A DNA stretch of 62,897 nucleotides, filler included, from Rhabdomonas costata (taxonomy: Eukaryota), in NCBI GenBank assembly GCA_019059605.1. It is 47 parts of 47 records of this genome, joined end to end, with 100 filler letters (N's around TTAATTAATTAA, not from the genome) between each part and the next. Parts side by side here need not be neighbours in the genome. Positions count along the whole stretch, not along the records: positions 33,519 to 34,757 come from JAHMHO010022294.1; 46 more parts are not named here. One strand, given 5' to 3'. Each line of letters opens with the position of its first letter. The first letter of the stretch is position 1. The notes under the pieces were generated by a model that saw only the letters and a program-made list of their open reading frames with translations, did not search any database and was not told where the DNA came from. Below are positions 1-62,897 of this stretch, one piece after another. The translations under genes were made by a program, and so were the position numbers.

Positions 1-275
1 GTTTTGGGGGACATTCCTCAGCAACTTTGCGCCAAAAGGGAAATTTTAAAGGGAAACGGCAAAGATGGGTGGGTGGTCGGGGGGCAGGTAGCTTGCACTT
101 TTTGATTGGCGAGCCGGTCAGTTTGTGCGTGTGTGGTGGGTGTGTGCATTGAGCGGATTCCAAACTGAAGGCTCGCCACATACGTGCGAGTCCAGTGGCG
201 AGTGGTGATGAAGCAAATAGGGAACAGTTCGAAAAATAGCGAAGTTCTTGTGGAACCGAGAACGGAGGCGCTGAC

Positions 276-988
276 CTTCTTGACATCGCGGAGCTCCTCC
301 ATGATAATCTTCAGGCCCTCCATGGCGTCTCCCATTCTGCCTAACGCGAGGGATACAAATGCATAAACCACACACACAGAGTTGGGTGTAAAGGGTAATA
401 CTGGTACGAATACTGCCAGGAACCAAGTCGGCTCGATTCCATATTTACGGTCCAACACGCTGGTCTCGCACACTGGCCCCACCCCAACCAGGGGTTCCCC
501 TGCGGAACATGGAGGCGGGAGGTACCAAGTTGGCGAAGTTGCCTCAGCGCGCTTAATTGGCCGGAGTCTCGTTCCGTGACCGCGCACACACCGGACACAC
601 CACACAAAATCGTAAGCTCCAGAGAAGGAGGGGGGGGGTTCAATGGATCAAAGATGAAAATGTATCCCAAACCTGAAACGAAATAAAACGAATGGATGTT
701 TTCAGCCCTGTGGAACAATCTCACACACAAGGCAACTGCAAGCACTTACGCAGCATACGAGAACATTAGAGGATCGCGAGACATCGGCTCCACTCAAGAT
801 GCAAGCAACCCACCTCCAAAAGCGCAGTCACCACCGCCCTCTTATGAGAACATACTTTTCACATGTACGAGCTCGTGGATGCGATTCTTCGCGCGGCAGA
901 CCTCGGCGGCATACTCGAGATTGACGTACCGGCTTTGTTGAAGAAAGCGGTACAGCGACCCGGGCTCGTACTCCGCGTACAGTTTCAC
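276..988 (-). CDS. VPS41: Vacuolar protein sorting 41 (HOPS subunit), clathrin-repeat region; two internal exons
   Basis: Exons 988-856 and 340-276 with GT-AG intron splice in frame to VKLYAEYEPGSLYRFLQQSRYVNLEYAAEVCRAKNRIHELVHVKSRMGDAMEGLKIIMEELRDVKK, matching the Vps41 pattern LYAEYD..LL.FL..S...LE.A...C.......L.RMG....L..I.EEL.DV. Confidence 0.85.
366..545. repeat. Interspersed SINE-like repeat family A, copy 1 (in VPS41 intron)
   Basis: Reverse complement aligns with 36755-36847 and 50331-50500; abuts a (CA)n tract. Confidence 0.75.
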
Positions 989-1240
989 CTGCGCGAAATC
1001 AAAGAAGGAGAAAAGGATTCCGTCACACCTTTCTCCATCGAAAACGGGCCAAAGCCCTTTAAGCTTTGTTGCATGGCACTTAACATTTGTTAGCGATGTG
1101 CACGACTTATCAGATATTACGAATATCTTTTCACCATGCCAAAGGGAAAGCCTGCCATTAGGTAAAGAAAGAAAAGAAAGGTGTCTCTCTCCCCACCACT
1201 CCCGCGCAACCTGAAGGTTGTGAAACTCTGACCCCACACC

Positions 1241-1340
1241 NNNNNNNNNNNNNNNNNNNNNNNNNNNNNNNNNNNNNNNNNNNNTTAATTAATTAANNNN
1301 NNNNNNNNNNNNNNNNNNNNNNNNNNNNNNNNNNNNNNNN
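1241..1340. other. Artificial contig linker (first of 46)
   Basis: N44 + TTAATTAATTAA (stops in all six frames) + N44, recurring about every 1,340 bp. Confidence 0.99.
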
Positions 1341-1750
1341 GGTTTGTGGGGTCCTGACCTGTTGTCTGGTGATCCCTGCGAGCACCCAGGCTGCGCGCGT
1401 CCTAGGTAGGGGCAGCTTTTTTTTTTGAGGTGGCACGGGAAATACGGGCGATGTAATACAAGGCCTCTGACTTTTTCACCCGCACCCACACGACACTCCT
1501 GCTCGAACCCAACATGTGGTGAAGTACTTTTCAATTGTTCAAAAGTTCTACGGTTCTGAAGTTTCCTGAGTGGTGCTCAGGATGATAACCATCCCATGCC
1601 ACCTTCACGGGCACACCCGGAAATAGCCCGTGAAGTTCCTAGCGCCATTTCCTCACCTCACCTGGACTCGGTTTTCCAGCTCGGTTTCGGCTTCTACTTG
1701 CATCTTCGCCCCTATTAGCGGTTTAGGGCAGTTTATTAGAAAATCACAAT

Positions 1751-1851
1751 TGCAGACCGGCTAGGGGTGCAACCGGCGGCAGTGGGTCCCTCCCTGCAAA
1801 GGCTGTCTGACTTCCGCAGCCGCCGCAAGCACGTTGTTCAGCGGAAGCGTG
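1751..1851 (+). repeat. Interspersed repeat family B, copy 1
   Basis: GGCAGTGGGTCCCTCCCTGCAAAGGCTGTCTGACTTCCGCAGCCGCCGCAAGC is nearly identical to the reverse complement of 15399-15507. Confidence 0.85.
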
Positions 1852-2548
1852 ATTTTAAGGATTTTTCAAAAACCTTCGAAAAAAACCAAAAGGGCAGTTT
1901 GTCGGCCGAAAAGGACATTCGTTCCCAGGGGAAGAGGTTTATCCTTTTCGACCGATGAATTGCTTGGATTCCGCGATTCCGCGACCCGAATGCTCCCCCC
2001 TTCCGTGCGCGGAAAAGGGTCCTGAGTTGCACCCACTGCTCCCACAGTTGATATTAGGATTACCTTTAGCTGGTTTCCATGTGCACAGATCCCGTGCGCC
2101 AGCACCACCGCTGGGTTCGGGAAGCTCCCGAAAATGGGCCACTCCTTCCGAGCTTGCTCATGTGCTGTCGTACTCTTGAGCTCGTTCGTTGGCTGCCCCA
2201 CTCCCTCCTCTGGTAACTTTTTTCAGAGTTGTCCCTGTAAAGGCTCACTTGTGTGTGTTGGGCGAGGCGTTTTAGGGGCTATCCTTGTGTAAGATTGTGA
2301 TTTTGCAACGTGTCACTTGCCTTCATGTTGTTGCTTGTTGCTTGGTGAGTTTTGTTCCAGCCGTTGGTTGTGCTAAAAGCTGGCCGACGCCTCCCTCGCT
2401 TTGCTGCGCTTTTGTGGAAAGGCTTGACATCGGGTCGATCCCGCCTCTCGCCTCAGTTACTCAGTTAGGGATCAGTCGCCTCTTCCTGCCGACCTTCTTC
2501 TTTGCTTCATGGTGTCTTGTAGGTACGCTGCTGTTACCCCCCCCCCCA

Positions 2549-2579
2549 CCAAACACACCAACCACAAGATCGGAAGAGC
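2549..2579 (+). other. WGA primer remnant plus Illumina adapter (technical sequence)
   Basis: CCAAACACACCAACCACA followed by AGATCGGAAGAGC (2567-2579), the start of the Illumina TruSeq adapter. Confidence 0.95.
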
Positions 2580-3255
2580 NNNNNNNNNNNNNNNNNNNNN
2601 NNNNNNNNNNNNNNNNNNNNNNNTTAATTAATTAANNNNNNNNNNNNNNNNNNNNNNNNNNNNNNNNNNNNNNNNNNNNTTGTGGGGGGGAGGGCGCGGC
2701 GAGGGCCACCCCCGTGGGAGAGAACGCCACCGCAAGCACCTGGAAAGGCCACACCAGACGTTGCGCAGAGTTGCGGTGAGAAGGCGGTTACCAACTCACA
2801 AGGAATAGAAAAAGAAGGGGTACCGGCAATATGGCGACCACGCGGGGGGTTTCCCAAAACGCACTTGGTTGGAATGAATAGGGGAGCAAACAGCAGGTTC
2901 AATTTCTATTGTCCATTGGATCATCACAAAGCACAACGGGAAAATGCCTCATTGCTAACGAAGACAAGCAATTTTTGCCAAACCCAACAAGGATGTCTAA
3001 AATCAATTGGTGGTGCACGACGACGACAACAAACAAATGTCATGAGCTGATTCGGGTGATGGCTGAAGTGCTTGACGGGCCGTGACCTGAAACATGACAC
3101 ACACATGAAACATTTTCCAAAGTCCCCAAGGAAGATAAAGCGATGTCCCGTCGAGGGTCTCGTTATGCAACGTAATTCCTAGGATAATCATTGGTGCACG
3201 TGGAACAAACCGCTGACCCAAATTCGCATTACTGGAATGCATTTATCCACCCCAC

Positions 3256-3501
3256 CCGCAGCCGCCACACTACAAACCGGGCTGCGGTGCCCACGGCACG
3301 CGGAGGACTCCGCCCCTGTGGTGGCATCCCACAGGCTGAAGGTGCCGTCCTCGCTGCCGGTGAGGACCTGCTGGGCGTCCGGGCTGAACTCGCAGCAGGT
3401 AGGCGGGCTGCCCTCCCTCCGCATGGTCTTCAGCAGAGTCCCAGAGAAGATGTCCCACACCCTCACCGTGGCATCCCTCGAGGTGGTGACGAGGCGATGC
3501 C
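3256..3501 (-). CDS. WD40-repeat protein, internal exon
   Basis: AG/GT-bounded exon encoding RLVTTSRDATVRVWD...CCEFSPDAQQVLTGSEDGTFSLWDATTG...GHRSPVCSV (two WD repeats and the next GH). Confidence 0.9.
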
Positions 3502-4559
3502 CTGAGGAAGGAGAAAGGGCCGGAACCGCCAACTCATCGTTCCACCGAAGACTGGGTTTCAACTTTTAATTTCTGAAACGTAAGAAATTTTTTCGTAAGT
3601 TTTTTTTTGAAGCTTCAAACTTCACATCACTCCAGCAACAGAGATCCGCACGGTTCCAAGGGCATGAGGGACGCAACAATAAACCAAGTCCCGCAGAGAT
3701 GATAAACCGGCTTACAATGAACAAGCACCATTGAGGTTGTAGGTGGGAAGAATTTCGCCAAAAAGACAAAAAGCAGCACCGCGTCAAGAGATCAACAACC
3801 CGGCAGGAATACATCTACTATGTACAGTTTTATATCGAAAATACTATTCCTCGGAAAAACCCGACCAGAACAACAGAGCCCAACTTTGGGCAGTGAGAGT
3901 AGTGAGCGCAACACACACACNNNNNNNNNNNNNNNNNNNNNNNNNNNNNNNNNNNNNNNNNNNNTTAATTAATTAANNNNNNNNNNNNNNNNNNNNNNNN
4001 NNNNNNNNNNNNNNNNNNNNCATTACCTAATATATTGGCGGTTATAGCTCGTTTTTTTTGTGGGCTTTCAGGTCGAGAACTTGCTGGTCGGATCGGACCG
4101 CAACTACAAGGTTCAGCCACTTGCCGTTGTTTGACCTTACCTTGGTTTTCTCTTTTTGCTGGTGAAGACATGACTACCACGTCGTGGGTGTCAAGTCAAA
4201 GATTCCGACTTTCCTCAATTGAAGACCCGAGGCACTTATGCTAGCTGACTTAGTCCGCTGCAGCAACAGAAGTTTTTGGACTCCCTGGACTTCCATTTGC
4301 ATGCTTGTGTCCTTCCAAAAAAGTGTGCGAGGTTCTTTTTTTAGTGGCCCTGTGGAACGCACGGCTACTCGGCAAACGGCAAACGGCTGACGGAATCCCG
4401 TCGGGCGAAAAGGAGCGAAAGGTAAGAAGGTCCAAGGGAAGAAAACTCTAACCCAACTTTTCTTCAGATACCGTTGCCCGCATTCATTTTCAGAAACAGT
4501 AGTGTCAGGGGGGAAAGCGCTGTGGGTTTCTCAGTGATGCGTGCTCCTCTTCGCGACAG

Positions 4560-5096
4560 TTGTGTGACTTTGGGAGCTGCACGCGGTCAGCGTTTGAGCC
4601 CGTGAGCAGCCGGGACGTCGCGGCAGCTGAGGAGGAGCTCGACCGCACTACCACGCTCTGCTACCGTGCCCCGGAGATGGTCGACCTGCACTCCCGTCGC
4701 CGCATCGACGAGCGCGTGGACATCTGGGCCCTGGGTGCGTGTGCACCTTATGTCTGTTTGGACGGCGCACATGGAATGCCAAAGGGCACTTTGCCTTTTG
4801 GTCCAGCGAAGACGTGAGGAAATTTGGCAAGGAACGGAGTTCTTCTGGCTTTTCCCCTGGGATAAAGCTGATAGTTCACAACTGGGGTAACACTCACGGA
4901 TACTCTTGCAGGATGCCTGCTGTTCTACCTGTGCTTTTTCGAGCTGCCGTTTGAGGAGCAGAAGCTTTCTATCCTGCATGGCAAGTATACCATTCCCCGA
5001 GCCCACGAGTACTCCAAGGACGTCGAGGAGCTGATCCGGAGCTGCCTCACCCAGGACCCTACTCAGCGACCCGACGCATGGACCCTTCTGAAGAAG
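4560..5096 (+). CDS. NAK/Ark1-Prk1 family Ser/Thr kinase (AAK1/GAK-like), subdomains VII-XI; two exons
   Basis: Exons 4560-4734 and 4912-5096, GT-AG intron: LCDFGSC...TTLCYRAPEMVDLH..IDERVDIWALG|CLLFYLCFFELPFEE...CLTQDPTQRPD. Confidence 0.9.
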
Positions 5097-5469
5097 GTGT
5101 GGGTAGGTTGTGCTGCTTTGGATGGGGTCCTTGTGTGCTCACTCCTCCGACCCCCACTCGATGTGCCCTCTTCCGCCCATTTCCGTATTCGCCCGAATCT
5201 CACCGCCAGCGCTGCCCGATTTCTTCAGCTCCGGCACCACCCCCCCAACCACACCCAACACNNNNNNNNNNNNNNNNNNNNNNNNNNNNNNNNNNNNNNN
5301 NNNNNTTAATTAATTAANNNNNNNNNNNNNNNNNNNNNNNNNNNNNNNNNNNNNNNNNNNNTGTGGGTGGGTTGCGGTGGAGGTGGCCGGAGTTCGGGGG
5401 CATCTGATACTCCGTCACAAGCAATTCCAACAAAGCGGAAAAAACATCGGTTGCCTGTGTGCGTAGTGG

Positions 5470-5968
5470 GGGGTTATGTAGGTGGTCTCTCTGCGGACAT
5501 TTTGAACTTCCATACGTCTCCAGTCAATGGCTAATTTCGATGCAGGAAGGTGCAGCCCATCACGAGAATGGGGCTGTAACTCGGAAAAACAGCCGAGCTG
5601 GTCTTTTGCCGAGCAACACCGAGCAACACATGGACGTAGGTGTTAACGGTGAGAGTCGACCCATTGGCCACTCGAACTGCAATGAGGTGCTTCAGTCTTT
5701 TACGCGGTAGCTGGAGCTCCTTTACCGGGTTGTCACTGATGAAACAGTCCAAGGCGCCCGAATCCAGAAGGGCGAGGACACTTCCAAAGGTACGTGGTAG
5801 GAAAAGCAATGGTTTTGGTGCTGGTGGTTCGTGTGGGTCACTGCCAACATCTGCTAGACATAATCGTTCAGGAACAATCGGGAAAGGAATGGTAGAGAAG
5901 GTTGGTTTTGCAGCAGGTTCAGGGGTTGGGAGGAAGATTGAGGAATAGTCAGTAAGAAACAACAACAT
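5470..5968 (-). mobile_element. Decayed Ty3/Gypsy LTR retrotransposon, aspartic protease region
   Basis: ALLDSGALDCFIS...IAVRVANGS...ILVMGCTFLHRN, then a stop/frameshift into AIDW; retropepsin DSG motif; no introns. Confidence 0.8.
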
Positions 5969-6866
5969 TGTTCGAATCGTTGGTCAAAGTGACATTTTTC
6001 ACACCCTCTACCCTCAGTGTGCACTTCCCCATTATCACTCCTGGATACAGGAAACGAAGACAAGACGCCTAACGGATGGACCGACTGCATCTCGCAACTC
6101 GGTGTGTTGGAGAGACTACCAATCAGTGAGCCGCTGGCTCCGCTTTGTATGTCAGCCGATGACTCAAAAGCCCACAAAGTACTGCCGACTTTCGCTGGTC
6201 GCAAATCACGAAACAGCGAGACTGGGGGGTTGCCCAACTGGGGCTCTGCCTGTAATTCACGCGGCAGAGACTCCGGCTGGCATTCCGGAGGTGGTCCCAC
6301 ATCTACTCAACGCACGTTAGTCGGGGGCTGATGAGGGTATCAACGTCGCTTCTCGAAAACGCCGGTATTTGGAAGTGGAATGATGTCTGAGTTGAAACTT
6401 CCGACTTCCCTGTCACTGGCGTACCGCACGTTGATGACAGTGCTGGACATTTTCCATCTGTTTTCGGTGTCTACGGTCCGACTCACACCTGGTGATTCCT
6501 CTAACGACTCCACCCCACTAACTGGACTACTGTACAATGCGCAACACAAGCAAGAAAGCAGGCAGCTTGTTGGAGGCGACTCACATTTAGAAGATGACAG
6601 TANNNNNNNNNNNNNNNNNNNNNNNNNNNNNNNNNNNNNNNNNNNNTTAATTAATTAANNNNNNNNNNNNNNNNNNNNNNNNNNNNNNNNNNNNNNNNNN
6701 NNTGTGGGTGGGTATGATGCCCATCTTCACCGTTCCATTTTCCTGCTTCTCCTTGATAGCCTCGCGAACGGAAATAGGTTGTTAAACGGTATAATGTTGT
6801 TATCCGAAGTAACGTTGTTATACGGTATAATTTACAGGAGGAACGGTAGAAGGAAATTGACCCAAC

Positions 6867-7907
6867 CTGCTGGAGGTGATACGGCGAGCCCAGCACAGGA
6901 ATGTCCTGAAAGTCCACCACGGTCTCAACCGTCACCCCGGGCTTCAGCGCCTGCCGGATGCACTTGCTGGTGTGCGCCAGCTGCTCGGCCAACGACAGTG
7001 CCTGAACCGCCAGGAACTCCCTCCCGGACTGCAGGTTGTACACATCCTGCGCGCACCAAGCATAGCTGATACTATTGCAGAAACTAATACGCTGAGGGTT
7101 CAAACGCCGCTTTTGCTCAATGAGCAATGAGAAGCGAGAAGAAGCCGTAGCAAGGTTCCCCACGAGGTGAAGTGGCCGGTCGGTCAGGGTGGGAAAGACA
7201 TTTCTTTTCAGAGGAAGAGAGAAGGCGTAGGCCAAAGAGAGCTCCGGTGTGGTCGTCATGTTGGGTGAACAGAACAAAGTGGAAGAATCACAATGTGACA
7301 AGTGGCCTCGGAACTCCGCAGACGAAGGCGGTGGCAAAAAGGATTAAGTGGAAGGCAGAGGAAAGAATATTCTTTCGATGCCAACAGAACATGAGGACCT
7401 ATTTTGGAACATGAAGACAGGCTGAGTCCCGAGTTTCAGCAGTAAGACACTCGCAACGACTAAACTCAACATCATCCTGCGAACTTCGAACAACTTGCTT
7501 CGAACAACTACCATCAGGTTGTCGATGGTGTGCAGTGTCATTCCCAGGCACTGCTCAGCATACTCCACCTCAGTCTTCGCCAGCGCCAGAGCCCCATCCT
7601 GCAGCCAGAGCGAAGAGAGGGAGGAAGGGATAGAAATGGGCAATCAAGAAAAAGCACCACAACACATCGCTGTTGCGTCCCCGCGAGAATAGGCATCACT
7701 TGGGATGCAAGAGACGAAGCAAACAAGAAAGCGCCCCAAGGAAGGAAAAGGGAGGGCTTCGAGGGGAAGGCGCAGATGCCGCGGTAGGGTTGGAGAGCGC
7801 CTGCAAGGCCTGGGTCACTCCGTGAATCGCCCCGTTCAGGGGGTTCCTCAGCACATGGAACAGGTACTGCGAGAACCGCTGTTGAGTTTCCAGCTGGGCC
7901 TCCGCCA
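6867..7907 (-). CDS. Sensor histidine kinase (HisKA domain and start of ATPase domain); three exons
   Basis: Exons 7907-7801, 7598-7512, 7046-6867 give QRFSQYLFHVLRNPLNGAIHG..ALQ|DGAL...IDNLM|DVYNLQSG...VLGSPYHLQQ; H-box (cf. SHELRTPLNG), second helix (cf. INDILDLSKIEAG) and N-box lead-in. Confidence 0.8.
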
Positions 7908-10876
7908 CTGCAGGAAAATAAGGAAAGCAAGGAAACTTTGCTTNNNNNNNNNNNNNNNNNNNNNNNNNNNNNNNNNNNNNNNNNNNNTTAATTAATTAAN
8001 NNNNNNNNNNNNNNNNNNNNNNNNNNNNNNNNNNNNNNNNNNNGTGGGGTGGTTCGAATAAAGGTTTGCGCAGGTGTTTTTGGCACGACCGGAATTTCCA
8101 ACCCAGCCCGATGGCGATCAATGTGGATCAATGGCGTTTTATTTTGCGGTACTTTGGTAAGGTATGTTGGTTTGTTTCCAGCGGCCCGTGACTTGGCGCG
8201 GGACCACAAGGTTCTTCAGGCGTTATCTCGCATCAACTGAAAATCTGCGTTCATATTGCAAGCATTCTTCTATTCATTACAGTACCAACACAATTTTCGT
8301 CTTTTTCATTTGAGGCACATGGGATGCAAATCACTGGATGCTACATTCAAGGAACATTTCCATGTAGTACTCAATGAAGAGTGGTTTACCAGAGCTTGGT
8401 GATTTGTGCAACTCTCCGCGTCCGCGGAGGGTGGAAAATGTGAGGCTTAGTAGAAATTTCCAAGCGTATCCTTCCTTCCAAAACGAGATGTGACAAAGTC
8501 ATACACATACAACACATCCAGGAACAACCATGGTTCACAAACATGTACTGCACTCACGAAACATTACATGTGAAGCGCAAGTACGGCGCCAAACCACCAA
8601 ACCATTCCAACAACCGTACTGAGCTCAGGACAGCGGACATATCCCGACTTCGTTCTTAATGTTTGCACGGGTGAATTGCTTGCCAGAGACCAGGCAGGAG
8701 TAGATTCGCAGCCCGTTCTTAACTTCACGGAACTCACAGGCCTGGCACACCTCAGGCACTATAGTCACCGTCCTGAAAGAACAGCACAAATACTTTGCCA
8801 TCATAAAGCAGAGACCAAAAAGCAGACATATGGATATGGACCTATGGACCCCCAAAAAAAATTGCATTGGTGTGCGACTGTGATACGAGGGGCGTTGATG
8901 AGGTCCATGGCGGTAAAGGAGAGGAATACGCTGGATTGTCGACACGTCATGCGCACACGTTCTTAGAGCTAACAATGAAAAGCGGGCACATACACTTCAA
9001 GGACTATGTGCCACTATTAGCTCCCTCACCTAAAGATAATTACAGACGAATGGCGTCGAACAATTGACCTAGTGCAAAATAAACCCAGAACAAATGGCGA
9101 GCGAGAGACACCTTGGTCCACCATTCAGTGGTTGGCCGTGAGAGATGACCTGAAAAATAATTGAAATCAACCAGCAAAACACTTCGCCGAGCCTTCTGCC
9201 TTTTTGTGGTGGTTGTTCTTTCGTTTCACTCAAGGCTTCCAGTGTCCGCCAGCATTCATAATTTGTTCAAGGGGAAGAAAGACANNNNNNNNNNNNNNNN
9301 NNNNNNNNNNNNNNNNNNNNNNNNNNNNTTAATTAATTAANNNNNNNNNNNNNNNNNNNNNNNNNNNNNNNNNNNNNNNNNNNNCTGTTTTTGGATGAGG
9401 CAACGCAGGAATGAGGCCAGAGGCCATGGTAGTAGCAGCGGTGAACCCCAGTAACGCTGAGCAGTCCGGGGCCCAGAGTACTGCGTGCGTGAATGCACGT
9501 AGCCTTTCATCGCTGCTCCAAAAGACGATCGACCGAGTCTAGCCTTGCTGTGCGATCCCTCTCCCGATCCCATACAAGACATATTGTATCGTTCATGAAC
9601 GTGTATGCAGAACGTGTGAGCGATTGCAATTGCACCACCTTCTCTTGGTTTTTACGGACTGTCGAATTTTTCCCTCTGCATCCCGTTCTGGTCGGTGCTC
9701 TTTAGGAGTCTCATTTCTCTGACCTCTTGCCCCCAGTGTTGTATTTTTCCATGCTTCTCTGCGGGGCTAAGACGTTGTTTCATAATAGAAGCTGGCTGGA
9801 CATATGTGTACATTGCTCTCCGTTTTGCTCCCGCTTCTTGCCAAACAATTAAAGTGAGTGTGTGCTCTGCTGGTGGGTGCTCGAGTGTGTGCGTGTTTTG
9901 CAGCACTTGGTTTTGATTTGTTTTTTGTCGGTTTCTTGCGATGCGCAATAAAGGTTTCTCCATAGAAGAATCACTGGACCAAATGGATAAGGGGCGATTT
10001 TCTGCCGTCAACTGCGAGCAATAGGCCTTGGGTCACTGGAAAATGCCCATAACTGCCTTCACAGCTGGGTTTCGTATTGGTGAGCGCAAGCTACAACTTA
10101 CTCCAGAAGCCAGTCACCTGTATAGAGATTCTCTCAATATTTTTTCATTTTAGATTGTTTCCTGCACTTGCTGAACTTACGCCTGATGGTGCCCGCACCA
10201 CCGTTACTTGAGATTCGCTGGGTACGTCAGGTTCGGGTTCGGACAACAATTTGGCTGGTATCAACTGGAAGATCTGTTGTGTGAATGGAGTATCTGACAT
10301 TAGAAATGCCTGAATAAACAAAGTTTTGCTTGTTGCCAATTCTTAGTGCCAAGACCGGGGTCCGTCCGTTCGGAAATGACCAAACAGCTCTGGTTCTTGC
10401 ACTGATCGAATGTTCTCGTCAAAAGCGCGCAAGATTCCCTGAACGTGCGGTCTGTAGCGGATCCCGAGAACTGTGCATGGTGTCTTATCGTGAGAGTCCG
10501 TATGAACTCATCCCTGGTTTCTCCAACACAGCCTCTTTTCTTTCCTCGCTGTGATTTTGTATAGCTTTATTTTAGCTCACTTTACCCTATCATCGGTCTT
10601 TTCCATTTCTCTCCACTCTTGGAGANNNNNNNNNNNNNNNNNNNNNNNNNNNNNNNNNNNNNNNNNNNNTTAATTAATTAANNNNNNNNNNNNNNNNNNN
10701 NNNNNNNNNNNNNNNNNNNNNNNNNGGTTGGTGGTTAACACGACATGGGTGGGTCGTGTTAACCACCAAAGTAATGCAGAACACTAACATCCTTGATGCA
10801 AAACATGACCCGGGATCTGGGCAAATCACTGATCCTGAAACTTACTCGTTCAGCAATGATGGGCACAGGCACACAC

Positions 10877-11803
10877 CACAGGCCGCTCCCTGGAAGGCCC
10901 AGCTGCCATCCTCACACCGGAACTGCAGGAAGTCCATGCACCGTATGGCGGAGGAGCCAAACGTCTCATTGCCCACGGCGCACGCCGCTGTGCCAAAACC
11001 ATTGTTGTGAGAAGGAGAGGGGCTTTCACCGACGGTGATAATCAGACCCTTCTTCTTTTCGAAACTCCTGTCGTGCAGCTGTTGCGGTCTTCACACACGT
11101 AGTCGCCCAGAACAGTGCCCGAATGTTCCACCCAAAAACTGAAAATTAGCTTTGCTTAAGATCCACCGTGCGCGCGCGGTGAGAACTATGCTTTTGAGCC
11201 ACAGCACAGGGTATGCTGACATGCCGTGTATGGTAGTTGTCGACAAAATGACATTTTGTAGTTCACACAACACTCAAATGCAGCTTTACACAGGCCCAAC
11301 TCAGCCCAAGGCAGCACTCAACTCCAAAACACGAGAGCTGGAACGAGGGGAGAAAAGATGTACTCCGATGATAAGGTAGGGTAGCGATGAGGAGAACTCG
11401 ATGCAGGGACGGGACCCTCCACACTGCGGGAGGACTGGCGGTTGTGTCACACACCGCACATCCCGTCGGCAACCCACACGGTGTAGTTGCAGCGGAGCTT
11501 CTGGGCCGCCTCGCACCGCACGCCGCCGTGCGGGAACAGCCGCCCCCCATAGCTGCACTGCCCTGAGCGCACGATACGGAAGGAGTGAAAAAGTATCAAG
11601 CCGCACCCACGCTGGGCTACGCAAGCGCTCTCATAGGAAAAAATCGCTGAACATCACTGAACAGAAAAAATAGTTAAACAGGCATGCAGGCATACCGCAG
11701 GTCCCGATGGGGGCCCAGTTCCCGTCCCGGCAGGCCATGTCCACTCCCTCCAGGCACTGCCGCTGGCCGTGTACCAGAACCTCCTCCCCCACGTAGCACT
11801 GCC
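10877..11803 (-). CDS. Protein with tandem ~36-aa four-cysteine modules, one per exon
   Basis: Phase-1 exons 11803-11696, 11562-11455, 10987-10877: GQCYVGEEVLVHGQRQCLEGVDMACRDGNWAPIGTC / GQCSYGGRLFPHGGVRCEAAQKLRCNYTVWVADGMC / AACAVGNETFGSSAIRCMDFLQFRCEDGSWAFQGAAC. Confidence 0.85.
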
Positions 11804-12699
11804 CTGCAAGCACCATTGCCATTTCCAAATCCGAAAAGAAAAGGCACGCAGGCCACACCATCTATTACCAACCATGCACTCATCTGAATGGAGTTCGTCC
11901 AGAAGTCCTCATCGACTCAGAAGCTTACGCAATAATGAGACACAACATCACCCCGGAACCAAAAACNNNNNNNNNNNNNNNNNNNNNNNNNNNNNNNNNN
12001 NNNNNNNNNNTTAATTAATTAANNNNNNNNNNNNNNNNNNNNNNNNNNNNNNNNNNNNNNNNNNNNGGGGTTGTGTGACCAAGAAAGGCTTCTAGAGCTT
12101 TTCTTCGCGGAGCAAAGCCAGTTCCATGGACTCAGTGCGGAGTCCGTGAGTAAAAGAGTGAGAGTGTGCGCACCACGGGAAGGTGCACTCACACCTTGCA
12201 CTGCGATGCGAAGCGACATCGCGCAGGGGCGGGGTCCCAAGGGCAAAGCAGCCCAGACAGGGTCGAAAGCAGGCAAGAGAAAGGGGAGGAACCTAAAAGG
12301 CGGACAGGCGTAATGTCACAACAAAAAAGGGGGTGATGCAACGAGACACCTCACTCCACAACTAATTCAATACCTTCTCCACAGGCACACACACACACAC
12401 CAAACGCTTGGAATTGGGAAAAGAAGGGGCGCAACGCTCCACCAACGCAGTTGCTCGCTTTCTCTTTGCCTTTCTTCATGCCCTCTCAGTTTCTCCTTAA
12501 GTTTGTACCCTTCATTCTAAGTTTTCAATTCAAAGAGCTTCAGCACCGCTTGGGTAGAAATTGAGAGGGATGCCCTTCAGAAAAACCATCCGCTGGTGAT
12601 GATGCCGAAGAACGAGACGTGCATCGAGAGATTATATGCCCTCCCCTCCTCCTACCCCGCTCAATTGTCCACAACCCATGCACTACGCAAAGCAAACTG

Positions 12700-13120
12700 C
12701 TTGAGTTGCTTGGGTGGCCTCATTTTCCCACAGACAGAAACGAAAAGAGGTATCCTGCGTGTGTGCTTTAAAGACTACAGACTACTCAAAAAAAAGAACC
12801 GAAGCTGCGGGAGGCAAAGCCATTCTTCGCATGGCCTTTGCATCCGACGTCTATTCGATTCGACGTACTATGCTCCACACGTTCCAAACCGAAATTCGTT
12901 TCTCCCACCCAGGAGAGATATACACCCCAAAGTCTGCTCTCAGGTAAATGACTTTGGTTACCTCGTGTGCGTGTGGGATGGAAAGAGAGTCAACTTCAGA
13001 CACAGTCAACTTCAGCGAGTAATCATGAAATAACACACCTTTGCACCAGCCGCCGCCTCGAGAACAAGAAGCTGGCAGCACTTCTCGGTGCATGGAAGGT
13101 AACACTCCTCTTCCCTGGTG
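12700..13120 (+). pseudogene. Possible highly decayed reverse-transcriptase remnant
   Basis: Weak motif echoes across frames (LRVCFKDYRLL; IHPKV; KLAALLG); no clear YxDD. Confidence 0.25.
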
Positions 13121-13539
13121 GCCTCTCACCGAACTTTGTACGGCTGGCTGTCGTGGTCGTCCTCAACAATGCGCCCTCTTTTCCCCGCACCGCCGTCCTT
13201 GTCATCGGGGAAGTCTAGGCCTCTGACTACAGTGTCCCCATCCTTGGGCTGCGAAAAAGAGGGACGGAGAATAGTGACAAAATCAAGACCGCGAAATAGC
13301 ACCCACCNNNNNNNNNNNNNNNNNNNNNNNNNNNNNNNNNNNNNNNNNNNNTTAATTAATTAANNNNNNNNNNNNNNNNNNNNNNNNNNNNNNNNNNNNN
13401 NNNNNNNGGTTTTTGGTTGGGACTGCCCGAGTCTCTTCCTGCCCAGCTGTGAACCATCCGGGTTTTTTCTTCCAACATGTTTATTTAACACTCCTGCGCT
13501 AGTCACTGATTGTGCTTAATTTTGCTTTGTTTCCTTCAG

Positions 13540-13774
13540 ATCCAATTGTTTTTCACGCTCGTCAGCTCAAGAGTTGGCTGGGGTTGGGCAGTGATCCTTA
13601 TGCTGCAGTGCATATTCGTCGAACCGACAAGAACGACACTGATGTCCTCCTTCCCACCGCTTTGTACTTGGACGTTTTATTGGACCATGTGCTGCGTTTC
13701 CGGCAAAATCGTGGAATTTCTATTACCAGAGTGTTTGTTATGACCGATAGCGAGGTGGTGCTGAAGGAGATCTG
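13540..13774 (+). CDS. Alpha-1,6-fucosyltransferase-like protein (GT23/FUT8 family), internal exon
   Basis: AG/GT-bounded exon with motif I AVHIRRTDK and motif II RVFVMTDSEVVLKE. Confidence 0.8.
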
Positions 13775-13851
13775 GTCCGTAGTTTTCTCTTGTTTGGAAA
13801 AAGTTGTGAAACTCACACCCGCATTTGCTCCTCACAGCTTCTTTCCGCTTG

Positions 13852-13852
<1 letters not shown>

Positions 13853-13882
<30 letters not shown>
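13853..13882. repeat. (CA)n microsatellite
   Basis: Direct reading. Confidence 0.95.
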
Positions 13883-13884
<2 letters not shown>

Positions 13885-14790
13885 TCTCTCTCCTCATACG
13901 CCACACGACCAGCAGGCGCACTTGCCTTGCCTCACGAACCTGCACTGTATGTGCGTTTTCAAACTTCTCCAAACCGAATGTGGCACCGAACCTCACGAGA
14001 CGACGAAGCCTGACCTGTTCAATCTACCTGCGCACATCTTTGCGTTGAGGAAAAGGACCAGAATCATGACGAAACCTGCCATGGTGTGCTGGGGGTGATG
14101 AGGTTTGTTGATTTCTCCCATTCACCCACAGCGACCTTGTTCAGCATAACCGGAGCCTGGGCGCACTTAGCTTTGTCTGGACTCCACATCAGCTCAGGTT
14201 GTGTCCGTGAGGCTAGCGTCCATCAGTGCCCATACTTGCTCCGTATTTGCTGCCATGCACTCTTGCGGTCCTGCCAGACGAAGCGATCTGCGTGATGCAA
14301 TTTGCCTTGGTACTTGGGATAGGCATATTCGTTATTACATTGGTTGTGGTGCACATAACCACCACACAGACCTCCCACAATGGAGCTTAGGCTATGCATG
14401 ACCTGTTCAGGTTACCCAAGTGCTGTGAGAATTTCTCTGGCAATTTTCTTGCCCTCCTAGTTTGGAAGACATACTCCCAGAAATCCTTGTCAACTGCTGT
14501 GCCGAACCTCCAGAGTTGCAAAAATTGATTCATTGCTCAAATCGGGCTTGATTTCTATTTAGCTCCACTACCCTCATTCCGCACGGTTCATTTCGTCGAT
14601 CAGACCATTTACTCAACTTCGCGTTTCCCCAGAAGTACCCCAAACCCNNNNNNNNNNNNNNNNNNNNNNNNNNNNNNNNNNNNNNNNNNNNTTAATTAAT
14701 TAANNNNNNNNNNNNNNNNNNNNNNNNNNNNNNNNNNNNNNNNNNNNGGTGTTGGGTAGCCCAAGCTATACCGCAAGCTGGAGTAGCTAC

Positions 14791-14957
14791 CGAAGATTTC
14801 AAAGAGCTGCTCCAGCTTGCGGTATAGCTTGGGCTGCCCAATGGCCTTGAAAAGCACCTTCAAGATGGGCCGACGGATGTAGCGGTGGATCACGGGGTTG
14901 CTGAAGGTCAGCTTGATCCCGACCTCCTCGTGGAAAATCTTCCGGAACTGGTCCGCG
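14791..14957 (-). CDS. Internal exon, unknown protein
   Basis: CAG/GT-bounded, GC3-rich: ADQFRKIFHEEVGIKLTFSNPVIHRYIRRPILKVLFKAIGQPKLYRKLEQLFEIF. Confidence 0.6.
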
Positions 14958-15398
14958 CTGAATGAGAGGCGGAGGAGGCCGGAGAAAGGCGACCGACATC
15001 AGCAGCCCTTCGTGTTTGAGCTCTTGTTTATGGGTGTTAAACGTGGGCGTAAAATGAGATGTCGGTTTTTAGCCACTCATCCTAAGCTCTTCTTGCAACG
15101 CTTCCCTTCATCTTCCCCCAAAACGGGACGCCTGCATTTGAGCGGATTTTGAGCTTTTTCATACATGTCGTCCGATAGGGTTGATATCTACCAAGCTTCG
15201 AACACGATCAAAGAGACATGGCGAGCTCTGACGCTCTCCTAAAACGCTATTGCGGTGTACATGTATTCACTGTCACTTTCTGAGGAGCCTTTGGGGTTGA
15301 AAAAGTGCGGCATTGGGTCCGCCCTTCTCGGCCAAAGTCCACCAGCCACACTCCGCCGATTCCACCCAAAGATGACATACAAAACATTTTTAGGGGGC

Positions 15399-15507
15399 AC
15401 TAGAACACCCTTGCGCTGTACAACGCTTGCGGCTGCTGCGGAAGTCAGACAGCCTTTGTAGAGAGGGACCCACTGCCACCAGTCGATTCACCCCTGTCCG
15501 ATCTGTA
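15399..15507 (-). repeat. Interspersed repeat family B, copy 2
   Basis: Homologous to 1751-1851; on the minus strand ends in a small hairpin followed by CTAG-T. Confidence 0.85.
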
Positions 15508-17429
15508 TACCACTTTCTGAACTTGTCTTTTGTAAAGTGGGTGCGGAGAACGAACTTACAGTGACCGGGAAAGAAGAACGAAAGGGGAAACGAAAGGGGA
15601 GACCGCAGACTGGGGACTCGAAACGGGTTACTCAACCTGCCTTCTGATAGTTCGAGCCGCGCTGGTATCCAGAGCTGAAGTGTAACCCAAGCGGGACCTA
15701 TGCTCACTGCAACAGGAAGAGTGGGAGGAAGAGGATATGAGCGGTCCGCTGAGGTACATTTCACAACGCAGATGTTTGCTCGTGCCCTGAAGAGCTTTAC
15801 TGCTGGCTCGGGTGCTGGCCCTCGGGTCTGATGAGGGCACACCTTCCTCAAGGTTTCGACTCGTGAATTGCACTGTCCTTGGCCACAAGCTGCATGCGAT
15901 TCGTGCGTGGTTACTTGCCTCCGTGGATGGCAAGCTGAAGTAAAGCCCGAGGCGTGCATTGCCATTGCCTCTCTGTCACCACACAACCNNNNNNNNNNNN
16001 NNNNNNNNNNNNNNNNNNNNNNNNNNNNNNNNTTAATTAATTAANNNNNNNNNNNNNNNNNNNNNNNNNNNNNNNNNNNNNNNNNNNNTGTGGGGTGTGG
16101 AGAAACACCCAATTGAAATCCCCACTTTCAAGCGTCTCTGCGCTTTATTCCCGGCTTTCTCATCATTACGTCCGCGTATGGCCATGCGATGCGAACAAAG
16201 CAGTTGCAATGGTTGTTCTCCACCCCTACTTCTTCTAATTGCCTATCCAGATTCGTGGTTGCATCCGCTCAGACTACTTACTAAGGTGAAATGTTCGCAG
16301 TTGCACCAAAAAATGGGTCCTGGCGTCCACAGCGATATCTTTCACGGGTTGAAGTTTCTGCTTCCACCGCAACAGTGTGTCTCCGGTTCCAGATTCCATG
16401 ACGTCCTCTGTCACTGAGTCCTGCGAGATCGGTCAACCTTAACTGAGACAGGGACACAAGTGTCATGGCTGGTGGAAGAGCTTCGAAATAATATGGCTTT
16501 GCTGTCCACCGATCCTTCTATATTTCGAAACGGAGAAAGTGGAAATAGTGATCAGAAAAGGAGGAGAAAGGAAACAACTGAAGCTGACGGAAAGCAAACA
16601 GCTCTGGTGTGGATTCTAGAATGGAAAGCCCGCAGAGAGGAGGTGGAGGCCCTGAAGAGTGTTGCTGAGTAAACATTACCGCAGTGAGCATCGGACCCGT
16701 GGAGTGTTGCACGCTGAGTACGAGGTGCTGCACTCGCAGGTCCGTGCACGAAAACCTCCACCCCAGCGCCGCTCGGGCTACCCCACAGGCCCCAACAGTC
16801 GTCGAGGCGTGGGTGGGGGTGGCCGGACGAAACCTCAGCTCCGCCTGCTGTGCCGCAGAGCCCCCAACGACTGCCCGAAGTACAGCTGACGCCACCATGT
16901 TGCGCAGCGGCTGCAGCTTTGCCACGGGCGATGTCGAGGGCGTCGCCGAGTCCTCTAAGGTGTGCAGCTCTGTCGTGGACACCACTACAACTCCGGGAAG
17001 GGTGACAGGATAAGGATGGGCTCGCGAGTCGCGGCTTCTGCACGTTGGCGTAGGGGAGCTCAGGGAAGAGCCCAGGCCGAAATCTGCTAAACAATACAGA
17101 CAATCCTTCAAGAGGCAAGGAATTAACCAACTAGCCAATTAACCGTCTAGCCACCCGCTCCAAGCGTACCAAATGCATGACTTTCCCCTCCCGTTCGATT
17201 CTTCGACTGTTAAAGCTCTGCAACACTTAGCTAGGGCTTCCTCTGAATACAAAACAAACGCAGCTGCATATAAGGCAGGGTCCACCTCTGGGATACACTT
17301 ACAGTCTTTCAGTATGCTAAAACCAATCANNNNNNNNNNNNNNNNNNNNNNNNNNNNNNNNNNNNNNNNNNNNTTAATTAATTAANNNNNNNNNNNNNNN
17401 NNNNNNNNNNNNNNNNNNNNNNNNNNNNN

Positions 17430-18300
17430 TGTTGTTGTCGTCGCCATGTGCAAAAAGTTGTACCTGAGTGAGATGAACAAAGCAATGCAGAGCCAAGAGA
17501 CCTTCGTGGTGGTGAAGGAGACAGAAGCAGAGATCCTAACACGACACCGAGCCTTCCACCTGGAATGGGGTCTGGAGTCGAACGAACGACTCCCGTATCC
17601 ATATGGCATTTGGAAAAAGTGCGAAGCGGAAATTGAGGACTATCTGGGGTGAAGAAGACCCAGAGGACAAGCAGAAAGGCCTCAGGGAAAAGCCGCACAG
17701 GTCTATTGTGGGGGCGGCATGGAGCTTGTAAAGCTGCTGAATCAAGTGATGGAGTCACTGAAGCAAAAGGAAGCTATGGATCGGGGGGAACCCAAAAAAA
17801 AGTGTGGTTTGTCACGAGTGTAGAGGAAGTTTTCCAGCCCATCAGATTCAAAGCGGACGCCCTCAAAGAGAGGAAAAATACAGCCGATACAGTCGATTTC
17901 GTAACAGTGTATCCGAAGTTTGATCAGGACCTACTGAAGGAGCGGCATGGAAAGAAGAAAATGGGCGTTGCCGGGTTTTCACAGACCTGCTTCAAAGGGA
18001 GGCCTCGTACCCAATCAGGATCATCCGTTACCCTGCCCAGGACAGTCAAGTATCTGAGGAACAGCGCATGGGCGTGGTGATGGGCCAGTTTATACGGGCC
18101 CAGCGTATTTGCAGCCACTTGAAGGGATTTAAAGAGTCGGTACTTTACATTGTCAAGTGCGCCTTCAGAAGGGGTTAACCCCGGAGGCGGCGACACGAAG
18201 TGTGGGGTACGTTTCTGAGCCAATGGTGGGCCGCCGGGGAGCTCAGGCGGGGGTATCTTCGAGCATTGTTTCGACGCCTAACCAAATATGCAAAGCAGAG
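17430..18300 (+). mobile_element. Decayed Penelope-like retroelement (RT and thumb), internally deleted
   Basis: Frameshifted pieces: CKKLYLSEMNK, LPYPYGIWK, WFVTSVEEV, TVDFVTVYPKFDQDLLKER, then IIRYPAQDSQV..RMGVVMGQFIRAQRICSHLKGF...RRG*P, typical of PLE RT N-terminal and C-terminal regions. Confidence 0.75.
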
Positions 18301-18770
18301 CGTGCGCGAAGAAGATGAAGAGATGCTGAAGCCCAGACAAGGCGGTCAAGAAATGGGCCAGCTCAAAGAAACTGCGGCCAAGAGGCAGGGACAGAGCGTG
18401 CTTCCGGAGAATCAGGAAAGCCTCGGGAAGAATTGCAGCAGAGCAACCGCGGATGCCACGGAAAAGGAGAAAGCCCCGGAGGACACCCCGTTAGAAAGGA
18501 GCTGTCAGAATCGAAGCGATCGCGTAACACCCATCCATCAAAAAGCAGATGGATCCGTAAGCTTCAATGTCTACCAAGTAAGTGGGAGGGCCGGGTTCTC
18601 GCAACCCCACCAAGCAGAAAGCAGAGAGCCCTTGGGTGAAAGTTGAGAGGAGCAAGGACCAGCCCCCACGNNNNNNNNNNNNNNNNNNNNNNNNNNNNNN
18701 NNNNNNNNNNNNNNTTAATTAATTAANNNNNNNNNNNNNNNNNNNNNNNNNNNNNNNNNNNNNNNNNNNN

Positions 18771-20005
18771 GGTTTTTGTTTTTTTCGGTGTAACCTTGGA
18801 GTGGAGTCTTGGACGATGGCATCCTACGCGGCCACTGGGACACTGTGGCAGCCATGTTCCGAGCCATTTGCAAGCACGTACCTGAAATTGGGTTGTTGTC
18901 CGGTCCCTGCCGTTCCCTCGGACAGTGAGGTCAACGTGCTGGGCATTCCAGTGGGTTCTCGTGCATTTGTGGTAGGTGAGTCAGTGCGCGTCAGCGATTT
19001 CTAAACTGTCCGAAGCGCTGAGACGGTTTTCACTTCTCGCGGATTCCCTTGTGGCATTTCATTTGCTCCGCAGCTGCCTGTCTGCCTGCAGGGTGACCCA
19101 TCTTCAAGCCTTTTCGTTCGACAGTGGCGCCTCTCTGGCAGACCAAGCAAGGAGGGCTATCAAGGATGCTCTGAATGGTGTAGTCGGGGAACCCCTGTCG
19201 GAACAGCAGCGCTCGCCAGTCTTCACATCCGCTTGGGTCGCGTGAGCGTGTTGGACCCTTCTTCTGTGCAGCCGGCTGCGCATGTTTCCTCCTTCCTGTC
19301 GACGTCGTTGGGGTGATCACATCACATTCCGCCTCCCTCAGCTGGACGTCAGTCACGGTCAGTTAGTCGTTTTTGTACAGTTGAAGTTGACACCTTCGGC
19401 GCGCGCGTGGAGCGAATCCCTGCGCCCTTTTATAGAGGTGGGACTGCCATTGAGCGCAGAAGTCCGTGCTCAATGGTACCCCGAGTTTGAAAGCTGGTGT
19501 GAGTAGAAGAACTGGGCAGATGCGCAGCACAACTTCAGTGCGGACATTCTGTCCACTACCCTATCCCCGCGGCTCAGCCACCCTTGCTGGTCTGGCCCCC
19601 CCAGCGTGAAGTTGCCCTGCCAGGATCGAACCTAATCCCAGCAGACGTCTTCGTCCTTACTTTTGTCGATGGCTTCCCGGCTGCTCTCGACGTCGCAGTT
19701 ACTCACCCGCTGCACCCATCAGCGCGAGCTCCAGCGACAGTGGCAACCGGGGCCGCGGCTGAGGTGGCGATCAACGAGTCTGCATGTCAGGTGAGGTCCT
19801 GGTCGTACACCGCGTTCGTTGCCGAAACCACCGGCCGTGTAGGCTGGGCAGCACCTGGTGCGCAAGTTGGTCCGGCACGAGGCTTTGCACTCAGGGGATG
19901 ATCCCGCAGACCTCGCTGCGACGTCCTGGCACCTGTTGTCCTCGGCTGTCGCCCGCTCGGTAGGCTGCCAGGACGTGGCAGCGAGGTCTGCGGGATCATC
20001 CCCAA
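18771..20005 (+). mobile_element. Decayed CRE/SLACS-like non-LTR retrotransposon (RT C-terminus and restriction-like endonuclease)
   Basis: VLGIPVGSRAFV; AFHLLRSCLSACRVTHL; IPADVFV..AALDVAVTHPL; FVAETTG; several frameshifts. Confidence 0.8.
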
Positions 20006-20311
20006 NNNNNNNNNNNNNNNNNNNNNNNNNNNNNNNNNNNNNNNNNNNNTTAATTAATTAANNNNNNNNNNNNNNNNNNNNNNNNNNNNNNNNNNNNNNN
20101 NNNNNTTTGTTGTGGGGGGATTTCAGAATCCACTTTCCCGCAAAAGTAGAGCTATATCTTCATATATCATGCTTGCGGCCACTACCATGTTGTAAATCTA
20201 AAGGATTTCAGAAATGTTTACGGAGAAGCTATGGAGAAGGTCAAGAGTTGACATCAGGAATCATGGTTCAACGCCCATTCGGGTGTCAATGACAAAGAAA
20301 TCGAACCTCAC

Positions 20312-21309
<998 letters not shown>

Positions 21310-22258
21310 TCACATCCGCCCAAGCCGGACGCAGGGACAACACACANNNNNNNNNNNNNNNNNNNNNNNNNNNNNNNNNNNNNNNNNNNNTTAATTAATT
21401 AANNNNNNNNNNNNNNNNNNNNNNNNNNNNNNNNNNNNNNNNNNNNGGGTTTGTGTTCTTGCCTCTCCCTCTCACTACCTGGGGCAAGGAGCGAGTGGGT
21501 CCATCACAAAGTGGGGCAGTCTCTTCCTGCCGACCACCGTGAGGCTGAAAACCCACCTGTGATCCAGTGACCAAGAAGGGTAGAGTTCTGAGACCAAAAC
21601 TGCCGCGGCTGGAGACATGAAGCTTTCCGAGATAAGAGGGGAACTCCCCGCCATCGCAGAAGCACCCGTTGCCTCGGAGAACCCACCTCGAGCTGAAACC
21701 AGAAGAAATCCCAGGAGTGAAGGACGCGCACAGTAGCGCAGGCATTGCTGTTGCGACGTAGACCCTTCTCGTATTTGGCGGGAGACCAAGAAGTCGCGCG
21801 GTGATACGCAACTTAGCCTCCGTAACAGCCGACCTTCTGCCCGCCTCGTAGGCTCAGGGAGCGAAGGAGACCGGGCTTTGCCCCTCTGGCGGAGACGACA
21901 CTTGCCTGCCCGAACGGACGCCTGTGTCTCCATGAGATAAGCAGATCTCTGACCGGCCACCCAACGTCGAATTCGCAGGTACCATGTGGTACAGTTACTG
22001 TTTTCTCCGAGAACAAAGAATGAGCAACCGCACACACAGCCCCTCTGCCGAGACCTCCTCCGCCCCATGCTCCACATCCAGCAGCTCGTCGACGGTCGGT
22101 TCCGCCAGAGCCTGCTCGAAGCCCTCCCCTCCACCGCTTGAAGACACCGACTACCGCCTCCGTCACCAGCTGCGGAAACGCTCAGCTTCCGTGGCCCGTC
22201 TGGACCCTCCTCCGCCTCCCAAGCGTCCTTCCCCCTCATCCTCCAGGCCCTCGCAGTA

Positions 22259-22686
22259 AATCACCCCAGGTTGACTCGTTCCTTCACATCCTTCACAACG
22301 CGCACCTTGCCCTCCCCTCTCCCGACAGTCTCCACGGCGCTCCCTGCTTTGTGAGACCCAAGTCTCCCACCAAGGTCCGTTTCCTTGTCGATCTCCGCTC
22401 GTACAACCTCCTGTTCCCCAAACCACCTCAATTCCATCTTCCCCATTTCACCAGTCTCCGCCCTCTCGCACAGCCTCTCTACTACATGAAAATCGATCTC
22501 CAGAACTGCTTCTGGTCGATTTCTTTGCCCTCTCGCGTCCGCGGCGCCTTTAGCCTCTCCTCCACGTCCTCCGTGTACGCCTGCCGCCGCCTTCCCTTTG
22601 GCTGGTCGTGGAGCCCAGTCCTCGCCCAGACTTTTATCGCGTACATTCTGACCCCACTTCGTGCCTTCGGTACACTTGAGCACTGG
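22259..22686 (+). mobile_element. Reverse transcriptase of a DIRS-order (tyrosine-recombinase) retrotransposon, truncated by contig end
   Basis: CFVRPKSPTKVRFLVDLR..N..PKPPQFHLP...MKIDLQNCFWSI.LP...RLPFGWSWSPVLAQ, intronless. Confidence 0.8.
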
Positions 22687-24181
22687 NNNNNNNNNNNNNN
22701 NNNNNNNNNNNNNNNNNNNNNNNNNNNNNNTTAATTAATTAANNNNNNNNNNNNNNNNNNNNNNNNNNNNNNNNNNNNNNNNNNNNTTTTTGTGTTTACG
22801 TTTTGGATGCTATCAATTTCCAACGCGTCGTAAAGCGATAGCATCCAAAACGTAAACAAAAACAACGTAAACAACAACAAAAAGTAAAAAAAGTCTGGGT
22901 TCACAGCCGAAGTAAAGCCGTTTATATCTCCTGCTGTTTGCTGAAATGTCCAATCTGCTTCTTTGACGATGTCAGTTAACCGGGTCCCTTCGAACGCCTA
23001 TGATACTGTAAGAGAAATTTACATCGGTGACTGTATTAATGGACCGGTTTTTTCAGATTATTGGCACCAGTTGCAAGATTTTGGCCATGAGTGTAAGATC
23101 CTCTTGCTGAGTGTAGAGTATGAGGAAGTTTCCTTTGGGGCCGGCTTTTTTTTGCCTCACGACGGCTTCAGTTGCGTGCTTTTTTTTGGCACACTGCCAC
23201 AGCGCAAGAAAACCTTGAACTACAGCAACAGCGAATACCGAAACGCTTCCTTGAGATATGGTGTCCCGGGGAACACGAGCACAGTTCCTTACCCCTTGCA
23301 TTCCCTACAAGAGCAAATGAGTGCAGCCTGTGCCGCTGCTGCTGCTGCTGGAAGTCCATGGGTACATTTTTGTCTTGTCAGAGGCCCAACACGTCATAAT
23401 GTGAGCTTGAGCAACAACAAAGAGAGTTCGCCTCGTTTCAAGTTTCTTCTTCTGCGGTGGGTGACGCAGGGACGAACCCTCGAGAGAAGAACCCCATGCT
23501 GCTGAAGAGCTGCACCCCGAGCCCCCTTCTCTGCCAAACAGCGCGGCCTCTCAGCCAGAGTCGGGTTTGTTTATGGCCTTCGCAGCCATTATCTCGTTTC
23601 TTGACTGCTCGAAATTTCAGAGAACTTGTGTCCCCAATCAGGGACCTGCTACGCAGGTTGTTTCACAGGGGATGGTTGGAGTGGGGCCTGAGTTGCGTTA
23701 ACCCTTACGCCTCAGCAAGGCCAGCATGTTAGACCTTGAATATGGATTCGAGCCGATTTCGGTAAGTACCCGTGCCAGTGTTTTACCCTTCACAGTCAGC
23801 TCAGTGTGTGTTTGTCTTCCCGCGGATGGTGGTGTGGTGGTTGCCTGGCTCCCTTTTTTGACGCTCACCGACAACGAATTGTAGGGTTCTTCTCTTCCCC
23901 CAGTTCCGTTGCACGGATTGAACGGAACTCTGGACATTGCTGCATTCCCAAAGTGCACCTTTATGCAAAAAAAATTTTTGTAGGGTGCTTCCCAAACATC
24001 TCGGAATGGCTGCTTCGGGAACCCACNNNNNNNNNNNNNNNNNNNNNNNNNNNNNNNNNNNNNNNNNNNNTTAATTAATTAANNNNNNNNNNNNNNNNNN
24101 NNNNNNNNNNNNNNNNNNNNNNNNNNTTTGGGTACCTGGCGAGCGCACCCTGTCCTCAAAGCCACTGAATTCGCAACACCA

Positions 24182-24183
<2 letters not shown>

Positions 24184-24226
<43 letters not shown>

Positions 24227-24251
24227 CGCGCGCGCACACACACACACACAC
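24184..24251. repeat. (TG)n-(CG)n-(CA)n compound microsatellite
   Basis: Direct reading. Confidence 0.95.
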
Positions 24252-24574
24252 TTGGTGCACTTGGCAAGGATGAGTTTTTTCTGGGGAGGACTCGAGGTCC
24301 ACTTCCCCCCTGGGCTCCCACCTTTCGATGGGGCATGGGCCCATCGGGCCACACACACACACACACACAAAGGTGAAGGTTTCAAACCAACTTCTTTCCT
24401 TGATCCCGCAATGCAGACACATTCTCCCTTGCTCCCTCGTGTCACTCATTTGCCACAAATGTTGTTGTTACCAGTCGGTTTGCACCCTTGCGCCATGTTC
24501 GCTAACCGTATCAAAGTAAACAAAGAAAATGGAAACATAAAGAGAGAGACCGGGAGGCGGGAAGCAAGACACAC

Positions 24575-24947
24575 CCAAACTGGCAAGTGCAGTTCCCGTA
24601 CAGTGCGTCGCACGTGCCGTGGCCGGAGCACACTGTAGTTCCGGACAGTCCCGGGCACTGCAGCTGGCACGCCAGGCCGGCCCACCCCTTGTTGCAGCTG
24701 CACTTCCCGTCCCCGCTGGCTCCGTCGTTGCACACCCCGTTCCCACTGCAGCTGTTCAGGACTCCTCCGGGGCACACTGTGGCGCAGGCCGATCCGGCGT
24801 AGAAGCTGACGCATGTGCACAGGCCCGTGTCTGCGTTGCACAGCCCGTGGCCCGAGCACGGCGTAGAGGCCCCGCCGGGGCATTCCGTGGTGCACGAGGA
24901 GCCCGCCCAGCCCGAGTTGCAGATGCAGATCCCGCTGCCCAGCCGGC
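24575..24947 (-). CDS. EGF-like (tenascin/laminin-type) repeat surface protein, internal exon
   Basis: Repeated CPG...CSG[HN]G.C....G.C.C..G[WY]AG..C units; CAG/GT boundaries. Confidence 0.9.
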
Positions 24948-25691
24948 CTGCACGTGAGTGGGTCCCCACCGCTCGTGCAGCCGCGTCTCAGATAGCGTTC
25001 ACTCAAGACAGCCAGCCGAGGACAGAAACCCTTTACATAAAGCCTTGGAAGGGCTTTCGCCGTTTCTAAAACCTTGCAATTTGTTACCTTTCCTTTCGTT
25101 GTACCATCTGTGACAGTTTACGGATCGGTCGCATCGATAGGACCCTGAAGCGTGCATCAGAAGTTAAAAAAAACGCCCACGAGGCCGAAACCACCAAACT
25201 CCGCGAGGACTCCCTCGCTAATTCCCCGAAGAATGCGCTTTATCCTCACAGACTCCCATTTATCACCCCACCATTTTCGCTGCAGTCGCTCGACGTTTAA
25301 CGAGAAAGCCCCACACTTTCCAACAAAACCGCACCTCTTCCCACTCAATTCCACCGACCGGCGAAAAACTAACCANNNNNNNNNNNNNNNNNNNNNNNNN
25401 NNNNNNNNNNNNNNNNNNNTTAATTAATTAANNNNNNNNNNNNNNNNNNNNNNNNNNNNNNNNNNNNNNNNNNNNGGGGTGGGGCATAAATGCACTAGCG
25501 CCGGCGGACCGCAGGTGTGTGTTGAGTTAGATTTCTTGACAAAAAGAAAGATGGAAGTGCAAAAGACGCCTGTTTTCTTTTTGGGGGGGGGGACTCGGCA
25601 CAACCGCAGTATCCGCTGTTTATGGCATCCCCTTGCACACGGATGCTGCTGTTTCAAAAGGCTTTCATCCCGTCTCTGCTTCCTCTCCCAG

Positions 25692-26444
25692 ATGACGACG
25701 AGGTGCCTCTTGAGCTCAGCGGTACGCTGACTAAGCTGCTGACCCCCACCGGGGCCTTCTTCACGGGTCTGTACCTGAACCGGCCTTGCGACGGTGTGCC
25801 CCCCTGGTTGGTTTGGCTCGGCCTCTACAAAGTCCCCTAGCTGGACCTCGCTCGCGGCCGCAGCATATCCCGCTTCCCATATAACTATTCCGTCCACACC
25901 GAAAGCTCTAAAGGGTCAGGGGGACAAGGGCGACGCGCATTCGATGGGTGCAGGCCCTCACCATCCCTGGTGTTTCTATTTCACTGTTAAGTGAACATTA
26001 AGTGAAGGTGCCTGCAGTTACTGACCCCGCCAGCGGATCTGTCGGTCCGTTGCTCTTTCCCTCAGTCCGCTTCACCCTGGACGGACCGGCTAACAGCTGA
26101 GCTGCGTTGGGCTTCCCCCAGGGCAGAGCGTAGGAGCATACCAAGCAAGCGCCGAAGACCGGGTCCATCTTCTCTTTGTGTTCAGGCAGTTTTTGATTGG
26201 CTGGGATTGTCAGAAATAATGAGGTCTTCCGGGCCTTGAGACAGCTGTTACGGGAGTACACACAAGTACGCACATGTAGACACTCGCTCGCTCACTCACT
26301 CACTCGGCAGATGTTGTGCTATCGGCATCGTGTGACAACCTGGGCATCCTGCCGTGCCCCTCGGACAGCTTCAGCGTGGGCTGTGGGCTGGCCTTCGTCG
26401 AGTTCCCTACTGAGGTGGACGCGGGCCAGTCGTTCTCCGTGGTG
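25692..26444 (+). CDS. Ig-like beta-sandwich repeat protein; two exons
   Basis: Exons 25692-25793 and 26311-26444 join in phase 1: LELSGTLTK..GAFFTGLYLNRPCD|DVVLSASC...SDSFSV..LAFVEFPTEVDAGQSFSVV; domain call is from pattern only. Confidence 0.6.
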
Positions 26445-27629
26445 GTGTGCCACACAAGCTATCAGGCCTGCAATTGTGCAATTGGTGATGCAGATGACTA
26501 TGTACTCGCTGAATGCTCAGGCTTCAGGGGGTTGGCTGCTCAGCGTGCCGAAGTGCACGACGATGGATCGCGGACTGTTACGAAGCCAAGGCGCAAGAAG
26601 AAAACCCGAGCAAAGTTCGGTGTGCAGGCGTTCGGGCGAGAAAGCGGCAGGTTGCAGAAAGGCGATATGTGTCGCAGTCTCCAATGTACTCTCCTCCACC
26701 GCCCCCCCCCACACCNNNNNNNNNNNNNNNNNNNNNNNNNNNNNNNNNNNNNNNNNNNNTTAATTAATTAANNNNNNNNNNNNNNNNNNNNNNNNNNNNN
26801 NNNNNNNNNNNNNNNCTTGATCTGCTCCACAGCAGCGAGGATATGCTGCAAGACGGTGTTGGGATCCGTCATCGGCGAGCCCAAAAGAGGCAGTGACACG
26901 TGTCAACAAAAAGAATGATGCTGGTGGGAAAGAGAGAGAGAGGAAAAACATCAGTTTTGTCTATAGTATGCATTGGTTGAGAAGGAGGGCCGAAGCAGCC
27001 CGGGGGTCTTTTGTACATACAGTGGGCCTCCCAAAACGCTGCGTGGCCGGTCCTTGCACCCTCAGGCCGGTTCCCACCCGTGCCCCTTGGTGGCTCTCTC
27101 CTTAATTTTTGTTAAATCTTGTGCCGCTCCTTTCCGAGGGTTTATCGAGGGTTTATCCACGGCAACCCCCACTTGCCCGTATCCCCGCGAAAGGGGGTTA
27201 CCAATACCAAATAATTTCCCCCGCGATCATTTCCCCGTAGCAGACCTTGCAACGATCATCAGTATTTTCCAACACAGCAACGAGCGGTAGAGCAACAGGT
27301 CTAACGACAATATTAACGGCACTGCGGCACAGGCACAGGCACAGGCATGGCAGCATTTGGTATGTTGTGTCTCTTTTCTATGTCACAGTTGTGCCTCTTT
27401 ACTTTGTTACATCGCTTGTTAAAATTTGCTTTCTGGCGTTGTAATTCGTAATACTGGCAATTGCAATGCCACCGCCATCATTTTGCACCCGTTTCTCTCT
27501 TCACTTTCTGCTTTCTTATTTTTATCAATTTATTAACGTGTAAACACCCAAACTGGGAGGAGTTTCTTTTCACTGGAATGCGGGAGTGCTGCTGAGTTCC
27601 AACCCACTTTATGCTTTCTTTGAACTCAG

Positions 27630-28055
27630 GACAAGACCAAGGAGCTGGGCATCAAGGGCAGCTTGCTGTGGTTTGGCCTGATGATGCGGCGTCAAAGGGA
27701 GGCCTTTTACCTGAAGGGTTACGACAGCAAGCTGGTCGGTGTCGATGAGATGGGGAACAAGTACTGGACCAGCACCTATACTTCTGCACGTATGCCCCCG
27801 TGGCCCACTTCAAACCTTCAGGCCTGTACGGCTGGGGTGGCCCTCACAGGGCCGCAAAGAGAGGAGGCGCAAAAGGGAAACGAGAGAGATCGGGGCACCA
27901 CCACCGGCCGAGGGTGAAAGGTCAGAAAACCATGACCCCAAGGACCGACCATGCACCGTTCCAAAACATCTTTTTCGGGATGTCACGCATCTCCTTCCTA
28001 GTGCAATCCCGCTGGGTGGAGTTCCCGGAGCGCTCGACCCACAACACCGACCCCA
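27630..28055 (+). CDS. NDUFA12: Complex I accessory subunit NDUFA12/B17.2; two exons
   Basis: Exons 27630-27789 and 28002 to contig end: KELGIKGSL...KLVGVDEMGNKYW...L|QSRWVEFP. Confidence 0.8.
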
Positions 28056-30551
28056 ANNNNNNNNNNNNNNNNNNNNNNNNNNNNNNNNNNNNNNNNNNNN
28101 TTAATTAATTAANNNNNNNNNNNNNNNNNNNNNNNNNNNNNNNNNNNNNNNNNNNNGGCTGTGCTTGGAGGTCCCTTTCCAGACTTAGACGCAAGGTTTT
28201 TTCGTGAAGTGTTATGCGGAAGTGGATATATGGACGGACGGATGGGTGCATGGATGAATATTTGGATGGATGGATGGGTGGGTGGGCGGCGGGCATCAAA
28301 ATGTTTCGTTTCGTAATGATAAAAAGTGTTCCGTGGTCACCCTTCCTAACCTTTTTGGGTGGAAATCTCACAAGAAAAAAGTGCACCAACAACCCTCCTC
28401 AACCCCGCCCCTCCCCTCCCCGCTGCACCCTGCCCTCTTTGCCCTCGCGCTGTGGCCTTTTTCTCATCCATCTTTTAGCGGTGGATGATGAGGCGGACTT
28501 TTCGTGCATTGTCAATGAGTGAGTGTGCTTCTGTGTTGGCCGTGTAGGCGTGTGTGACAAAGTCCGTGCAAAATAGTGTGTTTTGAGGAGTTTGTGCTGC
28601 TGCTGCTGCTGCATCTGCTGCTGCTCCCTTCCCGATAGAAGTGTACCATGAGGCACAGGGAGTGGGCCAACAGTGTGTGTTTGGGTGGGTGTATATGTAT
28701 GCCTGCCTAAAAGAGATACCGAACGTGGAGCGAAATGGAGGAGAAAAGTGGATGGGAACTGTGATTGAGAGGGAGCATCCCCCGAGCAAAGCGGGCAATA
28801 GCAAAGAAAAGAGAAAGAAAAAAGGGAGGCAGTGCACCGCTTTGAACTTCTTCTGAAGTTGGCACTTCACTCCCCCCCCCCTTGTTTTTTTGCATCGCTC
28901 AGCCCAGAGAGGCCAAAAGGAGGGCAGAAAAAAAGACAGAAGAGCATGTGCTTTATTTCGGGGTAGCGGAGCTTCCTTTTTTGAAGGTTGGAGGACGGGA
29001 AGGTGATGAAGGGAGCAGGATGTTCCAAGTTGTCTACGTGACAGTAGATGTGAAGGTGGAAAGCTTCATCATCAGCAATACCAGTGGGTCAGTGAGGGGC
29101 ACTATGTGAGAGTGAAAGAGAAGCTTCTGTTTGTTGTCTGACGAAAGCCTCGGTAGCAAACCCGATAAGGACAAAAGAAGGCGACTTCATGTTTTCTTAA
29201 TTCCCTTTTATTAGTGAAGTTCTCCTCATCGCTTGCTCTCTCGCTCTCCTTATGTTCTGTGTGCATCGCTGACGGCTGCAATTATTTGCGATTTTGTGGA
29301 AGCAGGTGTCCTGTGTCCTTTCCCTTGGCATGCACCGTGTTTCTGAAACCGGTGCATGCCAAGGGAAAGGACACAGGACACCTGCTACCACAAAACNNNN
29401 NNNNNNNNNNNNNNNNNNNNNNNNNNNNNNNNNNNNNNNNTTAATTAATTAANNNNNNNNNNNNNNNNNNNNNNNNNNNNNNNNNNNNNNNNNNNNGGGG
29501 GTGGTTTTGCGAAATATCACTGAAATCGAGTTCGGAGTATTTCAGTCAATTCCCTTGCACCCTGCGCGCAGGAACGGATTTTTCGGCTCCCATTTTTTCC
29601 CAGGCTTCCCATTTTTTTCAAGTTTCGTATTCTTTGGTCAGCGTGGTAGCAAGTGATGACCTATGAAAAATGTGTAAAGAATCATGGCGCGGGGCACTCG
29701 AAAACTGAGGGGTTTCATATCGCTGGTTGAAAATAAAAAGAGGAGACATTTCGGAGGCTTAGAGGTTTGAAGACACAAAATACTCAATAAAAATTCTTGC
29801 ACAACGAAGCATGGCAGGACAATTGCAGCAACGCATCTACACACCCAGCAAGGAGGCCAGGGCACGATCCTTCGTCGTCGACATTTTCTCACAAATTGGA
29901 AAGGTAGTGCGTAACCGCGAAACCGCAAAAAAAAATACAGGAGGCAATCAGCTTTAACTTGAAAAAGAAGAAAAGTAAAAAATTCCGAATGCAGGTAGAG
30001 GTTGGGGGTAACGTCTTACGACCCGATTTCTGACCTATGGATTTTATGGGCACAATTAAAATGAAAACGAAAAAACATCCATCTCAAATGACAAATGCAG
30101 AGCTCAAATATATAGGGTCGGCATTTTGTCCACACGTCTCTTCACACCTCAGGTGTCAAAAGAGGCGTTCGCAAGCGGTACTGTCTCTTTCGGCGTGTGC
30201 CGCGTTTCAAGAAAAACATACTGTCTCAGAATGGTGGATGAATTCGAACGTAAGATGCTCGAATCCACTTTCGCACAACAAATCTAAAATAAACCTTGCA
30301 AATGCCACATAACCACAAACAGGAGTATCGATGCTCAACGTACGTATAGAATTGAGAATATAGGCGGCGGTCAAATTGTGCGTGTGTCAAGGGGTACGAT
30401 CATTGTTACTCAGATTCAGACACAAATTCTTTTTATGCAACAGCATTACCTCCGCGAAAGACTGACACGCGGACAGACAAGCACTGCGATCTCTTGGTTT
30501 AAGGACCAAGAGCCTTGTAACGTCAGAAACACTGGTGCGTGAAGGGCACCT

Positions 30552-30552
<1 letters not shown>

Positions 30553-30583
<31 letters not shown>
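30553..30583. repeat. (CA)n microsatellite
   Basis: Direct reading. Confidence 0.95.
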
Positions 30584-30585
<2 letters not shown>

Positions 30586-30945
30586 GCGTAACTGTACCAG
30601 CGCAGAAACTGGCGCCAGTAGGCCAAGTCAGCCGAACAGGCCGAATCCTCTGCCGCTCGTTTGCCACAGCCCCTTACCCAAAGCCCAGAGCGGCACCGAA
30701 CGCATGCCGCGCATAAGAGGCGCTACAAAACTTCATAANNNNNNNNNNNNNNNNNNNNNNNNNNNNNNNNNNNNNNNNNNNNTTAATTAATTAANNNNNN
30801 NNNNNNNNNNNNNNNNNNNNNNNNNNNNNNNNNNNNNNTTGTTTTGGTCGGCAAAAAGCTGCAGGTCTTGCACAGCAAAAGGAAAGGAGGGGGGGGGGTG
30901 CCGAAGGAAAGCCTAAAAGCTTCAAACCAATGAGACTAAACACAC

Positions 30946-31817
30946 CGACAACGCTGAGCTGAAGGCTTCCCGAGTACACCGAGCCGCCGTCCGCAGAGAC
31001 CTGCAAGGGCCCCGCGGAGGGGCTCAGCCCCGAGGGGAGGGTGCACGTCAGCGTGCACAGGTCAACGTACGACGCCGGATACACCTGAGGGAAAACCATT
31101 GGGGCATGTAAAGATTGCACTCCCGGCAAGGGTCTCCGCCATTCATGGGCCAAAAAAGTCATCAGGAGGAAGATGTTCGTTTGAAAGGCTGCACTGATAT
31201 TAAAAAGAGACAAAATCGAGCCGCAGGAAAGGCATGAGATGCGTCAAGTGCTGTTTTCCAATTGAAGGAATTGCCCATAAACACAATTTGGTGGCGTATT
31301 TGTTTTTGTTCATATTTCTGGTGCGACGGCTACATTGAAGGGACGGCAGAATCGGACGAGATCGGGGGATCAGGAAAACCTGGCCATTGAACTTGCACCT
31401 CAGTAGGGAGTTCGGTGAGGTGCCATAGTTCCAGCCCTGCGACAAGCGCAAGATCGGAAATATGCGACGCCCAATGTTCCCGGTAACACTGCTGCCAGGA
31501 GGTCACTTTCTCGCCCTGCACGGTAGAGTTTGCGTCAACGATGGTCAACGATACAACAGCACATGCAACAACGCTGGGCACGCAGAGCCACCCGCGTTTT
31601 TTTTATTGCCAGTCAAAGGAGACACCAAAAATACTTGGGAAGAAGGTTCCCCTCTGCCGCATTTGTCAAGTAAGAGTCGCCAACTGATTTGGGGCACCTC
31701 GCGGCAAATATCCACCCATCGATGCGCTTGCCTCTGCCCCTCTCACCTGCACTCGAATGGTTGTGCTGGCCGAGGTGGACGCAGTGCTGGGAGTGATGGA
31801 CGAAACCAAATCCGTGG
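30946..31817 (-). CDS. IPT/TIG-domain protein; three exons
   Basis: Exons 31817-31747, 31436-31380, 31084-30946: VSSITPSTASTSASTTIRVQ|GWNYG..LLRCKFNGQ|VYPASYVDLCTLTCTLP...LQVSADGGSVYS. Confidence 0.85.
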
Positions 31818-32416
31818 CTGTGAGTCAAGAGAAATGATAAGCCAACGCGGCGGCGGCAGCAGCAGCAGCAGCAGCAGAATAATAAGAAATACAACCACAA
31901 CAACCACGACCACAACCACAACCACAAGCACAACAACTTCAGGAGCTCGACGGCGCAGAGAACATTCACAACAACAGCATCAGCCGGAACCTCATCAGCA
32001 CGCTATCCACAACCATGGGGTGGGTCATCCTGCTCCTGATGTGCGTGCCCGACCCCACACACCAACCACACCCACCACNNNNNNNNNNNNNNNNNNNNNN
32101 NNNNNNNNNNNNNNNNNNNNNNTTAATTAATTAANNNNNNNNNNNNNNNNNNNNNNNNNNNNNNNNNNNNNNNNNNNNACAGGGGCAACAGTTTGGCATG
32201 GATTGGGAGAGGGGGGAGGTCCGACCCCCCCCCCCCCCAATCCACTCAGCGTGCCGTACCGAGGCTTTTTTCGAAGCCACCACCAGCACGCCTCTTCTGA
32301 ATTCAGTTAATTTAGCAGGTGGCTGGTGCAGGCCAGTCTCGACCTGTGCATTTCGGGAACCACGTGTTTTGTTTTTCTCTGCTGTTTCTGTTCTTTTTTT
32401 TTGCCCGACGAACCAG

Positions 32417-32984
32417 GCTCGCGTTGGAGGCTTCAACTACATAAAGGCGAGATTCCCGCGGAGCCAGCCTGTGGCGGTGGAGGACCCGAGCTCTCCGATG
32501 AACGCAATGCGCTCGAGGGTGCGCTGTTTGCTAACGTTTCGATGTAAATCTCTCCTTGGACGGCACTCACAGAAAGGTTTTTGATTGACAGTTTACCTCT
32601 ACCGCAATGAAGCTGAACAAGGTAGATTGGGGGCATGATTTTATTCGAAACTGTTCGGAAAAATCGGATTTTATTTAAATCAAGGGTTTGCTCTGGACCT
32701 GCTTTTATGTTTCTGCGTCCTCCTGTGTTCTCCTGAGTTTCTGTTATTTTACTGGTTTTAAAAGAGAATGAAAGATTCAGACTGAGTGCCCCCCCTTGTG
32801 ATGGGTATTGTGGTGGATGCAGATTACCGTGGCGATGTTGGGAGGTTCGGTGCGGCTGTTCACCTCCGCGATTGCGGCGTGCCTGGAGGACACCACTAGC
32901 CCGGCCTACCGGCGCTCCGCGCTGGACTGCCTGTTCACTACGTTCCGTCTCCACGAGCGGGGTTGCCTGGGCGAGCCTGACAAG
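32417..32984 (+). CDS. Two exons of an unknown, probably helical protein
   Basis: Exons 32417-32518 and 32823-~32984 join in phase 0; GC3-rich; second donor uncertain. Confidence 0.55.
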
Positions 32985-33944
32985 GCACCTGTCCCCTCTC
33001 TCCTTGCTCCCTTCCACCATTCCCTACTTCATTTGTTGACCTGCAATCCTGTTACCAGGGTCCGTCTCTGCATGTGAGACCTCCTCCGAGAGCTGCATTT
33101 GGATTTACTACAACATTTCTGTTTCTGGTTGATGGAAGGAGAGATGGTTGCCCTTAGGGGGGCGTCCGCTGGGTTCTCTGGGAACTCGTGAACTTGTGAG
33201 ACCATGAATCTTTGGGTACCAGACTACTTTCATTGGGTTCAACGAGCTCTTTTCTGTGGCTAGTTGTCGGGCGGTCTGTACAATGGAAAATGAACGCGCG
33301 TCCTTTTTTCAGAGCGTTGCGTCCCGCTTACTGGGTCATAGGCCATCCTCGGTTTCCCTATTACATGGAGGAGTTCGATGAGGAACACTCGTTTCTCACT
33401 CACTCCGTGTAGGTTCTCNNNNNNNNNNNNNNNNNNNNNNNNNNNNNNNNNNNNNNNNNNNNTTAATTAATTAANNNNNNNNNNNNNNNNNNNNNNNNNN
33501 NNNNNNNNNNNNNNNNNNGGTGTTGGGGGGAGGGTTGCTTGGAGGTGGTATCCTACAGACAGGGGCGCTGATTCTCAAATTTTGCTGCCATCTTACGGAA
33601 GCATCACTGAAGGCATTCTATGGCGAATATGCAGTGAGATCAATGTGAAAACGGACGGAGTATTTTCCCCCAGCTTCCCGACCACTCCCCTTTTCTTTGC
33701 CTTTTTTAGATCTGTTGGATTCCGAAGGCGAGAATTCCGAACCGCTTTCCAGGCGAAACCCACTGCAACTCTCGAAAGTAGAAACGCTCGCAGTTGGGAT
33801 GGTACTACCGCAGCCGAAGAGAACTCAACGTCCTTCCCGCAGCCGTTTCATATGCAAGGTCAATGCACACCACCATAATATTCCTGTGCTCGGTACACAT
33901 GTTATTGTATTATTTTTTGCCTTCCTGTTTTCTGTGCTCTGTAG

Positions 33945-34676
33945 GATCGACAGGGAACATTTATACTGGAGACCAACGGGCTGCTGCTGGGAAGCAGCCC
34001 AGAGCTGTGCGCCGCACTGGCGGCCAGCGGAGGAGATGTGGTGGTGAGGATCTGCGTCAAGGGCACTGACCCGGACTCCTTCGAGAAGGTCTGGTCGGTC
34101 GGTGTTCGATCAAGCTGCACGTGTGCTCGCGTCAAACCCCTTTTCCGCACGGCACCTCAACCCTAGTTTGCGAGTATTTGCACAATCGGAAGCAGGAGAG
34201 CGGAGTCTTTGGAGTCATGGAGGCCTTAACCAACTGCTAGGTAGTTCAGCTGACATTGGGGCAAAAACAAACACGTATTATTGTTCAACACGAGCTGGAG
34301 ATGGTGTGGTAGTGCTTCAAGTATGCTGTTGCATATATGCTGATGATCAACTCAGCCTGCTCGGTTGCCAATGTATGCTATGTCGCGTCCTGAATGTTCT
34401 CATGTCATTGCTTCTGGCGTCTGTGCGCAGGTCACGGGGGCCCATGGCACGGGGTTCTTCTTGCAGCTCACCGCCCTGCAGGAGCTGCAACGTCTCGGCG
34501 TTCGTGCCCACGCCGCGTTCATGGCGGACCTCTTCCCGCCCTCCGAGGTCGAGGACCTCGCACAGACTCTGCGTCGGGAGTGGGGCATCCACGGGGAGCT
34601 GGAGCTCGAGGGCCTGGAGAGGTACCCTCCTGTGATGGCCCACCTGAAGCAGAGACATCTGGAGATCGTTGGCTGA
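33945..34676 (+). CDS. Radical-SAM Fe-S protein of archaeal type (COG5014-like), C-terminal half; last two exons
   Basis: Exons 33945-34088 and 34431-34676 (TGA): TFILETNGLLLG...VVVRICVKGTDPDSFEK|VTGA..FFLQLTALQEL..GVRAHAAFM...ELELEGLERYPPVMAHLKQR. Confidence 0.75.
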
Positions 34677-35854
34677 GTTTCTCTGCTTTCTCTGTGTGCC
34701 AACCCATGTCTTCTCCTGCAATCATTGCATTGTTTGCCTCCTTGTACCCAACCCACANNNNNNNNNNNNNNNNNNNNNNNNNNNNNNNNNNNNNNNNNNN
34801 NTTAATTAATTAANNNNNNNNNNNNNNNNNNNNNNNNNNNNNNNNNNNNNNNNNNNNTGTGTTTCGGTGTGTTTGGTGTTTGTTTTCTCAGCTTCCACCT
34901 CGAAGGTCGCTTTCCTAAAGCGGACTTTGGATGGCTCTTCTTCTCTGAATCAGTGCTATGTTGATTTTAGACCAACCCTGTGCAGCCATTTTTCATGCGA
35001 AAAAAATGGTTACTGAAGCCCCCATCCCTTTTTGATTTCCCGCGGCTCCCACTTTGTTTCCTCACTGCTGTCGTGCTGCAGTTGACGGACTTCTTTCCCG
35101 ACCCCCTCTCTTTCTCTTTTTTTCGCTGCTTTCCCTTCGGCGTCGGGGAATGTCCACCGCCCGAGACGGAGTCCCTGCTGCTGCTGCTGCTGCTGGCGGC
35201 GGTTTCCCCGCGTTTACAGCCGCGCCGTACCCTGCCCAGGGATGGGGTTGGGCTCCGGTTATGGGTTCCCAGCCATTCCTACTTGGGTTTTTGCTAAAAG
35301 GCGTCAGGCACGTGAAAATGGGCTGTCATATGGCAATGGTTCTTCACATATGTCACTGGCCATATTTGGAGGACCTTTTGCTTTTCTAATGAAATCATCG
35401 ATGTGTATGGTCACTTGTCTGCACACGCAGCTTCTGGAGTTCTGGAGGGAGCGGAAGAGCGTCAATGGCCCATTTTGCCGTTGAAGCACGAAATGACGGA
35501 GGCGAGCCCGCGGGACCGGGAGCAGGAGGCTAGTAGAAGCGTGAACTTGCCTAGACGTGTTGTTCTGGTTTGGTCTGCTGATACGATTTGTTACCATTGG
35601 TAACTGTTGCCGCTTGCGTGTCTTACCGAGAGTTAGGTGGAAGGAGGATAGGGGGTGGCCGAGGCTAGTTTGGGCGCGGCTGAGCGGAAGGACACAGGTA
35701 GTGAACAGCGATTGTAACAAGCAAGACAATGCTAAAATTAAAAGGTGAGAGTCAAACCCAGGATGGAAACCCACATAAATATCGATTGAGGTTACTACAA
35801 ACCGCTCACGGGCCTGACGCCATCTTCGCTTAACCTGAGCTTCTGCCGTATGGG

Positions 35855-36096
35855 GTGGGCCCTGCGGGGGTGATGCAACCAATGCCCATTCCCGGGCCCC
35901 CCACCACCGTCATGGTGAGTGCGCAGCAGCAGGCCTCTGCCTTTGCCGGAGTGTCCTACTACGGTAACCCCGTCCCTGCCACAATGCAGTACTCTCCGGT
36001 GATGGTGGCCGGCGGGGGCCCAACAGTGATGTATCAACTGGTGCCTGTTCAGCCCGTCGCGCCTGTCGCGGTCACCGTGGTTGCACCACCCAAAAC
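35855..36096 (+). CDS. Pro/Val/Gln-rich low-complexity coding segment
   Basis: Open frame to contig end: MQPMPIPGPPTTVMV...YQLVPVQPVAPVAV. Confidence 0.4.
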
Positions 36097-36754
36097 NNNN
36101 NNNNNNNNNNNNNNNNNNNNNNNNNNNNNNNNNNNNNNNNTTAATTAATTAANNNNNNNNNNNNNNNNNNNNNNNNNNNNNNNNNNNNNNNNNNNNTGAT
36201 CAAGAAAATAAGATGGTTATTGCAGGTGGTAAATCTCCGTGGTTAGTATTAGATATTAAACAATACATGTGAAACAAAAGTATCCAAATGGAAACAACTG
36301 TATGCTGGCGCAGCGGCTCCGCTCGGGCTTTGTGAGCGCCAATTTTTTGTTTGTTTGAATGACGGGGTCATTTTGCACAGCTCTGCATTGCTCTTTATTT
36401 AGCAGAGGATCCGTGGACACAGCCTGGCTGCGCTCTCTGCTCCGCTTTCTGGCGAAGGTGACCGTTTTTCTGACGCTCTGCTTTTCTTGGTCCTTTATTG
36501 CAGATGGGCGATTTGTACTGATTTATTGCGTTCTTCGCTGCTTGGCATCAGATCCAGTAGAGAAACCCATTGCTGGGTTCGACTTCCGAGTCCTCACCTC
36601 CGCGTATCCCTTGACACCCGTCCGCAGAGACTCCGCTGTCTCAGCTCCGAAGGTGCAACAAGAATTTACGTTTGTTGTTTGTTGTTCCTTTTTCTGGAGC
36701 GACCCGTTTGTGTTGGAAGGAGAAAGAGTAAGTGCCGGTAGCCTAACGCCTAAT

Positions 36755-36847
36755 CGAGACCAGCGTGTTAGACCGTGATATGAATTCGAGCCGACTTCGG
36801 TTCCTGACATATCCGACCAGTGTTTAGCCAGTGCACCCAACTCAGTG
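36755..36847 (+). repeat. Interspersed SINE-like repeat family A, copy 2 (partial)
   Basis: CGAGACCAGCGTGTTAGACCGTGATATGAATTCGAGCCGACTTCGGTTCCTGAC...CACCCAACTCAGTG matches the reverse complement of 375-468. Confidence 0.8.
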
Positions 36848-38259
36848 CTCATGTCAACATGGGCATTGGTAGTTTTTTCTCAAAAAGATGGCTAGGCAGG
36901 TTACGCAGGGCCTCCTAGCACCGATGCAATACACAAGCCTCGGCTTTGTCGGATTTGAAATGGCAGCGAGCATTTTTGCTTGCTCGGTGTCCGCTTGTTG
37001 CCTCGAAAGCGCAAGGACAGTCAGTCCTCTGGGACTTCACTCTCCGTCTTCCCCATCTTCAGCTTTCTTAAATTATGGGTGCAATGAAAGTGGGGGGGGG
37101 GGTAACGGTTACCAGTGGGAACAATTTTTACGATGGGAGCATATTCTGAAAAGATGTTAAAGGGCTCCCCAGGTCCCCGCCCCAGCCGCCCGCTCCGGCC
37201 GCGGCGCGGACTGGCCTTCGCACCTAAACTAACGCTCTTCTACTCGTCCGCCCGTATCCCAGCGATTGGCGACTCCTTAGCCAGCAGTAGTTTTCAGCTG
37301 CTCAGCAAAACAATCACCCAGGGAGCACTGGCAAAGCTTACCTACCCCCCTACCCCCTTACACAAAAATACAGTCATTTCCAGAGTGTTGGCGTACTTTA
37401 CGTCACCGCTTTTAGTTAATTAGCAAAAAACAAAACNNNNNNNNNNNNNNNNNNNNNNNNNNNNNNNNNNNNNNNNNNNNTTAATTAATTAANNNNNNNN
37501 NNNNNNNNNNNNNNNNNNNNNNNNNNNNNNNNNNNNGTGTGTGGGTCCACATGAGACAAAAGTTCGAATAGAAAGCGTTTCCTTTCGAGTTGAGTGGGGT
37601 TTCGGTTGAGTCCATGCCCCCCCTTTCGATCAGATTGTAGGGCTGCCCTCTGAGGGCACCAGAAGCAGCAGAGTACCCGATCCCTGGGACACTGCATTCA
37701 CGCAGAGCTGGTACAGCTATGGTTCCGCACTGCCTTGCACCGCGATACCGTTGGCTGCTCCTATAGCAAAGCAGAGAAAGAATGCAGTGGTGCCGAAATT
37801 CGGATGTTGATGTAATGGACCCATAAATTTATTCTGGTTGTTAATGGACTACAACAACTTTTTGTCAATGCCGTTTACTCTCTCTGAGGTGCCAAGAATA
37901 TGGCTTCAGCGGCTGCCTTTGTGATTGGCCGAAAGCTCATGTCGATCTTTTGCTTTTCTGGATTCCAGGTTTGCAAGGGTGCACACGTTTGCGGTCGTAA
38001 GGAAGGAAGAATACACTATTCTCAGCCTTTTTGCTTCGTTAGTGCCTTTTCTGCATGAGTTTTCCTTCGTGGGTGACCTCCTTGCGTGTGTCATTAGCCT
38101 AATCAAAGGGTGCATTAAAGCACATGTATTTCCAGGACATTCCCGACTGCGAACATTCGGCCGCACTCCCCTTTGGAGGTCAACGGCCTCACCGCACAGA
38201 AGGGTCACATACATGTTTCTCATCTAAACGCCATCTTTTTACTGCAATCATCGCTTCAG

Positions 38260-38482
38260 CCCACTTATCCAATTGGAATTATATGGCGGTGTACCGGTCC
38301 CTCGACCATGTCCCCCTGATTTCCCTTCGCGACGCAGTGCAAAAGCTGGATGGGGTACAGTTCACCCACCCAGACAGAGGGGAGATGACGTTCGATTTCA
38401 GCGCAGCCTGGAGTACAGGCGAGAACTGCGTGGAGGAGTGCCTCCGCTGGGCGCAGGAGAAGGCCCCTGAAGACATCCGCCG
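38260..38482 (+). CDS. Internal exon, unknown protein
   Basis: CAG/GT-bounded, GC3-rich: HLSNWNYMAVYRSLDHVPLISLRDAVQKLDG...ECLRWAQEKAPEDIR. Confidence 0.5.
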
Positions 38483-39638
38483 GTGTTATGGGATTTTGCG
38501 GACGAAATGGGACAGCTTCAGTTTAGTGGTGGAGACCAACACCGCGGAAGCCAGCCCGCGTCGCGGGCGGAGCGGCCGGATGAGGCGGGGACGTGCCAAG
38601 GGGGAGGGGTCTCGCAAGAATCGGTGTTGGACGGTTAACATGGTAACCATGTTAACCGTTTAAAGCTGTGGAGCGTTTAACAGTGTTACACCAAATTTTT
38701 TTCATTTCAGTGGAGTTATTTTCCGAGCACGGGGGATAGGTAACGTGTGCCTGTACCCATTAGATGACACAACAAANNNNNNNNNNNNNNNNNNNNNNNN
38801 NNNNNNNNNNNNNNNNNNNNTTAATTAATTAANNNNNNNNNNNNNNNNNNNNNNNNNNNNNNNNNNNNNNNNNNNNGGTGGTGGTGTGGATATGTGTGTA
38901 GAAGTGGTTTAGTATATGGTGTTGGTGATAAAAGGGGCAGGGCGTCTTGAAAGGGCTCTGTTTGTCTGGTTTTGTGGTCGAAGCGTCGGTGTGGGATGGG
39001 ATGGGATGGGATGGGGGGCGTTGATGGCGCAGCTGCAACCCTGCATTCCATCAAATTCGTTCAGGGGTGACCAAACTCTTCGAAGGCATTGCCACAGGAA
39101 GAAGCGGGAAGGTCAGAATGCTTCAATGCAAAGCTGTGGCACATCGGTGGGCGGCACACACACAGCCTGGAAGGTAGCTCGACTGCCACTGTGGTTGATG
39201 GGAAAGAAAGGAGGGAAGGGGGGGGGGGTGGCAAAGATGGGTGTCAACTCTGGGGAGACGAGCAAAAGGTAAGTTGAATAGGTGATCACAATCAGTCGAG
39301 CGATCCAGTGTGGGGGAGGGGACCTCTGCAGAGGAATAGCGGGCGGAAAGCAAGCGCGGTGCGACAGGAAATGTACGTCACTCAGTTGCTTCGAATTCTC
39401 CGGGTCGACTCCGGAAATAACAGGAGAAAACAAACACTTCCCCATCCTTCACACATACAAAGCATGCTCACACACTCTGTGATGTTCTAAACGCATAAAA
39501 TCTCAAGCCGCACAACGCCGAACTGTGCGTCCAGGGCGATTGCGCAATCGCAGTCCTGACTAACCGTCCTATGCGTCCTATGCGTGGGCAAAGTTGTTGT
39601 TGTTGTTATTATTATTGCAACCACACTCGCTCACTCAC

Positions 39639-39839
39639 TCGGACCAGGCAGGTCCAAGGCGCCAGCACGCCCTGTAGCAACCACACGGTGAGGTACACCG
39701 CGGCGATGTAGCACAATACCCAGCCCACGCGGCTGGCGAGGCCCACCACGCAGTGCCAGGTCAGGGCCAGTCCATGGGAGATCAAGGAAGGCCTGGACCG
39801 CACGAAGTGGAACTCCTGCTGGCAGATTTCACATCGGAC
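39639..39839 (-). CDS. RING-CH (MARCH-type) membrane E3 ligase; end of RINGv plus hydrophobic helices
   Basis: Exon starts VRCEICQQEFHF and continues into transmembrane-like segments. Confidence 0.7.
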
Positions 39840-40216
39840 CTGCGGCCAACCCGCCCTAGTAAAAAAAGACGAGAAGGCGAAATGTGAGAGTACTTGGCAG
39901 GCAAGTTTTCAATCAGCAATTGTACTTTTATTGCTGGCCTTTAAAAATGGCCACTCTCACTTTGGGGTCTGGTGCCCTTCCTTTAAAACAAGCCTCGTGA
40001 CTGGATAGTTCTCTCCCCATAAAAATACCCATCATGACATCGCAACCTTTCAGGCTGTGAATGGTTAAACAGAACTAAAGTCTCTTTCCATGTCCTAATT
40101 GATGGATCGATGGGGGNNNNNNNNNNNNNNNNNNNNNNNNNNNNNNNNNNNNNNNNNNNNTTAATTAATTAANNNNNNNNNNNNNNNNNNNNNNNNNNNN
40201 NNNNNNNNNNNNNNNN

Positions 40217-41070
40217 GGGTGTGGGGGGTCACCGCACGGGGGGTGTGGCTGTGGTAGGCCTCGCACAGCCGCCGCGTGGTGGGCCCCTCCCGGTCCCACA
40301 CATGCAGCGAAGCCAGCGCCGCTGCGGGCCCGGAGCCCGAGCCCCCAACCGCAGGGGAGAGCGAGCCCAGGGTGGGGTTGCCCCGCAAGTCCAGCATCTG
40401 CAGCGGAAGCTGGATCAAGCCAATCGGAAGCTTTGTCAGGAGATTGTTCCTGCGAGAGAAGGGCAGTGCAGGGCATCCACGGTTGTCCCACCAGCCTTTC
40501 TACCATCACTGCTAAGCCAGCTGTGTCAACACAAACAGAACGATTCAAACCAGACAGGTTGCTCTAAATCGTATGCGCAAAGACATGACGACACCCAACG
40601 AGGGCGAACAGAAAGGTATTATTGAGAATATACGATGCGAGTGTGCACGCAGACCTGAGGTTGAGCAAGGTCAGGTTGGACAGGGAAGAGATGTCCTCTG
40701 GAAGCTCTGGGAGGCCGACTTCCTACAAGAAAGGAAGCCCAGTGCCGGTATCGGATTGTCCAAGTGTCCGAGTCAACGGAAGTCAGGTGTCCTGGTGTCC
40801 GAATGTCCAGGTCAGGGGTGCCTCAAATGCTGGAGTGGAAGTGTTTGCCTTTGAAGTCCTAGTTTTGGCCCCTGTATGCCGCACGCCACAAGTCCATTAT
40901 GCACGATCGGAAGACCTGTAACCCACCTGCACACCTCCAGCGATAAGGTGCGGAGCTGTGTGCACCGCTGGAAGAGCTTGTCAGGGACACTGGCCACGCG
41001 CGGGTTGCCGCTGAGGTCCAGGGCTGTCAGGCCGGTGAGGAAGGGGATCCCCAGAGGGAAGCTCTCCAAG
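40217..41070 (-). CDS. Leucine-rich-repeat protein; three exons
   Basis: Exons ~41070-40935, 40722-40655, 40449 onward: LTGLTALDLSGNP...LRTLSLE|EVGLPELPEDISSLSNLTLLNLR|NNLLTKLP...LQMLDLRGNP. Confidence 0.9.
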
Positions 41071-41202
41071 CTAAGTCCCAAACACACACTTTATACCACA
41101 CAACCACCAGAAAACAGAGAAACACAGAATGAACATCTACAATGCTATGCCTGCGGAATTGAGATCCGAGCACATCACACGTTTTCGTGCACTGTTTTTC
41201 AG

Positions 41203-41430
41203 GCCTGAAGGGAGCCTTCAACACCTTTTACCTCTACCGCTCCGGAGCCCCTCAATTTATCACGGAGAGGATTCTGCTGCGGAACAAGTACAACTTTCCG
41301 TGCCGAGTGGTGGTGCATCAGCGGGACCCCAAGGCCCTGGCGTGGATGTTGGCGGCGCAGGGGAAGCAGGTGGCGTACATCCACTCCTCGGACCCTGTGG
41401 CGGCGATCCAGGGGTGCGAAGAGTGGATGT
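41203..41430 (+). CDS. Internal exon, unknown protein
   Basis: TTTTTCAG acceptor, GC3-rich frame LKGAFNTFYLYRSGAPQFITERILLRNKYNFPCRVVVHQRDPKALAWMLAAQG. Confidence 0.6.
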
Positions 41431-41552
41431 ACGCCACCACCCCCCAAACAAANNNNNNNNNNNNNNNNNNNNNNNNNNNNNNNNNNNNNNNNNNNNTTAA
41501 TTAATTAANNNNNNNNNNNNNNNNNNNNNNNNNNNNNNNNNNNNNNNNNNNN

Positions 41553-42335
41553 TGTGTGGGGGAGCGGCTGGTGTACCTTGCGCTGTGCGCGGGCTCGGTG
41601 TTTAGCGTTGCCGTCATCCTGCGGGACTTCGCGGAAAAGGTCGTCGGGGGGCGGAGGCCCACCTCGAAGTACGAGCTGGCCGTGCTTCTTGTGAAGTCCG
41701 TAGGTCAAATTCACCCCGATCCACCCCTTCATGCCTTTGTGTCGCAAAAAAGTAGAGAATTCGCAATGCTCGTCTCCTTTTGCTCACTGTCCCCCGTGCT
41801 AACTGATAATCCAAGGGAATTCCAACGGTTAGGTCCCGAGTATTTTGTGTATGATCGCTGCAAGCATTTTCGAGGCAACACCACTCCTACTCATTGTGGG
41901 TGTAGGGGGAATTACTAAACAGAATAAACCAACTTGTTTGTTGCCTGAGCTTTTTGAATTGTCCTTGCGAACTGCACAAGTTACGAGTTGTATGTCGCCT
42001 GTTTCTACCCTGCTATGCAGCAGCAGCGATTTGCACGCCACTGTTATTCGGCTGATTTTCGGTTTCAGTCGATATCTGATTTTCTGAACTACTTTGCAGA
42101 GTTCGCGATGGTTGTGCTGTACCTGCTGTACTGGGTGGCCAGGATCACCCGGCTGGTGTGGCGGCGGAAGTACCGCCACCCCTTGGCAGTGTGGGTGGGG
42201 CAGTTTAGCTGCGTGTTCCCAACCTTTGGGAATTGCAACGCCCTGTGGCTGGTGCGGCTGTGGGACGTGGAGTTCCTCCTGAAGTACGTGAACTATGGCG
42301 CGTACATTGACAACGCGACGCAGGACTGGTATAGG
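41553..42335 (+). CDS. Unknown membrane protein, probably three exons
   Basis: GC3-rich hydrophobic segments at 41553-41695, 41864-41898 and 42100-~42335 can be joined by GT-AG introns. Confidence 0.5.
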
Positions 42336-44241
42336 CGTTGGTGTTGCCCTCGGTCTCTTTTCAGCTCAGCGTTTTTTTATAGGTTTTTGTTCGGGAAGCG
42401 TGTATGTCAAACTCGTCTTGCGTATGCTTTGCTGTATGGTCTTTTTCGAAGTGCCACTTACCACTTCAGGAAAACTCGAGACAGCGGTCGTGCTGCCACA
42501 CCACGCTCAACCAATTATTGTTGTTGTCCCAGCATTTTGCAGCACATGCACCATGTTCCCGCAGTTCTTCCAACAATCGGAGAGTTTTGGTTCTGCTCCA
42601 CCGTTGGTTTGGTTGAGACCGTGTTGAATTGTTTTGGCATCCAGCAGCCAGGCGTCAGTTAAAATTGAGCAATGATGTTTTTGAATCTATTTGAAGGGTG
42701 AGTTGTAGGAATTGTGTGGTTTTCATTTTGTCGCTGAGGGTGAGTGGGCTGCATCTCTTGCTATTTACTGATCTTATCTTCAACCCACAACCNNNNNNNN
42801 NNNNNNNNNNNNNNNNNNNNNNNNNNNNNNNNNNNNTTAATTAATTAANNNNNNNNNNNNNNNNNNNNNNNNNNNNNNNNNNNNNNNNNNNNGGTTGGTG
42901 TGGAACCATTACAGTTCGACGAGTACGATGAAGCTCCGTTTCAGTGGTGACAAGATTATCATCAGTCATTACCTACAGTCGGCTGAGCCTCTGTGGCTGC
43001 CCGAGCTGCCCGAGGTCTCTGCTACCCACTGGTGGATAACCGCAACCATCGGACTTAGTCGAACTGTAATGGTTCCGCAGCATCCCTGTTGTTCCGTAAA
43101 ACTGTCCTCGTCCTTCTTTTTCCGCACAAGAGCAAGGAGGAATTGCGGACCTGCCTGGCCGGAGCTGCGCTTGCCGGACTGGCGCCAATGGTGGTGGTGT
43201 TTATGGGTATATGGTGGGCTGCGCTGCTGTGGCTTCGCGTTACTCTAGAACAATACTGGGGCAATGGGGCCGTGTCGTTTTTTTCTGTGCACTTTTCCGC
43301 GTTTTCGGCGCGTATTCCTGTCAACAATATCAGCAGTGGTTCGACAGTGTTTCTATACAGTGTTTGTACTTTCAGTCCTGATGCTTGCTTTGGTGGTCGT
43401 TGATGGCGATCATTGCATCACTGCCGCGATACGGGCAGCGCTTTTGCGGCATCACTTGTGATGCGAAAGAATCAGATCCCCTGCCGATAAATTTCACCAA
43501 AAGCCTTCTTTTGTGCCTTCCACCTTACCCTCCCGTCGTGTGAAGCACCCCCCCCCCAATCCGGCACCTTTGTGTGGCACTTGGCACGTCTTGCCCGAAC
43601 TCTGCCCCAAGAAGATGAAGATGGTTTTTTTGAGGAAGAAATGCATGTTTTATCACTTAATTCAATTTTTCAGGAGATGCCCTTTTGGGCGGTGACGCTC
43701 CCAAGTGTAACGCCTGGGTTGAACTGCTCTCCTGCGTCTGCATTGCGTGTTCGTGGGGCCCCTAAGTCTTTGCTGGTCGCATGTTCCTTCGTCGCATGCT
43801 CCCTATGAGTGATGGTTCGTGGCATTCCCCGACTGACGTCGGTACATGCCCCTCAACCCATGATAGGGCTTTCCTGCGATCTTTTTTTTTTCGTGATTAA
43901 GGCTTGCGGGGTGTGCCGTCCCGTTTGTGCTATTCGCACCCTGTTTGTGTTTTTTCCTGCCAACGTCACAGAGATGCGAAAGAAGGCAGAGGACCAGATT
44001 GCGGGTTGCAGCTGTCTGATCAATAGATAGTCGACTCTTAGGCCGACAGGCGCTTGACTTGCCCCCATCCCCTCTTTCAGCCCATTCACGGGCACTGTGC
44101 GATCCGGTGGCACGCGTGACTACCAACCAACANNNNNNNNNNNNNNNNNNNNNNNNNNNNNNNNNNNNNNNNNNNNTTAATTAATTAANNNNNNNNNNNN
44201 NNNNNNNNNNNNNNNNNNNNNNNNNNNNNNNNGGGTTGTTG

Positions 44242-44301
44242 TTAGTCGGTAGTCGGTTCGTTAGTCGGTAGTTGATAGTCTGTAGTCGGTAGTCGGTAGT
44301 C
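44242..44301. repeat. Imperfect (TAGTCGG)n tandem repeat
   Basis: Direct reading. Confidence 0.75.
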
Positions 44302-45676
44302 ATGGTCTTCGTATTTTTGGGTGTTGTCTTTATGAGTTGTTATGGTGGTTCTGTCTCTAGGTTGCTAGATATGCTTTTAGGCACTTGTGCGGTTCAGGTA
44401 TCAGTGGTGGCCTTCTGTATTTTGGTTGCTGGATCCTTGGTAGCGGTATCATGTTGTTGTGGTTTTCTGGCGTCAGGGTTCTTGGTTGAGGAGTTTAGTC
44501 TTTGGGGTTAAATGCTTGATGTTGGGTGGAAGTAGCGTATCTGTGTTGATGTATTGGTTTGCGCTGGGAATTTTTGTGGGTGTTATAGTTGACATACGTT
44601 GCATATTGGGTTCTGGTGTCAGAATTGGTTGGTTGTGTCTCCGTGTTGCATCTATGAGTGTGGTTAGAGTTGGATGCTTGTTCTCTAGGCGTGACTTTTG
44701 CTTACCCACAGTTTTACCTTCTAGCTGCACGAGGTTTCTGTCTCCGGTTTCTGTCTCTGCAGATGGTATTTCTGGTGTCGTGTTCTGCCTTCTGTGCTTG
44801 GAGTGGTGTTGTACGTTGCTTGATAGTTGGGCTTCTGTGGTAAATATGGGGTTCTGGGTTGATTTTGAGAGCGTGTGCGTGTGCGTATTGTGATAAGTTT
44901 GCTTGGTGCTGATCTTTGGTGTGTTATGTCTCTTGGCTAAGTTCTGCTCTTGGTCTCCATCGCTACGATGGTTCACTTTTCTGTATCGGTTCGTGCTTCG
45001 TTGGTGTTGGCGTGGGTGAGTAGGTATTCATTGGGTTTAGGTTTGGGTTCTTCTGTTTCTTTTTTGTTCTGGGACGGCGCGCAAGCGTAGGTGTAAGGCC
45101 ATTTCAGCACATACTCAGATGTCACAAACTCCACTACCACAATCCCAATCACAGTATGATGGTAGAGGTAATGACGGTGGTGAGTATTGCTGTAGAGGCT
45201 GAAGCATAAACTGATACTGCTACACCATTTGACCACCTGACATTCAACTTAAGCGTCTGATGTGCTGCTGATGTCATGACGTGAGGGATGATGTCACTTC
45301 TATGTGTAATCATACATCGTGCGTACCTCCAACACAAGAGTGCATGTGAATAAAAGATGTTATGGTCACATGCTCCGCCATGCTACGCCTGAACTATGCA
45401 TGCTCCTGAATGTATGAACCACCATACTGCCCGATAGAAATCTACAAATAAAACAGTACAAATTGTTGAAAANNNNNNNNNNNNNNNNNNNNNNNNNNNN
45501 NNNNNNNNNNNNNNNNTTAATTAATTAANNNNNNNNNNNNNNNNNNNNNNNNNNNNNNNNNNNNNNNNNNNNTTGTTGTGGAACCGTGGATGTCAACGGC
45601 AAGCACACAAAGAGGTCCTACCAAATGAACATATTGGCGTTTCTGCCGCACTCTCGGGATTTCAGCGGCGCTTGGG

Positions 45677-45711
<35 letters not shown>

Positions 45712-47131
45712 CCGCTCTCTCTCCCGCTCTCTCTCCCTCTCCCTCGGTGCTGCATCACGCTGCGCCGGGCGCGATCGTCGTTAGGCTTTAGTATTGATGT
45801 TGGCACGAAATTTCCGGATAAATGAACAAAACCCAATAAACTAAAACACAAGAAAACCGGAAAACCGGGCAACACGTTGCGGATGCAACAGAGGGACAAG
45901 GCACGCACAAAGCATGAGAAAACCAAGTATTGCAACCATCACGTGTTTTTTATCCCGAATTTGCCGAAAACGGTCGGCCTTTTCGGTGCGTAAGATTGAT
46001 GCCGGAGTCAACCGGTTGCCGGCGTTGGTAAGGGATTCTCGCTTGGTTTGGCTTCTTCGGAATTTCACAGCTCAGTTTCGAAGGGGTTAAGCTGACGCAC
46101 CAGTTTTGAAAAAGACAGCGCAAGAAAGCAATCACAGCACGAAGGATGCGCGAGAGAGTTGGTGACTGCCCATGGAAACCAAAGCGGCGGCAATGGTCAG
46201 AACACAGAACGGAAGAGAATGAGCAAGAGAGAAAGAGAGGAGAGAAAGAGCAGGAGGGAAAGCACCGGAAATCAGCCCGCAAAATAAACGAAGCGGGGGG
46301 ACGGGGGTGCCAGTGCCCCAGTGTGGGCACTGGAGGACCCAAAGCACCGCTCCTCTCCTCTCGCTGCCTTTGGCCATGCCATTGGTTGCGGGATGACAGC
46401 ACAGACTTGAGATGCAGAAAAAGACGCGGCAATGTCATTCGCCAAAGGTCAAGGCCCCCCTAATCAGGGAAAGAAGGGGCACAAAAACGGGGTGTGTGTG
46501 AGTGGTACGTTGCGTCGCGGTCACCACCAACAGTATTTGCTTCGGGCAAAACCATCTCTCAATGGGTGCTCCAAGGGCAGCCGCGACGAATGGGAAAGCC
46601 AGCAAGGTGCGAAAAAAGTAAAATTACGCGCAGGGCTTCAAAGACGGCATACACACGACTTACCCCCTCACTGCCCAACCGCCCAGTTGGGGACGGGAAC
46701 CTCAAAAAAGCCCTGACTTCGCTCAAAGGGCTCCCTCTCCTTTTGCGCTTACACAGTCAGCCGTGGGGGCTCTCTCTGCAGACGCCAAGGGCTTCGCCTG
46801 CCCCCTCCCCCCCNNNNNNNNNNNNNNNNNNNNNNNNNNNNNNNNNNNNNNNNNNNNTTAATTAATTAANNNNNNNNNNNNNNNNNNNNNNNNNNNNNNN
46901 NNNNNNNNNNNNNAGGCTGGCAGGGCCGTGCTAAGGTGGGGGTGGGATTGGGGCACGCCAGGAGAGGGTCGGTGGGAGGTGAAGAGAGGTTGGTGAAAGT
47001 GCAGACCGTTAGGCACAGAGTGGTGCAAACAGCACAAGAGAAGCCAGATCGGAAAGATATGAGGACGCGTGAAGGTACTCGTCTGGGTGGAAATGGTGGC
47101 CGGGAGGTGATGCAAATCATTATGCACGTAC

Positions 47132-48095
47132 CTGGCGCTGAGCAGCACTCGTCGATCCCACAGGTAAGGTTCCGGCACACCGTGCTGGCGTTGACCGGGG
47201 TAAGCCCACCGGGGGGGACAAAGCTGCTCTCACCGCAGGAGGGGTACCCCACAAAAGCTAGCAAACGTGTGCAAGTGTGCGCGTTACGGGGGGACTAAAA
47301 ATTTAAATCTGTATGTCGGTTGCCGCCTAAAGCACAGCGTTTTGGTTTTCGGCATAAGTTACGTGGTCCAGAAAAGACTTGGTGGTTCCAAAGCCTCATG
47401 AAGCAACTACTTTGCTGTACGTTGCTGCAGGCAAATAAGAAGAAAGCGGGACGCATAAACACACAAACCGAAGAAGGGACAAAGGACCCGTTTCCCCCCC
47501 AGAACTGCCTTCCGCCTTCCCCCCAAACTCGGGTTCCCGATGGGTAACTTTCGAAAAGCCCCAAGAAATCGAATACTCTTTCCTTGGAAGAGCGTCAGGT
47601 GAGTCAAGGAGGTGTATCAACCGCGAGCTAGGACAATACTCTCAGCATCTCTTCAGAATCTTATCATCGCTTCAAACTGGGGAGGGGAGCGAATGCCTAC
47701 GGTGGAGATAGGCCCTTAGGGGCTCACACAGAAAAGAAGGTTTCGGGTGTTTCGTGCTGGAAGCAAGCCGCAAGCCGCCATAAAAGCCGCTAATCAGTTC
47801 ACAGCTAATTCGGTGGTCAACAGCGATGTCCACGGTGACCCACAGAAGAAAGAGAAAAGAAGGAAGGGTGGCTACGTGCAGTCAGACCTGAGTATACGAC
47901 AGCCCCAGCGTAGGATGATCCCGTGATGCCTGCGGTCAAAAACAACCGATTCCCCAACACTGTTCCGGAGAACTTTGTCAGGGGCAAAGGCAGCTCAGGA
48001 GTTTGCTTCGCCCAAGCTTTCCCATCCAGGGAAGTCCACACGTCTCCCGTTGAGTTCTGCCACCCACCACCCACCCAGTAGACAGTTGACCGAAG
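47132..48095 (-). CDS. Kelch-repeat protein followed by a Cys-rich module; two exons
   Basis: Exon ending at 47888: VYWVGGG...GDVWTSLDGKAW...TVLGNRLFLTAG; exon 47257-47132: PSCGESSF...VCRNLTCGIDECC. Confidence 0.75.
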
Positions 48096-49685
48096 AACCC
48101 GACCACCACAGCAATCCCAACCAGGTGTCAAGATGCAAGATGCCACCACCCCANNNNNNNNNNNNNNNNNNNNNNNNNNNNNNNNNNNNNNNNNNNNTTA
48201 ATTAATTAANNNNNNNNNNNNNNNNNNNNNNNNNNNNNNNNNNNNNNNNNNNNGGTGGTGGGGACTGTCCTAGTCGCTGAATTGCTTGCTGTACACAACT
48301 GCAGCGTAGAAGGAATGAGGTGGGAGGAGGGGAAGGGAACTGCTTCAGAAACCTCTGAGAAGAAGAGAATACTGCACTGCAGGCAAAACACTGGAACCAG
48401 TGAAACCAGTGTGCATTGCCGTTTGCAGACAAGGCTATGCCACTGACGTCTTGCCCCTGTCATGGCGACACCCTGAGATTGAGACAGCTAAAGCGAAATA
48501 ATTCGCAGTAATGCGTTGTATGCGTTCACCTGCCTCCTGGACAATCTGCACACCCATTTCTGAAGCCGAAGGGTGCCGAAGCATTCGTTCCCAGTTCGAC
48601 ACCAGGAAATACCTGCCAGTCGCAGGCGATGATGTGTCTAGCCCCTCCCGTGCTCACGCCCTCTGCTGGACGCAGTCCAACTCTCGTGCAGAATTCTTCA
48701 GGGAGGTTCCACCGTCATGATAAAGATGGAGCAACCGCTGCACCCGACGAACCACGGTCACGTCAATTGTTAACGGTTAATTTCCTACTTGGAAAGATAC
48801 ACTCTGCGAGGTGGGTGAGGCTTATCTCCTTTTCTCTTCCCCAGCTGACCTTCACCCCCACAATGTTCTTGGCTGGGAACGGCGCGGCCGTGTGTGTTTG
48901 TGTGTGGTGGGTCATCAATGCTGGCATCCCATCACAAGATTCCTATTTGCGATTTTTAAGCTTCTGCTGGAACTTTGCAGACCTGCAAACATGAACTTGA
49001 GGTGACACAGCCGCGAATTTCTCGGTTTGTATCTGCTCCAGAGGCTCGGGGGCAATTTTGAGGATCTTTCGGAGGCCTTTGGGTCTTGCTTCTGCTGGCA
49101 AAAACAGAAATGTCAGCACTACGGATTTGCGTTTCCACTTTTTTTTGAAGTCCGCCATTTGCAGCGAGTGTCTCTCCTGTGACCTTTTTATCTGAACTAT
49201 TGCGGTTTGGCACCCCGTAAGTGCGGGCTTGTCCTTCAACGGGAACCAGCGGGAATGAAGCCAAAGGCCGGGTTCCGCCCGCTCTCTCAAGTCAAGAGTA
49301 CTAACATCCCACTAAATATGGACCCCAATCATCCAATCCAACTCAAACCATGATACCCACGTTAGGTCCTCCTAGTACGGAGGGCCAATGGGATTACTGA
49401 ATAACGTCATCCACTGACATAAGGAAAGCAGTTGCGAGTCGATATGCCGTCGCATACAAAATGGCAAGAACGTGTGCCCAAGCCCCCACCACCNNNNNNN
49501 NNNNNNNNNNNNNNNNNNNNNNNNNNNNNNNNNNNNNTTAATTAATTAANNNNNNNNNNNNNNNNNNNNNNNNNNNNNNNNNNNNNNNNNNNNTGTGGTG
49601 GGGCGCCCTATGGTATGCAGTGGTTCTCTTATAGCGATTTTCGACCAAAGGGTGCAAGGGTTCGTGTTGTTCCGTGTCGTTTCAG

Positions 49686-50498
49686 GCGGATGGGGCGGAT
49701 CCAGAGAGGCCGGACTATTTCGTGGTGAAGAAGATCCACATCGCCGGTCTGAGCGAAAAGGTTAACCGGCCACTGCAGCCGACCCACTGACCCATTTACA
49801 CCCAATGCGTCTCAATTCGCCCGACGAAAATTTAGCAGGCTACACCGCAAACAGAGTTTTTAGCCAGGACACAACACAGGGAAAAATATCTTCTGTTCGA
49901 AATGTCACGGATTAAATTCTCAGTTTTGGGGTGTTACTAGCCTTACCATTTGCCCGGTCTTTGGTCATTGGTTTTGCTTCAGTTTTGTGGGAACGGCTTC
50001 TCCGCCGAATATCTTTTCCCAATGAAACGGAAAGACCAGGGTGTGCCTGAATACCCAAGTTTGAAACAAAGAATCTTCAGCCTGTCGTTTGTTACCCTTC
50101 GCACCCTCGTGGGAATATGAAGTGGCAATCGTGGACGGGTGCCTCTTCCCCGCTACACCTTTTGCTTCTAGGAGTGCAAGGATGCTGCCAATGAGGTTGC
50201 AATCCTGAAGCTGTTGGACCACCCCAACATCATCAGTGTGTTTTCGTGATTTGTTGCCGTGTGTGTTTTTGTGCCCCAGCATGTGTGAATGCGTGTACGT
50301 GTTTCAAGTTTCGCAATTGCATGACACTCCAGGCAACTTATGTCCTTAACCAGGCACCAGCCCGTATGTTTCACAGGGGAAGTCCTGGTTGGGGTGGGGC
50401 CAGAGTTGCCTTTACCTTTACGCTTAAGCGGGGTCATTACCGTGAAATAAAATCGGCGCCTGACGGTATCCTTTCCAGGGTTTACCCTTTACACCTAG

Positions 50499-50535
<37 letters not shown>

Positions 50536-50808
50536 GTGTGTGTCCGTTTGTTTACGATTCGTCTGAACTGAAACGTGTGAACTGAAACTTGCGGACGTGC
50601 GTCCCATCATTCTCCGACAGAGTTCGTGCAGCGAAGGTCATGGAGAGTACATCAGGAACTGTTGTCTCCGACGGGCATCCTTTTCAATGGTTGTCGGTTG
50701 CTTCTTATACAGCGCAACAACACCCTGCGTACCCTTTCTTTTGACGTTGTGACATCCTCTCAGAGTATGTGGACCGGTTCATCACCAACGATGGCTTCCT
50801 GAACATTG
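49686..50808 (+). CDS. NEK (NIMA-related) protein kinase, N-lobe; three exons
   Basis: Exons 49686-49760, 50172-50235, 50764-50808: YFVVKKIHIAGLSEK|ECKDAANEVAILKLLDHPNIIK|YVDRFITNDGFLNI. Confidence 0.88.
50331..50500 (+). repeat. Interspersed SINE-like repeat family A, copy 3 (in NEK intron), followed by (TG)n
   Basis: Shares AGGCAACTT, CAGGGGAA..CCTGGTTGGGGTGGGGCCAG and TTACCCTTTACACC with the reverse complement of 366-545. Confidence 0.75.
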
Positions 50809-51298
50809 GTGCCCGCCTTCGGCCTTCTCCTCCCCCACACANNNNNNNNNNNNNNNNNNNNNNNNNNNNNNNNNNNNNNNNNNNNTTAATTAATTAANNN
50901 NNNNNNNNNNNNNNNNNNNNNNNNNNNNNNNNNNNNNNNNNGGTGGTGGGTGCATTTTTTCCGATGGCATAAGTATGCATAGCCTTTCCTCTAAATCGTT
51001 GTGGAAAGAAGTGTGAGCTCTGGCTGGATTTGTTTTTTCGTCGGCTGCGCAAACGCGCAGATGAAGAAATTCTATGGGCATCCGCGCCAAAATCAAAAGC
51101 TGCCTCGCAGCCTGAAGGCAGGAAGTACTCCGCACTCAGCATCTGAAGTTCCCGCCATCGACAGTGAATACGCGAGAAGAGGGGAGTATGTCTCTGGGTA
51201 CATTTTCTTTGCGGTAGTTTCTTTAGTTTCTTTAGTTTCTGTGCTTTGCGGCCGTCTGCGCTTGTGGGTGTGTGTGGGTGTGGGGGGGCGGTGCGCAG

Positions 51299-52155
51299 GT
51301 CTACAATGAGCCCGACAACGAAGCCCTGGTGAAGAATGTGCGGTGGTACTGGGTGGGGTTCCGGTTTGTGCACCTGTGCGTGTGGTACATCCCGCTGATC
51401 CTGGCCTACGTGGTGTGCGTGCGGTGGCAGGCCTCCTACCGCTTGTGGTGCCGCGCCCTGAAGCGGTGGCTGGAGCTCACCGGGCCGGCGTTTGTGAAGC
51501 TGGGGCAGTGGATTGCCATCCGCAGCGACATCTTCCCCAAGGACTTCTGTGACATCATGTCCGAGCTGCACGACCAGGTTTCCTTCTTTTCCTTTCAAGA
51601 CAGGATGCTTTCTGAGAATCGATGGTTCACGTTGAGAGCATCCCTCCCCAGTTAGACATGCGATTGGCCGCGGCTGATGTGTTCAGCAATATTCACAGTG
51701 TTACGACCAGTGGAATTACGGCGTATTGGTAGAGCCCAAATGCACTTAGTCAGTCAGTCAGTCAGTCAGTCAGTCAGTCAGTCAGTCAGTCAGTCAGTCA
51801 GTCAGTCAGTCAGTCAGTTTGAGTTGCTATAAGTCAATCAGCTGAAATCCCGTCCTGTGAACCAAATCATCCAATCTTGTGATCCGAAGCACCATGACTG
51901 ATCTTGCTTTTATAATGCGACATTCTGCGTTTTCCAAATGTGCTGATGGACGTTGAAATGCATGCCCCGTCCTCTCCCCTCACAAAGGTTACCCCGCATT
52001 CCATGCGGTACACCCGCAAGCTCATCCGCGAGCAGCTGGGGAAGCCCCTGGAGGAGGTCTTCGACGACTTCCAGACCACCCCTGTGGGCTCAGGCTCCAT
52101 CGCTCAGGTCTACTTTGCCAAGCTGAAGGGCACTTCGCAGGAAGTAGCGGTGAAG
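51299..52155 (+). CDS. ABC1/UbiB atypical kinase (ADCK2/Cqd1-like); two exons
   Basis: Exons 51299-51577 and 51988-52155: GPAFVKLGQWIAIRSDIFP..CDIMSELHDQ|VTPHS...PVGSGSIAQVYFAKL..EVAVK. Confidence 0.93.
51748..51818. repeat. (AGTC)n microsatellite in intron
   Basis: Direct reading. Confidence 0.97.
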
Positions 52156-52332
52156 GTCTCACAGTCTCCCCCCCACCCACANNNNNNNNNNNNNNNNNNN
52201 NNNNNNNNNNNNNNNNNNNNNNNNNTTAATTAATTAANNNNNNNNNNNNNNNNNNNNNNNNNNNNNNNNNNNNNNNNNNNNGTGTGGGTTGTCTAACACT
52301 GAGTATCGGCAAAACCACACAGCGTGATGCGT

Positions 52333-52845
52333 AGGGAGTGACGACAGCAAGAATCCCTCAAGGCCTTTAACCCCCACGTGTCACTACGCATCCTTACACC
52401 GTCATAAGACGCTTACAGGATGCTCCGTTATGGCGTAGACACAGCGAACCACTCACATACGGGTAGGTCGAGGCATCCCTACATCAAGGACAAGTGGCCC
52501 CACGAACGCAGTGAGTAGGGGATAGGAGGGGGAGCGCAGCGACACCGACATGTATACAGGAGGGAGGAACGCAGTGACGACCGACAGGATAGAAGGAACG
52601 AACGAGCTGATGCGAGTAATTGACAGAGACCCTTACACCATGGCTTACCTGTGAGCGTACCACCCGTCAGTGGTGGGGAGCGAACATCACCATCACATCT
52701 AGGAGGAACGACCTGAGCGTAGCGAAGGGAGTGACGACAGCAAGAACCCCTCAAGGCCTTTAACCACCACGTGTCACTACGCATCCTAACAGCGTCATAA
52801 GACGCTTACAGGATGCTCCTTCCTGGCGAAGCCACAGGGAACCAC
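52333..52845. repeat. Two ~120-bp direct repeats (52333-52452, 52726-52845) rich in hairpins
   Basis: Both read AGGGAGTGACGACAGCAAGAA.CCCTCAAGGCCTTTAACC.CCACGTGTCACTACGCATCCT.ACA.CGTCATAAGACGCTTACAGGATGCTCC. Confidence 0.9.
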
Positions 52846-53846
52846 CAAGAGAGACTACGTTTTGGGTTCAGAGGTCAAGGCATCACGAAAGCATGGTCGT
52901 AAGGGCATGCCGTAGTAGAGGATGAAGGCACCTGCGGTATAAACACCCGTAGGATAGACAAAGCTGGTTGGATGTTCTCACCTTACTCCTTGACTCACGA
53001 ACCCCACGATACCCTCTCACTACACCCCTCGAAACAAGCACAGCCTCCAACTCCAACACGTAACCCGACACGTAACCCTGACACCCTCCCTACGTCCTCA
53101 GAAACACAGCCCTCACCCTCCACACACAACAGCGTTACAGAAGCAGTACCGACACCAGCATCACCAAGTACACCATTAGCGCTAGAAACCATCACGTCAC
53201 CAACCCTCACATCCCCAGCCTCAGAAATCCACGCAGCACCTTCCAACATCCCTCGACCCACTGAAGCAAGCACACCATCAAGCACAACATCAACGCTAAC
53301 ATCAACGCTACCCTTCACATCCATCATACCAGCCAAGACACCAACCACATCCTACGCACTAGAAACAGAGAGTATTGTTGAAGGAATCGGAACACACACA
53401 GAAGGAACAGACATAGCAGCGTAAACCCAGCACTCCACCACAGCATCAACGTCACCACCAACACCCTCAGCGCCTCGAACCACCACACCCACAACACCAC
53501 TACCCACCAACTGCAACACACNNNNNNNNNNNNNNNNNNNNNNNNNNNNNNNNNNNNNNNNNNNNTTAATTAATTAANNNNNNNNNNNNNNNNNNNNNNN
53601 NNNNNNNNNNNNNNNNNNNNNTTTTGTGGGTGGATTCAAACCCGAATTTCTTGGACATGCTAAGAAGATTTGAGAAAAGATCCATTTATAATGCGACTGT
53701 CTGGAAGGCTTTGTGCTTTGTGCTCAACAAAGTGAGGAAACCTTTGAAAAAAAGGCGTGGGAACCAGGGCTTGTCCCTGAGATGCGGTCTTGAAGTGGAC
53801 ACAACTGAGGCGGGCTGTAGGTCCCAGAAAGGGAGGGAGAGCGCAC

Positions 53847-54021
53847 CGTCCTGCAGGCGAGTGGACGCCCCAGAGGAGGCGTAGCCGCGGGAAAGCAGCG
53901 CGGTGGCGAAGTGCACCATGGCCAGCACGAGGTGAAGGGAGGCCCGCGCGGCCTGCGCGCTGCGGCTGCCAAACACGCACTGCTGCAGCACCACCCCCTC
54001 GGAGAGGGCCTCGATGCACTC
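53847..54021 (-). CDS. Internal exon, TPR-like helical protein
   Basis: CAG/GT-bounded: ECIEALSEGVVLQQCVFGSRSAQAARASLHLVLAMVHFATALL. Confidence 0.55.
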
Positions 54022-55571
54022 CTGAGGCCCGCACCCGCACCGCCATACCACACCCCAGCGCACCATGGCACACCACACCAATACATAAACAAGAAGATGC
54101 CCTTTCTCCTTACCGGCACTTTGCACCTCGTGAGACATGGGATTTACTACGGAGAGAGGGGAGGGCTTCTAAAACTATTGAGTGGCACACGAACACTCGC
54201 ACATTCACTTCCTAACATCAGCAACGCCTTCACTCGCGGCAGCGACAACCAGAGCACACAGGCCAGTGCCCCGACAGGCGCTGCAGATTGCAATCCATTA
54301 AGAATCCAATACAAATACACACATCAACACCCACACGCAGCTCGCATAAGTCGTCCCGAAGTTTTATGGGGAAGGAGCCAATTCCTTTTCCCCATCCCCC
54401 AATGCACACCTTACCACTCCCACGGCCGGGGGTGTTTTTTTTTGCAATTTGTTGCCGTTTAAATTTAGGAGGCGGAAAGCTGCGAAAAACGAACAGTGCT
54501 GGTGCCGCTGCGAGAGAGCCTTTTGTGACTGGTATTCTCCACGGTGCGTTGTATCATGACACTTTGCCAAAAAAAAAAAAGCCTGCCCTGCACCCCTCTT
54601 CCAACTGGTAAGGTGTATGAGAGAAAACAAACCCCATTGCCTGCAGTGGTTTGTACGTGAAAGGTATGCGGGTGGGTGCGGTCAAAATATTGCTGAGCGT
54701 TTTTAACGTGAGGTTTTCTTCCGCATAAACTTACACCCACCAGCTGGTCCCAACATAGGTCACTCTGGGTCTATCGTTACCAACGTTGCCAGCCAGAGGT
54801 ATTGTGTGGCTTGGCAGGGTGAACAATAAAAAATTTCACTGAGCGAAACAAAAACACNNNNNNNNNNNNNNNNNNNNNNNNNNNNNNNNNNNNNNNNNNN
54901 NTTAATTAATTAANNNNNNNNNNNNNNNNNNNNNNNNNNNNNNNNNNNNNNNNNNNNGGTTTGGTGGTAAAAAAATAAAATTCTTAAAATATTAAGAAAA
55001 AAATAAAAAATAAGTGGTAAAAATGATAAAAATGATGAAAATATGCACCAAGGACGTCCTCACCTGCACCCATGATGCAAACTGTATGAGGGACCCCTTA
55101 GTGGTGAAGAGAGAGAAAGATGCAGGTGATACGGGTAAAGATGCACCTACTGTGAGAATTTGATAGACTCCCGATTTTATGCCAAGTGAAAAGAGAGTGA
55201 AAGATGCGGGTAAGACGTCCTCTGGTAGAATGAGAGAAAGATGCAAGGGGGGCTGGAGGGCCCCCCTTGCATAAGCATATAACGTTATAACCGTTGACCG
55301 TGAACTGTGAACCGCCAGCTTTGGGGCAAACACAAGTTCAGAAGAACAGCCCTTGCATGGCGACAACGTGGACCAAACTGCAACCGAGGCAGGGCAGAAG
55401 TGCAGAAGCTTTCGAATCATCCCTGTACACGCGGCTTGGGACAAGGGGCTGTTCCAGTTTTCTGGGCCAGTAAGGGGCAACGTGGCCATTTTTCAGATCC
55501 GATTTTCGGGAGGTCTCCAGGTCTCCGATATTCGCACGGTCATCCACCCACCTCCCTACCCACGCACAAAC

Positions 55572-56165
55572 CGAGCTCAGGAAGGCGTAGCGCGTCAGCA
55601 CATCGTCCAGCACCACCCCAGGTTTCTCCGCGCACTGCGCGCGGCAGAACCGCTCGAGGACACCCTCGGGCACGGTCCCCCCATGACAGCCCAGCACCCT
55701 CCGCCACCGCGCCACAGACCCCACCCCAAAACCCGTCCCAGGCACCACCCCCAGCGTCTCACTGTCCAGCTCGCAACCATTACCGCCACCATTCCCTTCC
55801 CCAGGGACTGGCGGAGCGGCTGTGAGGGTCTGGGAAACCCAGTGAGAAGCGAAGCGTGAGTAGAGAGAGAGAGTGTGTGTGTGTGTTTGAGCGGGCACAG
55901 GGAGAACCAGCCTCCTAAAGACACTGGCTGTCGTTGTTCTGCTTCTTCTGTTGCCTTTTTGCCGGTCTTCTCCCCAAAATCATACTTTCCGTCACCTTCA
56001 CCGCATATATATCTGTCCCATGCAATGCTACAAAAAAGACCTCCGAGGTGAGCCTCTGCAGCGCAAGCTTCGCGGCGGCTCTCTGGTGCCTTCGCCCCTG
56101 GCAGTGCTGCCGCAGGGTGTGCGCCGTGCCGCAGTGCATGTCACAGAGCGAGCACCACTCCCCAC
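55572..56165 (-). CDS. U1/matrin-type C2H2 zinc-finger protein; two exons
   Basis: WCSLCDMHCGTAHTLRQHCQGRRH in exon ending at 56041; next phase-0 exon 55829-55572. Confidence 0.8.
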
Positions 56166-56637
56166 CCCCACCAAACACACAACACACACCAACCACCNNN
56201 NNNNNNNNNNNNNNNNNNNNNNNNNNNNNNNNNNNNNNNNNTTAATTAATTAANNNNNNNNNNNNNNNNNNNNNNNNNNNNNNNNNNNNNNNNNNNNTTG
56301 TTTGGTGCAGTGATGAGGACCTTTTGGGCGAGCCAGGCAGCTGGTACCCAGAACGTTACCAAGCGAAGGAGGGCCGAGAAAGGGTGTGCATACCGATCAC
56401 CGATTGGGGGGCTGGGGGTGGACCTTTTTTTTTCATTTTGTAACCATGCCCGAATCAGTAAATTTGCATGTCTGCTTGCTGATGATCCGAGTTGCCGCAA
56501 ATCCGATGCCTCCAGCCGGCTCTTCCTTTTTGCATCTGTATTTCGGAACAATTTTCTCCTGAACCTGGAGATTTGGCGTGCGCATTCATTTCTTTCAATA
56601 AAGGGGTGTGACTTCGTGTCGACGGATATTTCTGCAG

Positions 56638-57113
56638 GACTCGACTCTGACTCCTCCCCCCGAGAGGCGCACGTCCCATTACGCAGTGTTTTGGGGTGAT
56701 CGGCTGTGGACTTTTGGAGGCGTCACCACGGTGGGTGCAAGCCCCCCCTCCCCCGCACTGCCGCAGGCAAACTCTCTGTTCCCTGTTGTTCACTCCTGTG
56801 TGTAAGCGTTACACATTTGATCTCCAAATTGGTTTTCATGTGAATCACCTTGTACAGAACCCAGACCGCCGATTTTATACATGTCTGCCTCTCCAAATGC
56901 TGGGTGGGTGCAAAATGCAGCTTTTGTGGAAGTTGCGTTTTTTTTAATCTTAGAATTCAGTCTCCTTTTTGAGGCGATTCTTTTTGAAAGGAATATCACA
57001 GTATGGATGTGTCTGGCCACAGTCAGCGATACTTTTTTGTTTGATGACCGCAGGACTACTGTGACTTCACCGTGCACAACTATGATCCGGTCACGGGATT
57101 GTGGAAACAATTG
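56638..57113 (+). CDS. Kelch-repeat protein; two exons
   Basis: Exons 56638-56730 and 57054-57113: PPERRTSHYAVFWGDRLWTFGGVTT|DYCDFTVHNYDPVTGLWKQL. Confidence 0.85.
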
Positions 57114-57710
57114 GTGTGCGTTTTGCAGGACTGATGACCCTCTGTGGATATTTGCGTGTGCCTGTGTACCTAGCGCACGCAGTGTGTGTTTTGAGAACCA
57201 CCGCGTGAAAGAAGCGGATGGTCATACCTCAAAGCAGGGATCATGGAAGGAGGATGGAAGGAGGGATGGTCGATCAGAAGCTTCTCTGAAGGGAATCTCC
57301 CAGCGAATTAATGCCCTGTGCATCTTTCCTCCCGCTGATTTCCTCATTCGCCATTGGTTTCCACACATGACATCGTCCGCGTGACTTTCGCCTTGCCGCC
57401 ATCCTCATACTGACCGCTCGCACAGAACCCAGATGGAAAGGCGCCTCAGCCACGCAGTGGGTTCTCCGCGGTGCAGTACAACAACTCCGTTTTCCTATTC
57501 GGAGGTAGCATGCACACCCCCCCAAACACACCCACACNNNNNNNNNNNNNNNNNNNNNNNNNNNNNNNNNNNNNNNNNNNNTTAATTAATTAANNNNNNN
57601 NNNNNNNNNNNNNNNNNNNNNNNNNNNNNNNNNNNNNGGGGTGGGTTGCCTAGCTCTAAGCTCCCGATGTTCGGTGGCGTTTCATGCTGTTCGGCTTTTC
57701 CGCTCTTCAG

Positions 57711-58025
57711 GTGATGATGCCTCGGGTCGACGGGCTGGAGGCCACTCGCCGGATCCGTGCCCTGCCGCGGTACTCCGCCGTGCCCATCATTGGGGTCACG
57801 GGGGACTGCGGGCCGACGGCGCTGCAGCAGTGCGTGGTAGCCGGGATGACGGCGGCGATGGGGAAGCCGATTGACACGGCCACGCTGCGGCGCCTTGTGC
57901 AGACCCACCTTGAGGAAGCCGAAGCCCTTCGCCCTGACAGCCGCAGCTCGCTTTCGTGCGAAGACAATGGCGGGGCGAGCGCCGAACGTGGACTTGGGTC
58001 CACTTTCTCGCTGTTCAGCGATTAA
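57711..58025 (+). CDS. C-terminal receiver (REC) domain of hybrid-kinase type, terminal exon
   Basis: CAG|VMMPRVDGLEATRRIR...VPIIGVTG...AGM...GKPID..LRRLV, ends at TAA. Confidence 0.9.
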   Translation: MMMPRVDGLEATRRIRALPRYSAVPIIGVTGDCGPTALQQCVVAGMTAAMGKPIDTATLRRLVQTHLEEAEALRPDSRSSLSCEDNGGASAERGLGSTFSLFSD

Positions 58026-59798
58026 GTCTAATCCTCTGTATGAAATGTTGATCCCTTCCCCTCGCCCCATTGCTCGACAGAATACTGGCCGATGTAGTAA
58101 AACACGGCTTGCATTTCTGCGCCACACCTGTTCTCGATGGTGTTCTTTTTGTCTGGGCGGTATAATTTGGTACAGTCTTCTTCCCCTCTTTCCACCCCCA
58201 ATACCCTTCCAGTCCTACCCCCTGTTTTTCATCATTTGGTCTTCTGACGGGAGAGAAGGAGAGCGTTTCTTGCGCAAGAGGCAAGAGCATGAGCAGCGAT
58301 GGGCCCTCTCTCCTGCTCGCCACCGCCCATCCCATATTTTGGACTTGACTGAACCTTTTTTTTTTGCTTGAGAGAGAGGTCGAATTGCGCTTGTGGGGGA
58401 ATACTTGGGTATATTTCCGACTAATTTCTACTCATTTTCCGGAGCATGTTTTATGAACTGGTCTGAGCTGTTGCCACGGTGGAATCCCTCCCCCCTTCCA
58501 TTTAGGGTTGCTGCCTGCTTCTCTGTTCATGCAATGCGTGTATGCGTGTGTGTTCCAATTTTCTGGTTTCTGCCTGGTTTATCCATTGCCCCTAACCCCT
58601 CTTCTTTGCCACCTCTCTCCATCTGACCAGCGGTCGAGCGAGGGGGCAAGCGCTTTCTTTCGATAACCTCTGCTACAACAGAGGAATAACCGATCTGAGA
58701 GGGCATCTGGCAACATAAAACAGCTGCAGGGCCCTGCTGTGCCACAAGAGCACTGCTGCTTCGTGTTTCCCTTTTCCCTTTTCCTCGGTTTTCTTGGGTG
58801 TACTTGGTTCATACTGCTTGGTTTCTTGCTTTTTCTCGCAGGTCATATACTGGGGTGATCGAGCATGAACCATGTATNNNNNNNNNNNNNNNNNNNNNNN
58901 NNNNNNNNNNNNNNNNNNNNNTTAATTAATTAANNNNNNNNNNNNNNNNNNNNNNNNNNNNNNNNNNNNNNNNNNNNTGTTTTTGGTGTGCTGTGAGGTA
59001 CGTCCGACGTTATGTGGGTTCAAGCTGAAACGTGGCCCACCCTCCCCTCTTTGGTGATTCACGTTCATGAACCCTAATGTCAGCGGAGGGAAGATATGTA
59101 TGCAGCAATAATTAGCTAGGCTGGGTGTGGGTATAACTCGGATTGGGGTGGGTCGTTCTTACAACGCGGTACAAGCCGTCCCGTCACTGAGGAGTTCTCT
59201 TTCAGCCACTCGGTCACTGCTTCGTCCAACGCAGCAACAGCGTCAGCAAAAACAGTTTTCGCCCAAGGAAATTTTAAAAACACACTGTGGCGTCTCAGGT
59301 TTATTGTTAACGAGGGGGTTTCAGTATCACGCCTGTCGAATTGTTGTTGTTTGAGCGCGTTCTGCTCTGGTCGTGACCCTCTGGGTTAACATAGTTGAAG
59401 TCTTGCAACTACTCTGATAGCCACTCCGATAGTCCTAAAGGCCAGCAACGTGGAGCCAGCCTCCAGCCCAAGATCACCCCCCTCCGCTATAGTCCACCGT
59501 TGAGACATAAGCCGATACAGGGGTGCTGGTGGAGGGGGCTTGTCGAGGAACTGAAGCGCGAGCAGTGCCCACTCCCTGGGGAACGTGCGCCGCATTCTAA
59601 ACCGCCCTCTAATGCTGGAATCAGAGTTGTGCCTCTGAATGTCGTCACTTTCACAAGGTGGGTTTTAGACAGGTAGTGCCAATACCATGTGAATGACTTC
59701 ATTTTGCTAGTTGTAATGGTTCCTCGCGTGGGTTCATTGCCGGTATGGTTCTTACGGGGGGACACTGTTTGGGGATTCCCATCTAAGAATGATGCTGT

Positions 59799-60076
59799 CC
59801 AAGGACAACGACTTGGCTCTGAGGAAACGAGCTGGATAGATTTGCGCCGCCGGAATTTAGCGGGCTGCTGAGGGGGTTGTAACCGGTATTCTTCGTGAGC
59901 GACGAGGCAATGCTGTTTGCCCAATCCATGGAATTGCCTTGTCGTCCCCTTGTCGGGTGGGGCGCCAAGCACAAACATGATTTCCCTGAAGCAATCACGT
60001 GCGCCAAGGACAAAGAGTTGGCTTTGAGGAAACGAGCCTGACAGAGTTGCGCCGCCGGAATGCAGCCGGCTGCTGA
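59799..60076. repeat. Degenerate ~75-bp direct repeat, 205-bp offset
   Basis: CCAAGGACAA.GA.TTGGCT.TGAGGAAACGAGC...TTGCGCCGCCGGAAT..AGC.GGCTGCTGA at 59799 and 60004. Confidence 0.8.
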
Positions 60077-62897
60077 AGTTGCCTGCCTTTTGAAGGGGCT
60101 GTGATATTTTCAAGGGGGCGGGGCGTTAAACGTTTCGAGTCGAAATTTGTCGAACTTAGTCGAAATTTGTTAAACTTTAAATAATCTGCATCGGTAAAAC
60201 AGTAAACCCACCCAACANNNNNNNNNNNNNNNNNNNNNNNNNNNNNNNNNNNNNNNNNNNNTTAATTAATTAANNNNNNNNNNNNNNNNNNNNNNNNNNN
60301 NNNNNNNNNNNNNNNNNTTTGTGGTGGGTGACCCTTGCACGAGGACACATCGCCCTACATGTGCACAGGAGAAAGATACGGGAGTGATTCTCTCTCTGCG
60401 AGAGAAAGCTTCTGTGCCATCCCATCAGTGTGAAAGAGGGCAGGCAAGCAGATAGGATTCAATGCATACATTTGTGCGCAAGTGTGTGTGTGTGTGTGCG
60501 CGTGTGCGTGCATGCGGTCTCTCTGAATGTTGTCAAGGAAATAGGACAACACGCAAGGTTAGGTTGGGAGAGTGCAAAACTGTTTGGCATCCTCAGAAAG
60601 GGCACAACGCATTCTTACGTATGGATGGCAAATTGGATGGAATGAAAAAAGGAAAGTTAAATTTCTGCAGCCGTGCTGGTCCACCGAGAGACGGTAAGAT
60701 TTCCGAATTAGAGTTTGCGTGACAAGAATAAACAACAGCAAGGACACTATTTCGGATCAAAAGCACAGCTAAAATATTTCAAATTCACAGACAGATTTTT
60801 AATTTATGAACAAATGCAAGGAAGGGCCCACGGTGCATCGCGCATTCTCTACTCCTTCCCCTGGACACACCCGGGGCTCCAACTGGGGCAAGTGACAGTC
60901 CTGGGGAGTGTGGGCCATATCCTCCCAGGCACACTCGGCCCACAGCAGTGGGGCAAAAACCAAACGACCCAAACGACCCAAACAGTACAAGCACCCAAAC
61001 CCAAAACACACAGAGAGGCTGCAAGAAAAGAAACGCAAAGGATGCACAATAAAGAGGAGGCACAATAAACTACATCGCGTGATCTTCATTCTTATTGTCA
61101 CCTCTATTTCATAGGCCAGGTTAGTTTTTGCTGAGCGCGAAGAGAGGTGTGAAGGGGTGTAAGCGCGCCTTTCTTCCTGGGCCCACGCAATATGCAAGCA
61201 GATGACATCCTGAGGCATCTTGGGAAGGTGCACCACTCCGATTAGGACAAAAAGCTTGAACCAGCACGGACGAGAAACCACCAAGAAGCGTCGGGTTTCC
61301 ATGTTCTCAGGATTTATGCAAATATCACATTTTTAACATTTGAGCGAACACCTTGCCATGAGCAAATCGTCCACACCAGCCTTTTGCCCAAGGCAACGAA
61401 GCATTTTTTCTGACGAACCCTTCAACACATGGGTCAACAAAGGGGGCACAAAAGCACACAAAGAAGCAACAAAAGAACAGAGAAGCAGCCTCCGCCTCCG
61501 CAGAGTGTCTGCCACAAAGGGAGACAGCCCTCTGCGTAGAGGACCTCACAGCGGCAGNNNNNNNNNNNNNNNNNNNNNNNNNNNNNNNNNNNNNNNNNNN
61601 NTTAATTAATTAANNNNNNNNNNNNNNNNNNNNNNNNNNNNNNNNNNNNNNNNNNNNTGTTTTGGTTTAATCTTCGCCAGCGAGGCCACCTCTGTAGTGA
61701 TCAACCCCCTCCAATTTTGTACAGCCGTGCTCGTTTTTAGAGAGGTTTAGAGAGGTGTGTCGTGTCATTCGGGTCAGGGTCCATGCTTCTTTCTCTTACT
61801 CAATACTTGTTCTCCTTTCTCTCGCTCCCCCCACACTCACCCAGGGGCCCACCGCATGAGTGGGCTGAAGCAAAGAGTTTTTCTGGGCGTTTCGTTTGGG
61901 GTATATTCCATATCTGCACGCTTGGTTGGCTGAGAAAGGTTCATCGGTCGCGAATTGGCCTGTAAGTACGACTGTCTGCTATATCCTTGTCCCCTTGCTG
62001 CGTACGCGTTGCCTCTGCTGAATTCTTGAATTCTGTCGCTTTCCTTTTAGCTTAACACATGAAACAGTTTCGCGGTATTTTGTGGTTTTCCTTTTCGCGT
62101 TGGAGTGAGTTTCTGCCCTGCATGAGACGGTTTGGCGTCCGTGTTTTTGTGAGAGGGAGATGCCGGGGGACGATGTCTTGTCTTCGCTTTCCTCTGATGG
62201 AAGGTGTCGCGATGCATTTCCCTTCACCATATTATTGCCGCTACGATGGTAACTTTCACTTTGTGCCGTAAGGGCCGGTTTTCATCGCCTTCCTGTCTTT
62301 GTAGCCTTCCCGGCTTTGTATGTGTTTTTCGTGCCTTTTCTTTGCTTTGCAGCTCTGCCACCCTTGCCGTCTCCCGATTTTTCTAGTGCACTTGCAGTTC
62401 TCCTCCCGCGCTTGGCTCCCCGACCCAGTTGTTCCTTCCGGAAGGCAAGGAAGAGACTTGGAAACATGCAGTTCTGAACTGGCTTCTTCTCTTCTTCTTG
62501 GTTTTCCCCTCGCTGACCCCATCCCCCTACTTCTGCAAGGTTCGATAGATAATTGCTCTGTTGCTGGTATGCTGTATTGCGCTGCGCTGTGAATGTGTAC
62601 GGGTTCTTGCGAGTTCACCTCCTTGATCTCGTCACCCAACGCCGCTGTCCATCTGTCCACTCGCTCCATTATCAGAAATCAGAGCACCGGGGCTCGCTGG
62701 CTGCATCTTTGACTGGTTGCGCCCCACAAGCGAAGCTATCGTGTCACTCACTCACCTACCTCCTCACCACCTCTCCCCACGTTTTTTCTCTCCGTGTGGG
62801 CTTTTTGCTGGTATCGTGTCCCATTTGTGAGCTGCAGGCTTGCTGCACCACCACTGCCAGTCTGGCTGGCTGGCTTGGGCAGCGTACACACCACACA

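What the first reader, a model, noticed from the sequence alone, without database searches (positions are those of the whole stretch)
33945..34676. Archaeal-type radical-SAM gene carrying spliceosomal introns: candidate prokaryote-to-protist transfer
Seen: two exons joined by a phase-0 GT-AG intron, with host-like codon usage, encoding FILETNGLLLG...VRICVKGTDPDSFEKVTGA...FFLQLTAL..L...GV..H.A.M...ELELE.L..YP.V...L. Knowledge (recalled, not searched): this matches the uncharacterised, mainly archaeal Fe-S oxidoreductase family COG5014 (FILETNG, VRVSLKG...F...TGA, final LYP.V..RL). Introns exclude prokaryotic contamination. Inference: horizontally acquired oxygen-sensitive enzyme of unknown function; strongest lead for new biochemistry in this window. 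The CxxxCxxC motif lies outside the contig.
Basis: partly seen in the sequence, partly recalled or inferred. Interest (0 to 1): 0.72.

Follow-up and report, generated by a model that had tools for sequence, protein, structure and literature searches.

The report
Intron-split radical SAM gene fragment
A short contig from a Euglena-like protist carries the last two exons of a gene for an uncharacterised iron-sulfur (radical SAM) enzyme whose relatives are almost all bacterial or archaeal, so it is a real but fairly ordinary case of a gene of prokaryotic type settled in a protist nucleus.

Summary
On a 1,239-bp contig (33519-34757), exon A (33945-34088, 48 aa) and exon B (34431-34673, 81 aa, plus TGA) are split by a 342-nt phase-0 GT-AG intron. 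They align without a gap to residues 195-242 and 243-321 of a 322-aa Euglena gracilis transcript protein (72% identity). That protein has the CxxxCxxC motif and matches Pfam Radical_SAM.

The family is a ~245-aa stand-alone radical SAM enzyme with no curated subfamily and no solved relative by sequence. Its closest fold is pyruvate formate-lyase activase.

"Archaeal-type" is not shown. All 8 organism-named proteins among the 120 listed hits are bacterial, though the wider family includes archaea.

The gene is not private to this organism. Window, E. gracilis and a split gene on an unnamed 2.27-Mb contig form one clade (support 99-100). Paratrimastix also has a copy, and a single eukaryotic clade is not rejected (p-AU 0.49).

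Function is unknown. The best lead is an archaemetzincin peptidase gene adjacent in 12 of 78 close bacterial loci. The Fe-S motif and the N-terminal exons are not in the window. No RNA data or whole genome could be consulted.

The parts
33519..33944 (+). Non-coding stretch upstream of exon A. It is most likely the 3' part of a further intron, ending in a pyrimidine-rich tract and AG at 33943-33944.
   Evidence: None of the three frames resembles residues 1-194 of the homologue. GC is 0.49. An in-frame TAG at 33942-33944 closes the frame directly before exon A.
33945..34088 (+). Exon A, 48 aa. It carries the FILETNG ribose-binding motif and the VRICVKG strand of the radical SAM core.
   Evidence: It aligns to P0001 residues 195-242 with 35 of 48 identical, E 5e-16. 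GC is 0.62 and GC3 0.73.
34089..34430 (+). Phase-0 GT-AG intron, 342 nt.
   Evidence: It starts GTCTGG and ends GCGCAG, has in-frame stops and 0.51 GC. Removing it gives a gap-free alignment across K|V to the E. gracilis transcript protein. The same junction is uninterrupted in P0194.
34431..34673 (+). Exon B, 81 aa. This is the C-terminal part of the barrel and includes the family-specific ELELE...YPPV motif.
   Evidence: It aligns to P0001 residues 243-321 with 57 of 79 identical, E 6e-40. GC3 is 0.84.
34674..34676 (+). TGA stop codon.
   Evidence: The protein ends within two residues of the end of the E. gracilis homologue.
34677..34757 (+). Start of the 3' untranslated region, running to the contig end.
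   Evidence: Pyrimidine-rich, 0.48 GC, no coding similarity.

Best explanation
The contig holds the last two exons of a nuclear gene of a Euglena-like protist. The gene encodes a small stand-alone radical SAM enzyme of a family otherwise found almost only in anaerobic bacteria and archaea.

Gene structure and origin. The gene has acquired conventional GT-AG introns and host-like GC3. It was already present in the common ancestor shared with the Euglena gracilis lineage. It is therefore an established gene of prokaryotic type, not a recent insertion or a contaminant.

Chemistry, inferred by homology and not seen in the window. The full protein binds a [4Fe-4S] cluster through CxxxCxxC. It binds S-adenosylmethionine through the GxEP and ETNG motifs. 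It cleaves SAM reductively to a 5'-deoxyadenosyl radical, which abstracts a hydrogen atom from its substrate.

Substrate. This is unknown. My best guess, at about 25%, is a protein or peptide handled together with an archaemetzincin-type zinc peptidase. The grounds are the compact PflA-like open barrel and the gene neighbourhood in the closest bacterial relatives.

The E. gracilis protein has a 74-residue disordered N-terminal extension with no glutamate and 7 Arg+Lys. That could be a targeting sequence, but this is inference only.
For: Structure and homology:
- The junction is confirmed by a gap-free alignment to P0001, a transcript-derived E. gracilis protein.
- P0001 matches Pfam Radical_SAM at 9.9e-12 over residues 120-277. 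Its cluster cysteines are C122, C126 and C129.
- All 9 conserved family columns within the fragment are kept.

Distribution:
- One search found 1,055 hits, of which the best 120 are listed. Of those 120, 119 are prokaryote-like proteins of about 245 aa at 46-56% identity, and one is P0001 itself.
- One search found 432 cluster representatives at E<=1e-3.
- The family is patchy in bacteria: 7 of 201 and 27 of 301 genomes in two phyla.

Phylogeny:
- Window, E. gracilis and the 2.27-Mb-contig gene form a clade with SH-aLRT 100 (97 rows) and 99 (41 rows).
- That clade sits in or next to a group containing Aminicenantes, Omnitrophota and Clostridiales proteins.

Fold:
- The AlphaFold2 model has a core pLDDT above 94.
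- PflA (3c8f) is the top match in both searches: Foldseek E 2.6e-7, and VIA-align Z 18.8, rmsd 2.8 over 206 residues.
- The next match is NifB at Z 15.4.

Partner lead:
- An archaemetzincin gene (PDB 2x7m, E 7.5e-33) lies next to the gene in 12 of 78 metagenome loci.
- In 11 of those it is on the same strand with gaps of -29 to 49 bp, sometimes upstream and sometimes downstream.
- It is also nearby in 1 of 25 genome loci.
- Genomes with the radical SAM gene carry PF07998 in 18 of 27 cases, against 90 of 274 without it. Fisher odds ratio 4.1, p 0.0012.
- In a second phylum the figures are 4 of 7 against 60 of 194.
Against: - The Fe-S motif, the GxEP motif and the start of the gene are not in the window, so an intact gene is not shown.
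- The two exon peptides on their own hit no Pfam or NCBIfam model, even at E up to 10.
- No RNA evidence could be obtained.
- The organism is not identified. Two exons tested had no identical E. gracilis protein.
- The eukaryotic nature of the 2.27-Mb contig is inferred only from a split open frame and contig size.
- Most near neighbours in the tree are unnamed metagenome proteins, so the donor lineage is open.
- The archaemetzincin link is absent from 66 of 78 metagenome loci and 24 of 25 genome loci. The co-occurrence test is not corrected for shared ancestry.
- Other neighbours point elsewhere. LexA is near the gene in 3 of 25 loci and PolX in 2 of 25.
- Single fusions with DUF413 and with TIR also exist.
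Confidence: 0.8

Rival explanations
1. The gene is an old eukaryotic gene, or one passed between eukaryotes, rather than an independent prokaryote-to-euglenid transfer. Euglenids, Paratrimastix and the unnamed 2.27-Mb-contig organism would then share one acquisition.
For: Paratrimastix pyriformis has a 396-aa homologue at 46% identity, also with a long N-terminal extension. An AU test does not reject a single clade of all four eukaryotic rows (delta lnL 0.61, p-AU 0.494).
Against: In both free trees Paratrimastix sits apart from the euglenid-like trio, next to unnamed prokaryote-like rows, though with weak support. Only one EukProt protein appeared among the 120 hits listed. Failing to reject a clade does not show one.
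Confidence: 0.25
2. The donor was an archaeon.
For: Two of the three nearest ESM-Atlas clusters by features are 74% and 80% archaeal, with Thermoproteota commonest. A 2008 paper lists COG5014 among signature genes that Thermotoga maritima shares with Archaea (PMC2464742, passage read). A Methanotrichaceae member exists.
Against: All 8 organism-named proteins among the 120 listed hits are bacterial, and so are all 5 genome loci. The named archaeal protein lies in a different subgroup from the euglenid clade. Atlas taxa rest on few members and give no alignment.
Confidence: 0.15
3. The enzyme acts on a nucleotide or on nucleic acid, in repair, modification or defence, and not on a protein.
For: - LexA lies within 1-3 genes in 3 of 25 bacterial genome loci, in three different arrangements, once together with a DnaE2-like polymerase.
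- PolX lies directly upstream in 2 of 25 loci, once with a UvrA-like gene.
- Single fusions exist with DUF413 and with DUF4062+TIR_2.
- The weak best NCBIfam similarities are to MoaA.
- Viperin (Z 14.5) and QueE (Z 14.3) are among the top fold matches.
Against: The repair link did not recur. Among 78 metagenome loci with 527 neighbouring ORFs there was no LexA, no DnaE2, no UvrA and only 2 short PolX-like fragments. All NCBIfam scores are far below their cut-offs. PflA is a clearly better fold match than the nucleotide-directed enzymes.
Confidence: 0.25
4. The window copy is a decaying paralogue or pseudogene fragment rather than a working gene.
For: Only the C-terminal 129 codons are visible. 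No identical transcript protein was found. At 72% identity to the E. gracilis transcript, it could be a diverged second copy.
Against: Both exons are open and the stop is at the homologous position. Splice signals are intact. All 9 conserved columns are kept, and GC3 is high as in another coding exon.
Confidence: 0.1
5. The contig is prokaryotic contamination or a chance open frame.
For: None beyond the prokaryotic affinity of the family.
Against: The frame is interrupted by 342 nt with in-frame stops and GT-AG ends. The upstream part of the gene is missing behind a second AG acceptor. The nearest relative is a eukaryotic transcript at 72% identity, against 43-47% for a bacterial homologue.
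Confidence: 0.01

Closest known systems
Euglena gracilis transcript protein EG_transcript_19379 (EukProt; P0001, 322 aa)
   Same: It is 72% identical over the 128 comparable residues. Alignment is collinear across the splice junction, the C-terminus is the same and all conserved motifs are shared.
   Different: It is not identical, so the window comes from another species, strain or paralogue. The window lacks the region matching residues 1-194, which includes the N-terminal extension and CxxxCxxC. The transcript protein carries no functional name in the source.
Prokaryotic proteins of about 245 aa that JGI calls 'uncharacterized Fe-S cluster-containing radical SAM superfamily protein' (possibly COG5014; that equation is recalled, not tested)
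   Same: They are 46-56% identical to the E. gracilis protein over 96-99% of its core. They share the N-terminal YYRFR...YGGI.TAD hairpin, CxxxCxxC, GxEP, ETNG, R/K and LExE motifs.
   Different: They have no introns and no N-terminal extension. They occur in anaerobic bacteria and archaea, patchily. Their function is also unknown.
Pyruvate formate-lyase activating enzyme PflA (PDB 3c8f)
   Same: It is the best structural match: Z 18.8, rmsd 2.8 over 206 of 245 residues. It is a similarly compact partial barrel of about 245 residues with the cluster motif near the N-terminus.
   Different: Sequence identity is 16%. The TIGR02493 score is 20 bits against a cut-off of 231.75. No glycyl-radical enzyme gene was seen among the neighbours scanned. 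The family has its own N-terminal hairpin.
RaSEA, the radical SAM enzyme of archaeosine synthesis
   Same: It is a small archaeal radical SAM enzyme that works in complex with a partner protein (PMC11298593, passages read).
   Different: P0001 gave no RaSEA-named NCBIfam hit at E<=1, although PGAP uses that name (PMC7465815, table passage read). No ArcS-like neighbour was seen.
Paratrimastix pyriformis 'putative radical SAM protein' KAJ4460209.1 (P0127)
   Same: It belongs to the same family (46% identity), is eukaryotic and has an N-terminal extension.
   Different: It does not group with the euglenid-like clade in the free trees. It has a long insertion near its C-terminus.

Membership tests
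Radical SAM superfamily (Pfam PF04055) | CxxxCxxC motif that binds the [4Fe-4S] cluster | not testable with these tools
   The motif lies N-terminal of the fragment. It is absent from the window and no whole genome is held. It is present in the 72%-identical E. gracilis homologue as C122, C126 and C129, which are invariant in 74 sequences.
Radical SAM superfamily (Pfam PF04055) | Profile match above the curated cut-off | tested here: inconclusive
   The two exon peptides scanned separately gave 0 hits at E<=10. The homologue P0001 scores 45.8 bits against a cut-off of 29.5 over residues 120-277. That range covers the positions matching exon A and the first 35 residues of exon B.
Radical SAM superfamily (Pfam PF04055) | SAM-binding motifs in the C-terminal half: the ETNG ribose motif and the basic residues of the VRxxxKG strand | tested here: met
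   E203, T204, N205, G206, R229 and K233 are all present in exon A. Assigning these residues to SAM binding is from general knowledge, not from a call.
   No COG library was available. Indirect evidence only: the JGI names of homologues and a 2008 paper listing COG5014 as shared by Archaea and Thermotoga.
Glycyl-radical enzyme activases (PflA, TIGR02493) | Profile score above the cut-off | tested here: not met
   20 bits against a cut-off of 231.75 for P0001.
Glycyl-radical enzyme activases (PflA, TIGR02493) | Shared fold | tested here: met
   3c8f is the top match in Foldseek (E 2.6e-7) and in VIA-align (Z 18.8). A shared fold does not show shared function.
Conventional spliceosomal (GT-AG) intron | GT at the 5' end, AG at the 3' end, a pyrimidine-rich 3' region, and removal restores a collinear protein | tested here: met
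   The boundary can slide by up to 3 nt because GTC is repeated on both sides, but only the GT-AG choice is canonical.
Conventional spliceosomal (GT-AG) intron | Spliced RNA observed | not testable with these tools
The only transcript evidence is from a homologue in another organism.
RaSEA (archaeosine radical SAM enzyme) | Profile match | tested here: inconclusive
   No such hit at E<=1 among 19 NCBIfam families listed for P0001. I did not verify that the library holds a RaSEA model.

The most novel reading that the evidence does not exclude
This radical SAM family is the catalytic partner of archaemetzincin (peptidase M54, itself of unknown physiological role) in a conserved protein- or peptide-modifying system of anaerobic bacteria and archaea. 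Euglenids, and perhaps Paratrimastix, would have imported the radical enzyme into a eukaryotic, possibly organellar, setting. If so, the euglenid gene would give a eukaryotic handle on two orphan families at once.
Probability: 0.15. Interest if true: 0.65.

Novelty: new member of a known kind. Interest (0 to 1): 0.35.

Why it matters
Genes of prokaryotic type in euglenid nuclei are a familiar theme (general knowledge, not from a call), and a homologous transcript already sits unannotated in public data. The gene itself therefore adds one more example. It does show introns gained after acquisition, because the intron here is absent from a related gene.

The wider interest is in the family. It is a well-conserved, widespread, compact radical SAM enzyme with no known function or structure. 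It has spread into at least two distant protist lineages that tolerate low oxygen (the oxygen habit is general knowledge). The recurring adjacency to archaemetzincin is a concrete and testable lead. No paper in the searched library contains both 'archaemetzincin' and 'radical SAM'.

Tried and rejected
- RaSEA idea. Dropped because no NCBIfam hit carried that name.
- DNA-repair or SOS link. LexA and PolX neighbours in 5 of 25 genome loci did not recur in 78 metagenome loci. It is kept only as a rival.
- Class I methyltransferase as the recurrent neighbour. The 15-locus BLAST cluster was a single-linkage merger. Only 4 loci carry the methyltransferase motif, and one long ORF bridges it to the archaemetzincin family.
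- First neighbourhoods (L003, L004). The genes were unrelated between the two loci.
- Recovering the N-terminal exons. No whole genome is held. A tblastn of the window found nothing further. A metagenome scan with exon B found no relative among 597 pattern matches.
- Organism identity. Rfam gave 0 matches in the window. An adenylosuccinate-lyase exon had no identical E. gracilis protein; the best identity among the listed hits was 88% (one hit, over 92% of the exon), the full-length hits reached 87%, and every hit with an organism name is Bacteroidota.
- AU test on the 97-row tree. It did not finish in three runs and was replaced by a 41-row set.
- Complex prediction of a bacterial family member with its neighbouring archaemetzincin.
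- The search for related loci with the 74-row alignment. It failed for lack of a conserved stretch and was rerun with an 18-row alignment.
- Literature. No paper in the searched library links Euglena or Paratrimastix to this gene (listings only). For 'COG5014' a single paper was found. Supplementary files were not consulted.

Full report
**What the window is.** It is not one genomic stretch. It is 47 contigs of 1,235-1,249 bp joined by artificial N...TTAATTAATTAA...N linkers. The finding lies on the contig 33519-34757. Its neighbours in the window are therefore unrelated pieces of a very fragmented eukaryotic assembly. No whole genome is held for it.

**The observation.** A stop-to-stop listing gives an open frame from 33945 that reads DRQGTFILETNG...DSFEK and then runs into stops. 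A second frame holds VTGAHGTGFF...LEIVG and ends at TGA 34674-34676.
- Exon A (33945-34088) follows a TAG whose last two bases form an AG, after a pyrimidine-rich tract.
- The 342 nt from 34089 to 34430 begin with GT and end with AG. They contain several in-frame stops and have 51% GC. The exons have 62% and 66%, and the flanks 48-49%.
- The intron lies between codons, so it is phase 0.

**Is it real?** A search with exon B alone against longer proteins returned one hit, the EukProt protein EG_transcript_19379 of Euglena gracilis (P0001, 322 aa; E 4e-29).
- Exon A aligns to its residues 195-242 (35 of 48 identical, E 5e-16).
- Exon B aligns to residues 243-321 (57 of 79 identical, E 6e-40).
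- Nothing is missing or added at K|V. A transcript-derived homologue thus confirms the splice junction.
- Identity is 92 of 128.
- The 9 invariant or nearly invariant family columns that fall in the fragment are all kept: E203, T204, N205, G206, R229, K233, F240, E300 and E302.
- A tblastn of five homologues against the whole window found only these two exons.
- The N-terminal half, including the Fe-S motif, is therefore not in the window. The sequence upstream of 33945 is most likely intron.

**What family.**
- The exon peptides alone hit no Pfam or NCBIfam model.
- P0001 matches Pfam Radical_SAM (45.8 bits, cut-off 29.5, residues 120-277). It carries CDLLCAYC, with C122, C126 and C129 invariant in a 74-sequence alignment.
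- No NCBIfam model comes near its cut-off. The best is MoaA at 32 bits against 284.
- No solved structure is related by sequence.
- An AlphaFold2 model built on 74 sequences has a core pLDDT above 94 and a disordered N-terminus of about 70 residues.
- PflA (3c8f) is the best structural match in Foldseek (E 2.6e-7). It is also best in an all-against-representatives search (Z 18.8, rmsd 2.8, 206 residues). NifB (15.4), viperin (14.5) and QueE (14.3) follow.
- So this is a compact, PflA-sized radical SAM barrel with a family-specific N-terminal hairpin. It belongs to no characterised subfamily.

**Who else has it.**
- The core of P0001 finds 1,055 proteins. The 120 listed are P0001 itself plus 119 proteins of 234-278 aa at 46-56% identity from genomes and metagenomes.
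- The 8 of these with organism names are 6 Aminicenantes/Aminicenantales, 1 Omnitrophota and 1 Clostridiales.
- An exhaustive HMMER pass over 1.84 billion cluster representatives gives 432 hits at E<=1e-3.
- Among these are a Paratrimastix pyriformis protein (396 aa, 46%) and a Methanotrichaceae protein.
- Two further hits are partial proteins that lie on contigs of the same length, 2,275,119 bp. P0128 is an N-terminal part that runs off into unrelated sequence just before the FILETNG region. P0194 is a C-terminal part that starts at that region.
- I read P0128 and P0194 as one gene split by an intron in an unnamed eukaryote. I could not see the DNA, so this is an inference.
- P0194 is continuous across the K|V point, so the window's intron is not shared with it.
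- The five loci found in species genomes are all bacterial. One is a truncated 111-aa copy in a Deltaproteobacteria MAG.
- In two bacterial phyla the gene is patchy: 7 of 201 and 27 of 301 genomes.
- By language-model features, two of the three nearest Atlas clusters are mainly archaeal and one mainly bacterial.

**Phylogeny.**
- In a 97-row tree the window, E. gracilis and the 2.27-Mb-contig gene form a clade with SH-aLRT 100. This clade lies inside a group of 35 rows holding the Aminicenantes, Omnitrophota and Clostridiales proteins and unnamed metagenome proteins.
- In that tree Paratrimastix sits elsewhere with weak support, and the archaeal row is in another subgroup.
- A 41-row tree gives the same picture, with the trio at 99.
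- Forcing all four eukaryotic rows together costs only 0.61 log-likelihood units (p-AU 0.494). One eukaryotic origin cannot be excluded.
- Rows left out: hits shorter than 225 aa, and most of the 120 close hits.
- The prokaryote-to-eukaryote direction is inferred from the rarity of eukaryotic members and their nested position. It does not come from a rooted test.

**Which organism.** This is unknown. The gene is 72% identical to the E. gracilis transcript, not identical. A second conserved exon in the window, from adenylosuccinate lyase (20872-21060, minus strand), also found no identical E. gracilis protein. Its listed hits reach 88% identity (one hit over 92% of the exon; 87% for full-length matches), and those that carry an organism name are all Bacteroidota proteins. 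The window is therefore probably from another euglenid-like species or strain. Rfam found nothing in the window.

**Function.** Nothing in the window bears on this, so I used the bacterial relatives.
- Two first loci had unrelated neighbours.
- Among 25 genome loci, LexA lay within three genes in 3, and PolX lay directly upstream in 2.
- None of this recurred in 78 metagenome loci of the closest relatives: 0 LexA, 0 DnaE2, 0 UvrA and 2 PolX fragments among 527 neighbouring ORFs.
- In that second set the commonest neighbour is a protein of about 185-245 aa. It carries the motif HELGHxxGLxHCxxxxCVM...CxxC and matches archaemetzincin structures (2x7m, E 7.5e-33).
- That protein is adjacent in 12 of the 78 loci. 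In 11 it is on the same strand with gaps of -29 to 49 bp, either upstream or downstream. It is also nearby in 1 of the 25 genome loci. Fifty-nine of the 78 loci had ORFs on both sides.
- Genomes with the radical SAM gene carry Peptidase_M54 in 18 of 27 cases, against 90 of 274 without it. Fisher odds ratio 4.1, p 0.0012, not corrected for shared ancestry.
- In the other phylum the figures are 4 of 7 against 60 of 194.
- A second PflA-like radical SAM of about 370 aa sits directly upstream in 6 loci.
- A true AmmeMemoRadiSam enzyme (296 bits, cut-off 220) was confirmed for the ORF directly downstream in L061. Similar ORFs of about 337 aa sit directly downstream in L060 and L017.
- Single fusions with DUF413 and with DUF4062+TIR_2 exist.
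- A complex prediction of a bacterial member with its archaemetzincin was not folded by the tool, so there is no verdict.
- No paper in the library contains both 'archaemetzincin' and 'radical SAM'.

**Mechanism I commit to.** The chemistry follows from established knowledge of the superfamily and is high-confidence if the gene is intact.
- A [4Fe-4S] cluster on CxxxCxxC binds SAM.
- SAM is also held by GxEP, by ETNG and by basic residues. ETNG and the basic residues are visible in exon A.
- One-electron reduction releases a 5'-deoxyadenosyl radical, which abstracts a hydrogen atom from the substrate.
- The enzyme should be oxygen-sensitive.

The substrate is inferred only. I put about 25% on a protein or peptide linked to archaemetzincin, about 25% on a nucleotide or nucleic acid, and the rest on something else.

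**Verdict.** It overreaches on 'archaeal' and on uniqueness. This is a new member of a known kind. The family itself is an attractive orphan, and the archaemetzincin link is the one new lead.

Noticed in passing
window 1-62897: The window is a chain of 47 contigs of 1,235-1,249 bp joined by N runs around TTAATTAATTAA. Adjacency between contigs therefore carries no genomic meaning.
   Followed up: yes
window 20872-21060, minus strand: A 63-aa exon of adenylosuccinate lyase is flanked by AG and GT. Its listed hits reach 88% identity, and those with an organism name are all Bacteroidota, mostly Hymenobacter. No identical Euglena protein was listed. It may be another gene of bacterial type, or simply a very conserved segment.
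   Followed up: partly
window 22024-22734, plus strand: An open frame of 236 aa has a reverse-transcriptase-like stretch (...LPFGWSWSPVLAQ...), suggesting a retroelement fragment. This was seen in the ORF listing only, and the motif reading is recalled.
   Followed up: no
window about 32800-32870, plus strand: The reading MGIVVDADYRGDVG resembles a dUTPase motif. I read this by eye and the resemblance is recalled. It was not tested.
   Followed up: no
window 13503-14048, plus strand: An open frame contains ...AAVHIRRTDKND..., which is reminiscent of a fucosyltransferase motif. The resemblance is recalled and not tested.
   Followed up: no
L005 1110-1445: A Deltaproteobacteria MAG carries only the N-terminal 111 codons of the family, 68% identical to the Euglena protein, ending in a stop. 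It looks like a truncated copy.
   Followed up: partly
P0209 (614 aa, unnamed Logan contig): A family member is fused behind DUF4062 and a TIR_2 domain, an architecture reminiscent of bacterial defence proteins. It is a single case.
   Followed up: no
L092 491-1369: One long ORF directly upstream of the radical SAM gene combines a class I methyltransferase motif with an archaemetzincin-like C-terminal half. It could be a true fusion or two genes read as one.
   Followed up: no
L060 399-1412, L061 949-1962, L017 6822-7838: ORFs of about 337 aa sit directly downstream of the family member in 3 of 25 bacterial loci. The L061 ORF scores as an AmmeMemoRadiSam-system radical SAM enzyme (TIGR04337, 296 bits against a cut-off of 220); the L017 ORF matches Pfam Radical_SAM; the L060 ORF was not scanned.
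   Followed up: partly
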